Source: Candidatus Latescibacterota bacterium (lineage in GTDB: Bacteria > Latescibacterota > UBA2968 > UBA8231). From it: DNA of 64,000 nt. Positions 1-64,000 of the stretch are shown here, one piece after another. The notes beneath the pieces are model-generated. The model did not search any database and had not been told where the DNA came from. It saw only the letters and a list, made by a program, of their open reading frames with translations. Both the position numbers and the translations under genes were made by a program. How positions within the stretch are numbered: the first letter of the stretch is position 1; each line of letters starts with the position of its first letter. The stretch spans positions 4,000,001 through 4,064,000 of the forward strand of contig CBDCDC010000002.1 of assembly GCA_965215195.1 (NCBI GenBank), given 5' to 3'.

Positions 1-594
1 GAGGTGGTGTGCCGGACTTGGCAGACGGCGCACAAGATGCGCCAGCAGCGGGGCCTGTTGCCCGAGGACGCGGGCAGTGCCGACAACTACCGCGCTCGGC
101 GCTATGTCGCCAAATACACCATCAATCCGGCTATTGCCCACGGACTTTCGGCTCAGATTGGCTCGGTGGAGACGGGTAAACTCGCTGATTTGGTGTTGTG
201 GCAGCCGGCTTTTTTTGGGGTCAAGCCCGAGCTAGTGATCAAAGGCGGGGTAATCGCCTACGCGCAGATGGGCGACGCGAACGCTTCGATACCCACGCCG
301 CAGCCGGTATATCCGCGCCCCATGTTCGGTGCCTACGGCAACGCGGTTGGTCCGACTTCGCTAGCTTTTGTCTCGCAGGCGTCGCACGAGCGAGTGGGCG
401 AGTACGGATTGGCCAAGGAGGTCGTGCCGGTCGAGCATTGCCGCGACATTGGCAAGGCCGACATGCGGCTCAACGACGCGGTGCCCAATATCGAGGTTGA
501 TCCGGAGACCTATAAGGTGAACGTCGACGGCGAGGAAATTGCCTGCGCACCGGCGGAAAAACTGCCGCTGGCGCAACTGTATCACCTGTTCTAG
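1..594 (+). CDS. ureC: Urease alpha subunit, C-terminal part (5' end outside window)
   Basis: [48 protein letters not shown] and C-terminal [10 protein letters not shown] match the UreC C-terminus. Confidence 0.97.
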
Positions 595-640
595 GAATGC
601 TGATGGTGCGCTCGGGTGCCTTGGATTGTAGGGAATAGCC

Positions 641-764
641 CTAACTACACGACACCAATACCTTGTCGTTGATGGGCGATGAGTCCGGGATCGAGGGCGT
701 CCCGCCCTCGACGAGGGCAAGATGCCCTCGATCCGAGGGTAAGGCCCTACTGTCGTGTACTTAG
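641..764. mobile_element. MITE copy 1 with internal REP-like palindromes
   Basis: Ends CTAACTACACGAC ... GTCGTGTACTTAG (13-bp TIR, 1 mismatch); 9-bp direct repeat GGAATAGCC at 632-640 and 765-773; internal CGAGGGCGTCCCGCCCTCG and CGAGGGCAAGATGCCCTCG hairpins. Confidence 0.85.
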
Positions 765-795
765 GGAATAGCCTTTCAAATCATTCCGATAGGAG

Positions 796-1452
796 TTGAT
801 GGATCGCCTCTACCCGCTAATGCACCTAGCCGACAGTGCGCTGCCGGCCGGTGGCTACGCCTTTTCCAATGGCTTGGAAGGGGCCTATCAGTTGGGCTTG
901 TTGGATGCGCCTCGGGCTTTGGATGAGTTCGTGCGTTCGGCACTGATGGCCGCAGCCTACGGCGAGATTCCCTTCATCCACTCCTGTTATGCTGAATCCG
1001 ACGAAGACTCCTTGGCGGAAATGCTGCGTTTCTACGACGCGATGATCGCGGCCCCGGCCATGCGGCGGGCGAGCTTGGTCTTGGGCAAGAACTGGTTGCG
1101 GCTAATGGCCGGCTTGTACCCAGAGGTCAAGTTTGCAAACGTGCGGCGGGCGGACGCGCACTACACGGTGGTTTTCGGGCTGGCGTTGAAGGCCACGGGC
1201 TTTACCCAAGCCGACGCCCAGCAGCTCTACATGTTTCAAGTGCTCAGGGACCAGATGAGCGCTGCGGTGCGTCTCGGGATCGTCGGGCCGCTAGAGGCCA
1301 CGCGCAAGCAGTTGGGACTGTATGTACATTGCGAGGAATTGCTGGCGGAAGTAGCAGGGCGACCCTACACGCGAGCGACGCGCTGTGCGCCGCAGCTCGA
1401 CATCGCCCAGAGCGTACACGACGATCTCTATTCGCGCCTTTTCCAAAATTGA
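796..1452 (+). CDS. ureF: Urease accessory protein UreF
   Basis: [18 protein letters not shown] start, SAAVRLG, C-terminal YSRLFQN; lies between ureC and ureG. Confidence 0.93.
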
Positions 1453-1466
1453 GCGCAGGAAAATCT

Positions 1467-2177
<711 letters not shown>

Positions 2178-2441
2178 CGAGGACGAACACAAGGTTCGCT
2201 CCTACTTCGGCCAATTGCTCGAAATCGTCGCGGAGGAACCGCTTCCGCGCCGGTGACGTCGATCCCGCGGTTGACAACTCGTTTTGAGACCCTATCGTTA
2301 GCCATCGGTGTCGCCATGACGCCAAGCATTGGGTCCTGCCGCTTTGAGGACGGACGGGAAAAGCGAGGAGTTTCCGCGGCGGCATCCGATTGCCCGGCCC
2401 GAAACGCCACTGATTGAGTGTTCATAAGTTGTTAAAAAACA

Positions 2442-3449
2442 ATGATGTACTCCCCCCCGCACGATCGAACCGCACCTGTTCTTCTATCCGTTGTAGCACC
2501 CTGCTTCAATGAGGAACCCGTCCTCCGCGAGACCCATCGCCGCCTCGTCGCCACGCTTGGACAAGTCCCCGACCTCAATTTCGAACTCGTGTATGTTGAC
2601 GACGGCAGCCGCGACGCCACCCTGAGCGTCCTGCGGGAGCTCCAGGGTGCCGATGCGCGGGTGCGGGTCCTCGCCCTGTCCCGCAATTTTGGCCACCAAA
2701 TCGCCATCACGGCCGGCTTGCAGCACGCGGCGGGCGATGCCGTCGTCGTCATTGACGCCGACCTACAGCACCCGCCCGAGGTCATCCCCGAGATGCTGGA
2801 CCGCTGGCGCACAGGGGCGGATGTCGCCTACGGTGTCAGGACCCAACGCGACAGCGAGACCGCCTTCAAGCGTTGGACAGCCAGCACCTTCTATCGCCTC
2901 CTTGACCGCCTCACCGACATCTCTATTCCCCTCGACACCGGTGACTTCCGCCTCATGGACCGCACGGTGGTCAACGCCTTCTTGGCCATGCCCGAACGCG
3001 ACCGCTTCGTGCGCGGCATGGTGGCTTGGACCGGCTTTCGCCAAGAGCCCGTCCCCTACCATCGGGCGGCCCGGGCCGCGGGCGAGACCAAGTACTCATT
3101 CGGCAAGATGCTGCGCTTCGCCCTCGACGGCATCGCGTCGTTTTCCTTGGTGCCGCTGCGCCTGGCGACTTGGATCGGCGTTCTCGCCGCCGGGCTTGCC
3201 TTGGCGGGCATCGTCTATGCCGTTGCCATTCGCCTCTTGACCGACGCCTGGGTCTCCGGCTGGGCGTCGCTGCTCCTCGCCATCCTGTTTCTCGGCGGCG
3301 TCCAACTCGTGCTCTTGGGCATCCTCGGCGAGTACGTGGGGCGTATCTACGGCGAAGTGAAGCGGCGGCCGCTCTACTTGGTCAAGGAGCGGCTGGGGTT
3401 CCCGTCCACGAGTCGAGCGGCGGTCCGGCAAGAGGCGGCGGATGCCTAG
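2442..3449 (+). CDS. GT2 polyprenol-phosphate glycosyltransferase (GtrB/YkcC-like)
   Basis: VAPCFNEE, VDDGSRD, LSRNFGHQIA, IDADLQHPPE, GDFRLMDR, two C-terminal TM helices, EYVGRIYGEVKRRP. Confidence 0.92.
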   Translation: MMYSPPHDRTAPVLLSVVAPCFNEEPVLRETHRRLVATLGQVPDLNFELVYVDDGSRDATLSVLRELQGADARVRVLALSRNFGHQIAITAGLQHAAGDAVVVIDADLQHPPEVIPEMLDRWRTGADVAYGVRTQRDSETAFKRWTASTFYRLLDRLTDISIPLDTGDFRLMDRTVVNAFLAMPERDRFVRGMVAWTGFRQEPVPYHRAARAAGETKYSFGKMLRFALDGIASFSLVPLRLATWIGVLAAGLALAGIVYAVAIRLLTDAWVSGWASLLLAILFLGGVQLVLLGILGEYVGRIYGEVKRRPLYLVKERLGFPSTSRAAVRQEAADA

Positions 3450-5511
3450 CACAGGAGCGCGGTGGCTGAAGCTGTTGCTTGGCAACCATGCCCTTATTCT
3501 AGCCCTGCTGTTTCTGCCGGTATTCTACTACTCATTAACCACGCCGTTTGCCTTGGTTGACGACTATGGCGATTGGTACTATTTCCTCTTCGATAGCCCA
3601 AAACAGTTCTTTCGTTGGTTCGACAGCCGATTCCTCGATTTAGGCCACTTTGGTCACAACAGATACCGGCCCTTCTGGGAGTTCTACAACGCGGTTACTT
3701 GGAAAGTCTTCGGCCCAACGCCCCATCTGCACCACTTGGCCCGGTGGGTCGTGCATTTTGGTGCCGTCTTTGCTTTCGCCGCGGCCTTTCTCTGTTTTGC
3801 TCGATACCGACAAACCGAACACGGCGCAGCGTCCCGCTTGTTTCGGCACCTACCCTTGGCGTTACTGGTTTACATTTGGCTCTTTTTTCCCAGTTCACCG
3901 GCTTCCCGGCTGGCTCCCCAAGAAGTCTATACCGTTTTCTTCCTCGGCCTGTGCAACTGGATGCTGGCGCTCATGCTTTTGCAGGAGGGCAGGAAAGGAA
4001 AGATCCGGGCAACACGACTGATATACGGCCTGTTTTACTTGGGCGGCCTTGGCCTCGCCTGGTCCAAGGAAATCAACATTGCGGTCCTGCTTTGGCTGCT
4101 GGTCTGCTACTATGCCCTGCTCCTGATAGGGGTACGCCGGCGGACAAACCTTGCGCAACAGGGGCTGGGCGGCTCGGCCATGGATGCCATTCGCAGCCTG
4201 AAAGGGGTACGCCGGTGGAAAGTCTTGGGCGGCCTACCACTGGTCTTAGTTTTCCTCCACACCCTCGACAGGGTATATGACATCAAGGAAGCCGGCGGCT
4301 ACGGCACTTCAGCCGTAACTCCGGGGCTAATCCGTGAAAATGCAAGCTGGATTCTGAGGGGCCTGTTCCAAGTCGATACCTCCCTCTTGATCACAGCCGG
4401 CTTTGCCCTTCTCTCTGCGCTGTTGCTGCTCTCCGTCATTGTTAAGGCCATCAAGCACCGGTTCAGGGACGAGTTTATTTTCGTGCTGTTTCTTCTCGGC
4501 CAGTTTGCAAGCATGTTTCTCATTCTCAGCGCGTCCTGGGGTGTTGTGCTTCGCTACTGGTACATCCTAGTACCCGTTTTCACCACCCTGTTGGCATTCT
4601 CCGCCAAGTTCGCGCTGGAGTTCGCCGCAGCGCGTCGCCCGCTCCGGTGGAGCTTTGTGCGCTTTGCCCACCCCCGACTTTTAGCGGCATCTGCGCTAAC
4701 CGGCTTCATCATATTTTTCATTTGCTGTAACTACTACAACTTCCTGTTTCAGACCGTCGTCCAGCACAGCACGCGCCACACCGAGGCCAAGCTCCTCGCC
4801 GAAATCACCCGCCTTCACGAGCAGGGCCAGTATGTCCAAGTCCTGTATGAGAACCCTAACGAATTGCTACACAAAATCGTTAATAGCTATCCCAATTTTC
4901 TACTCCGGTTTTATGGCAAAAAAATTGATGTACACACGGCTCCCCCGGACGATACCGGGCAGCCGTATTACATAGTCAAACATACAGAGGCCCAGCCACA
5001 TAACTCGCCAGAAAACTATAGGCCCTTGTCATATGCTTACAACGTGGCTTCGGTTCTCCAAGGGGGCAGACCATACGAGTGGCGGGATGCCGAAGTCCCT
5101 ATATGGTCGTGGTATATCTACGATAATGAGTTGAACCGGGTCTGGAGAAACGGCCTCGTTGTACATCGGCTCATCGAGGAGGCGGGCGAGCCGATCATCC
5201 GCTCCGTCTTTGACGTTTATCGCAACGGCGACGAGTTGATATACCAGAAGGAGCCTTGCGGCCCGAATGACGTTGACCAGAAGTTCTTCCTGCACATCGT
5301 CCCGGTTGACAATAGCGACCTTCCCGAATGGCGGAAGCAGCACAGTTTCGACCATCTTGATTTTGACTTTGAGGCTTATGGTCTCAGCGGCGGCGGGAGA
5401 TGCCTTGCGGTGTTCCAGCTTCCGGCCTACGGCATCGCCAGCATCAGGACCGGCCAGTATGTGCCCGGAGAAGGCCGCGTCTGGGAAGCCGAGGTCAGCC
5501 TCGATGAGTAA
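3442..5511 (+). CDS. Polytopic membrane protein, probable GT-C type lipid-sugar acceptor glycosyltransferase
   Basis: About 10 TM segments, early LVDD and RYRP motifs, soluble C-terminal domain (FFLHIVP..FDHLDFDF); overlaps the GT2 gene. Confidence 0.6.
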   Translation: MPSTGARWLKLLLGNHALILALLFLPVFYYSLTTPFALVDDYGDWYYFLFDSPKQFFRWFDSRFLDLGHFGHNRYRPFWEFYNAVTWKVFGPTPHLHHLARWVVHFGAVFAFAAAFLCFARYRQTEHGAASRLFRHLPLALLVYIWLFFPSSPASRLAPQEVYTVFFLGLCNWMLALMLLQEGRKGKIRATRLIYGLFYLGGLGLAWSKEINIAVLLWLLVCYYALLLIGVRRRTNLAQQGLGGSAMDAIRSLKGVRRWKVLGGLPLVLVFLHTLDRVYDIKEAGGYGTSAVTPGLIRENASWILRGLFQVDTSLLITAGFALLSALLLLSVIVKAIKHRFRDEFIFVLFLLGQFASMFLILSASWGVVLRYWYILVPVFTTLLAFSAKFALEFAAARRPLRWSFVRFAHPRLLAASALTGFIIFFICCNYYNFLFQTVVQHSTRHTEAKLLAEITRLHEQGQYVQVLYENPNELLHKIVNSYPNFLLRFYGKKIDVHTAPPDDTGQPYYIVKHTEAQPHNSPENYRPLSYAYNVASVLQGGRPYEWRDAEVPIWSWYIYDNELNRVWRNGLVVHRLIEEAGEPIIRSVFDVYRNGDELIYQKEPCGPNDVDQKFFLHIVPVDNSDLPEWRKQHSFDHLDFDFEAYGLSGGGRCLAVFQLPAYGIASIRTGQYVPGEGRVWEAEVSLDE

Positions 5512-5573
5512 GAAGCTGTTGCGTTAAAAGAGCTATATATCTCGCGGGTCAACTCCACTTTGCGGCTATTCCC

Positions 5574-6749
5574 TCAATGGTGAAAGAGCCGCACCCCCGA
5601 ATTGATCATCAGCATTCCGCATTCGTCTGCCGCCTCAATCACCAGATCATCCCGCGTTGACCCGCCAGCTTGGACTAGGTATTCCACGCCCGAACGCTGC
5701 GCCCGGTCGATGTTGTCGCGGAAGGGGAAGAAGGCGTCTGAACTCAGGGCCACGCCCTTGAGATGGCCCAGCCACGCCCGCTTTTCCTCGGCGCGGAGCC
5801 GTTCTGGAACCGCGCGGAAATTAGCTTCCCAAGCCCTGAGTTCGGCCGGAGTGACATCGTCTTGCAGATAGATGTCGATGGCGTTGATTTTTTCCGGGCG
5901 CTTGAGGCCCTTGGCGAATTTCATTTCTCGGACTTTAGGATGCAGGCGCAGATACCAGTTGTCGGCCTTGGCACAGGCCAAACGCACGCAGTGAATGCGC
6001 GACTGCTGGCCGGCACCAGTGCCGATGACTTGGCCATCGCGGGCTAGGCACACCGAGTTGGACTGGGTGTACTTGAGGGCGATGGTCGCCACTGTTAGGT
6101 CGCGACGGGCACTGGCCGGCAAGTCCTTGCGGGCGGTGACGATGTTGTGGAAAAAGGCGTCGTCGGGGATAAAATCGTTGCGTTGCTGGGCGAGCTGGAC
6201 GCCGAATATCTGGCGTTGCTCGGTTGCGGCCGGCGCGTAGTCCGGGTCGATTTGCAGGATGCGGTACTGGCCGCCTTTTTTCTTTTTTAAGATCTCTAAA
6301 GCCTCTGGCTCGTAGCCGGGGGCGATGATCCCGTCGGATACCTCGACGCGAATGAGATCGGCCGTAGAGAAATCGACCACGTCGCTCAGGGCGATCCAGT
6401 CGCCAAAGGAGGCGAGGCGGTCGGCACCACGGGCGCGAGCGTAAGCTGTAGCCAGCGGGCTGAGGTCGCGGTTGGCGACGAAATAGGACGCGCTCAGGGC
6501 CTCGTCGAGCGGTGCGGCGATGGCAGCACCTGCCGGGGAGACGTGTTTGAACGAAGCGGCAGCCGGCAGGCCGAGGGCGCGTTTGAGATCGCGGACGAGC
6601 TGCCAAGCGTTGAGAGCGTCCATGAGGTTGATGTAGCTAGGGGCCTCGTTGAGCGGCTCGATGGGTAGGCTGCGGCCAGCGGCCATAAAGCAGCGGGCCG
6701 CTGCTTGGTGGGGGTTGCAGCCGTAGCGCATGTCGATTGTAGCGGGCAT
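5574..6749 (-). CDS. purH: AICAR transformylase (PurH-like, lacking N-terminal IMP cyclohydrolase domain)
   Basis: MRYGCNPHQ, SFKHVSPAG, KYTQSNSV, GAGQQSRIHC, SSDAFFPFRD, RLFHH; RBS GAGGAGG before ATG 6749. Confidence 0.9.
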   Translation of the reverse strand: MPATIDMRYGCNPHQAAARCFMAAGRSLPIEPLNEAPSYINLMDALNAWQLVRDLKRALGLPAAASFKHVSPAGAAIAAPLDEALSASYFVANRDLSPLATAYARARGADRLASFGDWIALSDVVDFSTADLIRVEVSDGIIAPGYEPEALEILKKKKGGQYRILQIDPDYAPAATEQRQIFGVQLAQQRNDFIPDDAFFHNIVTARKDLPASARRDLTVATIALKYTQSNSVCLARDGQVIGTGAGQQSRIHCVRLACAKADNWYLRLHPKVREMKFAKGLKRPEKINAIDIYLQDDVTPAELRAWEANFRAVPERLRAEEKRAWLGHLKGVALSSDAFFPFRDNIDRAQRSGVEYLVQAGGSTRDDLVIEAADECGMLMINSGVRLFHH

Positions 6750-6879
6750 GGTTCCTCCTCGACGAGGCATTTGACGCATTTGACAAAGATTGGGGCGGCG
6801 TATTATGTTCGGCAATTGCGGCAAAAAGACAATCGCCAATCACCCCCCTTTTGACAAGCCAAGGCGAGGTAAAACGACC

Positions 6880-7917
6880 ATGTTCAAAGGTTGTAGTACA
6901 GCCCTAGTGACGCCTATGTGTGCAGACGGCAGCATTGACTACGGCGGCTTGGAGCAGCTCGTAGAGTTCCAAATTGCCAACAATATCCAAGCGGTGCTCG
7001 CGGTCGGCACGACCGGCGAAAGCCCGACTCTGCTGTGGGAGGAGCACAACGAAGTCATTGAGCGCACGGTCGCGTTGGCCAAGGGCCGCACCCTATCAAT
7101 TGCCGGCACGGGCAGCAACTCCACTAAGGAGACCCTAGCGGGCAGCGAGCACGCCGCCCACATCGGGGCGGACGCCGTGCTTTTGGTCGATCCCTACTAC
7201 AATGGGCCCAGCTCCTTGGAGATCCGCCGCGAATACGTCGAGCCGGTGGCGCGGGCCTTTCCCGAGGTGCAGATCATTCCCTACATCATCCCCGGGCGCA
7301 CCGGCTGCATGATGCAGGTGGAAGATTTGGCCATCCTCGCCCACCAGTATCCCAACGTGGCCCAAGTCAAAGAGGCGACCGGCGACTTGGACAACATGGC
7401 CAAGACGCGCCGGCTCTGCGGCGACGATTTTACCATCCTCTCGGGCGATGACGACAAGACCGTGGCCATGATGAAGAGCGAGGATATCCGGGCCGCTGGC
7501 GTGATTTCGGTGATGTCCAACGTCATTCCGGGTCCCATCCAGCGGCTCACCGAGCTGCTCAACGCCGGCCGAGAGAACGAGGCCGATGGTTTGGCTGAGA
7601 AGCTGGCACCGCTTTTTGGCATCGTCGGCGTTGCAACCACCGAGCAGAGTGCTTATGGCCCGGTTGAGTGCAAGGCGCGCAACCCGGTGCCGGTCAAGAC
7701 GCTGATGAATATCCTCGGCATGCCGGCCGGCCCGGTGCGGCAGCCGTTGGGCAAGATGACGTACGCGGGCGTGCAAACGGTGTTGGACGCCGCGCGCCAA
7801 GTACAAGCCAACGACCCCACGGCTTTTGCGCCGGTCGCCGAGTTTTTCGGGGTGGATGTGGAAGCGCGTCTGCACGACGACTCGCTGGTTGAGTCCGCAG
7901 TGTATCCATCGTATTAA
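6880..7917 (+). CDS. dapA: 4-hydroxy-tetrahydrodipicolinate synthase
   Basis: ALVTP, GTTGESPTL, PYYN, VKEATG, LSGDD, NPVPVK; followed by dapB. Confidence 0.93.
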   Translation: MFKGCSTALVTPMCADGSIDYGGLEQLVEFQIANNIQAVLAVGTTGESPTLLWEEHNEVIERTVALAKGRTLSIAGTGSNSTKETLAGSEHAAHIGADAVLLVDPYYNGPSSLEIRREYVEPVARAFPEVQIIPYIIPGRTGCMMQVEDLAILAHQYPNVAQVKEATGDLDNMAKTRRLCGDDFTILSGDDDKTVAMMKSEDIRAAGVISVMSNVIPGPIQRLTELLNAGRENEADGLAEKLAPLFGIVGVATTEQSAYGPVECKARNPVPVKTLMNILGMPAGPVRQPLGKMTYAGVQTVLDAARQVQANDPTAFAPVAEFFGVDVEARLHDDSLVESAVYPSY

Positions 7918-7931
7918 GCGAGGCTAGAGGG

Positions 7932-8732
7932 ATGACCAAAATCGCAATCTGCGGGGTGGCCGGGCGCATGGGCCAGCGGCTGGCCCACTTGACTTTGACG
8001 GCCGCTGATTTGGAGCTGTGCGGCGGCAAGGAGCGCCCGACCCACGAGGCCGTGGGGCGCGACATCGGCGAGATCATCGGCACTCGGCCCCTTGGCCTAA
8101 CGGTCCGCGACACGCTGGCGGGCATGGTTGAGCCAGACCAGGTCGTCATCAGTTTTACGACTCCGGAGGCGACCCTCGAAGACGCGGCGCTCTGCGCGGT
8201 GCGCGGGGTGCCGATGGTGGTGGGGACTACGGGTTTTAACCCGGAGCAGCTCGCGGAATTTAAGCGGACGGTGGCGGACACTACCTGCGTATTTGCGTCG
8301 AATTTTAGCACGGCCATGAACGTGCTCTTCAAGCTAGTTGAAGAGGCGGCCCGGATCTTGGGCGACGACTACGATGTAGAAGTCATTGAGGCGCATCACC
8401 GGCACAAGGTTGATGCGCCCTCCGGGTCGGCACTGACGCTGGCCGAGCGGGCCGCGGCTGGATTGGGCCGCACCTTGCGCGAGGTGGCTGTACACGGGCG
8501 GTCGGGCGTGGTCGGCGAGCGCTCCCGCCAAGAGATTGGCCTGCACGCCATCCGCGCCGGCGACTTGGCGGGCGAGCACTCGGTGCTCTACGCAGCCCCG
8601 GGCGAGTGCCTCGAACTGCGGCACCGCGCCACGAGCCGCGATTCCTTTGCTTTAGGCGCGTTGCGCGCCGCGCGTTTTGCCGCGCAGGCTGCGCCGGGGA
8701 TGTACTCGATGGGAGACGTGTTGGGACTGTAG
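7932..8732 (+). CDS. dapB: 4-hydroxy-tetrahydrodipicolinate reductase
   Basis: GVAGRMG, VVGTTG, EAHHRHKVDAPSG, HRATSRDSFALGA. Confidence 0.95.
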   Translation: MTKIAICGVAGRMGQRLAHLTLTAADLELCGGKERPTHEAVGRDIGEIIGTRPLGLTVRDTLAGMVEPDQVVISFTTPEATLEDAALCAVRGVPMVVGTTGFNPEQLAEFKRTVADTTCVFASNFSTAMNVLFKLVEEAARILGDDYDVEVIEAHHRHKVDAPSGSALTLAERAAAGLGRTLREVAVHGRSGVVGERSRQEIGLHAIRAGDLAGEHSVLYAAPGECLELRHRATSRDSFALGALRAARFAAQAAPGMYSMGDVLGL

Positions 8733-8733
8733 C

Positions 8734-9504
8734 TCAGCGCTTGGGGCGGCGGAGGAGGCTCTGCGGCCCCGGCCACAAGGTCTGGATCTGGTCGCGCAGC
8801 CGAGCGGCTTCCTCAAAATTTTCCGCCTCTACGGCTACCTGTAGGTCGCGCTCTAATTGTTCGCGCGGGGACAGCGGGCGCTCCTGCTCCAATTCCTCGT
8901 ACCATTCGCGCAAAAAGGAAATCTCGGGCAAGTCCTCTTCTAGCTCGGATTCCCATTCTTCGACAAAGCTCTCGATGTGGGCAATGCCTTCTTCCACGGC
9001 GCGCATGGCCGCTGGATAGTCGTCGTTGCGAAGGGCTAGCATGGCGTGTGCCCGGGTCTGCATCATAATCGCGTGTGGGTAGTACTGCTCAAAGTACCAG
9101 CGGATCTCGTCGTTGGGCGCACACTGATCGACCAATTCAAAAATCTGTAGGGTGTGCTCGGTATCGGCGACGACCCCTTCGTAGTCCTCTAGATTGAACA
9201 GACTCAAGTAGCGGTGGTAGTACTGCCAAGCCTCTTGGAAGAGTTCTTCGCACTCTTCTTCCTCTAGTACGAAGCTTTCCGGGGCGTTGCGCGATTCGAT
9301 GAGGTCTTGGTAGTAGTCGAGCAGCGAGGGGCAGCCGTGCGGTTGTTGGCCGTCGGGACGGCCATCCAATTCGAGCTGCAGAAGCCCCATGTCGATGCGG
9401 ATCTGAAGTTTTTCCTCGCCCTTGCTGGTGCGGATGCGCCGGGCGAGGAATTCGTCGGGCTTGAATTCCCAACTGTTGAGCAAGTCGCCGATATCGTAAT
9501 TCAT
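8734..9504 (-). CDS. UvrB/UvrC-motif (UVR) containing protein
   Basis: QIRIDMGLLQLELDGRPDG; C-terminal LQVAVEAENFEEAARLRDQI UVR motif. Confidence 0.8.
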   Translation of the reverse strand: MNYDIGDLLNSWEFKPDEFLARRIRTSKGEEKLQIRIDMGLLQLELDGRPDGQQPHGCPSLLDYYQDLIESRNAPESFVLEEEECEELFQEAWQYYHRYLSLFNLEDYEGVVADTEHTLQIFELVDQCAPNDEIRWYFEQYYPHAIMMQTRAHAMLALRNDDYPAAMRAVEEGIAHIESFVEEWESELEEDLPEISFLREWYEELEQERPLSPREQLERDLQVAVEAENFEEAARLRDQIQTLWPGPQSLLRRPKR

Positions 9505-9641
9505 GGGCGCGCTCTCTGACAAAAAATAGAATGAAAAACCCCGGCCCCAAGGAAGCTGGGGTAGCACAAGGGACAATATAGGACAGAACTTGGTACTGCG
9601 CTACTAATCAACGCATTTCTCGTCAAATCGCTGGTCCATAT

Positions 9642-9673
9642 AAAAGAAGCGCCGGGCTACAAGCCCCGCGCTT
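9642..9673 (-). terminator. Rho-independent terminator-like hairpin
   Basis: AAGCGCCGGGCT-ACA-AGCCCCGCGCTT stem followed on the minus strand by TTCTTTT. Confidence 0.5.
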
Positions 9674-9772
9674 GTCGTATTATCGTATTATATAATATAC
9701 AAAAAAAGAAAGAGAATGTCCAATCAATGGGTTTAAGTAGAATATAAATAATAGGTTAGAAAAAATTTTATC

Positions 9773-9801
9773 TTGACGCGATTCACCGCTTAATCTACTT
9801 T
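9773..9801 (+). promoter_or_regulatory. sigma70-type promoter
   Basis: TTGACG-17nt-TACTTT with AT-rich upstream region; RBS AGGAGG before ATG 9845. Confidence 0.6.
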
Positions 9802-9844
9802 AACACCGCCCCCAATTCCCAATTCATTCCACACAGGAGGACCC

Positions 9845-10603
9845 ATGTCCCAGCACGAGAACGATGCCCTGCAAGTGCAGGGCGACCGGGTGGTGCTAGG
9901 GGAGTGGTCGGGCGATCTGGAAGAATTGATCGCCAAGAACGTCGAGTTACGCCAAATGCTGCGCGAAGGGTGCGCCGACGAGGCCCGCGCGCTGCTCAAG
10001 GCGCAGGTCGTTGAGGAACAAGCCGCGCTGGTGGCCATCGACGAAAACCCCGAGGAGGTGCTCTCCCTGACCGGCATGGACGACAAAGGCCGCCCGGGGT
10101 ACTTGCCCGCTGTCGTCGATAAGCTGCCGTCGGAGATCATCGCCGAATTGGTCGCCCCCAGCGAGTACAAGCTGGCGCGGTTCAACACCGCGCTGTTGCA
10201 AACCATGTCGGCCGAGTCGTTTGCCCGCGCCGTAGAAGACACGCTCGATCCGGTTTACTACCACGGCAACCGCACCAAGGTGTCGTGGGAATGGCTCGAA
10301 GCGGTCGCAGCGCTAGACGATCACAACAAGCGCGCCGCGCTCTTGTTCAAGGTCGATCAAAGCCTGCTAGAGGAAGCCTTCTTAGACAAGGTCGATAGCA
10401 TTGACATGCACGCCCAAGTCGGAATAGAGAAACCCGTTTCGGCCTTTCGCCTGCTGTCGGAATCCGGCCAGGCGGTGATGTTGCCGCCGATCAGCGACCC
10501 GGAGGTCCGCGAGGTCATCTACTCCTTGCACCAAGCCGCGCCCGAGTTGCTGGCCAAGGTGCTGCGCGCCGCTTGGGAACGGGCCGGTGGAGGGGCCTCG
10601 TGA
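9845..10603 (+). CDS. Hypothetical helical protein
   Basis: 252-aa ORF with strong RBS; translationally coupled to the next gene (GTGA overlap). Confidence 0.75.
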   Translation: MSQHENDALQVQGDRVVLGEWSGDLEELIAKNVELRQMLREGCADEARALLKAQVVEEQAALVAIDENPEEVLSLTGMDDKGRPGYLPAVVDKLPSEIIAELVAPSEYKLARFNTALLQTMSAESFARAVEDTLDPVYYHGNRTKVSWEWLEAVAALDDHNKRAALLFKVDQSLLEEAFLDKVDSIDMHAQVGIEKPVSAFRLLSESGQAVMLPPISDPEVREVIYSLHQAAPELLAKVLRAAWERAGGGAS

Positions 10604-11556
10604 GCCGGCTAGCGCGCGTCGATCTCAACCAAGTCCCGCTCGACCGCCATAGTTTCATCGGCCAAGCGGTCGCCGCAGGCCTCGAATACGAGCAGTTGCC
10701 GCCGCACTTTATGGATTCCCTGCGGGCCTATCTGCAAATCCGCGGGTTGGGCTTTGCCCAGCGCCAGCGCACCGGCATCGCCCTCGGCCGCGACCAGTTG
10801 CGCCAAGGCATGGAGCGGACCTTGGCGTGCATGGACTTGGCCTTAGAGGAGGAAAGCGGCGGCGACCTCAACGCAGCCATCGCCAAGCTGGCCCGCGACC
10901 CGTTTGACGCGCTCTACAAGCAGGGCTGGGAGCGCGCTTTCCGGCGCTTGGAACAGATGCGCCAGCAGGCCCGCGCCTTGGCCGACTGTCCCGAGCTGGG
11001 CTTTTGGCCCAAGCTGCGCCCCAAAGTCGCGGCCCTAGCCAAGCTCGTGCCCGAGGCGTGGACCGGCCCCAGTGCCATTGACCTGCGCACCGACGGCCAG
11101 ACGCTGCAAGAATTAACCGGCAAGATGGCCTTGGTGCGCTCGTTGCCCAAGCCGTCGGTGGCCGATTTGCTCGAGCAGGTCGAGGTGGATTTTGCCGGCG
11201 TGCTGCACCGCGTCATTTTGGCGTTGGCGCTGGGGCGCACCGAACTAGTGGTCAACGAGATGCACGTGTCGCGCTTTCGCGCTGAGTGCTTTGCTGAGGG
11301 TAAGATGCGGCCCGAGCTGCGCCGGCAGGTGCTGGAGCAGGTAGCCGGGCAGCTAAAGAATGAGGTGGATGACCCGGCGGTCAGGGCCAAAATTGCCGAC
11401 GAATTCCGCGCCGAGACCGAGGCGTTGGAAAAGGCCATCGCCGCAGGCAACCTCGACGCGCTCTTGCTGCCACCGGAGGAGTGGGTCGGTGCGGCCGCGG
11501 CAAAAGCGGACGCGCAAGCAGCGATGTCGCTTTTTTCGTCTGAGGAATTTGAGTAG
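10600..11556 (+). CDS. Hypothetical protein (possibly DUF6178-like)
   Basis: GTG overlaps the previous stop; LALEEESGGDLNAAIAKLARDPFDALYKQGW recalls DUF6178 (weak). Confidence 0.6.
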   Translation: MSRLARVDLNQVPLDRHSFIGQAVAAGLEYEQLPPHFMDSLRAYLQIRGLGFAQRQRTGIALGRDQLRQGMERTLACMDLALEEESGGDLNAAIAKLARDPFDALYKQGWERAFRRLEQMRQQARALADCPELGFWPKLRPKVAALAKLVPEAWTGPSAIDLRTDGQTLQELTGKMALVRSLPKPSVADLLEQVEVDFAGVLHRVILALALGRTELVVNEMHVSRFRAECFAEGKMRPELRRQVLEQVAGQLKNEVDDPAVRAKIADEFRAETEALEKAIAAGNLDALLLPPEEWVGAAAAKADAQAAMSLFSSEEFE

Positions 11557-11598
11557 CTTTGCAAATTCCCATGCACTCCACACCTTCTGCGAGGTCTT

Positions 11599-12513
11599 AT
11601 GGCTCATCACGAATTCACCCCCACCCACTACCACACTACCATTGGCTGGCACGAGCCCGTGCTGGCCATTGCCCCCGGCGATGCGGTCTCTACCACGACC
11701 GTTGACGCCCGCGGCCAAGACCAGCACGGCGAGCAAGTCACCGAACGCGGCAACCCGATGACCGGCCCTTTCTACATAGAAGGAGCCGAGCCGGGCGACA
11801 CCTTGGTCGTCCACTTCGACAAGCTCTACCCCAACCGCGACTGGGGCTGGACGGCCAAGGAAATCGCGCCCCATGTGCTGGACCCGGGTTTTACAACTGG
11901 AATTGAGCGCGACGCCCAACCGCTCCGGTGGCCGATTGACCTAGCCGCAGGGACGGCAATCCAGCCGGACGTGCTGCCGGGCTTGGTTCTGCCGCTCAAC
12001 CCGATGCTGGGCTGTTTCGGGGTGGCCCCCCCGCGCGGGCAGGCCATTTCCACGGCCACCTCTTCGACCCACGGCGGCAACATGGACTACCGCGGCTTTG
12101 TCGCGGGGGTGACGGTCTATCTGCCGGTCGAGGCACCGGGTGCGCTCTTTCACTTGGGCGATGGGCATGCCGTGCAAGGCGATGGCGAGATCGTGGGCAC
12201 GGGCGTGGAAATTTCCTTTGACGCGACGTTTAGGGTCGAGTTGCACAAGGGCAAGCAAATTGGCTGGCCGCGCGGCGAAAACGCCACGCATATTTTCGCG
12301 GCCGGCAATGCGCGTCCTTTGGACCAGTGTGTGCAACACGCTACCAGCGAGATGGTGCGCTGGCTGGTAGAAGACTACAAGTTGTCCGCTTTGAGTGCGC
12401 ACGCGCTCTTGGGACAGTGCGTGGAATACGATGTGGGGAATGTGTACGACCCGGCTTATACGATGATCTGCAAAGTGGCCAAGTCGCTGCTGGCCGATTT
12501 GGGGGTAGGTTAA
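11599..12513 (+). CDS. Acetamidase/formamidase family protein
   Basis: MTGPFYIEGAEPGDTL, HGGNMD, GDGHAVQGDGE..GTGVE. Confidence 0.92.
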   Translation: MAHHEFTPTHYHTTIGWHEPVLAIAPGDAVSTTTVDARGQDQHGEQVTERGNPMTGPFYIEGAEPGDTLVVHFDKLYPNRDWGWTAKEIAPHVLDPGFTTGIERDAQPLRWPIDLAAGTAIQPDVLPGLVLPLNPMLGCFGVAPPRGQAISTATSSTHGGNMDYRGFVAGVTVYLPVEAPGALFHLGDGHAVQGDGEIVGTGVEISFDATFRVELHKGKQIGWPRGENATHIFAAGNARPLDQCVQHATSEMVRWLVEDYKLSALSAHALLGQCVEYDVGNVYDPAYTMICKVAKSLLADLGVG

Positions 12514-12602
12514 GCCCTCGAAGCTGTTGGGCTAAACGCACACAGCGGGAAAGCTAGGGGCTGGCTGAACGCGCGGATTGCGCCGAATGACTCGACAGCT
12601 TC

Positions 12603-14126
12603 TCACAATGCGTCGTTAGAATTGGCGACGGACAGCTCCGCAATTGAATCCAAGCCTTCGGGCTGAGGCAGGACATAGCGGATCGGCTGAATGGTGCCGT
12701 CGCGCCGGCGCACCTGTTCGACGCGCTTGCACTTGATGACCGAGTGCTCAATGAGCAGGTCGTCGTCGATTTGGCAGCCGTACAGGTAGCTGGTGCCCTT
12801 GATGGTTACGCGCTCGCCCACGCGCATGGGGTGTTCGTCGCTGCCGGTCATAAGCACCCCGGACTCAATGCGGCTGTGTGCGCCAATCCGCAGGTTCCCC
12901 TTGATGATGTTGCGGCTGAGCACTTCGGCCCCTGCGCCGAGCGCGAGGGTTTGCCCGGGGTAAGTACTCAGTTCGACGCCGACGCCAATTTGTACGCCTT
13001 CGCCGAGCACCACGTGACCGCTCAGATGGCTGCGGTCGCCGATGGCGACTCGGCGGTTGAGCTGGACTTGGGGGCCGATGTAAGTGCCCTTGCCGATGAC
13101 GATGTCCAAGGGGCCGCATTCGGCGTCCATGTTGAGTATCCGCTCGATGACTTCGTCGGCGATAAAAAAGTCCTCTTCGTCGGCGATGGTGATGGTGTCC
13201 TTGAGCTTGTCGTAGGCCCAGCGCCGGGCTATGGCCTGCATCTGATGCCAGACGCTTTTGACGTTGAAGGCGAGGAGCTCCTCTTCGCTGTCGACCGTGG
13301 CTGCCCGCACTACGAGCTGGTGCTGATTGAAAATTTGCACCAAGTCGGTCAGCAGCAACTCGCCTTGGGCATTGTCGGTGTCGAGATGCTGGATGTACGT
13401 GCGCAGTGCGCTTTCTCTGAAGGCGAAGACGCCGGTGTTGATCTCGCGCGTGTCCAACAATTCTTGGCGCGTGAAGGAGTACGTGCGGCTGTTGTACGCG
13501 GCCTCGTAGGGCCTTGCCGCGTTGAGGCCGAGGATGTCCTTGTGCTCCCGGATTTCAATGACCTTGTCGCGGTCTGCACCCGCTGGCCGCCCCTCGGCGT
13601 CAATGGCTGGTACGCGCACGATGCGGCCATAGGAGTTGGTCGCGGCCGGGCCGCTGTACAGGCCGGTGAGCACCATCATGTCGCAGTCGGCGCTTTCAAA
13701 GCTGGTGCGGAAGTGGGCGACGACCTGCCCGGTCAACAAGCCCATGTCCCCTAAAAAGATGTACACGTCGCGGTTGGTCGCGGTCGCGGGGAAGGCTTGC
13801 AGGCCGACGCGCACGGCGTCGCCGGTTCCGGCCGGCCGGCCGAGGACCGGGTTTTCTTGGTACGCGAAAAGACGCCCCGGCCGGGGACCGGCTGCACGGG
13901 CCACGTCCGCGCCCTTGATGCCCACGACGATGACCTGATTGGGGCTGTCGAGCCCCTCTTGTACGGCGCGGGCCACGCGCATGGCCGTCGGCTGGCCCCA
14001 GATTTCGTGCAGCATCTTGGAGGTCTCCGAGCGGATGCGCTTGCCGTGGCCAGCCGCCAAGACGATGCCGATGCGGTGGATGTCGTCTAGAATCGGCGAA
14101 TTGATTTGTGCGAGCAGGTCGTGCAT
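12603..14126 (-). CDS. GlmU-like nucleotidyltransferase with hexapeptide-repeat C-terminus
   Basis: LAAGHGKRIRSETSKMLH, GTGDAV, YGRIVR, EINTGVFAF, NAQGELLLTD, left-handed beta-helix-like tail. Confidence 0.8.
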   Translation of the reverse strand: MHDLLAQINSPILDDIHRIGIVLAAGHGKRIRSETSKMLHEIWGQPTAMRVARAVQEGLDSPNQVIVVGIKGADVARAAGPRPGRLFAYQENPVLGRPAGTGDAVRVGLQAFPATATNRDVYIFLGDMGLLTGQVVAHFRTSFESADCDMMVLTGLYSGPAATNSYGRIVRVPAIDAEGRPAGADRDKVIEIREHKDILGLNAARPYEAAYNSRTYSFTRQELLDTREINTGVFAFRESALRTYIQHLDTDNAQGELLLTDLVQIFNQHQLVVRAATVDSEEELLAFNVKSVWHQMQAIARRWAYDKLKDTITIADEEDFFIADEVIERILNMDAECGPLDIVIGKGTYIGPQVQLNRRVAIGDRSHLSGHVVLGEGVQIGVGVELSTYPGQTLALGAGAEVLSRNIIKGNLRIGAHSRIESGVLMTGSDEHPMRVGERVTIKGTSYLYGCQIDDDLLIEHSVIKCKRVEQVRRRDGTIQPIRYVLPQPEGLDSIAELSVANSNDAL

Positions 14127-14340
14127 CAGGTCCTTTCCTATAGCTCTCTAGTTACCGGCTTCTCATATGCTCAAGTATGCCTGATAGCCGCAGCGGATCA
14201 AAACCGCGACCAGCGCAATACGTCCCTAAAGGTGCGGTGAACAGGGTGAAGCGGGCAGTGCCGGCTGCCGCCAGCGCGACGCCCATAGCGAACCACTGGC
14301 CACTAATCTAACGCAACGGTCGTGCATCGGGTTCCTTCGC

Positions 14341-16440
14341 CTAGCTCTCTAGAGCGTCGATGTCCTCGCCGAGGGCCGCGCGCATGAGCAGCTCCTGCAC
14401 GCTGTGGCCCGGGGTGGCCGCACTCGGGGGTTGGCGGCGGACGTACGTGCCGTCTGGGCGCATCTGCCGAGATTTGGCGCGATCGGCCAGCGCGAGCGCG
14501 AGCAGCTCGCGATAGATGCGCCGCTTCAGGCCCTGGTCCAAGATGGGGAAGACGACCTCGACCCGGCCGCGCAGGTTGCGACTCATCCAGTCCGCGCTGC
14601 CGAGCCAGACTTCCTCGTCGCCGCCGTTGGCAAAGTAAAAGACCCGGCTGTGCTCTAAGAAGCGGCCAATAATGCTGTACACGCGGATGTTCTCGCTGAT
14701 GCCGTTGAGGCCGGCGCGCAAGCAGCATATCCCGCGCACGATCAGATCGATCTCAACGCCGGCTTGCGAGGCTTGGAAGAGTGCGCGGATGATCGCTGGG
14801 TCCATCAAGCCGTTCATCTTGGCGATGATGGCGGCCGGTCGGCTGGTGCGGGCGTGTTGGCTCTCGCGCTCGATGCGGTCGAGCATGCCCTGCATCAGCC
14901 CGGCCGGGGCCACCAGCAGCTTCTCGAATTGGCTGGCGCGGTTGTGGGCCGTGAGCAGGTTGAAGACCTCGGCCACCTCTGCGGTGATGGTCGGCTCTGC
15001 GGTAATCAGCCCCAAATCCGTGTACAGCCGTGCGGTGGTGTGGTTGTAATTGCCAGTGCCCAAGTGGGCGTAGCGGCGCAGGCGATCTTGGTCGCGGCGC
15101 ACCAGCATGGAGAGCTTGCAATGGGTCTTCAGGCCCATGATGCCATAGACCACGTGGATGCCGCTGTCCTCGAGGCGCTTGGCCCACTCGATGTTGGCCG
15201 CTTCGTCGCCGCGGGCCTTTAGCTCGACGAGCACGGTCACTTCCTTGCGCCGCTCGGCCGCGTCAATGAGCGCTTGGCCCACCTCTGAATCGTCGCCCGT
15301 GCGGTAGATGGTCTGTTTGATGGCCAGCACTTTGGGGTCGTTGGCCGCCATGCGGATGAAGTCAGTAACCGTGGAAAACGATTCGTAGGGGTGGTGCAGG
15401 AGGATGTCGCCGGCGCGGATGGACGCGAAAAAGGCCTCCGGCTCTTTGGGCAAGTCGCGCTCAACCGGCGCGAAGGGAGCGTCTTTGAGCGCCGGGCGCG
15501 GGACGAGGTCGTACAGGGCCATGACGCGATGGAGATTGACCGGCCCGGCCGCCCTAAACACGAGGCTGTCGTCGAGGTCGAACTCCTGTTGCAAAAGCGA
15601 TACGAGCCGGTCGGGTGCGCCCGCGGCGATTTCCAGCCGCACGGCGTCGGCTTGGCGCTGCTTGGTTACTTGCTCGGCAATTTCTTCGAGCAGGTTGTCG
15701 GCGTCTTCCTCGTTGACGTACAGCTCGCTGTTGCGGGTGATGCGGAACGGGGCCGAGCCGAGGACCTCGTAGCCGCGGAACAGTTCGCTGACTTGCAGGT
15801 CCATGATCCCGGCCAAGGTCACAAAATGGCGGTCGCGGCCTTGGCCGGGCAGGGGCAGGATGCGCGGCAAGACGCGCGGCACGGTCGCCACGCCCATCAT
15901 CAACTGGCCCTGTCCTTCGAGCAGGGCACCGATGCACAGGGCCTTGTTGAGTACGCGGGGGAAGGGATGGGCCGGATCGACGACGATGGGCGTGAGGATC
16001 GGTTCGAGCTCTTCTTCCCAGTATTGATGCACAAAGTTGAGGTGCTCGCCTTGGATCTGGCGCGCCTCCCACAGGTAGATGCCCTCGGTCGCTAAGGCCG
16101 GAATGAGGTCCTCGTTCCAGCAGCGATACTGTTCGGCGACCTGCTCGTGGGCTCGTTGGGCGATGCGCTCGAGCTGCTCGGCCGGGGTCAGCCCGTCGGG
16201 GCGGCTGGGGTTGGCCCCCGACTCGTGCAATTGCAGCAAGCCGGCCACCCGGATTTCGTAGAACTCGTCGAGATTGCTGGCGACGATGGCCATGAACTTG
16301 ACGCGCTCTAACAAGGGGTTGTGCTCGTCTTGGGCTTCTTCGAGCACGCGGGCGTTAAAGTCGAGCCAGGAGAGCTCGCGGTTGATGTAGAGCGAGGGAT
16401 GGTCGAGCGCGGATTGCGCGTTGGGTTTTTTAACCTGCAT
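14341..16440 (-). CDS. ppk1: Polyphosphate kinase 1
   Basis: YINRELSWLDFNARVL, SNLDEFYEIRVAGL, LLHHPYESF, KTHCK, HLGTGNYN, GRFLEHSR, GSADWMSRNL. Confidence 0.97.
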   Translation of the reverse strand: MQVKKPNAQSALDHPSLYINRELSWLDFNARVLEEAQDEHNPLLERVKFMAIVASNLDEFYEIRVAGLLQLHESGANPSRPDGLTPAEQLERIAQRAHEQVAEQYRCWNEDLIPALATEGIYLWEARQIQGEHLNFVHQYWEEELEPILTPIVVDPAHPFPRVLNKALCIGALLEGQGQLMMGVATVPRVLPRILPLPGQGRDRHFVTLAGIMDLQVSELFRGYEVLGSAPFRITRNSELYVNEEDADNLLEEIAEQVTKQRQADAVRLEIAAGAPDRLVSLLQQEFDLDDSLVFRAAGPVNLHRVMALYDLVPRPALKDAPFAPVERDLPKEPEAFFASIRAGDILLHHPYESFSTVTDFIRMAANDPKVLAIKQTIYRTGDDSEVGQALIDAAERRKEVTVLVELKARGDEAANIEWAKRLEDSGIHVVYGIMGLKTHCKLSMLVRRDQDRLRRYAHLGTGNYNHTTARLYTDLGLITAEPTITAEVAEVFNLLTAHNRASQFEKLLVAPAGLMQGMLDRIERESQHARTSRPAAIIAKMNGLMDPAIIRALFQASQAGVEIDLIVRGICCLRAGLNGISENIRVYSIIGRFLEHSRVFYFANGGDEEVWLGSADWMSRNLRGRVEVVFPILDQGLKRRIYRELLALALADRAKSRQMRPDGTYVRRQPPSAATPGHSVQELLMRAALGEDIDALES

Positions 16441-16447
16441 GGGGGTG

Positions 16448-17251
16448 CTAGTCGAGCGCGGCAATGGTTTCCCGCACGAATTCCACCGACGTTTTGAGTG
16501 CTTCGCGGCGCTCGCCTTCAAGGCTGCACTCGTAGGCCAGATACCCGCTAAAGCCGATGTCCTTGAGGGCCTGTAAGCCGGCGCGCCAATTGATGTCGCC
16601 AGTGCCCGGCTGCATGCGCGTGTTGTCTGCCATGTGGACGTGGCCTACGTGGCGGCCGGCACGGCGCAAGGCGGCCGGGGTGTCGGTCTCTTCGATGTGC
16701 ATGTGGAAGAAGTCGCTGAGCAGGGCCACGCCTTGGGGGCTGCCGGCGCGCTCGATGATTTCGACGCCATCGGCTTGGCGGCGCAAGAGGTGTTGCTCGT
16801 AGCGGTTGAGGGGTTCCAAAAGGAGCAGGGTGCCTTGGCTGGCGGCATAGGCGGCGAGTTCTTTGACCAGCTCGACGAGCAGGGCCTTTTCGAGGGAAAT
16901 GGCGTCTTGGAGCGGCGAGAGGTCCGGGATGCGCGGCGGGCCGAAGATGGGGGGGACGATCTGGCCGGCGGCTTGGAAGTGGCCGCAAGCCGCAAGCTGG
17001 CGGCGGGTCTCGGCGAGGCTGTTGGTGCGCTTGCGCGGATCCGGGTCCAGCCAGTCAAAGGTCTCTTGGCCGCATATAGAAGCGATCTCGATGGAGCGGC
17101 CGGCGAGGGCCTGTTCGTACTGTTCGACGTGGTCGTACAGGCGCGAGCCACCGCTGACCTCTAGGCCCTCGACGGCGAGCGATTCGGCGAAATCGAGCTT
17201 TTCCGCGAGGCTTTCGCCGGGCAGCAGACCTTCCTGTAAGGCGATTTTCAT
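16448..17251 (-). CDS. Sugar phosphate isomerase/epimerase (xylose isomerase-like TIM barrel)
   Basis: LEPLNRYE, DFFHMHIEE, HVHMADNTR.PGTG, YLAYE. Confidence 0.9.
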   Translation of the reverse strand: MKIALQEGLLPGESLAEKLDFAESLAVEGLEVSGGSRLYDHVEQYEQALAGRSIEIASICGQETFDWLDPDPRKRTNSLAETRRQLAACGHFQAAGQIVPPIFGPPRIPDLSPLQDAISLEKALLVELVKELAAYAASQGTLLLLEPLNRYEQHLLRRQADGVEIIERAGSPQGVALLSDFFHMHIEETDTPAALRRAGRHVGHVHMADNTRMQPGTGDINWRAGLQALKDIGFSGYLAYECSLEGERREALKTSVEFVRETIAALD

Positions 17252-17277
17252 GGCGTCCTCTCTCCGGCGCTCCGGCG

Positions 17278-18300
17278 TTAAAACCGGACGCCGAGCTTGA
17301 TGTTTGCTTCGGGATGGGTGGCGATCTGGGGGTACGCGTTGAGCAGCTCGTCAAAGGGCACGATGGGCTGCACAATGGGCCGGCAATCGATTTGGCCGGC
17401 CGCGAGCAAGCGCCAGCAGACGTCGTAGATGCGGGCGTTGTCCCAATTGGGGTGGTCCGGGTTTGGCTCGCTGTTGGCGCGCGAGAACACAATGTGCGGC
17501 CGGTTCAGATGGGCTTCGGCCCCCAAGTCCAGCCCGGTCGTCCACGCCGCCGGATACGCGCCGGCCACGACCGTGCCCCGGTAGGCGACCCCGCGCAGGG
17601 CTTGCTGCATGGCGGCCGGATGCCCGCTGTAATCAATGATCACGTCGGCGCCGCGGTTGGCCGTGGCCTTCTTTATTTCCGCGCCGGCGTCGCATTGGGT
17701 GGGGTCAAGCACGAGGTCGGCGTCGCAGGCGCGGGCCACTGCGCGCCGGTTGGCCAGCGGGTCGAGGGCAATGACGGGATGGGCACCGGCCAAGCGGCAG
17801 CATTGCACGGCGATCAGGCCGATGGCCCCGAGGCCCGAGATGGCTACGGCGTCGCCAATGCGGACGTGCCCGTCGCGCACTGCGCCGAGGGCAAAATCCG
17901 CCGGGTCGAGGCAGACGGCCGCTTGCCAAGGGACCTCTGCCGGCAGGCGGCGTGCGGTTTCGGGCCAGACATGTTCCTCGCGGAACGGCCCGTAGGCAAA
18001 GACGCGGTCGCCTTGTTTGAGCCGGGTGACGCCCGGGCCCAGCTCTACGACTTCGCCGACGCCCATGTTGCCCAGCGGCACCGGATAGTGGACGCCCTCG
18101 CCTTGATAGTCGAAGATGCGCCGCTCGGAGTCGAAGCGGCCGCGCGGGCCGGCGTACCCCTTAAACAGGGACATTTCAGTGCCGTGCTTGGCGGCCGCGT
18201 ACAGGCTTTTGACGCGGACTTGGCCTTTGGCCAGCGGTGGGGATTCGCATTCCTGAAAGGCCACTTGTTCGGCGGCCGGGGCGATGAGCGCTCGGGGCAT
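17278..18300 (-). CDS. Zinc-binding (MDR) alcohol dehydrogenase family protein
   Basis: KHGTE, GNMGVGEVVELG, GLGAIG Rossmann motif. Confidence 0.85.
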   Translation of the reverse strand: MPRALIAPAAEQVAFQECESPPLAKGQVRVKSLYAAAKHGTEMSLFKGYAGPRGRFDSERRIFDYQGEGVHYPVPLGNMGVGEVVELGPGVTRLKQGDRVFAYGPFREEHVWPETARRLPAEVPWQAAVCLDPADFALGAVRDGHVRIGDAVAISGLGAIGLIAVQCCRLAGAHPVIALDPLANRRAVARACDADLVLDPTQCDAGAEIKKATANRGADVIIDYSGHPAAMQQALRGVAYRGTVVAGAYPAAWTTGLDLGAEAHLNRPHIVFSRANSEPNPDHPNWDNARIYDVCWRLLAAGQIDCRPIVQPIVPFDELLNAYPQIATHPEANIKLGVRF

Positions 18301-18379
18301 GGGGCGACTCGCTTGACGCTGGGCGCGTTTTTGGGGTTTATAGCGGGTCAAAATATACAATTCCAAGCGAGGATATGCC

Positions 18380-19345
18380 ATGCCAGAACGCGTCCAGATC
18401 GTAGTGCCCGGCGACAACCCAACCCAGATCGCCGGTTCGCCGCATTTGCAGCGGCTCGCTCCCTACGGGGATGTCGCCCTTTTCGAGGATACGCCGCAAA
18501 GCGCGGACGAGAAAATCGCGCGCGCCGAGGGAGCGCAAGTCATTATCAACACGCGCGGGGTCGTTACTTGGCGCGAGGAAATGCGCCGCTTGCCCGCGCT
18601 CGAGATGATTGCCACCTGCTCCATCGGCACGGACATGATCGACTTGGCAATTGCCAAGGAGCGCGGAATCGTGGTGTCGAATCAGCCCGGCCGCACCGCG
18701 CCGGTGGTGGCCGAGCACATGTTCGGGCTGATGTTTGCCCTGTCCAAGCGCGCCTATTTCCAGACCGCCGAGCTAAAGGCGGGTCGCTGGACGCGCAAGA
18801 TGAACACCATGTTGCAGGGCAAGGTGTTGGGCGTGGTGGGCACGGGTCCGATTGGCGCGGAGATGGCGCGGTTGGGGCGGGCCATCGGCATGGAGGTCAT
18901 CGCGTGGACCTTTCATCCGTCGCCTGAACGTGCGGCCGAATACGGGGTGCGCTTCGTCGAACTCGACGAGCTGTTGCAGACAGCCGATGTGGTCAGCCTG
19001 CACGTGAAGTTGACCGAGGACACCCGGCACTTGCTCGGGGTGCGCGAGTTTGGCCTGATGAAGGAGGGGGCCCTGTTGTTGAACGGCGCACGCGGCGACG
19101 TGCTGGACATCAATGCCTTGCGTGCGGCCCTGTTGGCCGAGCATTTGGGCGGGGCCGGGCTAGACGTGTTTCCCCAAGAGCCGCTGCCGAGCGACGATCC
19201 CATCCTCGACTGCGATCAGGTGGTGCTGACGCCCCATGCGGCCGATCAGACGCCCGAGGGGGTGGATTTGCTGAACGAGGGCGCGGTGGATAATGTGATT
19301 GCGTTTTTGGAGGGACGGCCGCAGAACAATGTGGCGGACTATTAG
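18380..19345 (+). CDS. D-isomer specific 2-hydroxyacid dehydrogenase
   Basis: VAEH, GTGPIG, LLNGARG, GLDVFPQEP, LTPHAA. Confidence 0.92.
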   Translation: MPERVQIVVPGDNPTQIAGSPHLQRLAPYGDVALFEDTPQSADEKIARAEGAQVIINTRGVVTWREEMRRLPALEMIATCSIGTDMIDLAIAKERGIVVSNQPGRTAPVVAEHMFGLMFALSKRAYFQTAELKAGRWTRKMNTMLQGKVLGVVGTGPIGAEMARLGRAIGMEVIAWTFHPSPERAAEYGVRFVELDELLQTADVVSLHVKLTEDTRHLLGVREFGLMKEGALLLNGARGDVLDINALRAALLAEHLGGAGLDVFPQEPLPSDDPILDCDQVVLTPHAADQTPEGVDLLNEGAVDNVIAFLEGRPQNNVADY

Positions 19346-19405
19346 GATTAGGACTGGGATGGATAGGGCGAGGGCGAGGGGCAACGCGCAAGCCGAGGAG
19401 AGGCT

Positions 19406-20116
19406 ATGAACGACGAAAAACAGCTCGACAAAGAAAAAAAGAAATTTGCCGCGGCCGCGGGGCGCGAGGCGTCCTTGGAAGCGGTGGACGATAAGGGGCG
19501 GACGGACCTGCACCGTGCAGCGACCTTGAACCTGCCCGTCCTGACTGCATCCCTGCTGCACAGCGGCATGGATGTCGACGTCAAGGACAAGGAAGGGATG
19601 ACGCCGCTGCACATTGCGTCAATGGAGCATGCGGTTGAGGTCCCGAGAGTTTTGCTGCACAGCGGGGCCGATGCCAACGCCAAGGATAAGGACGGCTTGA
19701 CGCCGCTGCACATTGCGACGGCGCGGAGTGCGATTGAAGTGGCGGAGCTTCTGCTGGAGCACGGCGCGGATATCAACGCCAAGAACTACTACAGCGGCCT
19801 GACGCCGCTGCACATTGTGACGATGCGAGATGCGGTTGAGGGTGCGAAGTTTCTGCTGGAGCGCGGCGCGGATGCCAACGCCAAGAACTACCACGATGGC
19901 CTGACGCCGCTGCACATTGCGACGATGCGAAATGTTTTTCGCGTGGCCGAGCTTTTGCTGGAGCACGGCGCGGATGTCAACGCCGAGACTAAAGAAGGCT
20001 GGACGTCGTTGTTTCTTGCAACACACAAAAAAGATACGGTCAGTGTGGTGCTCCGGTTCTTTGGGCTGGAGACGAGGATGGTGCGTTTGTTGCGCTGGCA
20101 CGGGGGCGAGGAGTAA
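19406..20116 (+). CDS. Ankyrin-repeat protein
   Basis: About 5-6 repeats of GxTPLHIA...LLEHGADxNAK. Confidence 0.93.
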   Translation: MNDEKQLDKEKKKFAAAAGREASLEAVDDKGRTDLHRAATLNLPVLTASLLHSGMDVDVKDKEGMTPLHIASMEHAVEVPRVLLHSGADANAKDKDGLTPLHIATARSAIEVAELLLEHGADINAKNYYSGLTPLHIVTMRDAVEGAKFLLERGADANAKNYHDGLTPLHIATMRNVFRVAELLLEHGADVNAETKEGWTSLFLATHKKDTVSVVLRFFGLETRMVRLLRWHGGEE

Positions 20117-20136
20117 AACAACAATAGGAGAGACTT

Positions 20137-21072
20137 ATGGGGCAGAAGAAGACCAGATTTAAGCTGCTTGCCATAGGCTTAGGCGTGGTTGCTCTCTTGG
20201 TTGGGGGCAAAATGTATGTCGATCATGCCGAACAGTCGGCGTTGGAGCAGCAGCGTCAGGAGCAGGCATTTGTCGAAGAGGTGGGGCGCATGCCCGATCC
20301 GCAGGAGAAGACCGACCTGCACGTTGCAGCGAGACTGAACCTACCCGTGCTGACTAGATCCCTGTTGGCTGGGGGCGCGGATGTCCACGCCAAAGACAGC
20401 AAGGGCCGGACGCCGCTGCACGTAGCGGCGAGTGTTGATACTTCTACGACAGCGGCAGTGTTGCTGGCTGGGGGCGCGGATGTCCACGCCAAAGACCCCA
20501 AGGGCCAGACGCCGCTGCACGTGGCGGCATTGAGGGATGCTTCTGCGACAGCGGCGGTGTTGTTAGCTGAGGGCGCGGATGTCCACGCCAAAGACCCCAA
20601 GGGCCGGACGCCACTGCACGTAGCGGCGAATGTTGATGCTTCTGCGGCGGCGGCGGTGTTGTTAGCTGAGGGCGCGGATGTCCACGCCAAAGACAGCTAT
20701 GGCTTTACCCCGTTGCACGTGGCGGCGGCTTCTGCGAGAGTGGCGGTAGTGCTGACTGAGGGGGCGGATGTCCGCGCCAAAGCCAGCAAGGGCCGGCCGC
20801 GGCCGCGCTTGGCGGCGTTGGGGGATGCTTCTGCGACAGCGGAGTTATTGCTGGCGCGGGGGGCGGATGTCGATGCCAAAACCAACAATGGCGACACGCC
20901 GCTGCATTTGGCGACGTTGCGGGATGCCTCTGCGACGGCGGAGTTATTGCTGGCGCGGGGGGCGGATGTCGATGCCAAAACCAACAATGGCGACACACCG
21001 CTGCATTTGGCGACGTTGGGGAATGCTTCTGCGACGGCCGAGGTGTTGCGCCGTTACGGTGCGCGAGAGTGA
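20137..21072 (+). CDS. Membrane-anchored ankyrin-repeat protein
   Basis: N-terminal TM (LLAIGLGVVALLVGG-KMYVDH); about 7 ankyrin repeats in 99-bp DNA units. Confidence 0.93.
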   Translation: MGQKKTRFKLLAIGLGVVALLVGGKMYVDHAEQSALEQQRQEQAFVEEVGRMPDPQEKTDLHVAARLNLPVLTRSLLAGGADVHAKDSKGRTPLHVAASVDTSTTAAVLLAGGADVHAKDPKGQTPLHVAALRDASATAAVLLAEGADVHAKDPKGRTPLHVAANVDASAAAAVLLAEGADVHAKDSYGFTPLHVAAASARVAVVLTEGADVRAKASKGRPRPRLAALGDASATAELLLARGADVDAKTNNGDTPLHLATLRDASATAELLLARGADVDAKTNNGDTPLHLATLGNASATAEVLRRYGARE

Positions 21073-21091
21073 GATACGCTGACTTTTGAAC

Positions 21092-21222
21092 CTTACTACA
21101 CGCCACCAGCCCTCAGCCGGCCAAGGATCGAGGGCATCTTGCCCTCGATCCCGGACCCATCGGAAACAGCAGAAAAGGCGTACTCAAAGTAAGGGCGCCT
21201 ACTTTAGGTGTCGTGTACTAAG
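21092..21222. mobile_element. MITE copy 2
   Basis: CTTACTACACGCC ... GTCGTGTACTAAG ends; 9-bp TSD CTTTTGAAC on both sides; a single GAGGGCATCTTGCCCTC palindrome. Confidence 0.88.
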
Positions 21223-21230
21223 CTTTTGAA

Positions 21231-21266
21231 CTAAAAGCCTGCGCCCGTGAAAACGGGTGGCGCGGT
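21231..21266. repeat. 36-bp dispersed repeat with GAAA-loop hairpin (inverted copy at 46215-46250)
   Basis: CTAAAAGCCTGCGCCCGTGAAAACGGGTGGCGCGGT, 36/36 identical to the reverse complement of 46215-46250. Confidence 0.85.
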
Positions 21267-21379
21267 GAAGCCGGCGGACGTGAGAAGGACGATTCGAGGG
21301 CCGCCGCACCTTGGGACGGGAAGCGAGACCGCGGCGAGCCCAAGTGCGCACCATCAGTGAATAATTCGGCGAAGAGCTT

Positions 21380-23551
21380 ATGAACAACGAACAGCATCGC
21401 TTGGCGCTGCCGCAGGGGACGCGCATCCGGGACTTTGAGTTTCACCGCGTCCTCGGCCACGGCGGGTTTGGCATCACCTATCTGGGATGGAACATGGCCT
21501 TGGATATTCCCGTGGCGATCAAGGAGTATCTGCCGGCCGACTTGGCTACCCGCGAGCAGGACTTGTCGGTCGTGCCGCAGACGACGCAGGCGGCGTCGGA
21601 TTTCCAATGGGGCTTGGAGCGGTTTTTGGACGAAGCGCGTACGCTGGCGCGCTTTCAGCACCCCAACATCGTCCGCGTCCATCACTTCTTTGAAGCGCAC
21701 AGCACGGCGTATATCGCAATGGACTATGTGGAGGGGGAGGACTTGTCGGCGTATTTGACGCGCAAGGGGCCGCTGCGCGAAGACGAGCTAAAGGGTATTC
21801 TGGATCCGCTGTTGAGTGCCTTAGAAGTGGTGCATAGAGCGGACTTTCTGCATCGGGACATCAAGCCGGGCAACATCGTCCTGCGCGATTCGGATGGCTC
21901 GCCGGTGTTGTTGGACTTTGGTGCGGCGCGGCAGGCGATTGGGGCGAAGAGCCGCTCGGTGACGTCGATTGTAACGCCGGGATATGCGCCGATAGAGCAG
22001 TATTCGAGTCGGGGTCGTCAGGGTGCATGGACGGATATTTATGCGTTGGGCGGGGTGTGCTATCGGGCGTTGACGGGTCAGGTGCCGGACGATGCGACGG
22101 ATCGGGTGCGTCATGATCCGCTGGTTCCGGTGTCTGAGCGGTGTGCGGGTCAAGCCAGTCCAGCGTTTCTTGCGGCGATCGATGCGGCGTTGGCAGTGGA
22201 TGAGGAGGATCGTCCGCCGAGTGTGGGGGCATGGCGGGCGATGCTGGCGGCAGATGCGGCGGATGTGCAGGAACGGGCGACGTTGGAGCAACCGCGTCGG
22301 GAGGCACAAGCCGAACAGCAGCGTCGGGAACAGCAGCGCGAGGAGAGGCAGCGGCAGGAGGAACGGGCGCGTGTGGAGCCGGCCGCGCCGCCCTCGGCAC
22401 CGCAGAAGCAGCCCAGCTACAAGCGGCTTGCCGTAGTCTTGGGCGTGGTTATTGCTCTGTTGGTTGGGGGCAAACTGTATGTTGATCACGTCGAACAGGT
22501 CGCGTTGGAGAAGCAGCGTCAGGCCGAACAAGCCGCCGAAGCCGCCCGAGTCGCCGCCGAGCAAGCCGCCAAACAGCGCCAGGCCGAACAAGCCGCCGAA
22601 GCCGCCCGAGTCGCCGCCGAGCAAGCCGCCAAACAGCGTCGGGCCGAGCAAGCCGCCGAAGCGGCCCGAGTCGCCGCCGAGCAAGCCGCCAAACAGCGTC
22701 AGGCCGAGCAAGCCGCCGAAGCGGCCCGAGTCGCCGCCGAGCAAGCCGAAAAACAGCGTCAGGCCGAGCAAGCCGCCGAAGCGGCCCGAGTCGCCGCCGA
22801 GCAGGCGGCGTTGGAAGAAGAGCGCAAGAGTGGCAAGGTGGTTTCGCTTCCGGGGGGTGGGGAGATGGCGTTTGTTTGGATCGCGCCGGGTGTATTTCAG
22901 ATGGGGTCGCCGGCTTCGGAAGAGGGTCAGGAAAATAATGAAGGGCCGGTGCATGAGGTGGAGATTAGCGCGGGGTTTTGGTTGGGTCAATACGAGGTTA
23001 CGCAGGGTCAGTGGGCGTCGGTGATGAGGGCGCGGCCTTGGCTTGGTAAGAAGAACGTTGTAGAGAATTCATCTCATCCGGCGGTGTATATCTCATGGCA
23101 TGATGTGCAGAGATTTATTGGTCGGTTGAATAAGGCGGCGGGGGCTTCGTTGTATCGGTTGCCTTCGGAGGCGGAGTGGGAGTATGCGTGTCGAGCGGGT
23201 ACATCGACTCGTTGGTCGTTTGGGGATGCCGAGAGGCAACTGACGGATTATGCGTGGTATGATGCTAATGCTTGGGATGCTCATGCGGTGGGTCTGAAGC
23301 GTCCTAACCCTTGGGGTTTGTATGACATGCATGGGAATGTGTCGGAGTGGGTTCAGGACAGGTATAGTAAGCGCTATTATAATAGCTCGCCTCGGGTTGA
23401 CCCCCGGGGGCCTTCATCCGGTGCCGATCGCGTCGTCCAGGGCGGCTCCTTCTACAGTTCCGCCCAAGCCGCGCGGTCGGCGTTTCGCTACGGCCTCTCG
23501 CCCGACGCCCGCTACGCCACCGTTGGTGTGCGCCTTCTCAGGATTCGTTAA
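21380..23551 (+). CDS. Receptor-like Ser/Thr kinase - TM - helical stalk - FGE/C-type lectin domain (probable DGR target)
   Basis: LGHGGFGITY, VAIKEY, HRDIKPGN, DFG, TPGYAPIEQ; TM LAVVLGVVIALLVGG; YRLPSEAEWEYACRAG, GLYDMHGNVSEW, GVRLLR. Confidence 0.93.
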   Translation: MNNEQHRLALPQGTRIRDFEFHRVLGHGGFGITYLGWNMALDIPVAIKEYLPADLATREQDLSVVPQTTQAASDFQWGLERFLDEARTLARFQHPNIVRVHHFFEAHSTAYIAMDYVEGEDLSAYLTRKGPLREDELKGILDPLLSALEVVHRADFLHRDIKPGNIVLRDSDGSPVLLDFGAARQAIGAKSRSVTSIVTPGYAPIEQYSSRGRQGAWTDIYALGGVCYRALTGQVPDDATDRVRHDPLVPVSERCAGQASPAFLAAIDAALAVDEEDRPPSVGAWRAMLAADAADVQERATLEQPRREAQAEQQRREQQREERQRQEERARVEPAAPPSAPQKQPSYKRLAVVLGVVIALLVGGKLYVDHVEQVALEKQRQAEQAAEAARVAAEQAAKQRQAEQAAEAARVAAEQAAKQRRAEQAAEAARVAAEQAAKQRQAEQAAEAARVAAEQAEKQRQAEQAAEAARVAAEQAALEEERKSGKVVSLPGGGEMAFVWIAPGVFQMGSPASEEGQENNEGPVHEVEISAGFWLGQYEVTQGQWASVMRARPWLGKKNVVENSSHPAVYISWHDVQRFIGRLNKAAGASLYRLPSEAEWEYACRAGTSTRWSFGDAERQLTDYAWYDANAWDAHAVGLKRPNPWGLYDMHGNVSEWVQDRYSKRYYNSSPRVDPRGPSSGADRVVQGGSFYSSAQAARSAFRYGLSPDARYATVGVRLLRIR
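22514..22810 (+). repeat. Five tandem 60-bp coding repeats (QRQAEQAAEAARVAAEQAAK)
   Basis: Near-identical units starting at 22514, 22574, 22634, 22694 and 22754. Confidence 0.95.
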
Positions 23552-23574
23552 CCCTTTAGCCCTTTTACCCTTGG
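23411..23574 (+). other. DGR variable region 1 plus IMH-like pyrimidine tract
   Basis: 141-nt ungapped match to 41194-41334 with mismatches concentrated at positions 1/2 of NNC/NNT codons; followed by CCCTTTAGCCCTTTTACCCTTGG. Confidence 0.8.
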
Positions 23575-23610
23575 CGGGCCTCACGCGATTCCCGAGCGTT
23601 TCGCCCTAGC

Positions 23611-23651
23611 GGCTTGGCCGATGCCGTAAACGTGATAGTTTCTAAGTAGCC
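23611..23651 (+). promoter_or_regulatory. Duplicated promoter-like module upstream of mini-genes (second copy 26642-26682)
   Basis: GGCTTGGCCGAyGCCGTAAACGTGATAGTTTCTrAGTAGCC, 39/41 identical; TTGGCC ... TG-A-TAGTTT extended -10-like. Confidence 0.55.
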
Positions 23652-23675
23652 CCCACCCCCAGCAAGGAGCAAGCC

Positions 23676-23906
23676 ATGACCGAGCAACCCCTAACACAAG
23701 CCCAAGACCACGACCGGCGTATTGGCCGGTTAGAAGGAATCGCCGAGCAGTTAGACCGCCGCTTGGACAGTATTGAGCGGGCGATTGGGGAACTACGGCA
23801 GGAGATGGCCGCGCTCAATCGCCGCCTCGACGTTCAATTCCGCTGGTTCATCGGCATCCAGTTCGGCGTTGTCGGCCTGCTTATCAGCATCCTGTTAAAG
23901 GGCTAA
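23676..23906 (+). CDS. Small coiled-coil protein with C-terminal TM (MTEQP family, copy A; DUF1640/CCDC90-like)
   Basis: RBS AAGGAG, heptad region, RWFIGIQFGVVGLLISILLKG tail; paralogs at 25951, 26736 and 27478. Confidence 0.8.
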   Translation: MTEQPLTQAQDHDRRIGRLEGIAEQLDRRLDSIERAIGELRQEMAALNRRLDVQFRWFIGIQFGVVGLLISILLKG

Positions 23907-24026
23907 CCCATCACCCACCCCGGCTGGCCCATGGGCTGGCCGGGGCCGTTTTAGTACCTTCCGATCCGCTTCTCATTGGATAATCACTCACAGACAAGGG
24001 ACAATTTGTGAGCGAAGAGCAACAAC

Positions 24027-25678
24027 CTATCCCGTACGCAGTGTTGCCACCCGATCCAGCTTTTCCACGACTTCCGGGTGGATTTCGTCGGGTCGCATCG
24101 CGGCGGCCAGCAGATACAAGTCCCGCTTAGGCGTGGGTGCGAGTAGCGGCACGAGGAACTCGTCACTGGCCTTGACGCGCACCAGCGAGACGTGATCCCC
24201 AAATAGGTCGGTCCCGCGAGGAACCTGTCGCCAAAACGCCTCTTCCACCGACTTTTCCACCAACGGGAAGTTGGCGAACCGCTTGATCGCCTCGGGCTGC
24301 AACAGATAGTTCTCGATCTCGTAGCGACGCCAGCGCAAGACCACGAGGCCAGCACGGCTGGTCTCCTCGTCCGGTTCGTCGCGGTTGTCGCCATCGAGCA
24401 GGCACAGGGCCGGCAGCCCGGGAAAGGCGGCCTGCATGGCGAAGAAGTGATCTCGGGCTTCGCGCAGACTGCGACCGCCGAGCGGGCGCACAAACGGCCG
24501 CTCAAAGAAGGTCCGCGCCGGATGCTGGAGAATGCGCGCCCACTCACCCAAGATTCGCTCGTCTGTCTCCCCTTCAACGTAGAGCACTGCGCCGACCTCG
24601 CGGCCCAATAGGAGATCAGTGGTGGTCAGACGCTTGAGGGCTTCGCGCAGTTGATTGCGCTGGATTTCGCCGATAAGTGGACGGGGCGATTCACTAAAAA
24701 ATCCGAGCACCCGCGTCGGCTCAGTGGCGTCGAGGACGACCTCGGAATGCGTGGCAATGAGCACTTGACCGCCGCGTTCGCGGGCCACCTTGCGAATCAG
24801 ATCGTACACCTGTCGTTGCAGGATGACGTGCTGATGGGCGTCCGGCTCGTCGAGCAGGATGACGGCCGCCGGGCGGGCGTAGAGGAATGCCAGCAGCAGG
24901 AGTACTTGTAGGGTGCCGCTGCCGGCGTTGGACAAATCGAGGGGCCTATCGCGGTCCGGCTCGCGGTACTCGCAGACGATGTACGGTTGGGCCGGAGCGT
25001 ACGATGGCGCGAGCACTTCGATTTGAAAGAGGGTGCGGATGTGCTCGGCGAGTAGCCGCCAGTTTTCCGGGCTGTTTTCGGAAATTTCCCACAGCAGATT
25101 GCGCAGAATCTCGCCCGGCCGCCCCTGACCCACGAGCAGATCTTGCATCCCTCGGTCGCGCCGCGGCTCGTCTCGCTCAATACCGGCGAGAGGCGGAACG
25201 TGAACGATGTCGAGTTCCCGGGCCGTTAGGGGTGGGAACGCCCGAATGGCTTCCGGATCGAGATTTTTGGCCCCTGCGGACGCGCATGTACCACTTCGGG
25301 ATTGGAGTACTGGAATTCGATTCCGCACGTCCAGTCCTCCTTGCCTTTTGTGCCCTCCACGACGATTTCGATCAGCCGCCGAGTTCCCGACATACCGCGC
25401 GGGCCGGTGACCTTCCGTCCCTCCCACAATAGATTCATCTCGCGCAGCGGCACGGCCGTGAAGTCGGCGCGGGTTATGGCCACGCCGGAGCGCTTGACCG
25501 CCCGGCCCCCCTCGCGCTGGGCGAGCCAGCGGTCGAGCCCGAGCTTCCACGTTGCAATGGCCTGTAGCAGGGTGGACTTCCCGGCATTGTTGGGGCCGGC
25601 GAGCACCACCGACGCGGCCAACTCAAACGTCTGCTCGCGAAAACGCTTGAACTTTCTGATAGTAATGCGCCGGATCAT
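24027..25678 (-). pseudogene. ABC/AAA ATPase with TOPRIM-like C-terminus (OLD-like), frameshifted near 25275
   Basis: Walker A GPNNAGKST in ORF 25678-25226; signature AGSG, Walker B LLDEPDAH, IATHS, YVEGETD and LDGD in a different frame ending at 24027. Confidence 0.8.
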
Positions 25679-25950
25679 TTGTACCTCGGTATTGCTTATT
25701 GATCTTCTCCACCCCGTAATATACCCGCCATTCCCCCGCCTTCAACCATCTTAAAATCAATGCGAGGTAGCTGCGGGAAAAAGGCCAACCTTCGCTGGGG
25801 CACAAGGCAGCTTGAGGATAGTGGGCACAGCGCACGTCTGATTGTTGATGCGGTAGAATAGGGCTATTACAAACTGATAGCGGCGCGACGCCGTTAGTCG
25901 AACCCCACCGGCCGGAGCACAAGGTCCCGGCCCACCGCAAGGGGCAAGCC

Positions 25951-26175
25951 ATGACCGAGCAACCCCTAACACAAGCCCAAGACCACGACCGGCGTATTGG
26001 TCGCTTAGAAGGCATTGTCGAGCAGTTAGACCGCCGACTGGACAGCATCGAGCGGGCGATTGCCGAACTGCGTAGCGAAGTGCGCGCTTCAGTCCGCTGG
26101 CTCATCGGCATCCAGCTAGCCAGCCTAATCGCTATTGGCAGCCTGTTGTTCAGCATCTTGGGCAAGCTACCCTAA
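25951..26175 (+). CDS. Small coiled-coil/TM protein (MTEQP family, copy B)
   Basis: N-terminal ~40 aa near-identical to copy A; different TM tail. Confidence 0.8.
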   Translation: MTEQPLTQAQDHDRRIGRLEGIVEQLDRRLDSIERAIAELRSEVRASVRWLIGIQLASLIAIGSLLFSILGKLP

Positions 26176-26235
26176 CTCATCACCCTGTATGAACCAGAGC
26201 CCTCAAGATGGATCGACTTCAAGGTAAGGAGATAG
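26176..26235 (+). pseudogene. C-terminal remnant of DUF4258-type toxin gene
   Basis: Reads LITLYEPEPSRWIDFKVRR*; sits directly upstream of a YgiT-type gene as in DUF4258-YgiT pairs. Confidence 0.6.
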
Positions 26236-26239
26236 GACG

Positions 26240-26476
26240 ATGCCTGAAGACAGCGCATGGAACGAGACGCTGATTAAAAAAAACGTGCCGTACCACATTG
26301 AGTTCGCTGGGCGGCTCTTCCTCATCGAGAATGTCCCGGCGTGCGTCAACGTCGAGACGGGTGAGCGGCACTTCTCACCGGAGACCGTTGAGCGCTTGCA
26401 GCAAGCGGTGTGGGAGCAATGCCGTCCCGTCCGCACCATTGAGACCCCGGTTTACGAATATGCCACTCTGGCCTGA
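26240..26476 (+). CDS. YgiT-type zinc-finger family (antitoxin-like) protein
   Basis: FLIENVPACVNVETGERHFSPETVERLQ...PVYEY; RBS AGGA. Confidence 0.8.
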   Translation: MPEDSAWNETLIKKNVPYHIEFAGRLFLIENVPACVNVETGERHFSPETVERLQQAVWEQCRPVRTIETPVYEYATLA

Positions 26477-26735
26477 AGAATCGGGGTGCATGGCTTCTGA
26501 AACGATTGGAGGGACGATGAACGACGAAGAGCAGCGGCGTAGGGAGCAGGCCGCACAGAGGCCGCCGCGCCTGTTGCCGACCGCATCGACTCGCTGACGG
26601 CCCGCCTTGCCTACCAGCTTGACAAGGCCGAGCAGCCCCAAGGCTTGGCCGACGCCGTAAACGTGATAGTTTCTGAGTAGCCACCATCCCCACCGGCCGG
26701 GGCATAAGGCCCCAGCCCATCGCAAGGAGCAAGCC

Positions 26736-26972
26736 ATGACCGAGCAACCCCAACCTCTAACGCAAGCCCAAGACCATGACCGGCGTATTGGCCGGTTGGA
26801 AGGCATTATCGAGCAGTTAGACCGCCGCTTGGACAGCATTGAGCGGGCGATTGGGGAACTACGGCAGGAGATCGCCGTGCTCAATCGCCGCCTCGATGTT
26901 CAATTCCGCTGGCTTATCGGCATCCAGTTCGGCGTTGTCGGCCTGCTTATCAGCATCCTGTTGAAGGGCTAA
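26736..26972 (+). CDS. Small coiled-coil/TM protein (MTEQP family, copy C)
   Basis: Near-identical to copy A with a 2-aa insertion. Confidence 0.8.
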   Translation: MTEQPQPLTQAQDHDRRIGRLEGIIEQLDRRLDSIERAIGELRQEIAVLNRRLDVQFRWLIGIQFGVVGLLISILLKG

Positions 26973-26974
26973 CC

Positions 26975-27110
26975 CTTACTACACGACACCAGCCCTCAGC
27001 CTTCCAAGGATCGAGGGCATCTTGCCCTCGTCGAGGGCGGGACGCCCTCGATCCCGGACACATCGGAAACAGCAGAAAATGCGTACTCAAAGTAAGGGTC
27101 GCGTACTTAG
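26975..27110. mobile_element. MITE copy 3
   Basis: CTTACTACACGAC ... GTCGCGTACTTAG; 9-bp TSD GGGCTAACC; the empty site is visible after paralog A (about 23900-23908). Confidence 0.92.
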
Positions 27111-27179
27111 GGGCTAACCCATCACCCGCCCCGGCTGGCCCTTGTGCTGGCCGGGGCCGAGCCAACGAAAGGAACCATC

Positions 27180-27422
27180 ATGCAGCAGCCCCCCGAAGTC
27201 AACCCCAACCCCGTGCAAGTGGAGTTGTCCAAGCGGTTAGACAGCATTGAGTGCCGCCTCGACCGCATGGAGACCCACCAACGCGAGGCCATAGCCGCCT
27301 TGCGGCAGAAAATAACCACCTTGCGGCAGGAAATGAACCGCAATGTGCGTTGGATAATCGGCGTTCAGCTCACCACCCTGATCGCGCTGGGTACGCTGAT
27401 TTTGTCCCGCTTGCCCAAGTAG
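27180..27422 (+). CDS. Small coiled-coil/TM protein (MQQPP family)
   Basis: RBS AAGGA; paralog of 43055-42780; RWIIGVQLTTLIALGTLILSRLPK tail. Confidence 0.78.
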   Translation: MQQPPEVNPNPVQVELSKRLDSIECRLDRMETHQREAIAALRQKITTLRQEMNRNVRWIIGVQLTTLIALGTLILSRLPK

Positions 27423-27477
27423 CCCACCACTTTAGTCCCCGGTTGGCCTTTGTGGTGGCCAAGGCAAGGAGCAAGCC

Positions 27478-27647
27478 ATGACCGAGCATCCCCAACCCCT
27501 AACGCAAGCCCAAGACCACGACCGCCACATTGGCCGCTTGAAAGGCATTGTCGAGCAGTTAGACACCGATTGGACGGCATAGAACGCCGCATCGACAGCG
27601 TAGAGCGAGCCATTGCCGATCTCAGCCCCAGCACCGGCAGGACATGA
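27478..27647 (+). pseudogene. MTEQP family copy D, frameshifted and truncated
   Basis: Same leader GCAAGGAGCAAGCCATGACCGAGCA; frameshift after EQLD; no TM tail. Confidence 0.75.
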
Positions 27648-27687
27648 CCCACCTACAACCGCCGCATAGATACCGGCATCTTTTTTG

Positions 27688-27716
27688 TTGACACGTTGTC
27701 TTAATGGGGGTATTGT
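27688..27716 (+). promoter_or_regulatory. sigma70-type promoter
   Basis: TTGACA-17nt-TATTGT at the start of a lower-GC block. Confidence 0.65.
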
Positions 27717-28074
27717 AAACGGATGCAGTGTCCGTACGGTACGTTTTTTTGACCGGTTGGAGGCCGAAATAGAATATGGTTGATCATTCAATATCAGTAT
27801 CCGCAAGGGGCCTTGCTGCGGGCCTTGCTGCGGTGGCTAGGCCCTATGGTGCGCTTGGAGATGTCGCGGATTCAATGTGTCATAAGTCATTAGTCGGGTA
27901 GGTCCACGGCATCCTTATTTTTAAATCATCCAACGTTGCCTATAGTTCGGTTTCGCTGCTATGAGGACTGACGAATAAGCGTCAAAGTCGAATTCAACAA
28001 ATCGTTATGGAAATCGCCAAATTAGGCTGCATTCATGCTACTTGATTGGCGAAGGTATTGAAGGAGGGATCTCA

Positions 28075-28530
28075 ATGAAAGGTCAAATACTAAACTTCTC
28101 GATTCAGTCTAATTCTGGCACAATTTCGGGAGAGGATGGTGAGAGATATAATTTCGATGTATCCGCTTGGAAGGAGAATCGTCTCCCTGCTCGTGGTATG
28201 TCCGTCGATTTTTCGGTCGAAGGTAACCAAGCTAAGGAAATATACTTAGCTGCAAGCACGACCTCTTCAGAGAAAAACAGAATAGCAGCAGGACTTCTCG
28301 GTATCTTTTTAGGTGGTTTGGGTATCCATAAATTCTATCTCGGTTTCACGGGACCTGGACTGATTTTTTTGCTGGTTAATACTATTGGTTGGACAGTGAC
28401 TTGGATACTTCTGGGGATCCCGAATATAGTTCTTGGCGTAATCGGTTTTATTGAGGGAATCATATACCTGACAAAGTCTGATGAAGAGTTTGAACAAATC
28501 TACATCATTGAGAAGCGTAAATGGTTTTGA
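28075..28530 (+). CDS. TM2-domain protein with N-terminal cold-shock-like OB domain
   Basis: GTISGEDGERYNF; KNRIAAGLLGIFLGGLGIHKFYLG; IEGIIYLTKSDEEF. Confidence 0.88.
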   Translation: MKGQILNFSIQSNSGTISGEDGERYNFDVSAWKENRLPARGMSVDFSVEGNQAKEIYLAASTTSSEKNRIAAGLLGIFLGGLGIHKFYLGFTGPGLIFLLVNTIGWTVTWILLGIPNIVLGVIGFIEGIIYLTKSDEEFEQIYIIEKRKWF

Positions 28531-28616
28531 TATACACAATGGGCTCAATCCATACACCATCCACTCATTAACCACTACCCACTTTCAGATGGTCGTCTGA
28601 CGAAAAGGAGAAAGAT

Positions 28617-28967
28617 ATGAGCTGGTATCTCGAAGTTCTCAAGAAGTACGCGGTGTTTGAGGGTAGAGCTAGACGGAAAGAGTATTGGTTCTTTAGCTTG
28701 TTTAACTACATCTTTATGGCATTGTCGTTTTTGATCGGCTTCGCCCTGTTCGGCTTTGAAGGCAGTAGTGTACTGTTCCTCATCTACGCCCTAGCCATCC
28801 TGATTCCAGCCATAGCTGTATCGGTACGGCGGCTTCACGATACCGGCCGCAGCGGTCGATCGCTGCTTCTCCTTCTGATTCCACTGGTCGGCGGAATTAT
28901 TTTCTTGGTTTTTACGCTGGAAGACGGCACCCCCGGTGAAAACCAGTACGGGCCAAACCCAAAGTAG
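28617..28967 (+). CDS. DUF805 (YhaH/YhaI-like) membrane protein
   Basis: KYAVFEGRARRKEYW, VRRLHDTGRSG, NQYGPNPK. Confidence 0.93.
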   Translation: MSWYLEVLKKYAVFEGRARRKEYWFFSLFNYIFMALSFLIGFALFGFEGSSVLFLIYALAILIPAIAVSVRRLHDTGRSGRSLLLLLIPLVGGIIFLVFTLEDGTPGENQYGPNPK

Positions 28968-29115
28968 GTAACTGAGGGAATCAGAGGACCTCTTAAATTA
29001 TTCTACTTGGCCCTGTGCGTTGGCTGGGACGGCAGGAAAGTACTCTGAGTGAACGGCACCTTTTTGTCAAAAACTGTCCGAACTGTTGTCCGGATTGCTA
29101 TAGGAGGCTAAAGTA

Positions 29116-29499
29116 ATGCTAAATCGCGTGAAAGGTGCGCTGTTTGGGACAGCGGCTCAAATGAGTGAGGACGATATAGCCAAGTACGACCGTCTGTTCT
29201 TTGAGGGAGAAGAGGTGTTAGCCGGATTCAAAGTTATCCGGGATTCCTTTCTCTTCACGAATCGCCGGCTTATTATTGAGGATGTTCAAGGGTTTACCGG
29301 CAGGAAGCGGGAGTATTTGAGCATTCCGTACAGCAAGATTTCTGGATTTAGTGTGGAGTCAGCAGGTCATTTCGACATGGATGCTGAGCTGAAAATCTGG
29401 GTAAGTGGCCTGACCGAGCTAGCCAAGCCGGTGTCCAAGAAGTTTGATAAAAACACGGACATCTATCAAATCCAGGCCATTATCGCGGCAAATTCTTAG
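29116..29499 (+). CDS. Bacterial PH-domain protein
   Basis: RDSFLFTNRRLIIEDVQGFTGRKREYLSIPYSKI..FSVESAGHFDMDAELKIW. Confidence 0.9.
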   Translation: MLNRVKGALFGTAAQMSEDDIAKYDRLFFEGEEVLAGFKVIRDSFLFTNRRLIIEDVQGFTGRKREYLSIPYSKISGFSVESAGHFDMDAELKIWVSGLTELAKPVSKKFDKNTDIYQIQAIIAANS

Positions 29500-29632
29500 A
29501 AGCCCTAACAAAACTGGATGTCACGCCTAAAGGCGCGGTGACGCTCGCTTGTCCTGCCCAAAGGCAGGAAGCCGTTTGGTTGTATTCGCGCAACTCTTAT
29601 CGTACCGAAACTTTATTAGGAGGAGATGTCTT

Positions 29633-30265
29633 ATGAGCTATTTACAAAGGATCGTTGATTGGATTGTGTCATTGGAATCCGGTTGGCAATTTCGAAAATG
29701 GATTTCAATTCTCGTCAAAATTTTTGGTGTGTGTACTTCGGTTGGCGCTGTCATTGTGGGAATTGCTATTTTTGTTAGTGTGATAGCTGCTATTGACTAT
29801 TTGGGAATTTCTTTAGGTACATTTGCCATCATTGGATCAATCCTATCATTTTGCATGAGCGTTATTATTGGGGCACTTCTCGTCATACTTTGTTGGAACA
29901 GATCCAATAAAATTGGTGCTCTCGGCGGTGAATCACATTTCAGCTTGATACCTATTACAGTCGTCCTGATCCGATTGTTTGGTGAAATCGGCTTCATTTT
30001 GCTCGTCGGGACAGGTATTTACGGGGCACTTTTGGGCCCAATCTTGGGATCGGTGAGGGGCATTGGAGGCTATTTGCCACAGTTTGGAAACATCGGCTTT
30101 ATTAGCGGAGTATTTTCGCTTGTTACCTTTGTGTTTATTGGTGTAGTTCTTTTGATTATCACTTATTTCGTTGCGGAGTTGGTCAACCTGTTTGCGGACA
30201 TGGCAACAAACCTCAAGAAGATTGAGGGACGACTATCGGCGGAAGAAGACACATCGGATTCATAA
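29633..30265 (+). CDS. Hypothetical multi-pass membrane protein
   Basis: RBS AGGAGGAG; four hydrophobic segments. Confidence 0.7.
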   Translation: MSYLQRIVDWIVSLESGWQFRKWISILVKIFGVCTSVGAVIVGIAIFVSVIAAIDYLGISLGTFAIIGSILSFCMSVIIGALLVILCWNRSNKIGALGGESHFSLIPITVVLIRLFGEIGFILLVGTGIYGALLGPILGSVRGIGGYLPQFGNIGFISGVFSLVTFVFIGVVLLIITYFVAELVNLFADMATNLKKIEGRLSAEEDTSDS

Positions 30266-30357
30266 ACAGTTTCGAGAGTACCTGAACGGAATACAAACTC
30301 GTTTTAACTCAACGCCTTCGTAAGGAGATGCCAATGTTAGTCGATCTCGGTATGGCG

Positions 30358-30871
30358 ATGAAACAGTATCTCGTCTTGGTGCGACGACGCACCCTCAACG
30401 GACATCGGATCGTGGGCCGCGGCCGCTTACTGGCGTCGATTCCCGTACCGCTATGTGCATTAATGTTGTTGCTTTCCGCATGCGGAGGGGAGCCGGACCT
30501 TCGCATGCGGAAACGCTGAGCCGAATTCTTGCCGAGGCGGTGGACGAGGACGAGGGGGACTTGGAGGGAACGTACACCGGTTGGGTTAAAAAGGTAAAGG
30601 TAAATAGGGATCGCTATGGTTTTCGCCTAAGCACTGAAGTCGAATTCCTAGCGTACATCGAGACGGCGAACTTACGGGGCGTTGGAAGTTTGATGATAAC
30701 GGCCAGATGGAGTATGAAGAGCACTACGAAAACGGCGAACCGACGGGGCGCTGGGTTGAGTGGCATGACAACAGCCTGAAGGCTGAAGAGCATTACGCGA
30801 ACGGCGAACGGACGGGGCGCTGGGTCTTTTGGTATCCCAACGGCCAGATACGTTCTAAGAAAAGTTATTGA
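30358..30871 (+). pseudogene. MORN-variant repeat (YwqK-like) lipoprotein, two frameshifts
   Basis: Lipobox LLLSAC in one frame, middle part in a second frame, and repeats NGQMEYEEHYENGEPTGRWVEW / EEHYANGERTGRWVFWYPNGQ in a third. Confidence 0.7.
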
Positions 30872-30992
30872 TAACTCTTGTAAATACAAACATATCTGGC
30901 ATCCGCGTCATAGTTTACCTAAGTGTTTAACTAAACCGTATTGACCCTAAGAGGACATTCCTTTTTCGTCTTGCTGCCATGCCAGCGCGGCC

Positions 30993-31157
30993 TTACTTGG
31001 CCAATCCCCGCTCGACCTTCCGCTCAAAATCGCGCATTTCATCCGCCCCGTCTAACACGCCGATTTCCATATTGAACTCGCGCACCTCGCCCGGTTCGAC
31101 GTACTGCAAGGTCCCGTGCTGGCGGTTCCAAGCGCGACCCAGTACCGAAAAGTTGCC
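30993..31157 (-). pseudogene. C-terminal remnant of aldose 1-epimerase-like (DUF4432) gene
   Basis: Minus frame reads GNFSVLGRAWNRQHGTLQYVEPGEVREFNMEIGVLDGADE...LAK*. Confidence 0.55.
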
Positions 31158-31323
31158 TTGTGGGTATGGGGAGCATAGTTTTAATCTCTTCGGGTTGAAT
31201 TTCTCGCCGCTTGCGGCGTAGGCCGTTAAATAGTTCCCGCTAATACCCCGCTGCTTGTAGGGGGGAAGTTTATTTCAGCCTTCTTAGCTGTTGACGGCCA
31301 GTTTGAACGTTCACGGAGAGGCT

Positions 31324-32856
31324 ATGAACCAACAATACCTATCTTTCATCGCGCATTGCGCCGTGGCTTGGTTCCTTTGCACAAGCCCCGTCTTGGCGCA
31401 AATAGATGTGGATGTTGTTTCCGCAAGCATCGTGCGGGTGCGCGCTTATGACGATCACAAAGTCGCGGTTGAAGGGAGCGGGTTCGTCGTCAATGAAAAG
31501 GGCTACGTGTTGACGAATGCCCATCTCCTAGACAAGGCAGAGGGCTTGACCGTTTTGTCCCTGAAGACTGGGGCCGAGGTCGTGGCGCAGCGGGTGTTTG
31601 CCCGTCGCGCCATGAACTTGGCCCTGTTGCACGTACAGGGCTTGAACTTGCCGCCCCTCAGCTTATCCGAGCAAGGAGCCGCTGTCGGCCGGGCCGTGCA
31701 GACGCTGCGGTTCGAGGCTGCGGGAGATGTTCGTCTCTCTCACGGGACGATTGGCACGTACCAAGACATCCGCGGCAAAAAAGCAAGCCGTCCGGTGGCC
31801 CACCTGCTCCAACACAATGCCTTGATAACGGCCAAATCCTTTGGCATGCCCCTGTTCAACGAATGCGGGGACGTCGTCGCCATCAACCTGCCCAATCCGG
31901 GCAGCGGCTCGTGGCCGTTTCGGAAAGTGAAACCGAGAGGAACCATTTTTGCCTTGCGCAGCGGCGACATAATAGCGGCGCTCAAAGACCGAGAAATCGC
32001 CCATACCGTGGTTGAAGCAGAATGCCTGAGTGCGGTTGAGCGCGCTGAACGCGATAGAAAAGCGGCCGCCGATAGCCTCAAGGTGGCTAAAGCAAAAGCC
32101 GACTCGGCAAGCAAAGCCGCAGAAAAGGCCAAGGCCAAAGAGAAGGTCGCTCGGCGGGCGGCAGAACGGGCGAAAGCGCGGGCCGATTCCGCAGAGAAAG
32201 TGACCGCCGATAGCCTGAAGATGGCGAAAGCGCGGGCCGATTCCGCGAGTAAGGCGGCCAAAGCCAAAGCCGACAGCCTCAAAGCAGCAGAAGTGCAGGC
32301 GCAAGCCAAAGCCGACAGCCTCAAAGCGGCCAAAGAAAAGGCCGCGCAGCGATTGCAGTGGGGCCTTGCTGCCGGGGCGGGACTGGTGCTGCTCGCCCTC
32401 CTCGGTTGGTGGCTTTCTTCGCGGCGGAAAAAGGAGCAATTACAGAGCGCTGAGTCCCGAGTGAGTGAAGCCGAACAAACGGCTGAAGCCGCGCGCCAAG
32501 CCGCGGCGAGCGCACCGCAGCCCGCGCCTTTCAGGTGTCTATTGGAAGGCCAAGATAGCACCGGCCGGCCATTCGCCTTGACCCTATCGGCCTTGGCCTT
32601 GGGGGATCGAACCGGTGTGACGCTCGGCAGAAGCCCGGCCAACGCCGAATTTATCATTGACCACGAACAAGTCTCCCGCGAACACGTCCGGCTCGCGTGT
32701 GCTGACGGCCAACTCTACGCAGAGGATTTGAATGCTCTGAATGGGACCAAGGTGAACGGCCGCCTGCTCAACCCCGGCGAACAGGTGCTGTTGCAAAACA
32801 ATGATCGGCTTGAGATCGGGCCGGTCGCTTTTGCCGTGCGTTTGGTGCAGGAGTGA
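31324..32856 (+). CDS. Exported trypsin-like domain (degenerate triad) - coiled coil - TM - FHA protein
   Basis: Signal peptide, GSGF, LTNAH; Asp site reads MNLALL and Ser site AKSFGMP; ADSLK repeats; FHA GRS..VSREH..DLNALNGT. Confidence 0.88.
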   Translation: MNQQYLSFIAHCAVAWFLCTSPVLAQIDVDVVSASIVRVRAYDDHKVAVEGSGFVVNEKGYVLTNAHLLDKAEGLTVLSLKTGAEVVAQRVFARRAMNLALLHVQGLNLPPLSLSEQGAAVGRAVQTLRFEAAGDVRLSHGTIGTYQDIRGKKASRPVAHLLQHNALITAKSFGMPLFNECGDVVAINLPNPGSGSWPFRKVKPRGTIFALRSGDIIAALKDREIAHTVVEAECLSAVERAERDRKAAADSLKVAKAKADSASKAAEKAKAKEKVARRAAERAKARADSAEKVTADSLKMAKARADSASKAAKAKADSLKAAEVQAQAKADSLKAAKEKAAQRLQWGLAAGAGLVLLALLGWWLSSRRKKEQLQSAESRVSEAEQTAEAARQAAASAPQPAPFRCLLEGQDSTGRPFALTLSALALGDRTGVTLGRSPANAEFIIDHEQVSREHVRLACADGQLYAEDLNALNGTKVNGRLLNPGEQVLLQNNDRLEIGPVAFAVRLVQE

Positions 32857-32859
32857 ACA

Positions 32860-34188
32860 TTGCACCGCTTCAGACGCTGGCATCGCGTCTTTTTTCTACT
32901 CGCGCTTCTGCTGCCGGGCCGCGCCGTTGCCGCGCCAGACTTTGACGCGCTTGAGCGGAGCGTGGTACGCATTGTAACCCAGACCAGCCAAGGACCTAAT
33001 GCGGGCACTGGATTCGCCATAAACGACCAAGGCTATATTGCGACCAATGCCCACGTCATCGCCCACGCCCACTCGATCCAAGCCATCCCAACCAACTCCA
33101 ACGCGCTATACGAGGTGGAAGTAATCGCCACGTCCCCAGAATTCGACCTCGCAATCGCCCATATCCCCGACATAACCCTGCCTCCGATTGCGCTGTCGCT
33201 CGCACCGGCCACAAAAGGCCAGAAGGTATGGTCCATAGGCTATCCCGGTGGGGCTGACCGCAACAGACCGGCGCACGATCCGACCGTGCAAGACGGCGTC
33301 ATTGGGCGGATTTTTTCGGGCGCGTGGCACGCGCAAGAACTCAGGATTATTCAGCACAATGCGCCGACCAATCCGGGCAACAGCGGCGGCCCCTTACTAG
33401 ATGATTGTAGCCGGGCCGTCGGCGTCAATACGCAGGCGTCGCTCGTGGTCATTATCAGTCCATCGAGTGGGGTGACGCGGGTGCCCCATGCGGCGGGCAT
33501 TTACTGGTCTTCGCATATCGAGGAGTTGACAACTCTGTTGGACGACCACGGCATTGCTTTTCAATCAGAGAGCGACGATTGTGTAGCGGCTGGCGGCACG
33601 GGAGGTTCTGGCACGGCGGAAAAGGCGCAGCGCGAGGCGGAGAAGGCGCGGCGCGAGGCCGAACAAGCGCGGGTGCAAGCCGAAGAAGCGAGCGATCAAT
33701 TTTTCATCTACCTACTCTTGTTGGGCGGTGTGGCTTTGGTCGCCTTGGTCGTTGCCTTAAAGAAGCCGCGCCAGTTCGCCCAGCAGACCTTGGCGAAGCC
33801 GCGCCAACTCGTCCAACAGATAAGTCGGCGCGTAGGGGTAGGGGCCGTTGCCAAAGGCCCAAGGCACGGCATCGTGCTAGCTGGTTTTGACGGTCGCGGC
33901 CACCGCGTCTGCATTGAGTTGTCGCCGGCCCGATTTGCTGGTCAACGCTTGGGGCTTTCGCTCGGCCGGCATCCCGAGTTGGTCGATGAAGTCGTCGCCG
34001 ATGGAAACGTATCCCGCCGGCATCTGCGCATTGTCGCCCAAGGCAATCGATTGTATGTCGAAGATTTGAACTCCAGCAATGGGACGTTTTTGAACGAGCA
34101 ACGCCTGTCGCCCTTTAAGCCGGCGCGATTGGAATATGGTGCCAAAGTCGCGCTGGGCGATTTGGTGCTCATGGCCTCCAAACTTTAG
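32860..34188 (+). CDS. Exported trypsin-like serine protease - TM - FHA protein
   Basis: GTGF, TNAHV, FDLA, PGNSGGPL intact; TM; FHA GRH..VSRRH..DLNSSNGT. Confidence 0.9.
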   Translation: MHRFRRWHRVFFLLALLLPGRAVAAPDFDALERSVVRIVTQTSQGPNAGTGFAINDQGYIATNAHVIAHAHSIQAIPTNSNALYEVEVIATSPEFDLAIAHIPDITLPPIALSLAPATKGQKVWSIGYPGGADRNRPAHDPTVQDGVIGRIFSGAWHAQELRIIQHNAPTNPGNSGGPLLDDCSRAVGVNTQASLVVIISPSSGVTRVPHAAGIYWSSHIEELTTLLDDHGIAFQSESDDCVAAGGTGGSGTAEKAQREAEKARREAEQARVQAEEASDQFFIYLLLLGGVALVALVVALKKPRQFAQQTLAKPRQLVQQISRRVGVGAVAKGPRHGIVLAGFDGRGHRVCIELSPARFAGQRLGLSLGRHPELVDEVVADGNVSRRHLRIVAQGNRLYVEDLNSSNGTFLNEQRLSPFKPARLEYGAKVALGDLVLMASKL

Positions 34189-34200
34189 AAGGTATCGGGC

Positions 34201-35154
34201 ATGAAGAAACGCAGCCGCGAGCTCAACATCTTTAGTATGTCTGCGCTTGATCTGTTCGCATCGGCTCTCGGTGCTTTCATACTCATTACCATGGTGCTGC
34301 TGCCCTTTTTCCCGAATCTGAACTTGTCGGGACAGGAAAAGGCCGAGTTGGCGCAGGCGCAGGCCGAGTTGGCGAAGTCGAAGGCCGAGTTGGCGCAAGC
34401 GGAGGCCGAGTTGGAGCGAGAGAAAGCCAAGCTAAGACAGGAAAAAGCCAAACTAGAGCGGGCCAAGGCCAAAGTTCCGAAAACAGAAAATCCGCTTGCA
34501 AAACGAGTGGAGGCTTTGCAACAGGAGCTGAAGCAGGCAAAGGCCGAAGCGGCGAAAGCAAAAGGTCAGCTTGCAAAACGGGTGGAGGCTTTGCAACAGG
34601 AGATAGATGACACAACCGTTTTATTGGGCATTAAGACGAAGGCGAGAAAGTTCGCGTTCGTCATAGATATGTCGGGCAGTATTTATCAGCCTGGAAAGCA
34701 AGATTATCGCCAGTTCATATTATTGGCCATACAAGACATGCTTGCTGCTTTTAAGGCGGAAATAGAGGTCTGTCTCATTGGTTTTCAAGGCTCGAATCGG
34801 CTGCACTATTGGCCTCAAAATAGAGGGTACTTTCAAGTAAAAAGGAATACGCGAGATCGCGTCGTAGGACAGGTAAACGACTGGATGAGATTAGTGGATG
34901 GCGACACGCCCACACGCGCTGCGTTGCTGGCGGCGATTGCACTGCACCCCGAAGAAATCGTCCTGTTGAGCGATGGGGCCCCCTCTGAAGATTGGCGCAT
35001 GGTCGTGCAGGCTGTAACGGCTGAAAATAGGCGGAAAATACCCATACACGCCGTAGCCGTTGGCAATTACGTGACAGACCGGAAATTTATTGATTTTCTA
35101 GTGCAGCTAACCGAACAAAACAACGGCTATCTCATAGGTGCTAAGCCGGGTTGA
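34201..35154 (+). CDS. Membrane-anchored coiled-coil vWA-domain protein
   Basis: ExbD/MotB-like TM with Asp (SMSALDLFASALGAFI), coiled coil, MIDAS DMSGS, TP, LLSDGAP. Confidence 0.85.
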   Translation: MKKRSRELNIFSMSALDLFASALGAFILITMVLLPFFPNLNLSGQEKAELAQAQAELAKSKAELAQAEAELEREKAKLRQEKAKLERAKAKVPKTENPLAKRVEALQQELKQAKAEAAKAKGQLAKRVEALQQEIDDTTVLLGIKTKARKFAFVIDMSGSIYQPGKQDYRQFILLAIQDMLAAFKAEIEVCLIGFQGSNRLHYWPQNRGYFQVKRNTRDRVVGQVNDWMRLVDGDTPTRAALLAAIALHPEEIVLLSDGAPSEDWRMVVQAVTAENRRKIPIHAVAVGNYVTDRKFIDFLVQLTEQNNGYLIGAKPG

Positions 35155-35155
35155 C

Positions 35156-35539
35156 ATGAACAAATCGAGGTTTTCAGTGTATCGAATTGGGCGCAGTCCC
35201 GGCGTAGATATTCAAATTGACGATGATTCGGTCTCTCGCGTCCACGCCGAGTTGATTGCGACGCCAAGCGGCTCGTACTACCTCACGGATTGCGCCAGCA
35301 GCGGGGGTACTTATGTTGCGCGAAATGGTGAGTGGAGACGCATCCGGCAAGAATTTATCAGCCCGACCGACGCGATTTTACTCGGGCATTATCAGACGAC
35401 CGCATCCGCACTCATCGCGCTGGCCGCGCAAGAGGAGCGCCATTTAGGAGGCGGCAAACCTACGCGGCAGGACAGCTTGCCCGTAGGTCCAGTGCGGCGC
35501 AACGTAGATACAGGTGAGATCATTAGCGAGGAGGATTGA
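35156..35539 (+). CDS. FHA-domain protein
   Basis: IGRSPGVDIQIDDDSVSRVHAEL..LTDCASSGGT. Confidence 0.88.
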   Translation: MNKSRFSVYRIGRSPGVDIQIDDDSVSRVHAELIATPSGSYYLTDCASSGGTYVARNGEWRRIRQEFISPTDAILLGHYQTTASALIALAAQEERHLGGGKPTRQDSLPVGPVRRNVDTGEIISEED

Positions 35540-35540
35540 C

Positions 35541-36326
35541 ATGGCAAACGGGCAAGGGATAGAGCTGGAGCAACGTCTAAAAGCAAGCGTCATCAGCCTG
35601 TTAGGAGGCGTCATATCCATCGCGATTATGAGCCTTATTTTTGATCACCCCGATTCTGCGGTCGGTGCTTTTCTGTTGGATCGCCACACCGAGAATTTCC
35701 CGTATCCGTTTACAATCCAAAACGTCATGTGGCTGATGTTTTGGGTCGGCTGCGGTGAACTCTGGGTGCGGTTTAACCAAGCCCAGCTCGAAATGGAGCA
35801 GGTGGCGAAACGCTATCTGCCGGAAGACGATGAAGTTATGTTGCGGGCGCGGGATTTGGGTTCTTTTTATCAAAAGGTGCGGCCCATGGCCGAGGAGCGC
35901 CCCTTCTATTTACAGCGTCTGATCATGCGCTGTATTCTACAGTTTCAGGGGAGCCACTCCGTCAATCAAGCCAACTCGCTATTGAATTCATCCCTCGAAT
36001 TATTCCAGCACGAGCTCGAACTCAAATACGCGATGTTGCGCTATCTCGTGTGGCTGATCCCAACGCTGGGTTTTATTGGCACGGTGGTGGGTATTGCGTT
36101 TGCGTTGGATTATGCCGCCAACATTGAAGATCCACAGGACCCGACCTTGCTGGCGGAAATCACCGGTCGGCTGGGCGTCGCGTTTTACACGACTTTGCTG
36201 GCGTTGGTCCAGTCGGCCCTGCTGGTGTTTGCGCTGCACATTGCACAAAGCCGCGAAGAGATGGCCTTGAACCAATCCGGCCAGTACTGTTTGGACAACT
36301 TAATCAACCGGCTTTATGAGAAGTAA
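35541..36326 (+). CDS. MotA/TolQ/ExbB proton-channel family protein
   Basis: WLIPTLGFIGTVVGI, LGVAFYTTLLAL. Confidence 0.88.
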   Translation: MANGQGIELEQRLKASVISLLGGVISIAIMSLIFDHPDSAVGAFLLDRHTENFPYPFTIQNVMWLMFWVGCGELWVRFNQAQLEMEQVAKRYLPEDDEVMLRARDLGSFYQKVRPMAEERPFYLQRLIMRCILQFQGSHSVNQANSLLNSSLELFQHELELKYAMLRYLVWLIPTLGFIGTVVGIAFALDYAANIEDPQDPTLLAEITGRLGVAFYTTLLALVQSALLVFALHIAQSREEMALNQSGQYCLDNLINRLYEK

Positions 36327-36379
36327 GTTGCAGGTGTGACGCCTGCGCGGCCGGAACAACCTAAAGATAGGAGGGCACC

Positions 36380-37021
36380 ATGCCTGTTTATCGCGGACCC
36401 GATGGCAAAGTCATTGAAGAGAAGACCGATAAGCGGAGCGAGGATACCAAACCACCGGGCGTGGCCAACAGGCCGTTGCCGCCGGCACCACAGGACGGCG
36501 AGCAACCCGCCGGTGGTGGGCGTTTAGAGGCACCCACCCAGCGAATGGGCGAAAGTGTCGGCGAGGAGGAGCGGACGCGCTTGGTGGGTGGGTGGCCGCG
36601 GCAAGAAGACAAGGAACGCCGGCAAGAGCGTACCGCAGAGGACCGCGGCATGGACGATCCGGTTGTGGGGTGGTTGGTGGTTGTGGAGGGGCCGGGAAAG
36701 GGGCGGGCCGTGCAATTGGGTTATGGTTCCAATTCGCTTGGACGCGGGGCAACCAACCGCGTCAAACTCGATTTCGGCGACGATCAGATTTCGCGCAATG
36801 GTCATGCGGTTGTCACGTATGATCCGCGGTCGCGGGGCCGAAAGTTTTACGTACAGCACGGCGGCGGCACCAACCTGACGTATCTCGGAGATCAGCCCGT
36901 GCTCGCGCCGGCTGAGTTGCCGGCCCTGAGTCACATCTGTATCGGCCATACGGTTCTCCGGTTCGTGCCCCTGTGCGGTGCTGAGTTTGAATGGCAGGAT
37001 ACAGAAGCAAGCGAGGCGTGA
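36380..37021 (+). CDS. FHA-domain protein with disordered Thr-containing N-terminus
   Basis: PVVGWLVVVEGPGKG, LGRG, ISRNGHA, GTNLTY, RFVPLCG. Confidence 0.85.
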   Translation: MPVYRGPDGKVIEEKTDKRSEDTKPPGVANRPLPPAPQDGEQPAGGGRLEAPTQRMGESVGEEERTRLVGGWPRQEDKERRQERTAEDRGMDDPVVGWLVVVEGPGKGRAVQLGYGSNSLGRGATNRVKLDFGDDQISRNGHAVVTYDPRSRGRKFYVQHGGGTNLTYLGDQPVLAPAELPALSHICIGHTVLRFVPLCGAEFEWQDTEASEA

Positions 37022-38130
37022 TGAACGAATTAGACGGGTGCTTTGCCGCGCGGCAAATTCCCGGCCAACGGGAGTATCAAGAGGATGATTACGGCCTGCT
37101 CGATGGGCGCGACCTCGGCATAGATGGTAGCGAGCACACCATGTTGTTGGTCGCCGATGGCATGGGCGGCCACGTGGGCGGCGCGACGGCTAGTGGCCTG
37201 TTGAGCAAGACCGTTGTCGAGGCGTATCCGCAGGCGTCTGGCCCCATCGTCGATCGGCTGCGGGAGTGTCTCGAAGCGGCCAATGAAGCCATCGCCGCTG
37301 CCATTGCCGAAAATCCCGCACTCGCCAGCATGGGTTCGACCTTGGTTGCGGCGGTTGTTTCGAGCGAAGGGCTGAACTGGATCAGCGTGGGCGACTCGCC
37401 ATTGTGGTTGTTCCGCGAGGGTCAATTGGAGCGGTTGAATGCCGACCACTCGATGGCACCAGTTCTGGCGGATCTGGTGGCCACCGGGCGCATGACCGCA
37501 GAGGAAGCGGCTCAGGATCCAAGTCGGCATTCGCTGCGCTCGGCGGTCATGGGCGATGCCATCCATCTGATTGACGTGTCGTCGCAGCCGGTTGCTGTGC
37601 AGAAGGGCGACCGGGTACTCTTGGCGAGCGATGGTTTGATGACCCTCAGCGATCAAGCGATCGCAGCTATCCTCAAAGAAACGCAAGACGCGCCCTTGGA
37701 GGATAGCGCGGCGGCCCTTATCCAAGCCGTAGAAGCGGCCGAACATCCTCATCAGGACAATACGACCGTTTTGTTGTACGCGCCGGCTGCGGCTGCTCTT
37801 GGCGGGGGGGAAGCTGTTCAGGGTAAGCCGCGATTAAAACGAAAACCTTGGGGCAGACTGTTGGGAATGTTGCTATGCGTTGCTGTCTTATGGGGGGTGC
37901 TTTATTGGCTTAGGCAGGGTGAAGATGTGGCTGTTGAGATGACGCCGGCAACTGTTGAGACGCCAGCGACAACGGATGTTGAACCCATTGAAGGCTCTGA
38001 TGTTCAAGTGCCAATGGCATCCGACGCCGAAGAGGGCGTACCGGCCTCTCAGGAGAAGGCGACAGGGGACAGCGCCCGTGCGGGGGTAGGCAACGAGCCG
38101 CAAGAAGAGCGTGTGGGCGGTGAGCGGTGA
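37021..38130 (+). CDS. PP2C-family Ser/Thr phosphatase with TM
   Basis: REYQED, VADGMGGH, MGST, VGDS, DHS, LASDGL, DNTT; TM near C-terminus. Confidence 0.93.
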   Translation: MNELDGCFAARQIPGQREYQEDDYGLLDGRDLGIDGSEHTMLLVADGMGGHVGGATASGLLSKTVVEAYPQASGPIVDRLRECLEAANEAIAAAIAENPALASMGSTLVAAVVSSEGLNWISVGDSPLWLFREGQLERLNADHSMAPVLADLVATGRMTAEEAAQDPSRHSLRSAVMGDAIHLIDVSSQPVAVQKGDRVLLASDGLMTLSDQAIAAILKETQDAPLEDSAAALIQAVEAAEHPHQDNTTVLLYAPAAAALGGGEAVQGKPRLKRKPWGRLLGMLLCVAVLWGVLYWLRQGEDVAVEMTPATVETPATTDVEPIEGSDVQVPMASDAEEGVPASQEKATGDSARAGVGNEPQEERVGGER

Positions 38131-38262
38131 GCGGTGAGCGTGGATGCAGACACAGATACGGCCCTGAGAGCGTCTGCCTTAGAGTAAAGAGGCGTAAGTG
38201 GGGAACAACATTGCTTGGGAGGGAGAATTTCCCAAGGCCATACTAAACACAGGAGGAGAGGA

Positions 38263-38760
38263 ATGAATTTCTCATATAAGCGGCTTGCCGTAGCCTTGAG
38301 CGTGGTTGTTGCGGTCTTGGTTGGAGGCAAAATGTATGTTGATCATGTTGATCATGTCGAACAGGTGGCGTTGGAGAAGGAGGTACAGGTATTTGCTGCA
38401 AAGGTGGGGCGTTCGCCACGTCCGGATGGGGTGATCACTAGCACTAGGAGATCTCGCATCGAAGAAGCACAGGTGTCCGACCTGCATGTAGCAGCGCACC
38501 TGAACCTACCCGTGCTGACTATGTCCCTAATCAAGGGGGGGGCGGATGTCCATGCCAGAATCAGGCGGTCGGTGGATAACTTTGAAAGAGGGATGACGCC
38601 GCTGCACGCGGCGGTTCGAGAGGATGCTTCTGAGGTAGCGGCGGTGTTGCTTGAGCACGGGGCCGATGTCAACGCCAAAGACAGCTATGGCCATACGCCG
38701 CTACGCTATGCGAGTGTGAGCGTAGCCAAGGTTTTGCGTCGTTACGGTGGCCGAAGGTGA
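38263..38760 (+). CDS. Membrane-anchored ankyrin-repeat protein
   Basis: TM module SYKRLAVALSVVVAVLVGGKMYVDH; DLHVAAHLNLPVLT cap; GMTPLH repeats. Confidence 0.88.
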   Translation: MNFSYKRLAVALSVVVAVLVGGKMYVDHVDHVEQVALEKEVQVFAAKVGRSPRPDGVITSTRRSRIEEAQVSDLHVAAHLNLPVLTMSLIKGGADVHARIRRSVDNFERGMTPLHAAVREDASEVAAVLLEHGADVNAKDSYGHTPLRYASVSVAKVLRRYGGRR

Positions 38761-38793
38761 AATAAGCTGATTTTTGCAACAATTGGAGACGCT

Positions 38794-40455
38794 ATGAGCG
38801 AAGAGCAACAACCTCTCAACGCCTTGCCCCAAGGCCATCGGCTGCAAGAATACGAACTGGTGCGCGTGTTGGGCTTTGGCGGCTTTGGCATGACGTATCT
38901 GGGCTTTGACCACCACTTGGACAAAGCCGTCGCGATCAAGGAATACCTGCCATCGGACATTGCCACCCGCACGGCCGACCACAGCGTCGCCCCGCAAACC
39001 AGCGGCTTTGGCGGCGATTTCGAGTGGGGCTTGGAGCGGTTCTTGGACGAAGCGCGCACGTTGGCGCGATTTGACCATCTCCACATCGTTAAAGTCTATC
39101 GTTTCTTTGAAGCGCACGGTACGGCCTATATCGTGATGGAGTATGTCGAAGGGGAGACCTTGTCGGCGTATCTTGAGCGCAAAGGGACGCTGAGCGAAGC
39201 CGAACTCAAAGCGCTTCTATATCCGCTTCTGGACGGTTTGGAGGTGGTGCATAAAGCGGACTTTTTGCATCGGGACATCAAGCCGGGCAACATCGTCCTT
39301 CGAGACGCAGACCATTCGCCGGTGTTGCTGGACTTTGGGGCGGCGCGTCAGGCGATCGGGGCGAAGAGCCGCTCGGTTACGTCTATCGTGACACCGGGGT
39401 ATGCGCCGATTGAGCAGTATTCGAGTCGGGGGCATCAGGGAGCGTGGACGGACCTTTATGCGTTGGGGGGCGTGTGCTATCGGGCGTTGACTGGGGACGT
39501 ACCGGACGATGCGATGGATCGGGTGCGAAATGATCCGTTGGTTCCGGTGGCAAAGCGGTGTGCGGATCGGGCGAGTGGTGCATTTTTGTCAGCGATTGAT
39601 GCGGCATTGGCAGTGGATGAGGGGGATCGTCCGCAGAGTATTGGGGCTTGGCGGGCGGCGATGGAGGCGGATGCGGTCTCGCAGGACGAGCGGCACCCTT
39701 CGTTGGTAAAGCGGTATGCGGTTCGGGTAAGCCAAACGTTTCTTTCGGTGATTGATAAGACATTGACGCAAGGAAGGCAGGGCGCGAGCAGCGAGACCGC
39801 TGATGCGCCGCTAACTACTCAGTCAGCAGCCAAAGTTAAAGAGGCGAAGCGTTTGAACGGGTGGTTTAAGCTCCACTATATTTGCCTTGCTGCCATCATA
39901 CCGGTATTGACGGCACTATTTGTTGGCATTGCGGTGGTATTAGTCTCTTCAGAAGGCGAGCGTGTCCGCAAAGACCTGAGCCGTTTTTTAGAGTCGCAGA
40001 CGCTAGAGCCATATCTGAGTAGCGTATTCGGACTATTTAGCATCATAGTCGCGATTGTTGCGGCCGTATTCGGGTTGATTGCTTTTGTATCCGGGTTGCG
40101 TATCCTACATAAATTGTGGTCCCTCATCTCCGCTCACAAAGCAAAGACGACACCAAGCGAAGCCGTTGGATTTTTCTTTATACCGCTGTTCGGTTTCTAC
40201 TGGAACTTTATTGCAATTTACGGTCTCGCCAAAGCCCTCAATAGCGAAATCGGTCGAAAATCAGTCAGTGAGGCGGCCAGTTTTATCTATTGTTGCTCAT
40301 TTTTGCTTGGCCCTCTATGGGTGATAATGGGATGGCGAGAGGATCAGATTTGGATGCTCCTTATTGGATATATTGTTATGGTTGTGCTCTGGTTCGTCAT
40401 TCTGAGGCAAATGCAGAACGCTGGTATGTTCATTTTGCAATCGGATAAGGTGTAG
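38794..40455 (+). CDS. Ser/Thr kinase with multi-TM C-terminal domain
   Basis: Kinase domain closely paralogous to 21380; C-terminal lower-GC part with about 5 TM helices (AVGFFFIPLFGFYW). Confidence 0.92.
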   Translation: MSEEQQPLNALPQGHRLQEYELVRVLGFGGFGMTYLGFDHHLDKAVAIKEYLPSDIATRTADHSVAPQTSGFGGDFEWGLERFLDEARTLARFDHLHIVKVYRFFEAHGTAYIVMEYVEGETLSAYLERKGTLSEAELKALLYPLLDGLEVVHKADFLHRDIKPGNIVLRDADHSPVLLDFGAARQAIGAKSRSVTSIVTPGYAPIEQYSSRGHQGAWTDLYALGGVCYRALTGDVPDDAMDRVRNDPLVPVAKRCADRASGAFLSAIDAALAVDEGDRPQSIGAWRAAMEADAVSQDERHPSLVKRYAVRVSQTFLSVIDKTLTQGRQGASSETADAPLTTQSAAKVKEAKRLNGWFKLHYICLAAIIPVLTALFVGIAVVLVSSEGERVRKDLSRFLESQTLEPYLSSVFGLFSIIVAIVAAVFGLIAFVSGLRILHKLWSLISAHKAKTTPSEAVGFFFIPLFGFYWNFIAIYGLAKALNSEIGRKSVSEAASFIYCCSFLLGPLWVIMGWREDQIWMLLIGYIVMVVLWFVILRQMQNAGMFILQSDKV

Positions 40456-40503
40456 TTACTAACTTTCTCGTTTTTTCTCTTTTTTTATAAGGAGCAATGA
40501 GCT

Positions 40504-48625: not shown

Positions 48626-50308
48626 TCACTGTTCCTCTTGTACCAAGGTTTTCAGGTTCTCTTCGTGGATCTTGACTTGGGGCTCGTATTGGTGCCGCAG
48701 CTCGCTCACGAACCGGAAGAAGGCCGCATCGCGCTTCCGGCGCAGGACCATGGCCCGGGCTCGGGTCGCGACCTCGGCGAAGGGCTGGGGGCCGGCTCCG
48801 AAGGTTGATTCGACGACCCTGAACACGGAATAGTAGCGGTCTTCTGACGCCGCACCACCGGGGGGCACCTCCACTTCGATGGGACCCAGCAGGTCGCCCG
48901 GCCCGGCTTCCCCGGCGGCTTCAAACAGGGCCTCGTGCGCTTCTCTCTGATACCAATGGAGGTGGAATCGCCCGCTGTCTGGTATGGCCACGCGCCGCAG
49001 GGTATGCTGCTGGGCGAGGACCCGCAGGTTTTCACCGCGCTCAATCCGGTGCCGGAGCGCGACCGCTTCTTCGCGTGTCGCGAGCAAAATTTCGTCCAGC
49101 GTCAGGGCCTCTTGGGGGACGAAACTCTGCGGATTTTGGGCATAGAAGCGCCGCGCCTCGTCCTCGTCCACCTGCACCTCGCCCGTCACCTGCTTCCTGA
49201 TGACCGCCAGCAGGCGTTCCTGCTCTCTGGCTTGACGCCAAGCGACCATCTCCCGCTCGCGGTCGATTCCGGCATTGCGAGCGGCCTGCACAGCCAGCGC
49301 ACGGGGGACTAGGACGGACTCGGCAAACCAGCGTACCTGCTCTCGCACCTCGCCCGAGAACTCCCGGTAGTTCTCCCGGGCCGAGTCCACGAACTCTCCC
49401 ACCGTAATAGTGCCGCCATCGAATTCGTAGAGCACCTTGGTGCGCTCCGCCGCGGAAAACGCGCGTCCCTCGCTCTCCAGACGCACGGCGAGAAACTCGA
49501 TAGCGTCTTCTCGGGGACGCACGTCCAGAGCATCCCGCAGTTGCCGGCCGAGCTCCATGGATCGAAGGCCGGCCTTTTTCCGGTGGAGCTCGGTCACCAC
49601 TATACTCCGCACCCGTTCGAGTGAAACAGGTGCCTCGTCCATGACTTGGAACACGCCGTAGGTGCCGCCCGGCAGGGGTATGGGTTCGGAGATCTGACCC
49701 TTCGCGAGCGGAAAGACCTTTTCCTGCATGACGGGCAGGGGCATCTGGTCCTTGGTGGCGTACCCCATGAATCGGCCCCCCTGCTCGGCCGTCGCACGGT
49801 GGGTCGAGTGCTGCCGCGCCAACTCCCCGAAGTCGCTGCCGCCCTGCAACAGGCGCACGATCTCCTCGGCTTCCTCCTTGCTCTCGACCTCGATCTTGCC
49901 CCCCATGACCGCGCGATTCCGTCCAGTCTTCAGGTAGTGGTCGTGGATTTCCCGCTCTTCGAGCGCGATCTTCGCGTCCACTTCCCGGGCGAAGAATTCG
50001 TTCACCAGCCGCTCGGTCCATTCGCGCTCCAGCTTGCGGCGCATGTCGCGGTCGCGGTCCCAACCCCGCACTGCCGCTTCCCGAATGAGGATCTCCTTGT
50101 CGATTAGAGCCTGCAGATGCTGCCGTCGCCCTTCGATGCCCGCCTCCTTGGCCCTCAGGCTTTCGCCTAGGCGCTCCTCAAAGCGGCGTAGCTGGGCGGC
50201 GTGAATGCGGGTGTCTCCCACCTCGGCCAGCACCGGGCCATGCGCGTCTTCCCCGCAGCCCGCTAGGACGATGCCCAGAGCCAAGGCCAGTGGTGCTGCC
50301 TTTATCAT
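48626..50308 (-). CDS. Lipoprotein with SurA/PpiC-type peptidyl-prolyl isomerase domains
   Basis: Lipobox VLAGC; DFGELARQHS..GG, GQISEPI; second rotamase-like domain. Confidence 0.85.
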   Translation of the reverse strand: MIKAAPLALALGIVLAGCGEDAHGPVLAEVGDTRIHAAQLRRFEERLGESLRAKEAGIEGRRQHLQALIDKEILIREAAVRGWDRDRDMRRKLEREWTERLVNEFFAREVDAKIALEEREIHDHYLKTGRNRAVMGGKIEVESKEEAEEIVRLLQGGSDFGELARQHSTHRATAEQGGRFMGYATKDQMPLPVMQEKVFPLAKGQISEPIPLPGGTYGVFQVMDEAPVSLERVRSIVVTELHRKKAGLRSMELGRQLRDALDVRPREDAIEFLAVRLESEGRAFSAAERTKVLYEFDGGTITVGEFVDSARENYREFSGEVREQVRWFAESVLVPRALAVQAARNAGIDREREMVAWRQAREQERLLAVIRKQVTGEVQVDEDEARRFYAQNPQSFVPQEALTLDEILLATREEAVALRHRIERGENLRVLAQQHTLRRVAIPDSGRFHLHWYQREAHEALFEAAGEAGPGDLLGPIEVEVPPGGAASEDRYYSVFRVVESTFGAGPQPFAEVATRARAMVLRRKRDAAFFRFVSELRHQYEPQVKIHEENLKTLVQEEQ

Positions 50309-53190
50309 TCTCTCAATCCGGCGTATACAGTGAGATAGGACAGGCCGCTCGTCTCGGTCTGATCTTGGCGGTCGAACGAGTCGATCTTCCGGCGGTCCAC
50401 CCGTATTCCAAGCGTCGACATAAGCCGGTATCCCACATAGCTGGTGGAATTGGTTAGCTGTAGAGCGAGGGATAGCTCATTGAAATCGCCGGTGGGATCG
50501 CCCCGGTTCAGGCCGGCCACCGGGTCGTCTGCGAACGCCACCTCCTGCTGCGCGAAGTCGCGGAAGAGGACCTGCTCTAGGCCGACGATCACCGTGCTGT
50601 GGCTCAGCAGCGGGATGTCCAGCCGCAGGGAGGCCAAGCCGGCCCACTCTTTGCGCTCGAATACCCGGTCGTTCAGGAGCCACTCCGCGTTAAACGGCGT
50701 GTCGTCGATGAACAGCTCGTGCTTGATGCGCGGACGGAGTTGAATTCCGTTGCTGAGGCGATAAAGCCAATCTAGCTTGTTGATCAAGCCGAGCCGCCGG
50801 GTGTGCTGGGAGATTTTCCGGCCCTTCCGGTCCACGGTGAGTTTCTCCCGCTGCCGCAGCACCTCATAGATCAGCTTATTCGCGGAGTTGATGCCGGCCT
50901 GGCCTTGGCGCTCAAAGGCGAGGGATAGCTTGTTGACCCACGTATTCGGTAGGCCCAGCGGATCCGGGATCGGGGTCATGCCCTCGTCCCTGAACCTTCC
51001 ATGCAGCCATTGGAAGAGGTCGTCGGCGATGTCGTCCTCAACTCGCTTCAACAGGTTGTAAACAGTCAGCTCGCCCACGCGGGGGTAGCTGCGCTCGAAC
51101 GCGAAAAGGGCATAGCTGCTCACGTTGGTCTCGCCGGTTGAGGGACGGCGCACCCGCTGGTGGCCCGCGGTGACCTTGGTGCCCGGCGCGATCCACGCAC
51201 CGCCGTACGCGTTGAATCCGCGGCGGTCGCGCTTATACGGGTAGTCAGGTTCGTCGTCGTTTTCAAAACGGTCCCCCCAGCCGTTGTTGTTCATGTCAAT
51301 GCCGAAGAGATACTCGGGCCGGTCCACGCCGTAGCGCAGGAAAGGCTCGGCGTAGTCGGGCACATTGTTGGGCCGCACTCGAGTGTTGTTCTGGTTGAAA
51401 TCGGAGATGAAATCGTTGTTCTCGTCGAGGCCGGGAAAAACCGCCTCGTCCGCGTACCCCTCAAACACGCGAATGCTGTTGCGTTCCTCGGGTGTCCTGC
51501 CGTCGTCGAATATGCGCTGCTGGTCGTTCTTGCGGTCGTTGTCGTCGTTGTCGTCGACGAAGTCGTAGAGGTAGCGCGAATGGGCCTGCGGCGTGTCCGC
51601 GTAGTTGACCCGACCCGCCGAATCCAAAAACCGCATGGTGGTCGAGTACTGGGCGTCCATGCCGAAGGCCTCGCCGAAGAGGTAGTACGGGTGGAAATCC
51701 TTGGCCACGTTGACCATCCACCCTTCGGCCGAGGGATTGCCCCGAATGCCCGCTGAAGTGGTGTGGGTGGTCCGGCTTACATCCGGGTACTTGCGGTACT
51801 GATGGTTCACATTGAACTCGCCGTAGAGCCTGAACCCGGCCAAATTGTCGGCCTCCACCGTAAAGCCGAGGACCTGGGTGGCGGTGGGCAGTCCGTAGTC
51901 AAAGACCACGGCACCAAGGTTGGAATGGTCCTGCACATTCCCCGGTGCCCGCACCATGGTCCTGAACACCGGGCGCGGTTCGAAGAGGGCGTTGTCGGTC
52001 TGCCGGTCGGAAGTGACTTCCACCTTGTAGTCGTTGCTCAGGACCAGCCGGAAGCGGACTTTGCTGATGTTGTTGACCGCATCGGCTAGGGACACCACCG
52101 TTTCCAAGTCGTCGAGGACCGCCGGGTCCGGATCCGCCAGCACGTAGTCCAGCCGGATCCGCCCCAGTTCGCCGCTGCCTTCGGCTATCAGGGCGCCATC
52201 CCGGGGGATGCCTCCCGAAATCCTAGGATGGAAGCCGATCTGGCTGCCCACCAGCACCGTGTCCAGCTCGCCTATCCGGGTCGTAATCTCGATCTCGTGG
52301 GCGAAGAGGGCGGGACCGCGCTCGCCAGCTTCCGGCGAATCGTCGGTAATCCGCACAGTGATCCGGTTGATGCGCGCGCCCGACTGGTGGGAGCTTAGCC
52401 TGCCGGTCCATGGACTCCCGTCGAAGGGCACGGTCGAGCTTCGCCCGTTGTGCGCGTTCACGAAGGTGCCGCCGATGCGCACAAAGTCGGCCAAATTCCC
52501 GACGGCTCGGAGAGCGACGAAATTGGTGAACTCGTCGATAAAACTGCGCGCTGGCAAAAACAGCGGGACATTGATTCTGGACATGAGGGCTGTGGCCGAG
52601 CCGCGATCCGACATATAGTCGAATTGGACCCCGTTGAAGGCCGTTTTGCGAAAGGTCATGGGCGTCAAGGTCGTGCCGATCTCGTCGCCGATGCTCACGC
52701 GGAAGTGGTGTTGCCCCTTGGCGTCCGCAGAGACCACGAGGGCGCCGAAAAGGTCTTTGTACCGTTCGGTCTTGTGGAGCAGGTTCCCCTCAGAGGTCCG
52801 AGGCTGGCTCTGCTGCCAATCGTAGATCAGCCAACCTCGGGTTAGGAGCCTGCCGTAGAGATCGTAGTGATTGTCGCCCTCCTGATCGATGGCCAGATAG
52901 CGCAGGTAGCGCTCGCGGGCGTAGTTGGTCCCCGCCTCCCACCGCCAGCGGTAGTGGTGGGCGACCTCTGGGGGCATGTACCATTTCTTGAGAGACGGAA
53001 CCAAGGCGTCCGGGCGCAGGCTGGGAGCCGCCGAGTAGTAGATCGCCCGGCCGCTCTCGCGGATTCCCAAGCGATTCCCGTAGTCCGACTGGGGCGCACC
53101 GGACTCGACGTCCAACGCGACCGCGAGCCCGACGAGGATGAGGATTCGGGATCCGGGCCGCCCGGTGTGCGCTTGGGGGGACTTGTTCAT
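50305..53190 (-). CDS. Large hypothetical envelope protein (paralog B), probable outer-membrane beta-barrel C-terminus
   Basis: KKWYMP..NYARERY..LTRGWLIYDW; DDNDDND / DENNDFISD / DMNNNG acidic loops; ends TVYAGLRE. Confidence 0.7.
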   Translation of the reverse strand: MNKSPQAHTGRPGSRILILVGLAVALDVESGAPQSDYGNRLGIRESGRAIYYSAAPSLRPDALVPSLKKWYMPPEVAHHYRWRWEAGTNYARERYLRYLAIDQEGDNHYDLYGRLLTRGWLIYDWQQSQPRTSEGNLLHKTERYKDLFGALVVSADAKGQHHFRVSIGDEIGTTLTPMTFRKTAFNGVQFDYMSDRGSATALMSRINVPLFLPARSFIDEFTNFVALRAVGNLADFVRIGGTFVNAHNGRSSTVPFDGSPWTGRLSSHQSGARINRITVRITDDSPEAGERGPALFAHEIEITTRIGELDTVLVGSQIGFHPRISGGIPRDGALIAEGSGELGRIRLDYVLADPDPAVLDDLETVVSLADAVNNISKVRFRLVLSNDYKVEVTSDRQTDNALFEPRPVFRTMVRAPGNVQDHSNLGAVVFDYGLPTATQVLGFTVEADNLAGFRLYGEFNVNHQYRKYPDVSRTTHTTSAGIRGNPSAEGWMVNVAKDFHPYYLFGEAFGMDAQYSTTMRFLDSAGRVNYADTPQAHSRYLYDFVDDNDDNDRKNDQQRIFDDGRTPEERNSIRVFEGYADEAVFPGLDENNDFISDFNQNNTRVRPNNVPDYAEPFLRYGVDRPEYLFGIDMNNNGWGDRFENDDEPDYPYKRDRRGFNAYGGAWIAPGTKVTAGHQRVRRPSTGETNVSSYALFAFERSYPRVGELTVYNLLKRVEDDIADDLFQWLHGRFRDEGMTPIPDPLGLPNTWVNKLSLAFERQGQAGINSANKLIYEVLRQREKLTVDRKGRKISQHTRRLGLINKLDWLYRLSNGIQLRPRIKHELFIDDTPFNAEWLLNDRVFERKEWAGLASLRLDIPLLSHSTVIVGLEQVLFRDFAQQEVAFADDPVAGLNRGDPTGDFNELSLALQLTNSTSYVGYRLMSTLGIRVDRRKIDSFDRQDQTETSGLSYLTVYAGLRE

Positions 53191-55979
53191 CACAGCCCAG
53201 CATATACGGTTATGAAGGTGGTGCTCAATTCGCGGCCCCGGTCTTCCTTCTCCGACCTTCCTTGGTCGCCGGCGGCGATGAACTCGTCCCAAGCCCGGGT
53301 GTAAATAATGCCAAACTGGGTGGTCAGGGTATAGCCCTGGTATTCCCGGACGTTGGACCACTGGGCGGCCAGCACCAAGCTGCGGGAGTCGCCCGTGGCC
53401 CCCACCCGGTTGGCGTCGAGGGCCTCCTGCTCGTCTAGCATCAGCTCCACAACTCGATGGTATTCCAGCCCGGCCTCGAGAGACGACGCGCTCAGCATGG
53501 GATGTCGCAGCAGCAGGGTGCCCGTTCCCGTCCACTCTTGGCGCTCGTCGCCCCCTAGGATGAAAGGTGCTTGGTTCAGGTACTCGCTCTTGATCTTGGG
53601 TTGGACCTCGAGACCGCCGACGCGGTAGGTGTAATCCGCTTTGTTGATGAGCCCGAAGAAGTGGGTGCGTTTCTCGAGGATAGGGCCGACGCCCCGTGCG
53701 TAGGCGTCTCCCTGCTGAGCATACAGGTCGTACTTGATTTTGGTACGCGTTTTCAACTCGCTCACCGGGCGATAATCCAACTCCAGGTAGGTCGAGTTTA
53801 CCCAGGTGTCGCGGGCCGGGAGCAGGTCCTCGATGTTGGCGAGGTTGCCAGTGGCGAGACCGAGGTACGGAGTCATCTCCCGGCGGTCGTCGGGTATGGT
53901 GTCCTTGGTCCGCTTGAGCATGTTGTAGACCCGAACCGCGCCGAATCGGGGATAGTCGTGCGCAAAGGTGACCAGCCCGTAGGTCGTGTGGTTTTTGCGG
54001 GCAGCAGACAACGAGTTGACCCGCAGAAGCCCCAGCGTGGCCCTGATGTCGGGCGTTACAAAAGCGCCACCGTACACGTTGTACCCCTGCTGGTCTGTTT
54101 TGTAGGGATAGTCGGCCAGATCGTCGTTCTCGAAGCGGTCCACCCAGTTGTTGTTGTTTAGGTCAATGCCGAAGAGGAACTCGGGCCGGTCTGAATAGTA
54201 GCGAAAGAAGGGCTCCTCATAGTCGGGGATGCGATTCGATAGAATGACGCTGTCGTTCTGATTGAAGTCCGACACAAAGTCGTTGTTCTCGTCCCAGCCA
54301 GGGAACACATTGGCATCACCGGAGCCCTGCTCGAATCGGGCCCAGTCGGAAATCCGGTCTTGGTCGTCGTTGTCTTCGACGAACTCGTAGAGGTGTCGGG
54401 TCGAATGGTCGTAGAGGATGTCCCCTTCGCTGTTTACGAGGTACGCCGCGGTGGAGTAGTCGGGGTCTAGGCGGAAGGCCTCTGCGAAGGCGAAGAACGG
54501 ATAGGCCACCTTCGACACATTGACCATCCACGCTTCTGCCTCCTTGGAATAGCTGGACAGAGCGCGGCCTGCTTGCGCTAAGCTGGGGCTGGGGAACTGG
54601 TGGTAGGACCGGCTGATGGCCAGTTCGCCGTAGGCATCAAATCCCATCACCTCCTTGACGTCTACGGTGAATCCGTAGACCATGTTCGCCGTAGGCAAGC
54701 CGTATTCGAAGACGAGCCGGGTCTGGTTGGAGTTGTCCGGCACATTGCCTGCGGCCCGGGCCACTTCGAAGAGCGCCGGCGCGCGCTCGTCGATATCTTC
54801 GCCGCTGAGCGGCAGGTGGGGCATGGGGCGCAATCCGGTCTGGCGATCGGACCATATCTGGATGCGGTAGTCGTTGGCCACCACCAGATCGAAGGTGATC
54901 TTCGCGATGGTATTCGGCCGCGGCCCAGTGTAGGCGATGTCGGTGAAGTCGTAACTGATTACGATCTTCTCGTCCCCGTCCGCACTCTGGAAGCCCTCGT
55001 GGTGGAATCCGCCGCTGACCACGGGCCACGCGGCCGGATCGGTCACCATTGCCCGCTGGCGGATATCCTCCCGCCGCCCAGTGGCCGGGTCCTCCGTGGT
55101 TATGATGATCTCGTGCGAGAACAGGGCCGCGCCGGCCACGCCATCGTCCGGTGAATCGTCGCTCAGAACAAGGGCTAGGCCACGCACCGGGACCGCCCCT
55201 TGGTTGGCAGTTAGTGTGCCTTTGAGCGGGTTCCGCTCGAAGGCGTCCTCGAAGGTTGTGGAGTTGTGGGCGTTGACCATAGTCGCCCCTACTTCCACGA
55301 AGTCCCCAATCTGGGCGACGACCCGCCCGCCCATCAGGTTGGTGCCATTAGTCACTGTCACGGGTGCGTTCTTGGGCGTGGTACTGGCGATCGGAAAGCT
55401 GATCCGGGAAAACAGCATTGAGCCGCGGTACTTGTCCGAGGCAAAGTCCATCTGTATGCCGTTGAAATTGGGCTTGGAGAAGGTGAGCGGGGTCAACGCC
55501 GTCCTGATCTGATTTCCGGCCGTTATGGCATAGTGAAACTGGCCCTTGGAATCCGAGCTCACGAGGACGCTGCTGAACCAGCTAGAGAACCTCGGATCCT
55601 TGTAGAGGGAGGAACCGAACTGGCCGGGCTGACTCTGGTTCCAGTCGTAGACCAGCCACCCCCGGGTCAAGTAGTTGCCGTAGAGATCGTAGAAGGGGTC
55701 CCCCTCGCGGTCGGTGCCTACGTAGCGCTGGTACTGTTCGCGGGCATAGTTGGAATACTCCCACTGCTGCCAGCCGTACAGCTCGTACAGCTCCTGTGGC
55801 ACGTACCATTTCTTGAGGGCTGGATCCAAGGCGTCGTACAGGACCCCAGGTCCCTTGGGTTCATAGGTTATATCCCTCCCTCGCCGCTCGGAGGATTGAC
55901 CGCACACCTCGGATGCCTGCATCGTGGCGGTGAGCACGAACGCGCCCAGCACTCTCGCCGCCTTGCCGGTCGTCAACAT
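53190..55979 (-). CDS. Large hypothetical envelope protein (paralog A), probable outer-membrane beta-barrel C-terminus
   Basis: Signal peptide; KKWYVP..NYAREQY..LTRGWLVYDW; same acidic loops; ends TVYAGL. Confidence 0.7.
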   Translation of the reverse strand: MLTTGKAARVLGAFVLTATMQASEVCGQSSERRGRDITYEPKGPGVLYDALDPALKKWYVPQELYELYGWQQWEYSNYAREQYQRYVGTDREGDPFYDLYGNYLTRGWLVYDWNQSQPGQFGSSLYKDPRFSSWFSSVLVSSDSKGQFHYAITAGNQIRTALTPLTFSKPNFNGIQMDFASDKYRGSMLFSRISFPIASTTPKNAPVTVTNGTNLMGGRVVAQIGDFVEVGATMVNAHNSTTFEDAFERNPLKGTLTANQGAVPVRGLALVLSDDSPDDGVAGAALFSHEIIITTEDPATGRREDIRQRAMVTDPAAWPVVSGGFHHEGFQSADGDEKIVISYDFTDIAYTGPRPNTIAKITFDLVVANDYRIQIWSDRQTGLRPMPHLPLSGEDIDERAPALFEVARAAGNVPDNSNQTRLVFEYGLPTANMVYGFTVDVKEVMGFDAYGELAISRSYHQFPSPSLAQAGRALSSYSKEAEAWMVNVSKVAYPFFAFAEAFRLDPDYSTAAYLVNSEGDILYDHSTRHLYEFVEDNDDQDRISDWARFEQGSGDANVFPGWDENNDFVSDFNQNDSVILSNRIPDYEEPFFRYYSDRPEFLFGIDLNNNNWVDRFENDDLADYPYKTDQQGYNVYGGAFVTPDIRATLGLLRVNSLSAARKNHTTYGLVTFAHDYPRFGAVRVYNMLKRTKDTIPDDRREMTPYLGLATGNLANIEDLLPARDTWVNSTYLELDYRPVSELKTRTKIKYDLYAQQGDAYARGVGPILEKRTHFFGLINKADYTYRVGGLEVQPKIKSEYLNQAPFILGGDERQEWTGTGTLLLRHPMLSASSLEAGLEYHRVVELMLDEQEALDANRVGATGDSRSLVLAAQWSNVREYQGYTLTTQFGIIYTRAWDEFIAAGDQGRSEKEDRGRELSTTFITVYAGL

Positions 55980-56016
55980 GGAGAGGCCCTCTCTCGGTGA
56001 AATCGCCAAACCAGTT

Positions 56017-58200
56017 TCAGTATATCACTTCGACCACGGTGGCGGCCGTCTCGGCACTGGCCGCGCTGTGTACCTCTACGTGCGCCAGATAGATCCCAGG
56101 CGGCACGAGCTCGCCACTGCCGTTGGTTCCATCCCATGGAATCGACCAGTGACCGCCTCCCTGCTCGCCGGAGAAGAGGCGGCGAACGAGGTGGCCGGCC
56201 AGATCGAGCACCCTCACCTCCACGGGCACGGGACCGATCACGCGGGACAGGTCGTAGGAGATACGGGTCTGGTCGTTGATCCGGTCGCCGTTGGGGCTGA
56301 GGGGCCGCGGTACGGCCCGGGTATTGATCAGGACGTGGCCGCCCGCAAGGGGCACGTCCACCGACAGCACCCGCGGGTCTGCCGTTCCCAGCGGAGGAAA
56401 GGGGGCGTCCTCGGGGCCGAGGTGGGCCGCGTTTCCGGCGAGGATCTTCTGACCGGTGATCCCGGTTTTGGTGTTGCCGGCCCACCCGGTAAAGGTCGTC
56501 CCGTATTTGAGGACGCGGCAGCGAAACCGGATCCTCAGGACGGCGGCCTCGTCGGCCTCTAGGTCGCTATCCGTTATGACCGGGAAGCGCACTCGGAACC
56601 GCCGTTCCTCCACCGCCTCGATGCCGAAGTCGGCGGCCGGATCGGTGGGCAGCACCGACGAGCTCAGATCCCAACCGGAGAAATCCGCCGCCTCGGTGCG
56701 GCCGTCGTGGAAGCGGACCTGGACCGAGTCGATCGCTTCGACCCGGACCGGCGTGGCGATCTCGAAGGTGTCGAAGCCGCTGTCTCGGCCCGGTCGTATC
56801 CGGGTTGGCATGACCGCGTAGGTGAAGGTTGCCGGAACGGCCAGCTCAGCCTGACGAGGGTAGATCTCTCCGACGATCCGCTCGGCCGCCGGCGGGAACA
56901 CCGTGAAGGATAGCTGCCCAACCCCGGTCGCTGCTTCGAGGTCCCGGCTCACCAGCTCGACCCGGACCTGAAAATAGCGCCGTGGGCCCGGAGTGGTGAC
57001 GACCGCCCCGAGCTGCTCGTCAGCGATGTTCTCGACCGCGATGCCGCTGGTGCCCTCTTGCCCATAGGGCGCCGACCACGGCGTCCAGGCGTCTGGATCG
57101 TCCCGGATCTCACCCCGTGGCCTCAGGCCGCGATAGTCCTCCAAGCTCAGAGCTACGCGGTTTTTCTCTGCCAGCGGCAGCGCCCGGTAGGCTCGTAGCG
57201 CATCGAGCGGCTCCAGATCATCCAAGGCGATCTGCTCTCCCGCGGCCGTGGTGGCGACCGCGCCCTGCTGCCAAGGGAGATTCACCGAACCACCGGGACC
57301 CGGGCGGGTGAATTCCAGCGGCGTATCGTCGTGCCCGGCGCGCGTCGCAATGCGGGCCTGCGCCATCCCTTTGGGACCCAGGCTCTCCTCAATCCATCGG
57401 ATCTTGCCCCACACGCCCCAGTTGGAACCCAGATCGTAAACATTGGAGATGTACTGGGCCTCGGGCACGAACCCCGTCCCGAATACCCGAAACTCGGCGA
57501 TTTCAAAGCCGATGGAGGTCTGCGACCTCAGTCGCAGGAAGCGAAGGTACTGGGGGGGAATCCGCAGGTCGACCACGGGCTGATCGTTCTGCAACTCCAG
57601 CTTGAAGCTGGTCATCACCGGCCGGCCGGACTCGTCTCGGGCATTCTCGCTGCCGTCGTTGACCAAAAGCTCGTACGCGCGCAGATAGTCGTTCTGGAAA
57701 GGAAAGTCGGGGGCCGCGAAATTTGGGGCGTTGCGCGGAAAGAACTGGATCCGGTTCACCCCGAAGCGCGCGCCCAAGTCAAAGTCGAGCATGGCCCCGA
57801 AGGCGAGGACCTGTGGCCCCTCCGCCTCGCTCTTGCGGGTAAAAGCCGTCTCGAGATCGCCGTCCACCATCAGGAGCAGGTCCTCGGCGATGCCGAGCGT
57901 CAAGAGGTTCGGCGAAGTCAGCGTGGCACCGGCCGCGATATTCTTGGTGGAGTCGGCTCTCTGGGGGAAGAGCCAACCCGGCTTTCCGGGAAAGTCGAAG
58001 TCCACCACATCGCCCGGGGCGTTGGTAATCGCGGCCTCGTCGACGCTGATCTGCACCGCGGCCGGGATCGCTCCACCACCGCCGCTCCAAGGTTGGCCAC
58101 TGGCGCCGCCCAACACCCGGCTTTCAGCAGCCAGATTCTGGGTCGCTAGGCAAAAGGTCCCCAGCATGCCCAAGCTGGTTCTGATCCACTGCATTTTCAC
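56017..58200 (-). CDS. Secreted protein with discoidin-like domain and FlgD-Ig C-terminal domain
   Basis: Signal peptide; DGDLET..FDLG..EIAEFRVFG; SPNGDRIND..WDGTNGSGELVPPGIY. Confidence 0.75.
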   Translation of the reverse strand: MKMQWIRTSLGMLGTFCLATQNLAAESRVLGGASGQPWSGGGGAIPAAVQISVDEAAITNAPGDVVDFDFPGKPGWLFPQRADSTKNIAAGATLTSPNLLTLGIAEDLLLMVDGDLETAFTRKSEAEGPQVLAFGAMLDFDLGARFGVNRIQFFPRNAPNFAAPDFPFQNDYLRAYELLVNDGSENARDESGRPVMTSFKLELQNDQPVVDLRIPPQYLRFLRLRSQTSIGFEIAEFRVFGTGFVPEAQYISNVYDLGSNWGVWGKIRWIEESLGPKGMAQARIATRAGHDDTPLEFTRPGPGGSVNLPWQQGAVATTAAGEQIALDDLEPLDALRAYRALPLAEKNRVALSLEDYRGLRPRGEIRDDPDAWTPWSAPYGQEGTSGIAVENIADEQLGAVVTTPGPRRYFQVRVELVSRDLEAATGVGQLSFTVFPPAAERIVGEIYPRQAELAVPATFTYAVMPTRIRPGRDSGFDTFEIATPVRVEAIDSVQVRFHDGRTEAADFSGWDLSSSVLPTDPAADFGIEAVEERRFRVRFPVITDSDLEADEAAVLRIRFRCRVLKYGTTFTGWAGNTKTGITGQKILAGNAAHLGPEDAPFPPLGTADPRVLSVDVPLAGGHVLINTRAVPRPLSPNGDRINDQTRISYDLSRVIGPVPVEVRVLDLAGHLVRRLFSGEQGGGHWSIPWDGTNGSGELVPPGIYLAHVEVHSAASAETAATVVEVIY

Positions 58201-58216
58201 TCGATAGACCCTAACA

Positions 58217-64000: not shown

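Follow-up and report, generated by a model that had tools for sequence, protein, structure and literature searches.

The window, a stretch of 64,000 nucleotides from the genome of a Candidatus Latescibacterota bacterium, carries a gene for a 723-aa protein (21380..23551, + strand; ORF list and Pfam), in which a kinase, a transmembrane (TM) segment, a repeat stalk and an FGE/CLec domain follow one another. This order had been proposed in a first-pass annotation, and it was borne out by Pfam, hydropathy and Tandem Repeats Finder. The Hanks-type Ser/Thr kinase domain occupies residues 19-238 (21434..22093, + strand), where Pfam Pkinase matched with E 9.6e-36, and the catalytic motifs GHGGFG (glycine loop), VAIKE (VAIK lysine), HRDIKPGN, DFG and the APE-like APIE were all found. 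With these motifs and a single TM segment before the sensor domain, the protein has the form of a receptor Hanks kinase with predicted kinase activity. It shares the plan of cytoplasmic kinase, single TM and extracytoplasmic sensor with the receptor-type Hanks kinases PknB/PknD, but has neither a PASTA nor a beta-propeller sensor. No PASTA domain was detected by Pfam in the 723-aa protein, and the match to the NCBIfam model PknB_PASTA_kin (NF033483), which was obtained largely via the kinase and linker, reached 149.8 bits. Since this score was far under the model's 450-bit cut-off, the kinase was not assigned to the PASTA-kinases (PknB/Stk1).

The gene lies just downstream of a gene for a TM-anchored ankyrin-repeat protein (20137..21072, + strand), which shares its TM module with the studied protein and still carries a remnant of the stalk motif, and no FHA or PP2C gene adjoins 21380..23551. 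A second locus of the window (31291-41334) encodes two trypsin-FHA proteins, an FHA protein, a PP2C, a kinase and an FGE protein; the studied kinase gene is located outside any such FHA/PP2C/kinase/FGE operon. The FGE protein of that locus (40504..41334, + strand) is a stand-alone FGE/CLec paralog with an N-terminal hydrophobic export-type segment, and it bears the second variable region (VR) of the window (about 41168-41343). Directly upstream, a paralogous Hanks kinase (38794..40455, + strand) with a multi-hydrophobic C-terminal tail and without the repeat stalk completes a split form of the same pair.

The sole hydrophobic segment of the studied protein was found by hydropathy at residues 350-368 (22427..22483, + strand), with a Kyte-Doolittle 19-residue mean of 2.42 and values >1.6 only in windows starting at residues 345-353. 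Two TM-ankyrin genes encode TM segments (20155-20239 and 38275-38359) whose DNA is homologous to it, and a hydrophobic segment scoring at least 2.12 was present in 18 of the 20 kinase-FGE homologs. From hydropathy, charge and homology, the kinase is plausibly oriented N-in/C-out, with the lectin end outside the cytoplasm. The earlier proposal that the TM segment places the diversified domain outside the cytoplasm gained plausibility from two sides: the ankyrin protein at 20137-21072 opens with the homologous hydrophobic segment after a short N-terminus holding four K/R, and the VR-bearing paralogs start with N-terminal hydrophobic segments of export type. It could be argued instead that the segment does not span the membrane and that the protein lies entirely in the cytoplasm as a sensor kinase, as most cyanobacterial kinase-CLec variable proteins would; DGR variable proteins of cyanobacteria are mostly predicted to be cytosolic in excerpts of PMC7517822. 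Along the same line, two kinase-FGE homologs (P0057 and P0059) and the GTPase-ankyrin-FGE paralog are without a hydrophobic TM segment, which indicates that the lectin module can function in the cytoplasm as well, and the full-length AlphaFold model had pLDDT <50 over residues 333-373. We consider a cytoplasmic sensor very unlikely, however, given the high hydropathy of a segment kept in nearly all homologs, the N-terminal anchoring of ankyrin proteins by the homologous module after a K/R-rich start, and the export-type segments with which paralogs of the same VR family begin.

Behind the TM segment of this presumed membrane kinase, five in-frame 60-bp tandem repeats cover residues 379-478 (22514..22813, + strand), as determined by Tandem Repeats Finder (22514-22803, period 60, 4.8 copies, 96% matches, score 524) together with in-frame reading. 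Each of the five units is a 20-aa sequence rich in Ala, Gln, Glu and Arg. The full-length AlphaFold model was poor (mean pLDDT 57.5) and was used for the stalk helix only; it predicted one continuous helix of 115 residues from 370 to 484 (nt 22487-22831), with block pLDDT of about 73-82. The stalk had been suggested to vary in length, which agreed with the close homologs: P0006 has six units, the studied protein five, and P0041 about 1.5 (one full and one partial). Stalk length changes between close relatives by the number of repeat units, and across the family the spacers span 27-217 aa. Repeat-number polymorphism was also sought in Logan contigs, in which the repeats were broken into short unitigs and the joints were uninformative; the skips at these joints were 276, 217, 108, 87 and 48 nt, none of them a multiple of 60, and paralogs and other species at 85% likeness were mixed among them.

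The outer end of the protein is an FGE-sulfatase domain of C-type-lectin fold, located at residues 497-721 (22868..23542, + strand) by Pfam (E 1.9e-47) and a structure model. Residue 604 is the only Cys of the domain; the VR and residues 669-723 have none, and the paired catalytic cysteines of formylglycine-generating enzyme are absent from it. In the titles of PDB entries matched by the domain these cysteines are named C336/C341, which we take to correspond to the C-terminal part of the studied domain. The lectin domain is accordingly described here as a putative, probably non-enzymatic binding module. Its structure was modelled with pLDDT 92.9, and the best Foldseek match was TvpA, the DGR variable protein of Treponema denticola (PDB 2y3c; E 3.9e-20, TM 0.86, rmsd 2.3 A), which was also the best sequence match of the domain (E 6.1e-29). 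In both proteins the fold is a C-type lectin of FGE type, and the variable region is C-terminal. TvpA is a stand-alone protein in a genome with its own reverse transcriptase (RT) and template repeat (TR), whereas the studied domain sits at the tip of a membrane kinase, with both RT and TR missing. As stated in excerpts of PMC5758913, TvpA has no FGE activity and its variable residues are exposed.

The last ~120-160 nt of the kinase gene have the pattern of a DGR-type variable region. Its core (23417..23536, + strand) was delimited by alignment with the TRs of two related genomes, G132 and G085, from which it departs at template adenines, and the full DNA scaffold (23380..23575, + strand), which is common to four other loci of the genome by alignment, runs ~25 nt beyond the stop codon (23549-23551), so that the conserved 3' flank extends to about 23575. 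Of the four other VR loci, one is another kinase-stalk-FGE paralog and one encodes an exported FGE protein; the third codes for a large PD40-repeat protein that is secreted, and the fourth, a dynamin-like GTPase-ankyrin-FGE gene, has been disrupted by an insertion sequence. Alignment of the five copies in the genome gave 150 columns, 92 of them invariant. The adenine-site test was carried out on these five copies with the heterologous TRs: against the G132 TR, 26 of 28 columns varied at A compared with 28 of 92 at non-A (Fisher p 4e-9), and against the G085 TR the figures were 31 of 35 and 23 of 85. DNA folding revealed no hairpin downstream of the VR common to all five copies.

These patterns indicated a DGR origin for the C-terminal variable region, and the adenine columns set against related TRs supported the earlier placement of a VR (VR1) at the end of the lectin domain. 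The same 3' end could in principle have arisen outside any DGR, by ordinary paralog divergence with diversifying selection on the lectin binding site, a reading that fits a genome without TR or RT and the 16 third-codon positions among the 60 columns that vary ahead of the stop codon. This explanation is extremely improbable in our view: the variation fell where genuine TRs of related genomes have adenines (p about 1e-9), only 2 of the 92 invariant columns were A, leaving an adenine-poor scaffold, conservation of the DNA included synonymous positions and continued beyond the stop codon, against only ~75-79% identity in the gene bodies upstream, and a congener holds a fragment of the TR.

Given a DGR-derived VR, its template and enzyme were searched for. 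No TR was present in the window, where the only other copy was the second variable region, matched at 41158-41343, and none was obtained from the 6.13-Mb assembly by blastn, nhmmer, an invariant-column scan or heterologous TR queries. Three candidates were rejected: a 16-nt exact TR match at C1:941046 was a chance match within an unrelated coding frame; the copy at C1:551873 had no adenine enrichment and belonged to a gene interrupted by an insertion sequence, of which it is the 3' part; and the tandem pair 3823274 / 3824375 of the congener G018, considered as a TR-VR pair, lay at the ends of FGE frames in both members, with only part of the sites AAC. RVT_1 matched the genome only twice, once in the RT of a group II intron and once in an RT-Toprim of the retron Ec67 type. 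No DGR reverse transcriptase was detected in the assembly; when the G132 DGR RT served as tblastn query, the sole match, at 27%, fell on the intron RT, and the Avd family (PF05635) had no match in the genome.

Remains of the system were recovered from relatives. G132, of a sister genus, has an intact cassette of RT (IGNLTSQ motif), TR and target; G085 has kept the TR with a 28-aa RT remnant; and in the congener G021 about 55 nt of TR lie beside a group II intron ORF. When the 76 genomes of the family were queried with the G132 DGR RT, only G132 itself and two matches at 33-36% were returned. The TR motif occurred at six loci of metagenome contigs; one of them (L192) carries a TR belonging to the same family, three others carry DGRs unrelated to it, and none of the six was linked to the studied genome.

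The first-pass annotation had called the ectodomain hypermutable, with VR sequence expected to vary across strains. This was not supported, since no TR or DGR RT was found and the VR was identical in the closest ortholog and in the contigs of two samples. That ortholog, P0006, matched the studied protein at 294/300 residues of the kinase, 131/168 of the N-terminal half of the FGE domain and 83/83 of the last 83 residues, with 55/55 identical VR residues at the protein level; P0006 may be a very close strain, in which case the identity possibly spans a short time. The studied VR DNA recurred with 0 differences in contigs of two runs, X1 (sample S1) and X4 (sample S3); this comparison was made on Logan contigs of one study, which drop rare variants, so that minority VR variants are invisible in it. 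Among orthologs of congeneric species, VRs agreed at 159/162 between G022 and G021 (locus 95.1%) and at 185/186 between G003 and G006 (locus 97.8%). By sequence, the VRs of congeneric orthologs, 98-99% identical, are as conserved as their own flanks. In addition, the studied VR had 6 private changes at 85 non-adenine columns.

It can nevertheless be proposed that the DGR is still active, with an RT-TR cassette on a plasmid, phage or unbinned contig rewriting the five VRs in trans, at least episodically. The five VRs share genome-specific non-adenine scaffold states unlike those of the congener G018, which suggests homing after divergence of the gene bodies; targets far from the RT are known (excerpts of PMC7517822); and the assembly is 95.2% complete with 8.5% contamination, so that a small cassette could sit on an unbinned plasmid or phage. 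Against this, the query with the G132 DGR RT was answered in 0/31 genomes of the genus (the studied one and 30 congeneric ones, many of them single-contig), and although 11 of 17 RT loci from the RVT_1 scan of the genus matched that RT, they did so at 23-29% identity only. The identical VRs of P0006 and of the two samples, the 98-99% identity of congeneric ortholog VRs, the 3-9 private non-adenine changes carried by each genomic VR and the 0 matches to the TR motif in viral contigs point the same way, and ongoing rewriting in trans is judged unlikely. We regard as distinctly unlikely a further scenario, in which the cassette would travel on a mobile element shared in a host-associated community, absent from chromosome bins, and episodically rewrite orphan VRs genus-wide, that of the receptor kinase included; if true, such an element would represent community-supplied hypermutation of chromosomal sensors. 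On the evidence of the sequences compared, the binding tip of the kinase now looks fixed, and its VR orphaned and frozen. The label "antibody-like" is therefore overstated, as neither TR nor DGR RT was found and the VR is identical in the closest ortholog and in the two samples; a once-diversified putative binding site that has become fixed is the more fitting description.

The explanation we favour, and consider probable, is a membrane receptor kinase whose tip was once written by a DGR that has since been lost, with VRs now fixed and a stalk whose length is still evolving. The protein would be a single-pass, receptor-like Hanks Ser/Thr kinase with the kinase in the cytoplasm, and the five-unit helical stalk would hold the non-enzymatic FGE-type lectin domain outside the cytoplasmic membrane, probably in the periplasm or cell envelope in this phylum. 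In the past a DGR would have written this binding surface and those of four other genes of the genome; RT and TR would later have been lost from the lineage, so that each VR became a fixed, paralog-specific putative binding site drifting like ordinary DNA. By analogy with other receptor kinases, ligand binding at the lectin tip may change kinase activity, and the signal may enter an FHA/PP2C phospho-signalling network resembling that encoded at 31291-38130. Evolution of the stalk itself would proceed by gain and loss of repeat units, and its length would consequently differ between close relatives.

Kinase-CLec targets of DGRs had been assumed to be known, and they are indeed in print (excerpts of PMC7517822, PMC5758913 and PMC10907252). 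As in the studied protein, an N-terminal Hanks kinase and a C-terminal FGE/CLec domain with VR are described in portions of PMC7517822 (cyanobacterial STK-CLec) and PMC5758913 (category b12), often with several remote paralogous targets per genome. The published proteins are, as far as these portions go, mostly predicted to be cytosolic and accompanied by a cognate DGR, whereas the studied one has a TM segment and a tandem-repeat helical stalk, and no DGR was found in its genome. CLec sensors put into the periplasm by transmembrane segments, as proposed here, are described for the DGR targets of Thiohalocapsa PB-PSB1 in excerpts of PMC10907252, which also report that transposons degrade redundant DGR parts in that organism; most of those targets, however, belong to STAND NTPase or MoxR-associated conflict systems whose DGRs are active, compared with a single-pass kinase with a repeat stalk here. 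As a kinase-CLec DGR target the studied protein is of a known kind, found here in a genome of Latescibacterota and with a VR that is orphaned and frozen. Literature searches that joined Latescibacter with DGR, or with kinase/ankyrin/formylglycine, brought up no paper treating both subjects.

This case illustrates what remains of a lost DGR, namely a group of paralogous sensors with binding sites that were randomised a single time and have stayed fixed since. The leftover set of a membrane kinase, an exported FGE protein, secreted proteins and a GTPase is closer to a germline-encoded receptor repertoire than to an adaptive one, and it advises caution in surveys that call every CLec gene with a VR-like end "hypermutable". 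The results also point to a modular receptor-kinase chassis in Latescibacterota, in which kinase, TM segment and repeat stalk are combined with an outer end of ankyrin or FGE type and the stalk is quick to change in length, and which could be used for asking how the reach of a sensor affects signalling. In relatives, an ankyrin module is fused to this kinase chassis at the place where the FGE domain stands here.

The 723-aa protein encoded at 21380-23551 on the forward strand was composed of a Pfam protein kinase domain (residues 19-238), with glycine loop, VAIK lysine, HRD, DFG and APE-like motifs all present, a sole strongly hydrophobic stretch (residues 350-368; 19-residue Kyte-Doolittle mean 2.42), a repeat stalk and a Pfam FGE-sulfatase domain (residues 497-721). 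The 60-bp tandem repeat was detected by Tandem Repeats Finder at 22514-22803 (4.8 copies, 96% matches) and ran in frame as five 20-aa units (residues 379-478), and the architecture proposed in the first-pass annotation, kinase, TM segment, five repeats and FGE/CLec domain, was thus borne out. When modelled alone with 66 homologs, the FGE domain reached a pLDDT of 92.9, and TvpA, the variable protein of a Treponema diversity-generating retroelement (DGR), was closest to it by both structure (2y3c, TM score 0.86) and sequence (top PDB match, E 6.1e-29). The domain is probably a binding module and not an enzyme, because it had a single cysteine, which lay outside the final 55 residues; the catalytic cysteines of FGE would map to the C-terminal part.

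Outside placement of the FGE domain, also proposed earlier, plausibly holds. The single hydrophobic segment lay between kinase and FGE, and such a segment (score 2.12-2.84) was found in 18 of 20 kinase-FGE proteins examined and was absent in two. The TM-segment DNA belonged to a repeat family with further copies at 20155-20239 and 38275-38359, which are the N-terminal anchors of two ankyrin proteins, one with four K/R residues in the start preceding the segment, and by this homology an N-in/C-out orientation would fit the kinase protein. N-terminal hydrophobic export-type segments were also present in paralogs sharing the variable region (VR) family. In the full-length AlphaFold model, which was poor overall (mean pLDDT 57.5), residues 370-484 formed one unbroken helix (pLDDT ~73-82). 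At a helix rise of 1.5 A per residue, this predicted stalk would be ~17 nm long, ~3 nm per repeat unit. The 20-aa unit was counted five times in the studied protein and in a kinase-FGE paralog, six times in P0006 (739 aa), which stems from another assembly and is the nearest ortholog found in the protein database, and once plus a partial copy in the more distant homolog P0041, while the TM-to-FGE spacer ranged from 27 to 217 residues in the 16 kinase-FGE proteins with both landmarks found. Since unit number and spacer differ across relatives, stalk length is evolutionarily labile, and the anticipated repeat-number variation does exist between relatives; the homolog and paralog comparison gave no sign that the length is tuned or phase-variable.

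The last ~190 nt of the kinase gene (about 23380-23575) had four near-copies elsewhere in the genome of the window (G000). The first, at 41158-41343 in the window, closes the gene of a free-standing FGE protein that follows a paralogous kinase, and the second closes another kinase-TM-five-repeat-FGE paralog (C2:2887425-2889689, 75% identical). The third terminates the gene of a secreted PD40-repeat protein of 1597 aa, and the fourth is the 3' piece of a gene for a dynamin-like GTPase-ankyrin-FGE protein that an insertion sequence has broken. At L111 (G000:C1:550373-553563, upstream to C1:548180), a 938-aa frame of dynamin-like GTPase, ankyrin repeats, short repeat stalk and FGE was interrupted just 5' of the VR by a ~0.9-kb insertion whose 303-aa transposase-like frame runs antisense to the gene, and the orphaned VR piece came next.

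The gene bodies upstream of the VR copies were only about 75-79% identical. Among the five G000 copies, 92 of 150 aligned VR columns were invariant, with adenine in just 2 of these 92, and the scaffold was kept at synonymous sites and ~25 nt beyond the stop codon. Of 168 genomes of the phylum scanned by pattern, 16 contained the scaffold; AAC-rich, template-like versions stood at three places, in G132 (sister genus, same family), in the related genome G085 and in the congener G021. Compared with the G132 template, the five copies varied at 26 of 28 adenine columns and 28 of 92 others (p 4e-9); with the G085 template, at 31 of 35 and 23 of 85. Across the 66 homologs, 13-17 different amino acids occupied the variable sites, with invariant scaffold residues between. 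This concentration of variation at template adenines argues that the 3' VR is of DGR origin, as the first-pass annotation held.

No third VR/TR repeat copy was found within the window, and no template repeat (TR) in the G000 assembly (6.13 Mb, two contigs, 95.2% complete) by blastn, nhmmer, invariant-column scan or heterologous template queries. The only two RVT_1 matches in G000 were a group II intron RT that also has maturase and HNH domains, and a 567-aa retron Ec67-type RT-Toprim (L002, G000:C2:297318-300941; NF038237 713 bits, PADLOC RT-Toprim_I-C 742 bits), far from the window and a candidate anti-phage retron; no Avd-family match was obtained in G000. G132 carried a compact intact cassette, in which the TR came directly after the stop of the RT (303-310 aa, IGNLTSQ motif) and was followed by an exported FGE target with VR. 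This RT as query matched none of the 31 genomes of the genus of G000, and in 76 family genomes only G132 itself plus two matches at 33-36%. RVT_1 matches in the genus were at 17 places in 15 of 31 genomes, 11 of them aligning to the G132 RT at 23-29% identity. The DGR of G085 was decayed, with the TR retained and the RT reduced to a 28-aa remnant. In G021, ~55 nt of AAC-rich TR were left at L118 ~690-790 (G021:C1:5509610-5509710), immediately 3' of a 552-aa frame for a group II intron RT/maturase/HNH protein and with no DGR RT nearby; this piece may be what is left of a DGR cassette that was destroyed.

Present hypermutation, as earlier supposed, was not borne out, with neither TR nor DGR RT in G000 and all 55 VR residues identical in P0006. 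The comparison with P0006 was mosaic (window 22820-23300): the kinase was identical at 294/300 residues (98%), the C-terminal part including the VR at 83/83 (100%), and the FGE N-half at only 131/168 (78%, with a 5-aa indel), a pattern that points to gene conversion by a paralogous copy or to rapid evolution of the N-half. In P0041 the kinase was 274/300 identical and 21 of 55 VR residues differed, which, provided that the two proteins are orthologous, would date diversification later than their separation. Comparison of VRs across relatives and samples gave 159/162 for the congeners G022 and G021 (95.1% identity for the ~3.1-kb locus) and 185/186 for G003 and G006 (locus 97.8%); contigs of sequencing runs X1 and X4, from two samples of one study, in which rare variants are hidden, matched the VR of the kinase gene without difference over 22774-23597 and 23392-23552, respectively. 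At the 85 columns without adenine in either template, each copy had 3-9 private changes (six in the studied gene), as expected if homing ended and ordinary mutation followed. The VR of the kinase gene thus looks frozen. Against this reading, genome-specific scaffold states were common to the five G000 copies; because of them the last homing seems to post-date gene-body divergence, and they would also agree with a DGR cassette located outside the bins, which is possible.

FGE-type CLec targets form the largest category in Wu et al., with one composition bearing a kinase (PMC5758913); kinase is the commonest grafted domain of cyanobacterial variable proteins in Vallota-Eastman et al., most of these proteins being cytosolic by prediction, some with TM or signal peptide (PMC7517822); and Doré et al. 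describe TM-bearing targets whose CLec domains are periplasmic, as well as the decay of DGR parts by transposons (PMC10907252). Given these published targets, the kinase-CLec DGR target is an already known protein type, to which the G000 protein belongs. The G000 case adds an apparently orphaned, fixed VR across the whole genus, a repeat stalk and an ankyrin/FGE swap. In the named Latescibacterota chromosomes, five loci (L011, L012, L014, L015 and L017) had the kinase-TM chassis with ankyrin repeats replacing FGE, preceded by runs of repeats with a period of roughly 10 aa, and L019 had the chassis, four repeats and then FGE. Among the matches listed for the genus (31 genomes), only the two G000 copies aligned from kinase to FGE as one full-length match. 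The kinase family was greatly expanded (15 matches at E<=1e-60 in G000), and tandem arrays of 4-5 paralogous kinases were seen in congeners, e.g. G018:C1:279961-285570 and G022:C1:5060558-5075429.

A phospho-signalling cluster including the second VR locus was located at 31291-41334 (forward strand), encoding two trypsin-like protease-FHA proteins, VWA, MotA/ExbB-like and FHA proteins, a PP2C phosphatase, a TM-ankyrin protein, a Hanks kinase with a multi-hydrophobic tail and the FGE protein with the VR. Downstream of the kinase gene, 24027-25550 (reverse strand) encoded a 507-aa ATPase with AAA_21/AAA_15 (AbiEii/OLD-like) domains, possibly of defence type. Three copies were seen of a ~75-aa protein whose N-part is coiled and whose C-terminus is hydrophobic (23676-23906, without Pfam match, 25951-26175 and 26736-26972); each gene is preceded by a ~106-nt repeated element, which has a fourth copy at 27459-27564 (repeat families D4 and D8 for genes and element together). 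A 68-nt intergenic repeat (D19) was present just upstream of the kinase gene (21128-21195) and 5.9 kb downstream (27031-27098), the copies being 90% identical; a similar string lay ahead of a VR-like fragment at G000:C2:2911748, and D19 may be a small dispersed element.
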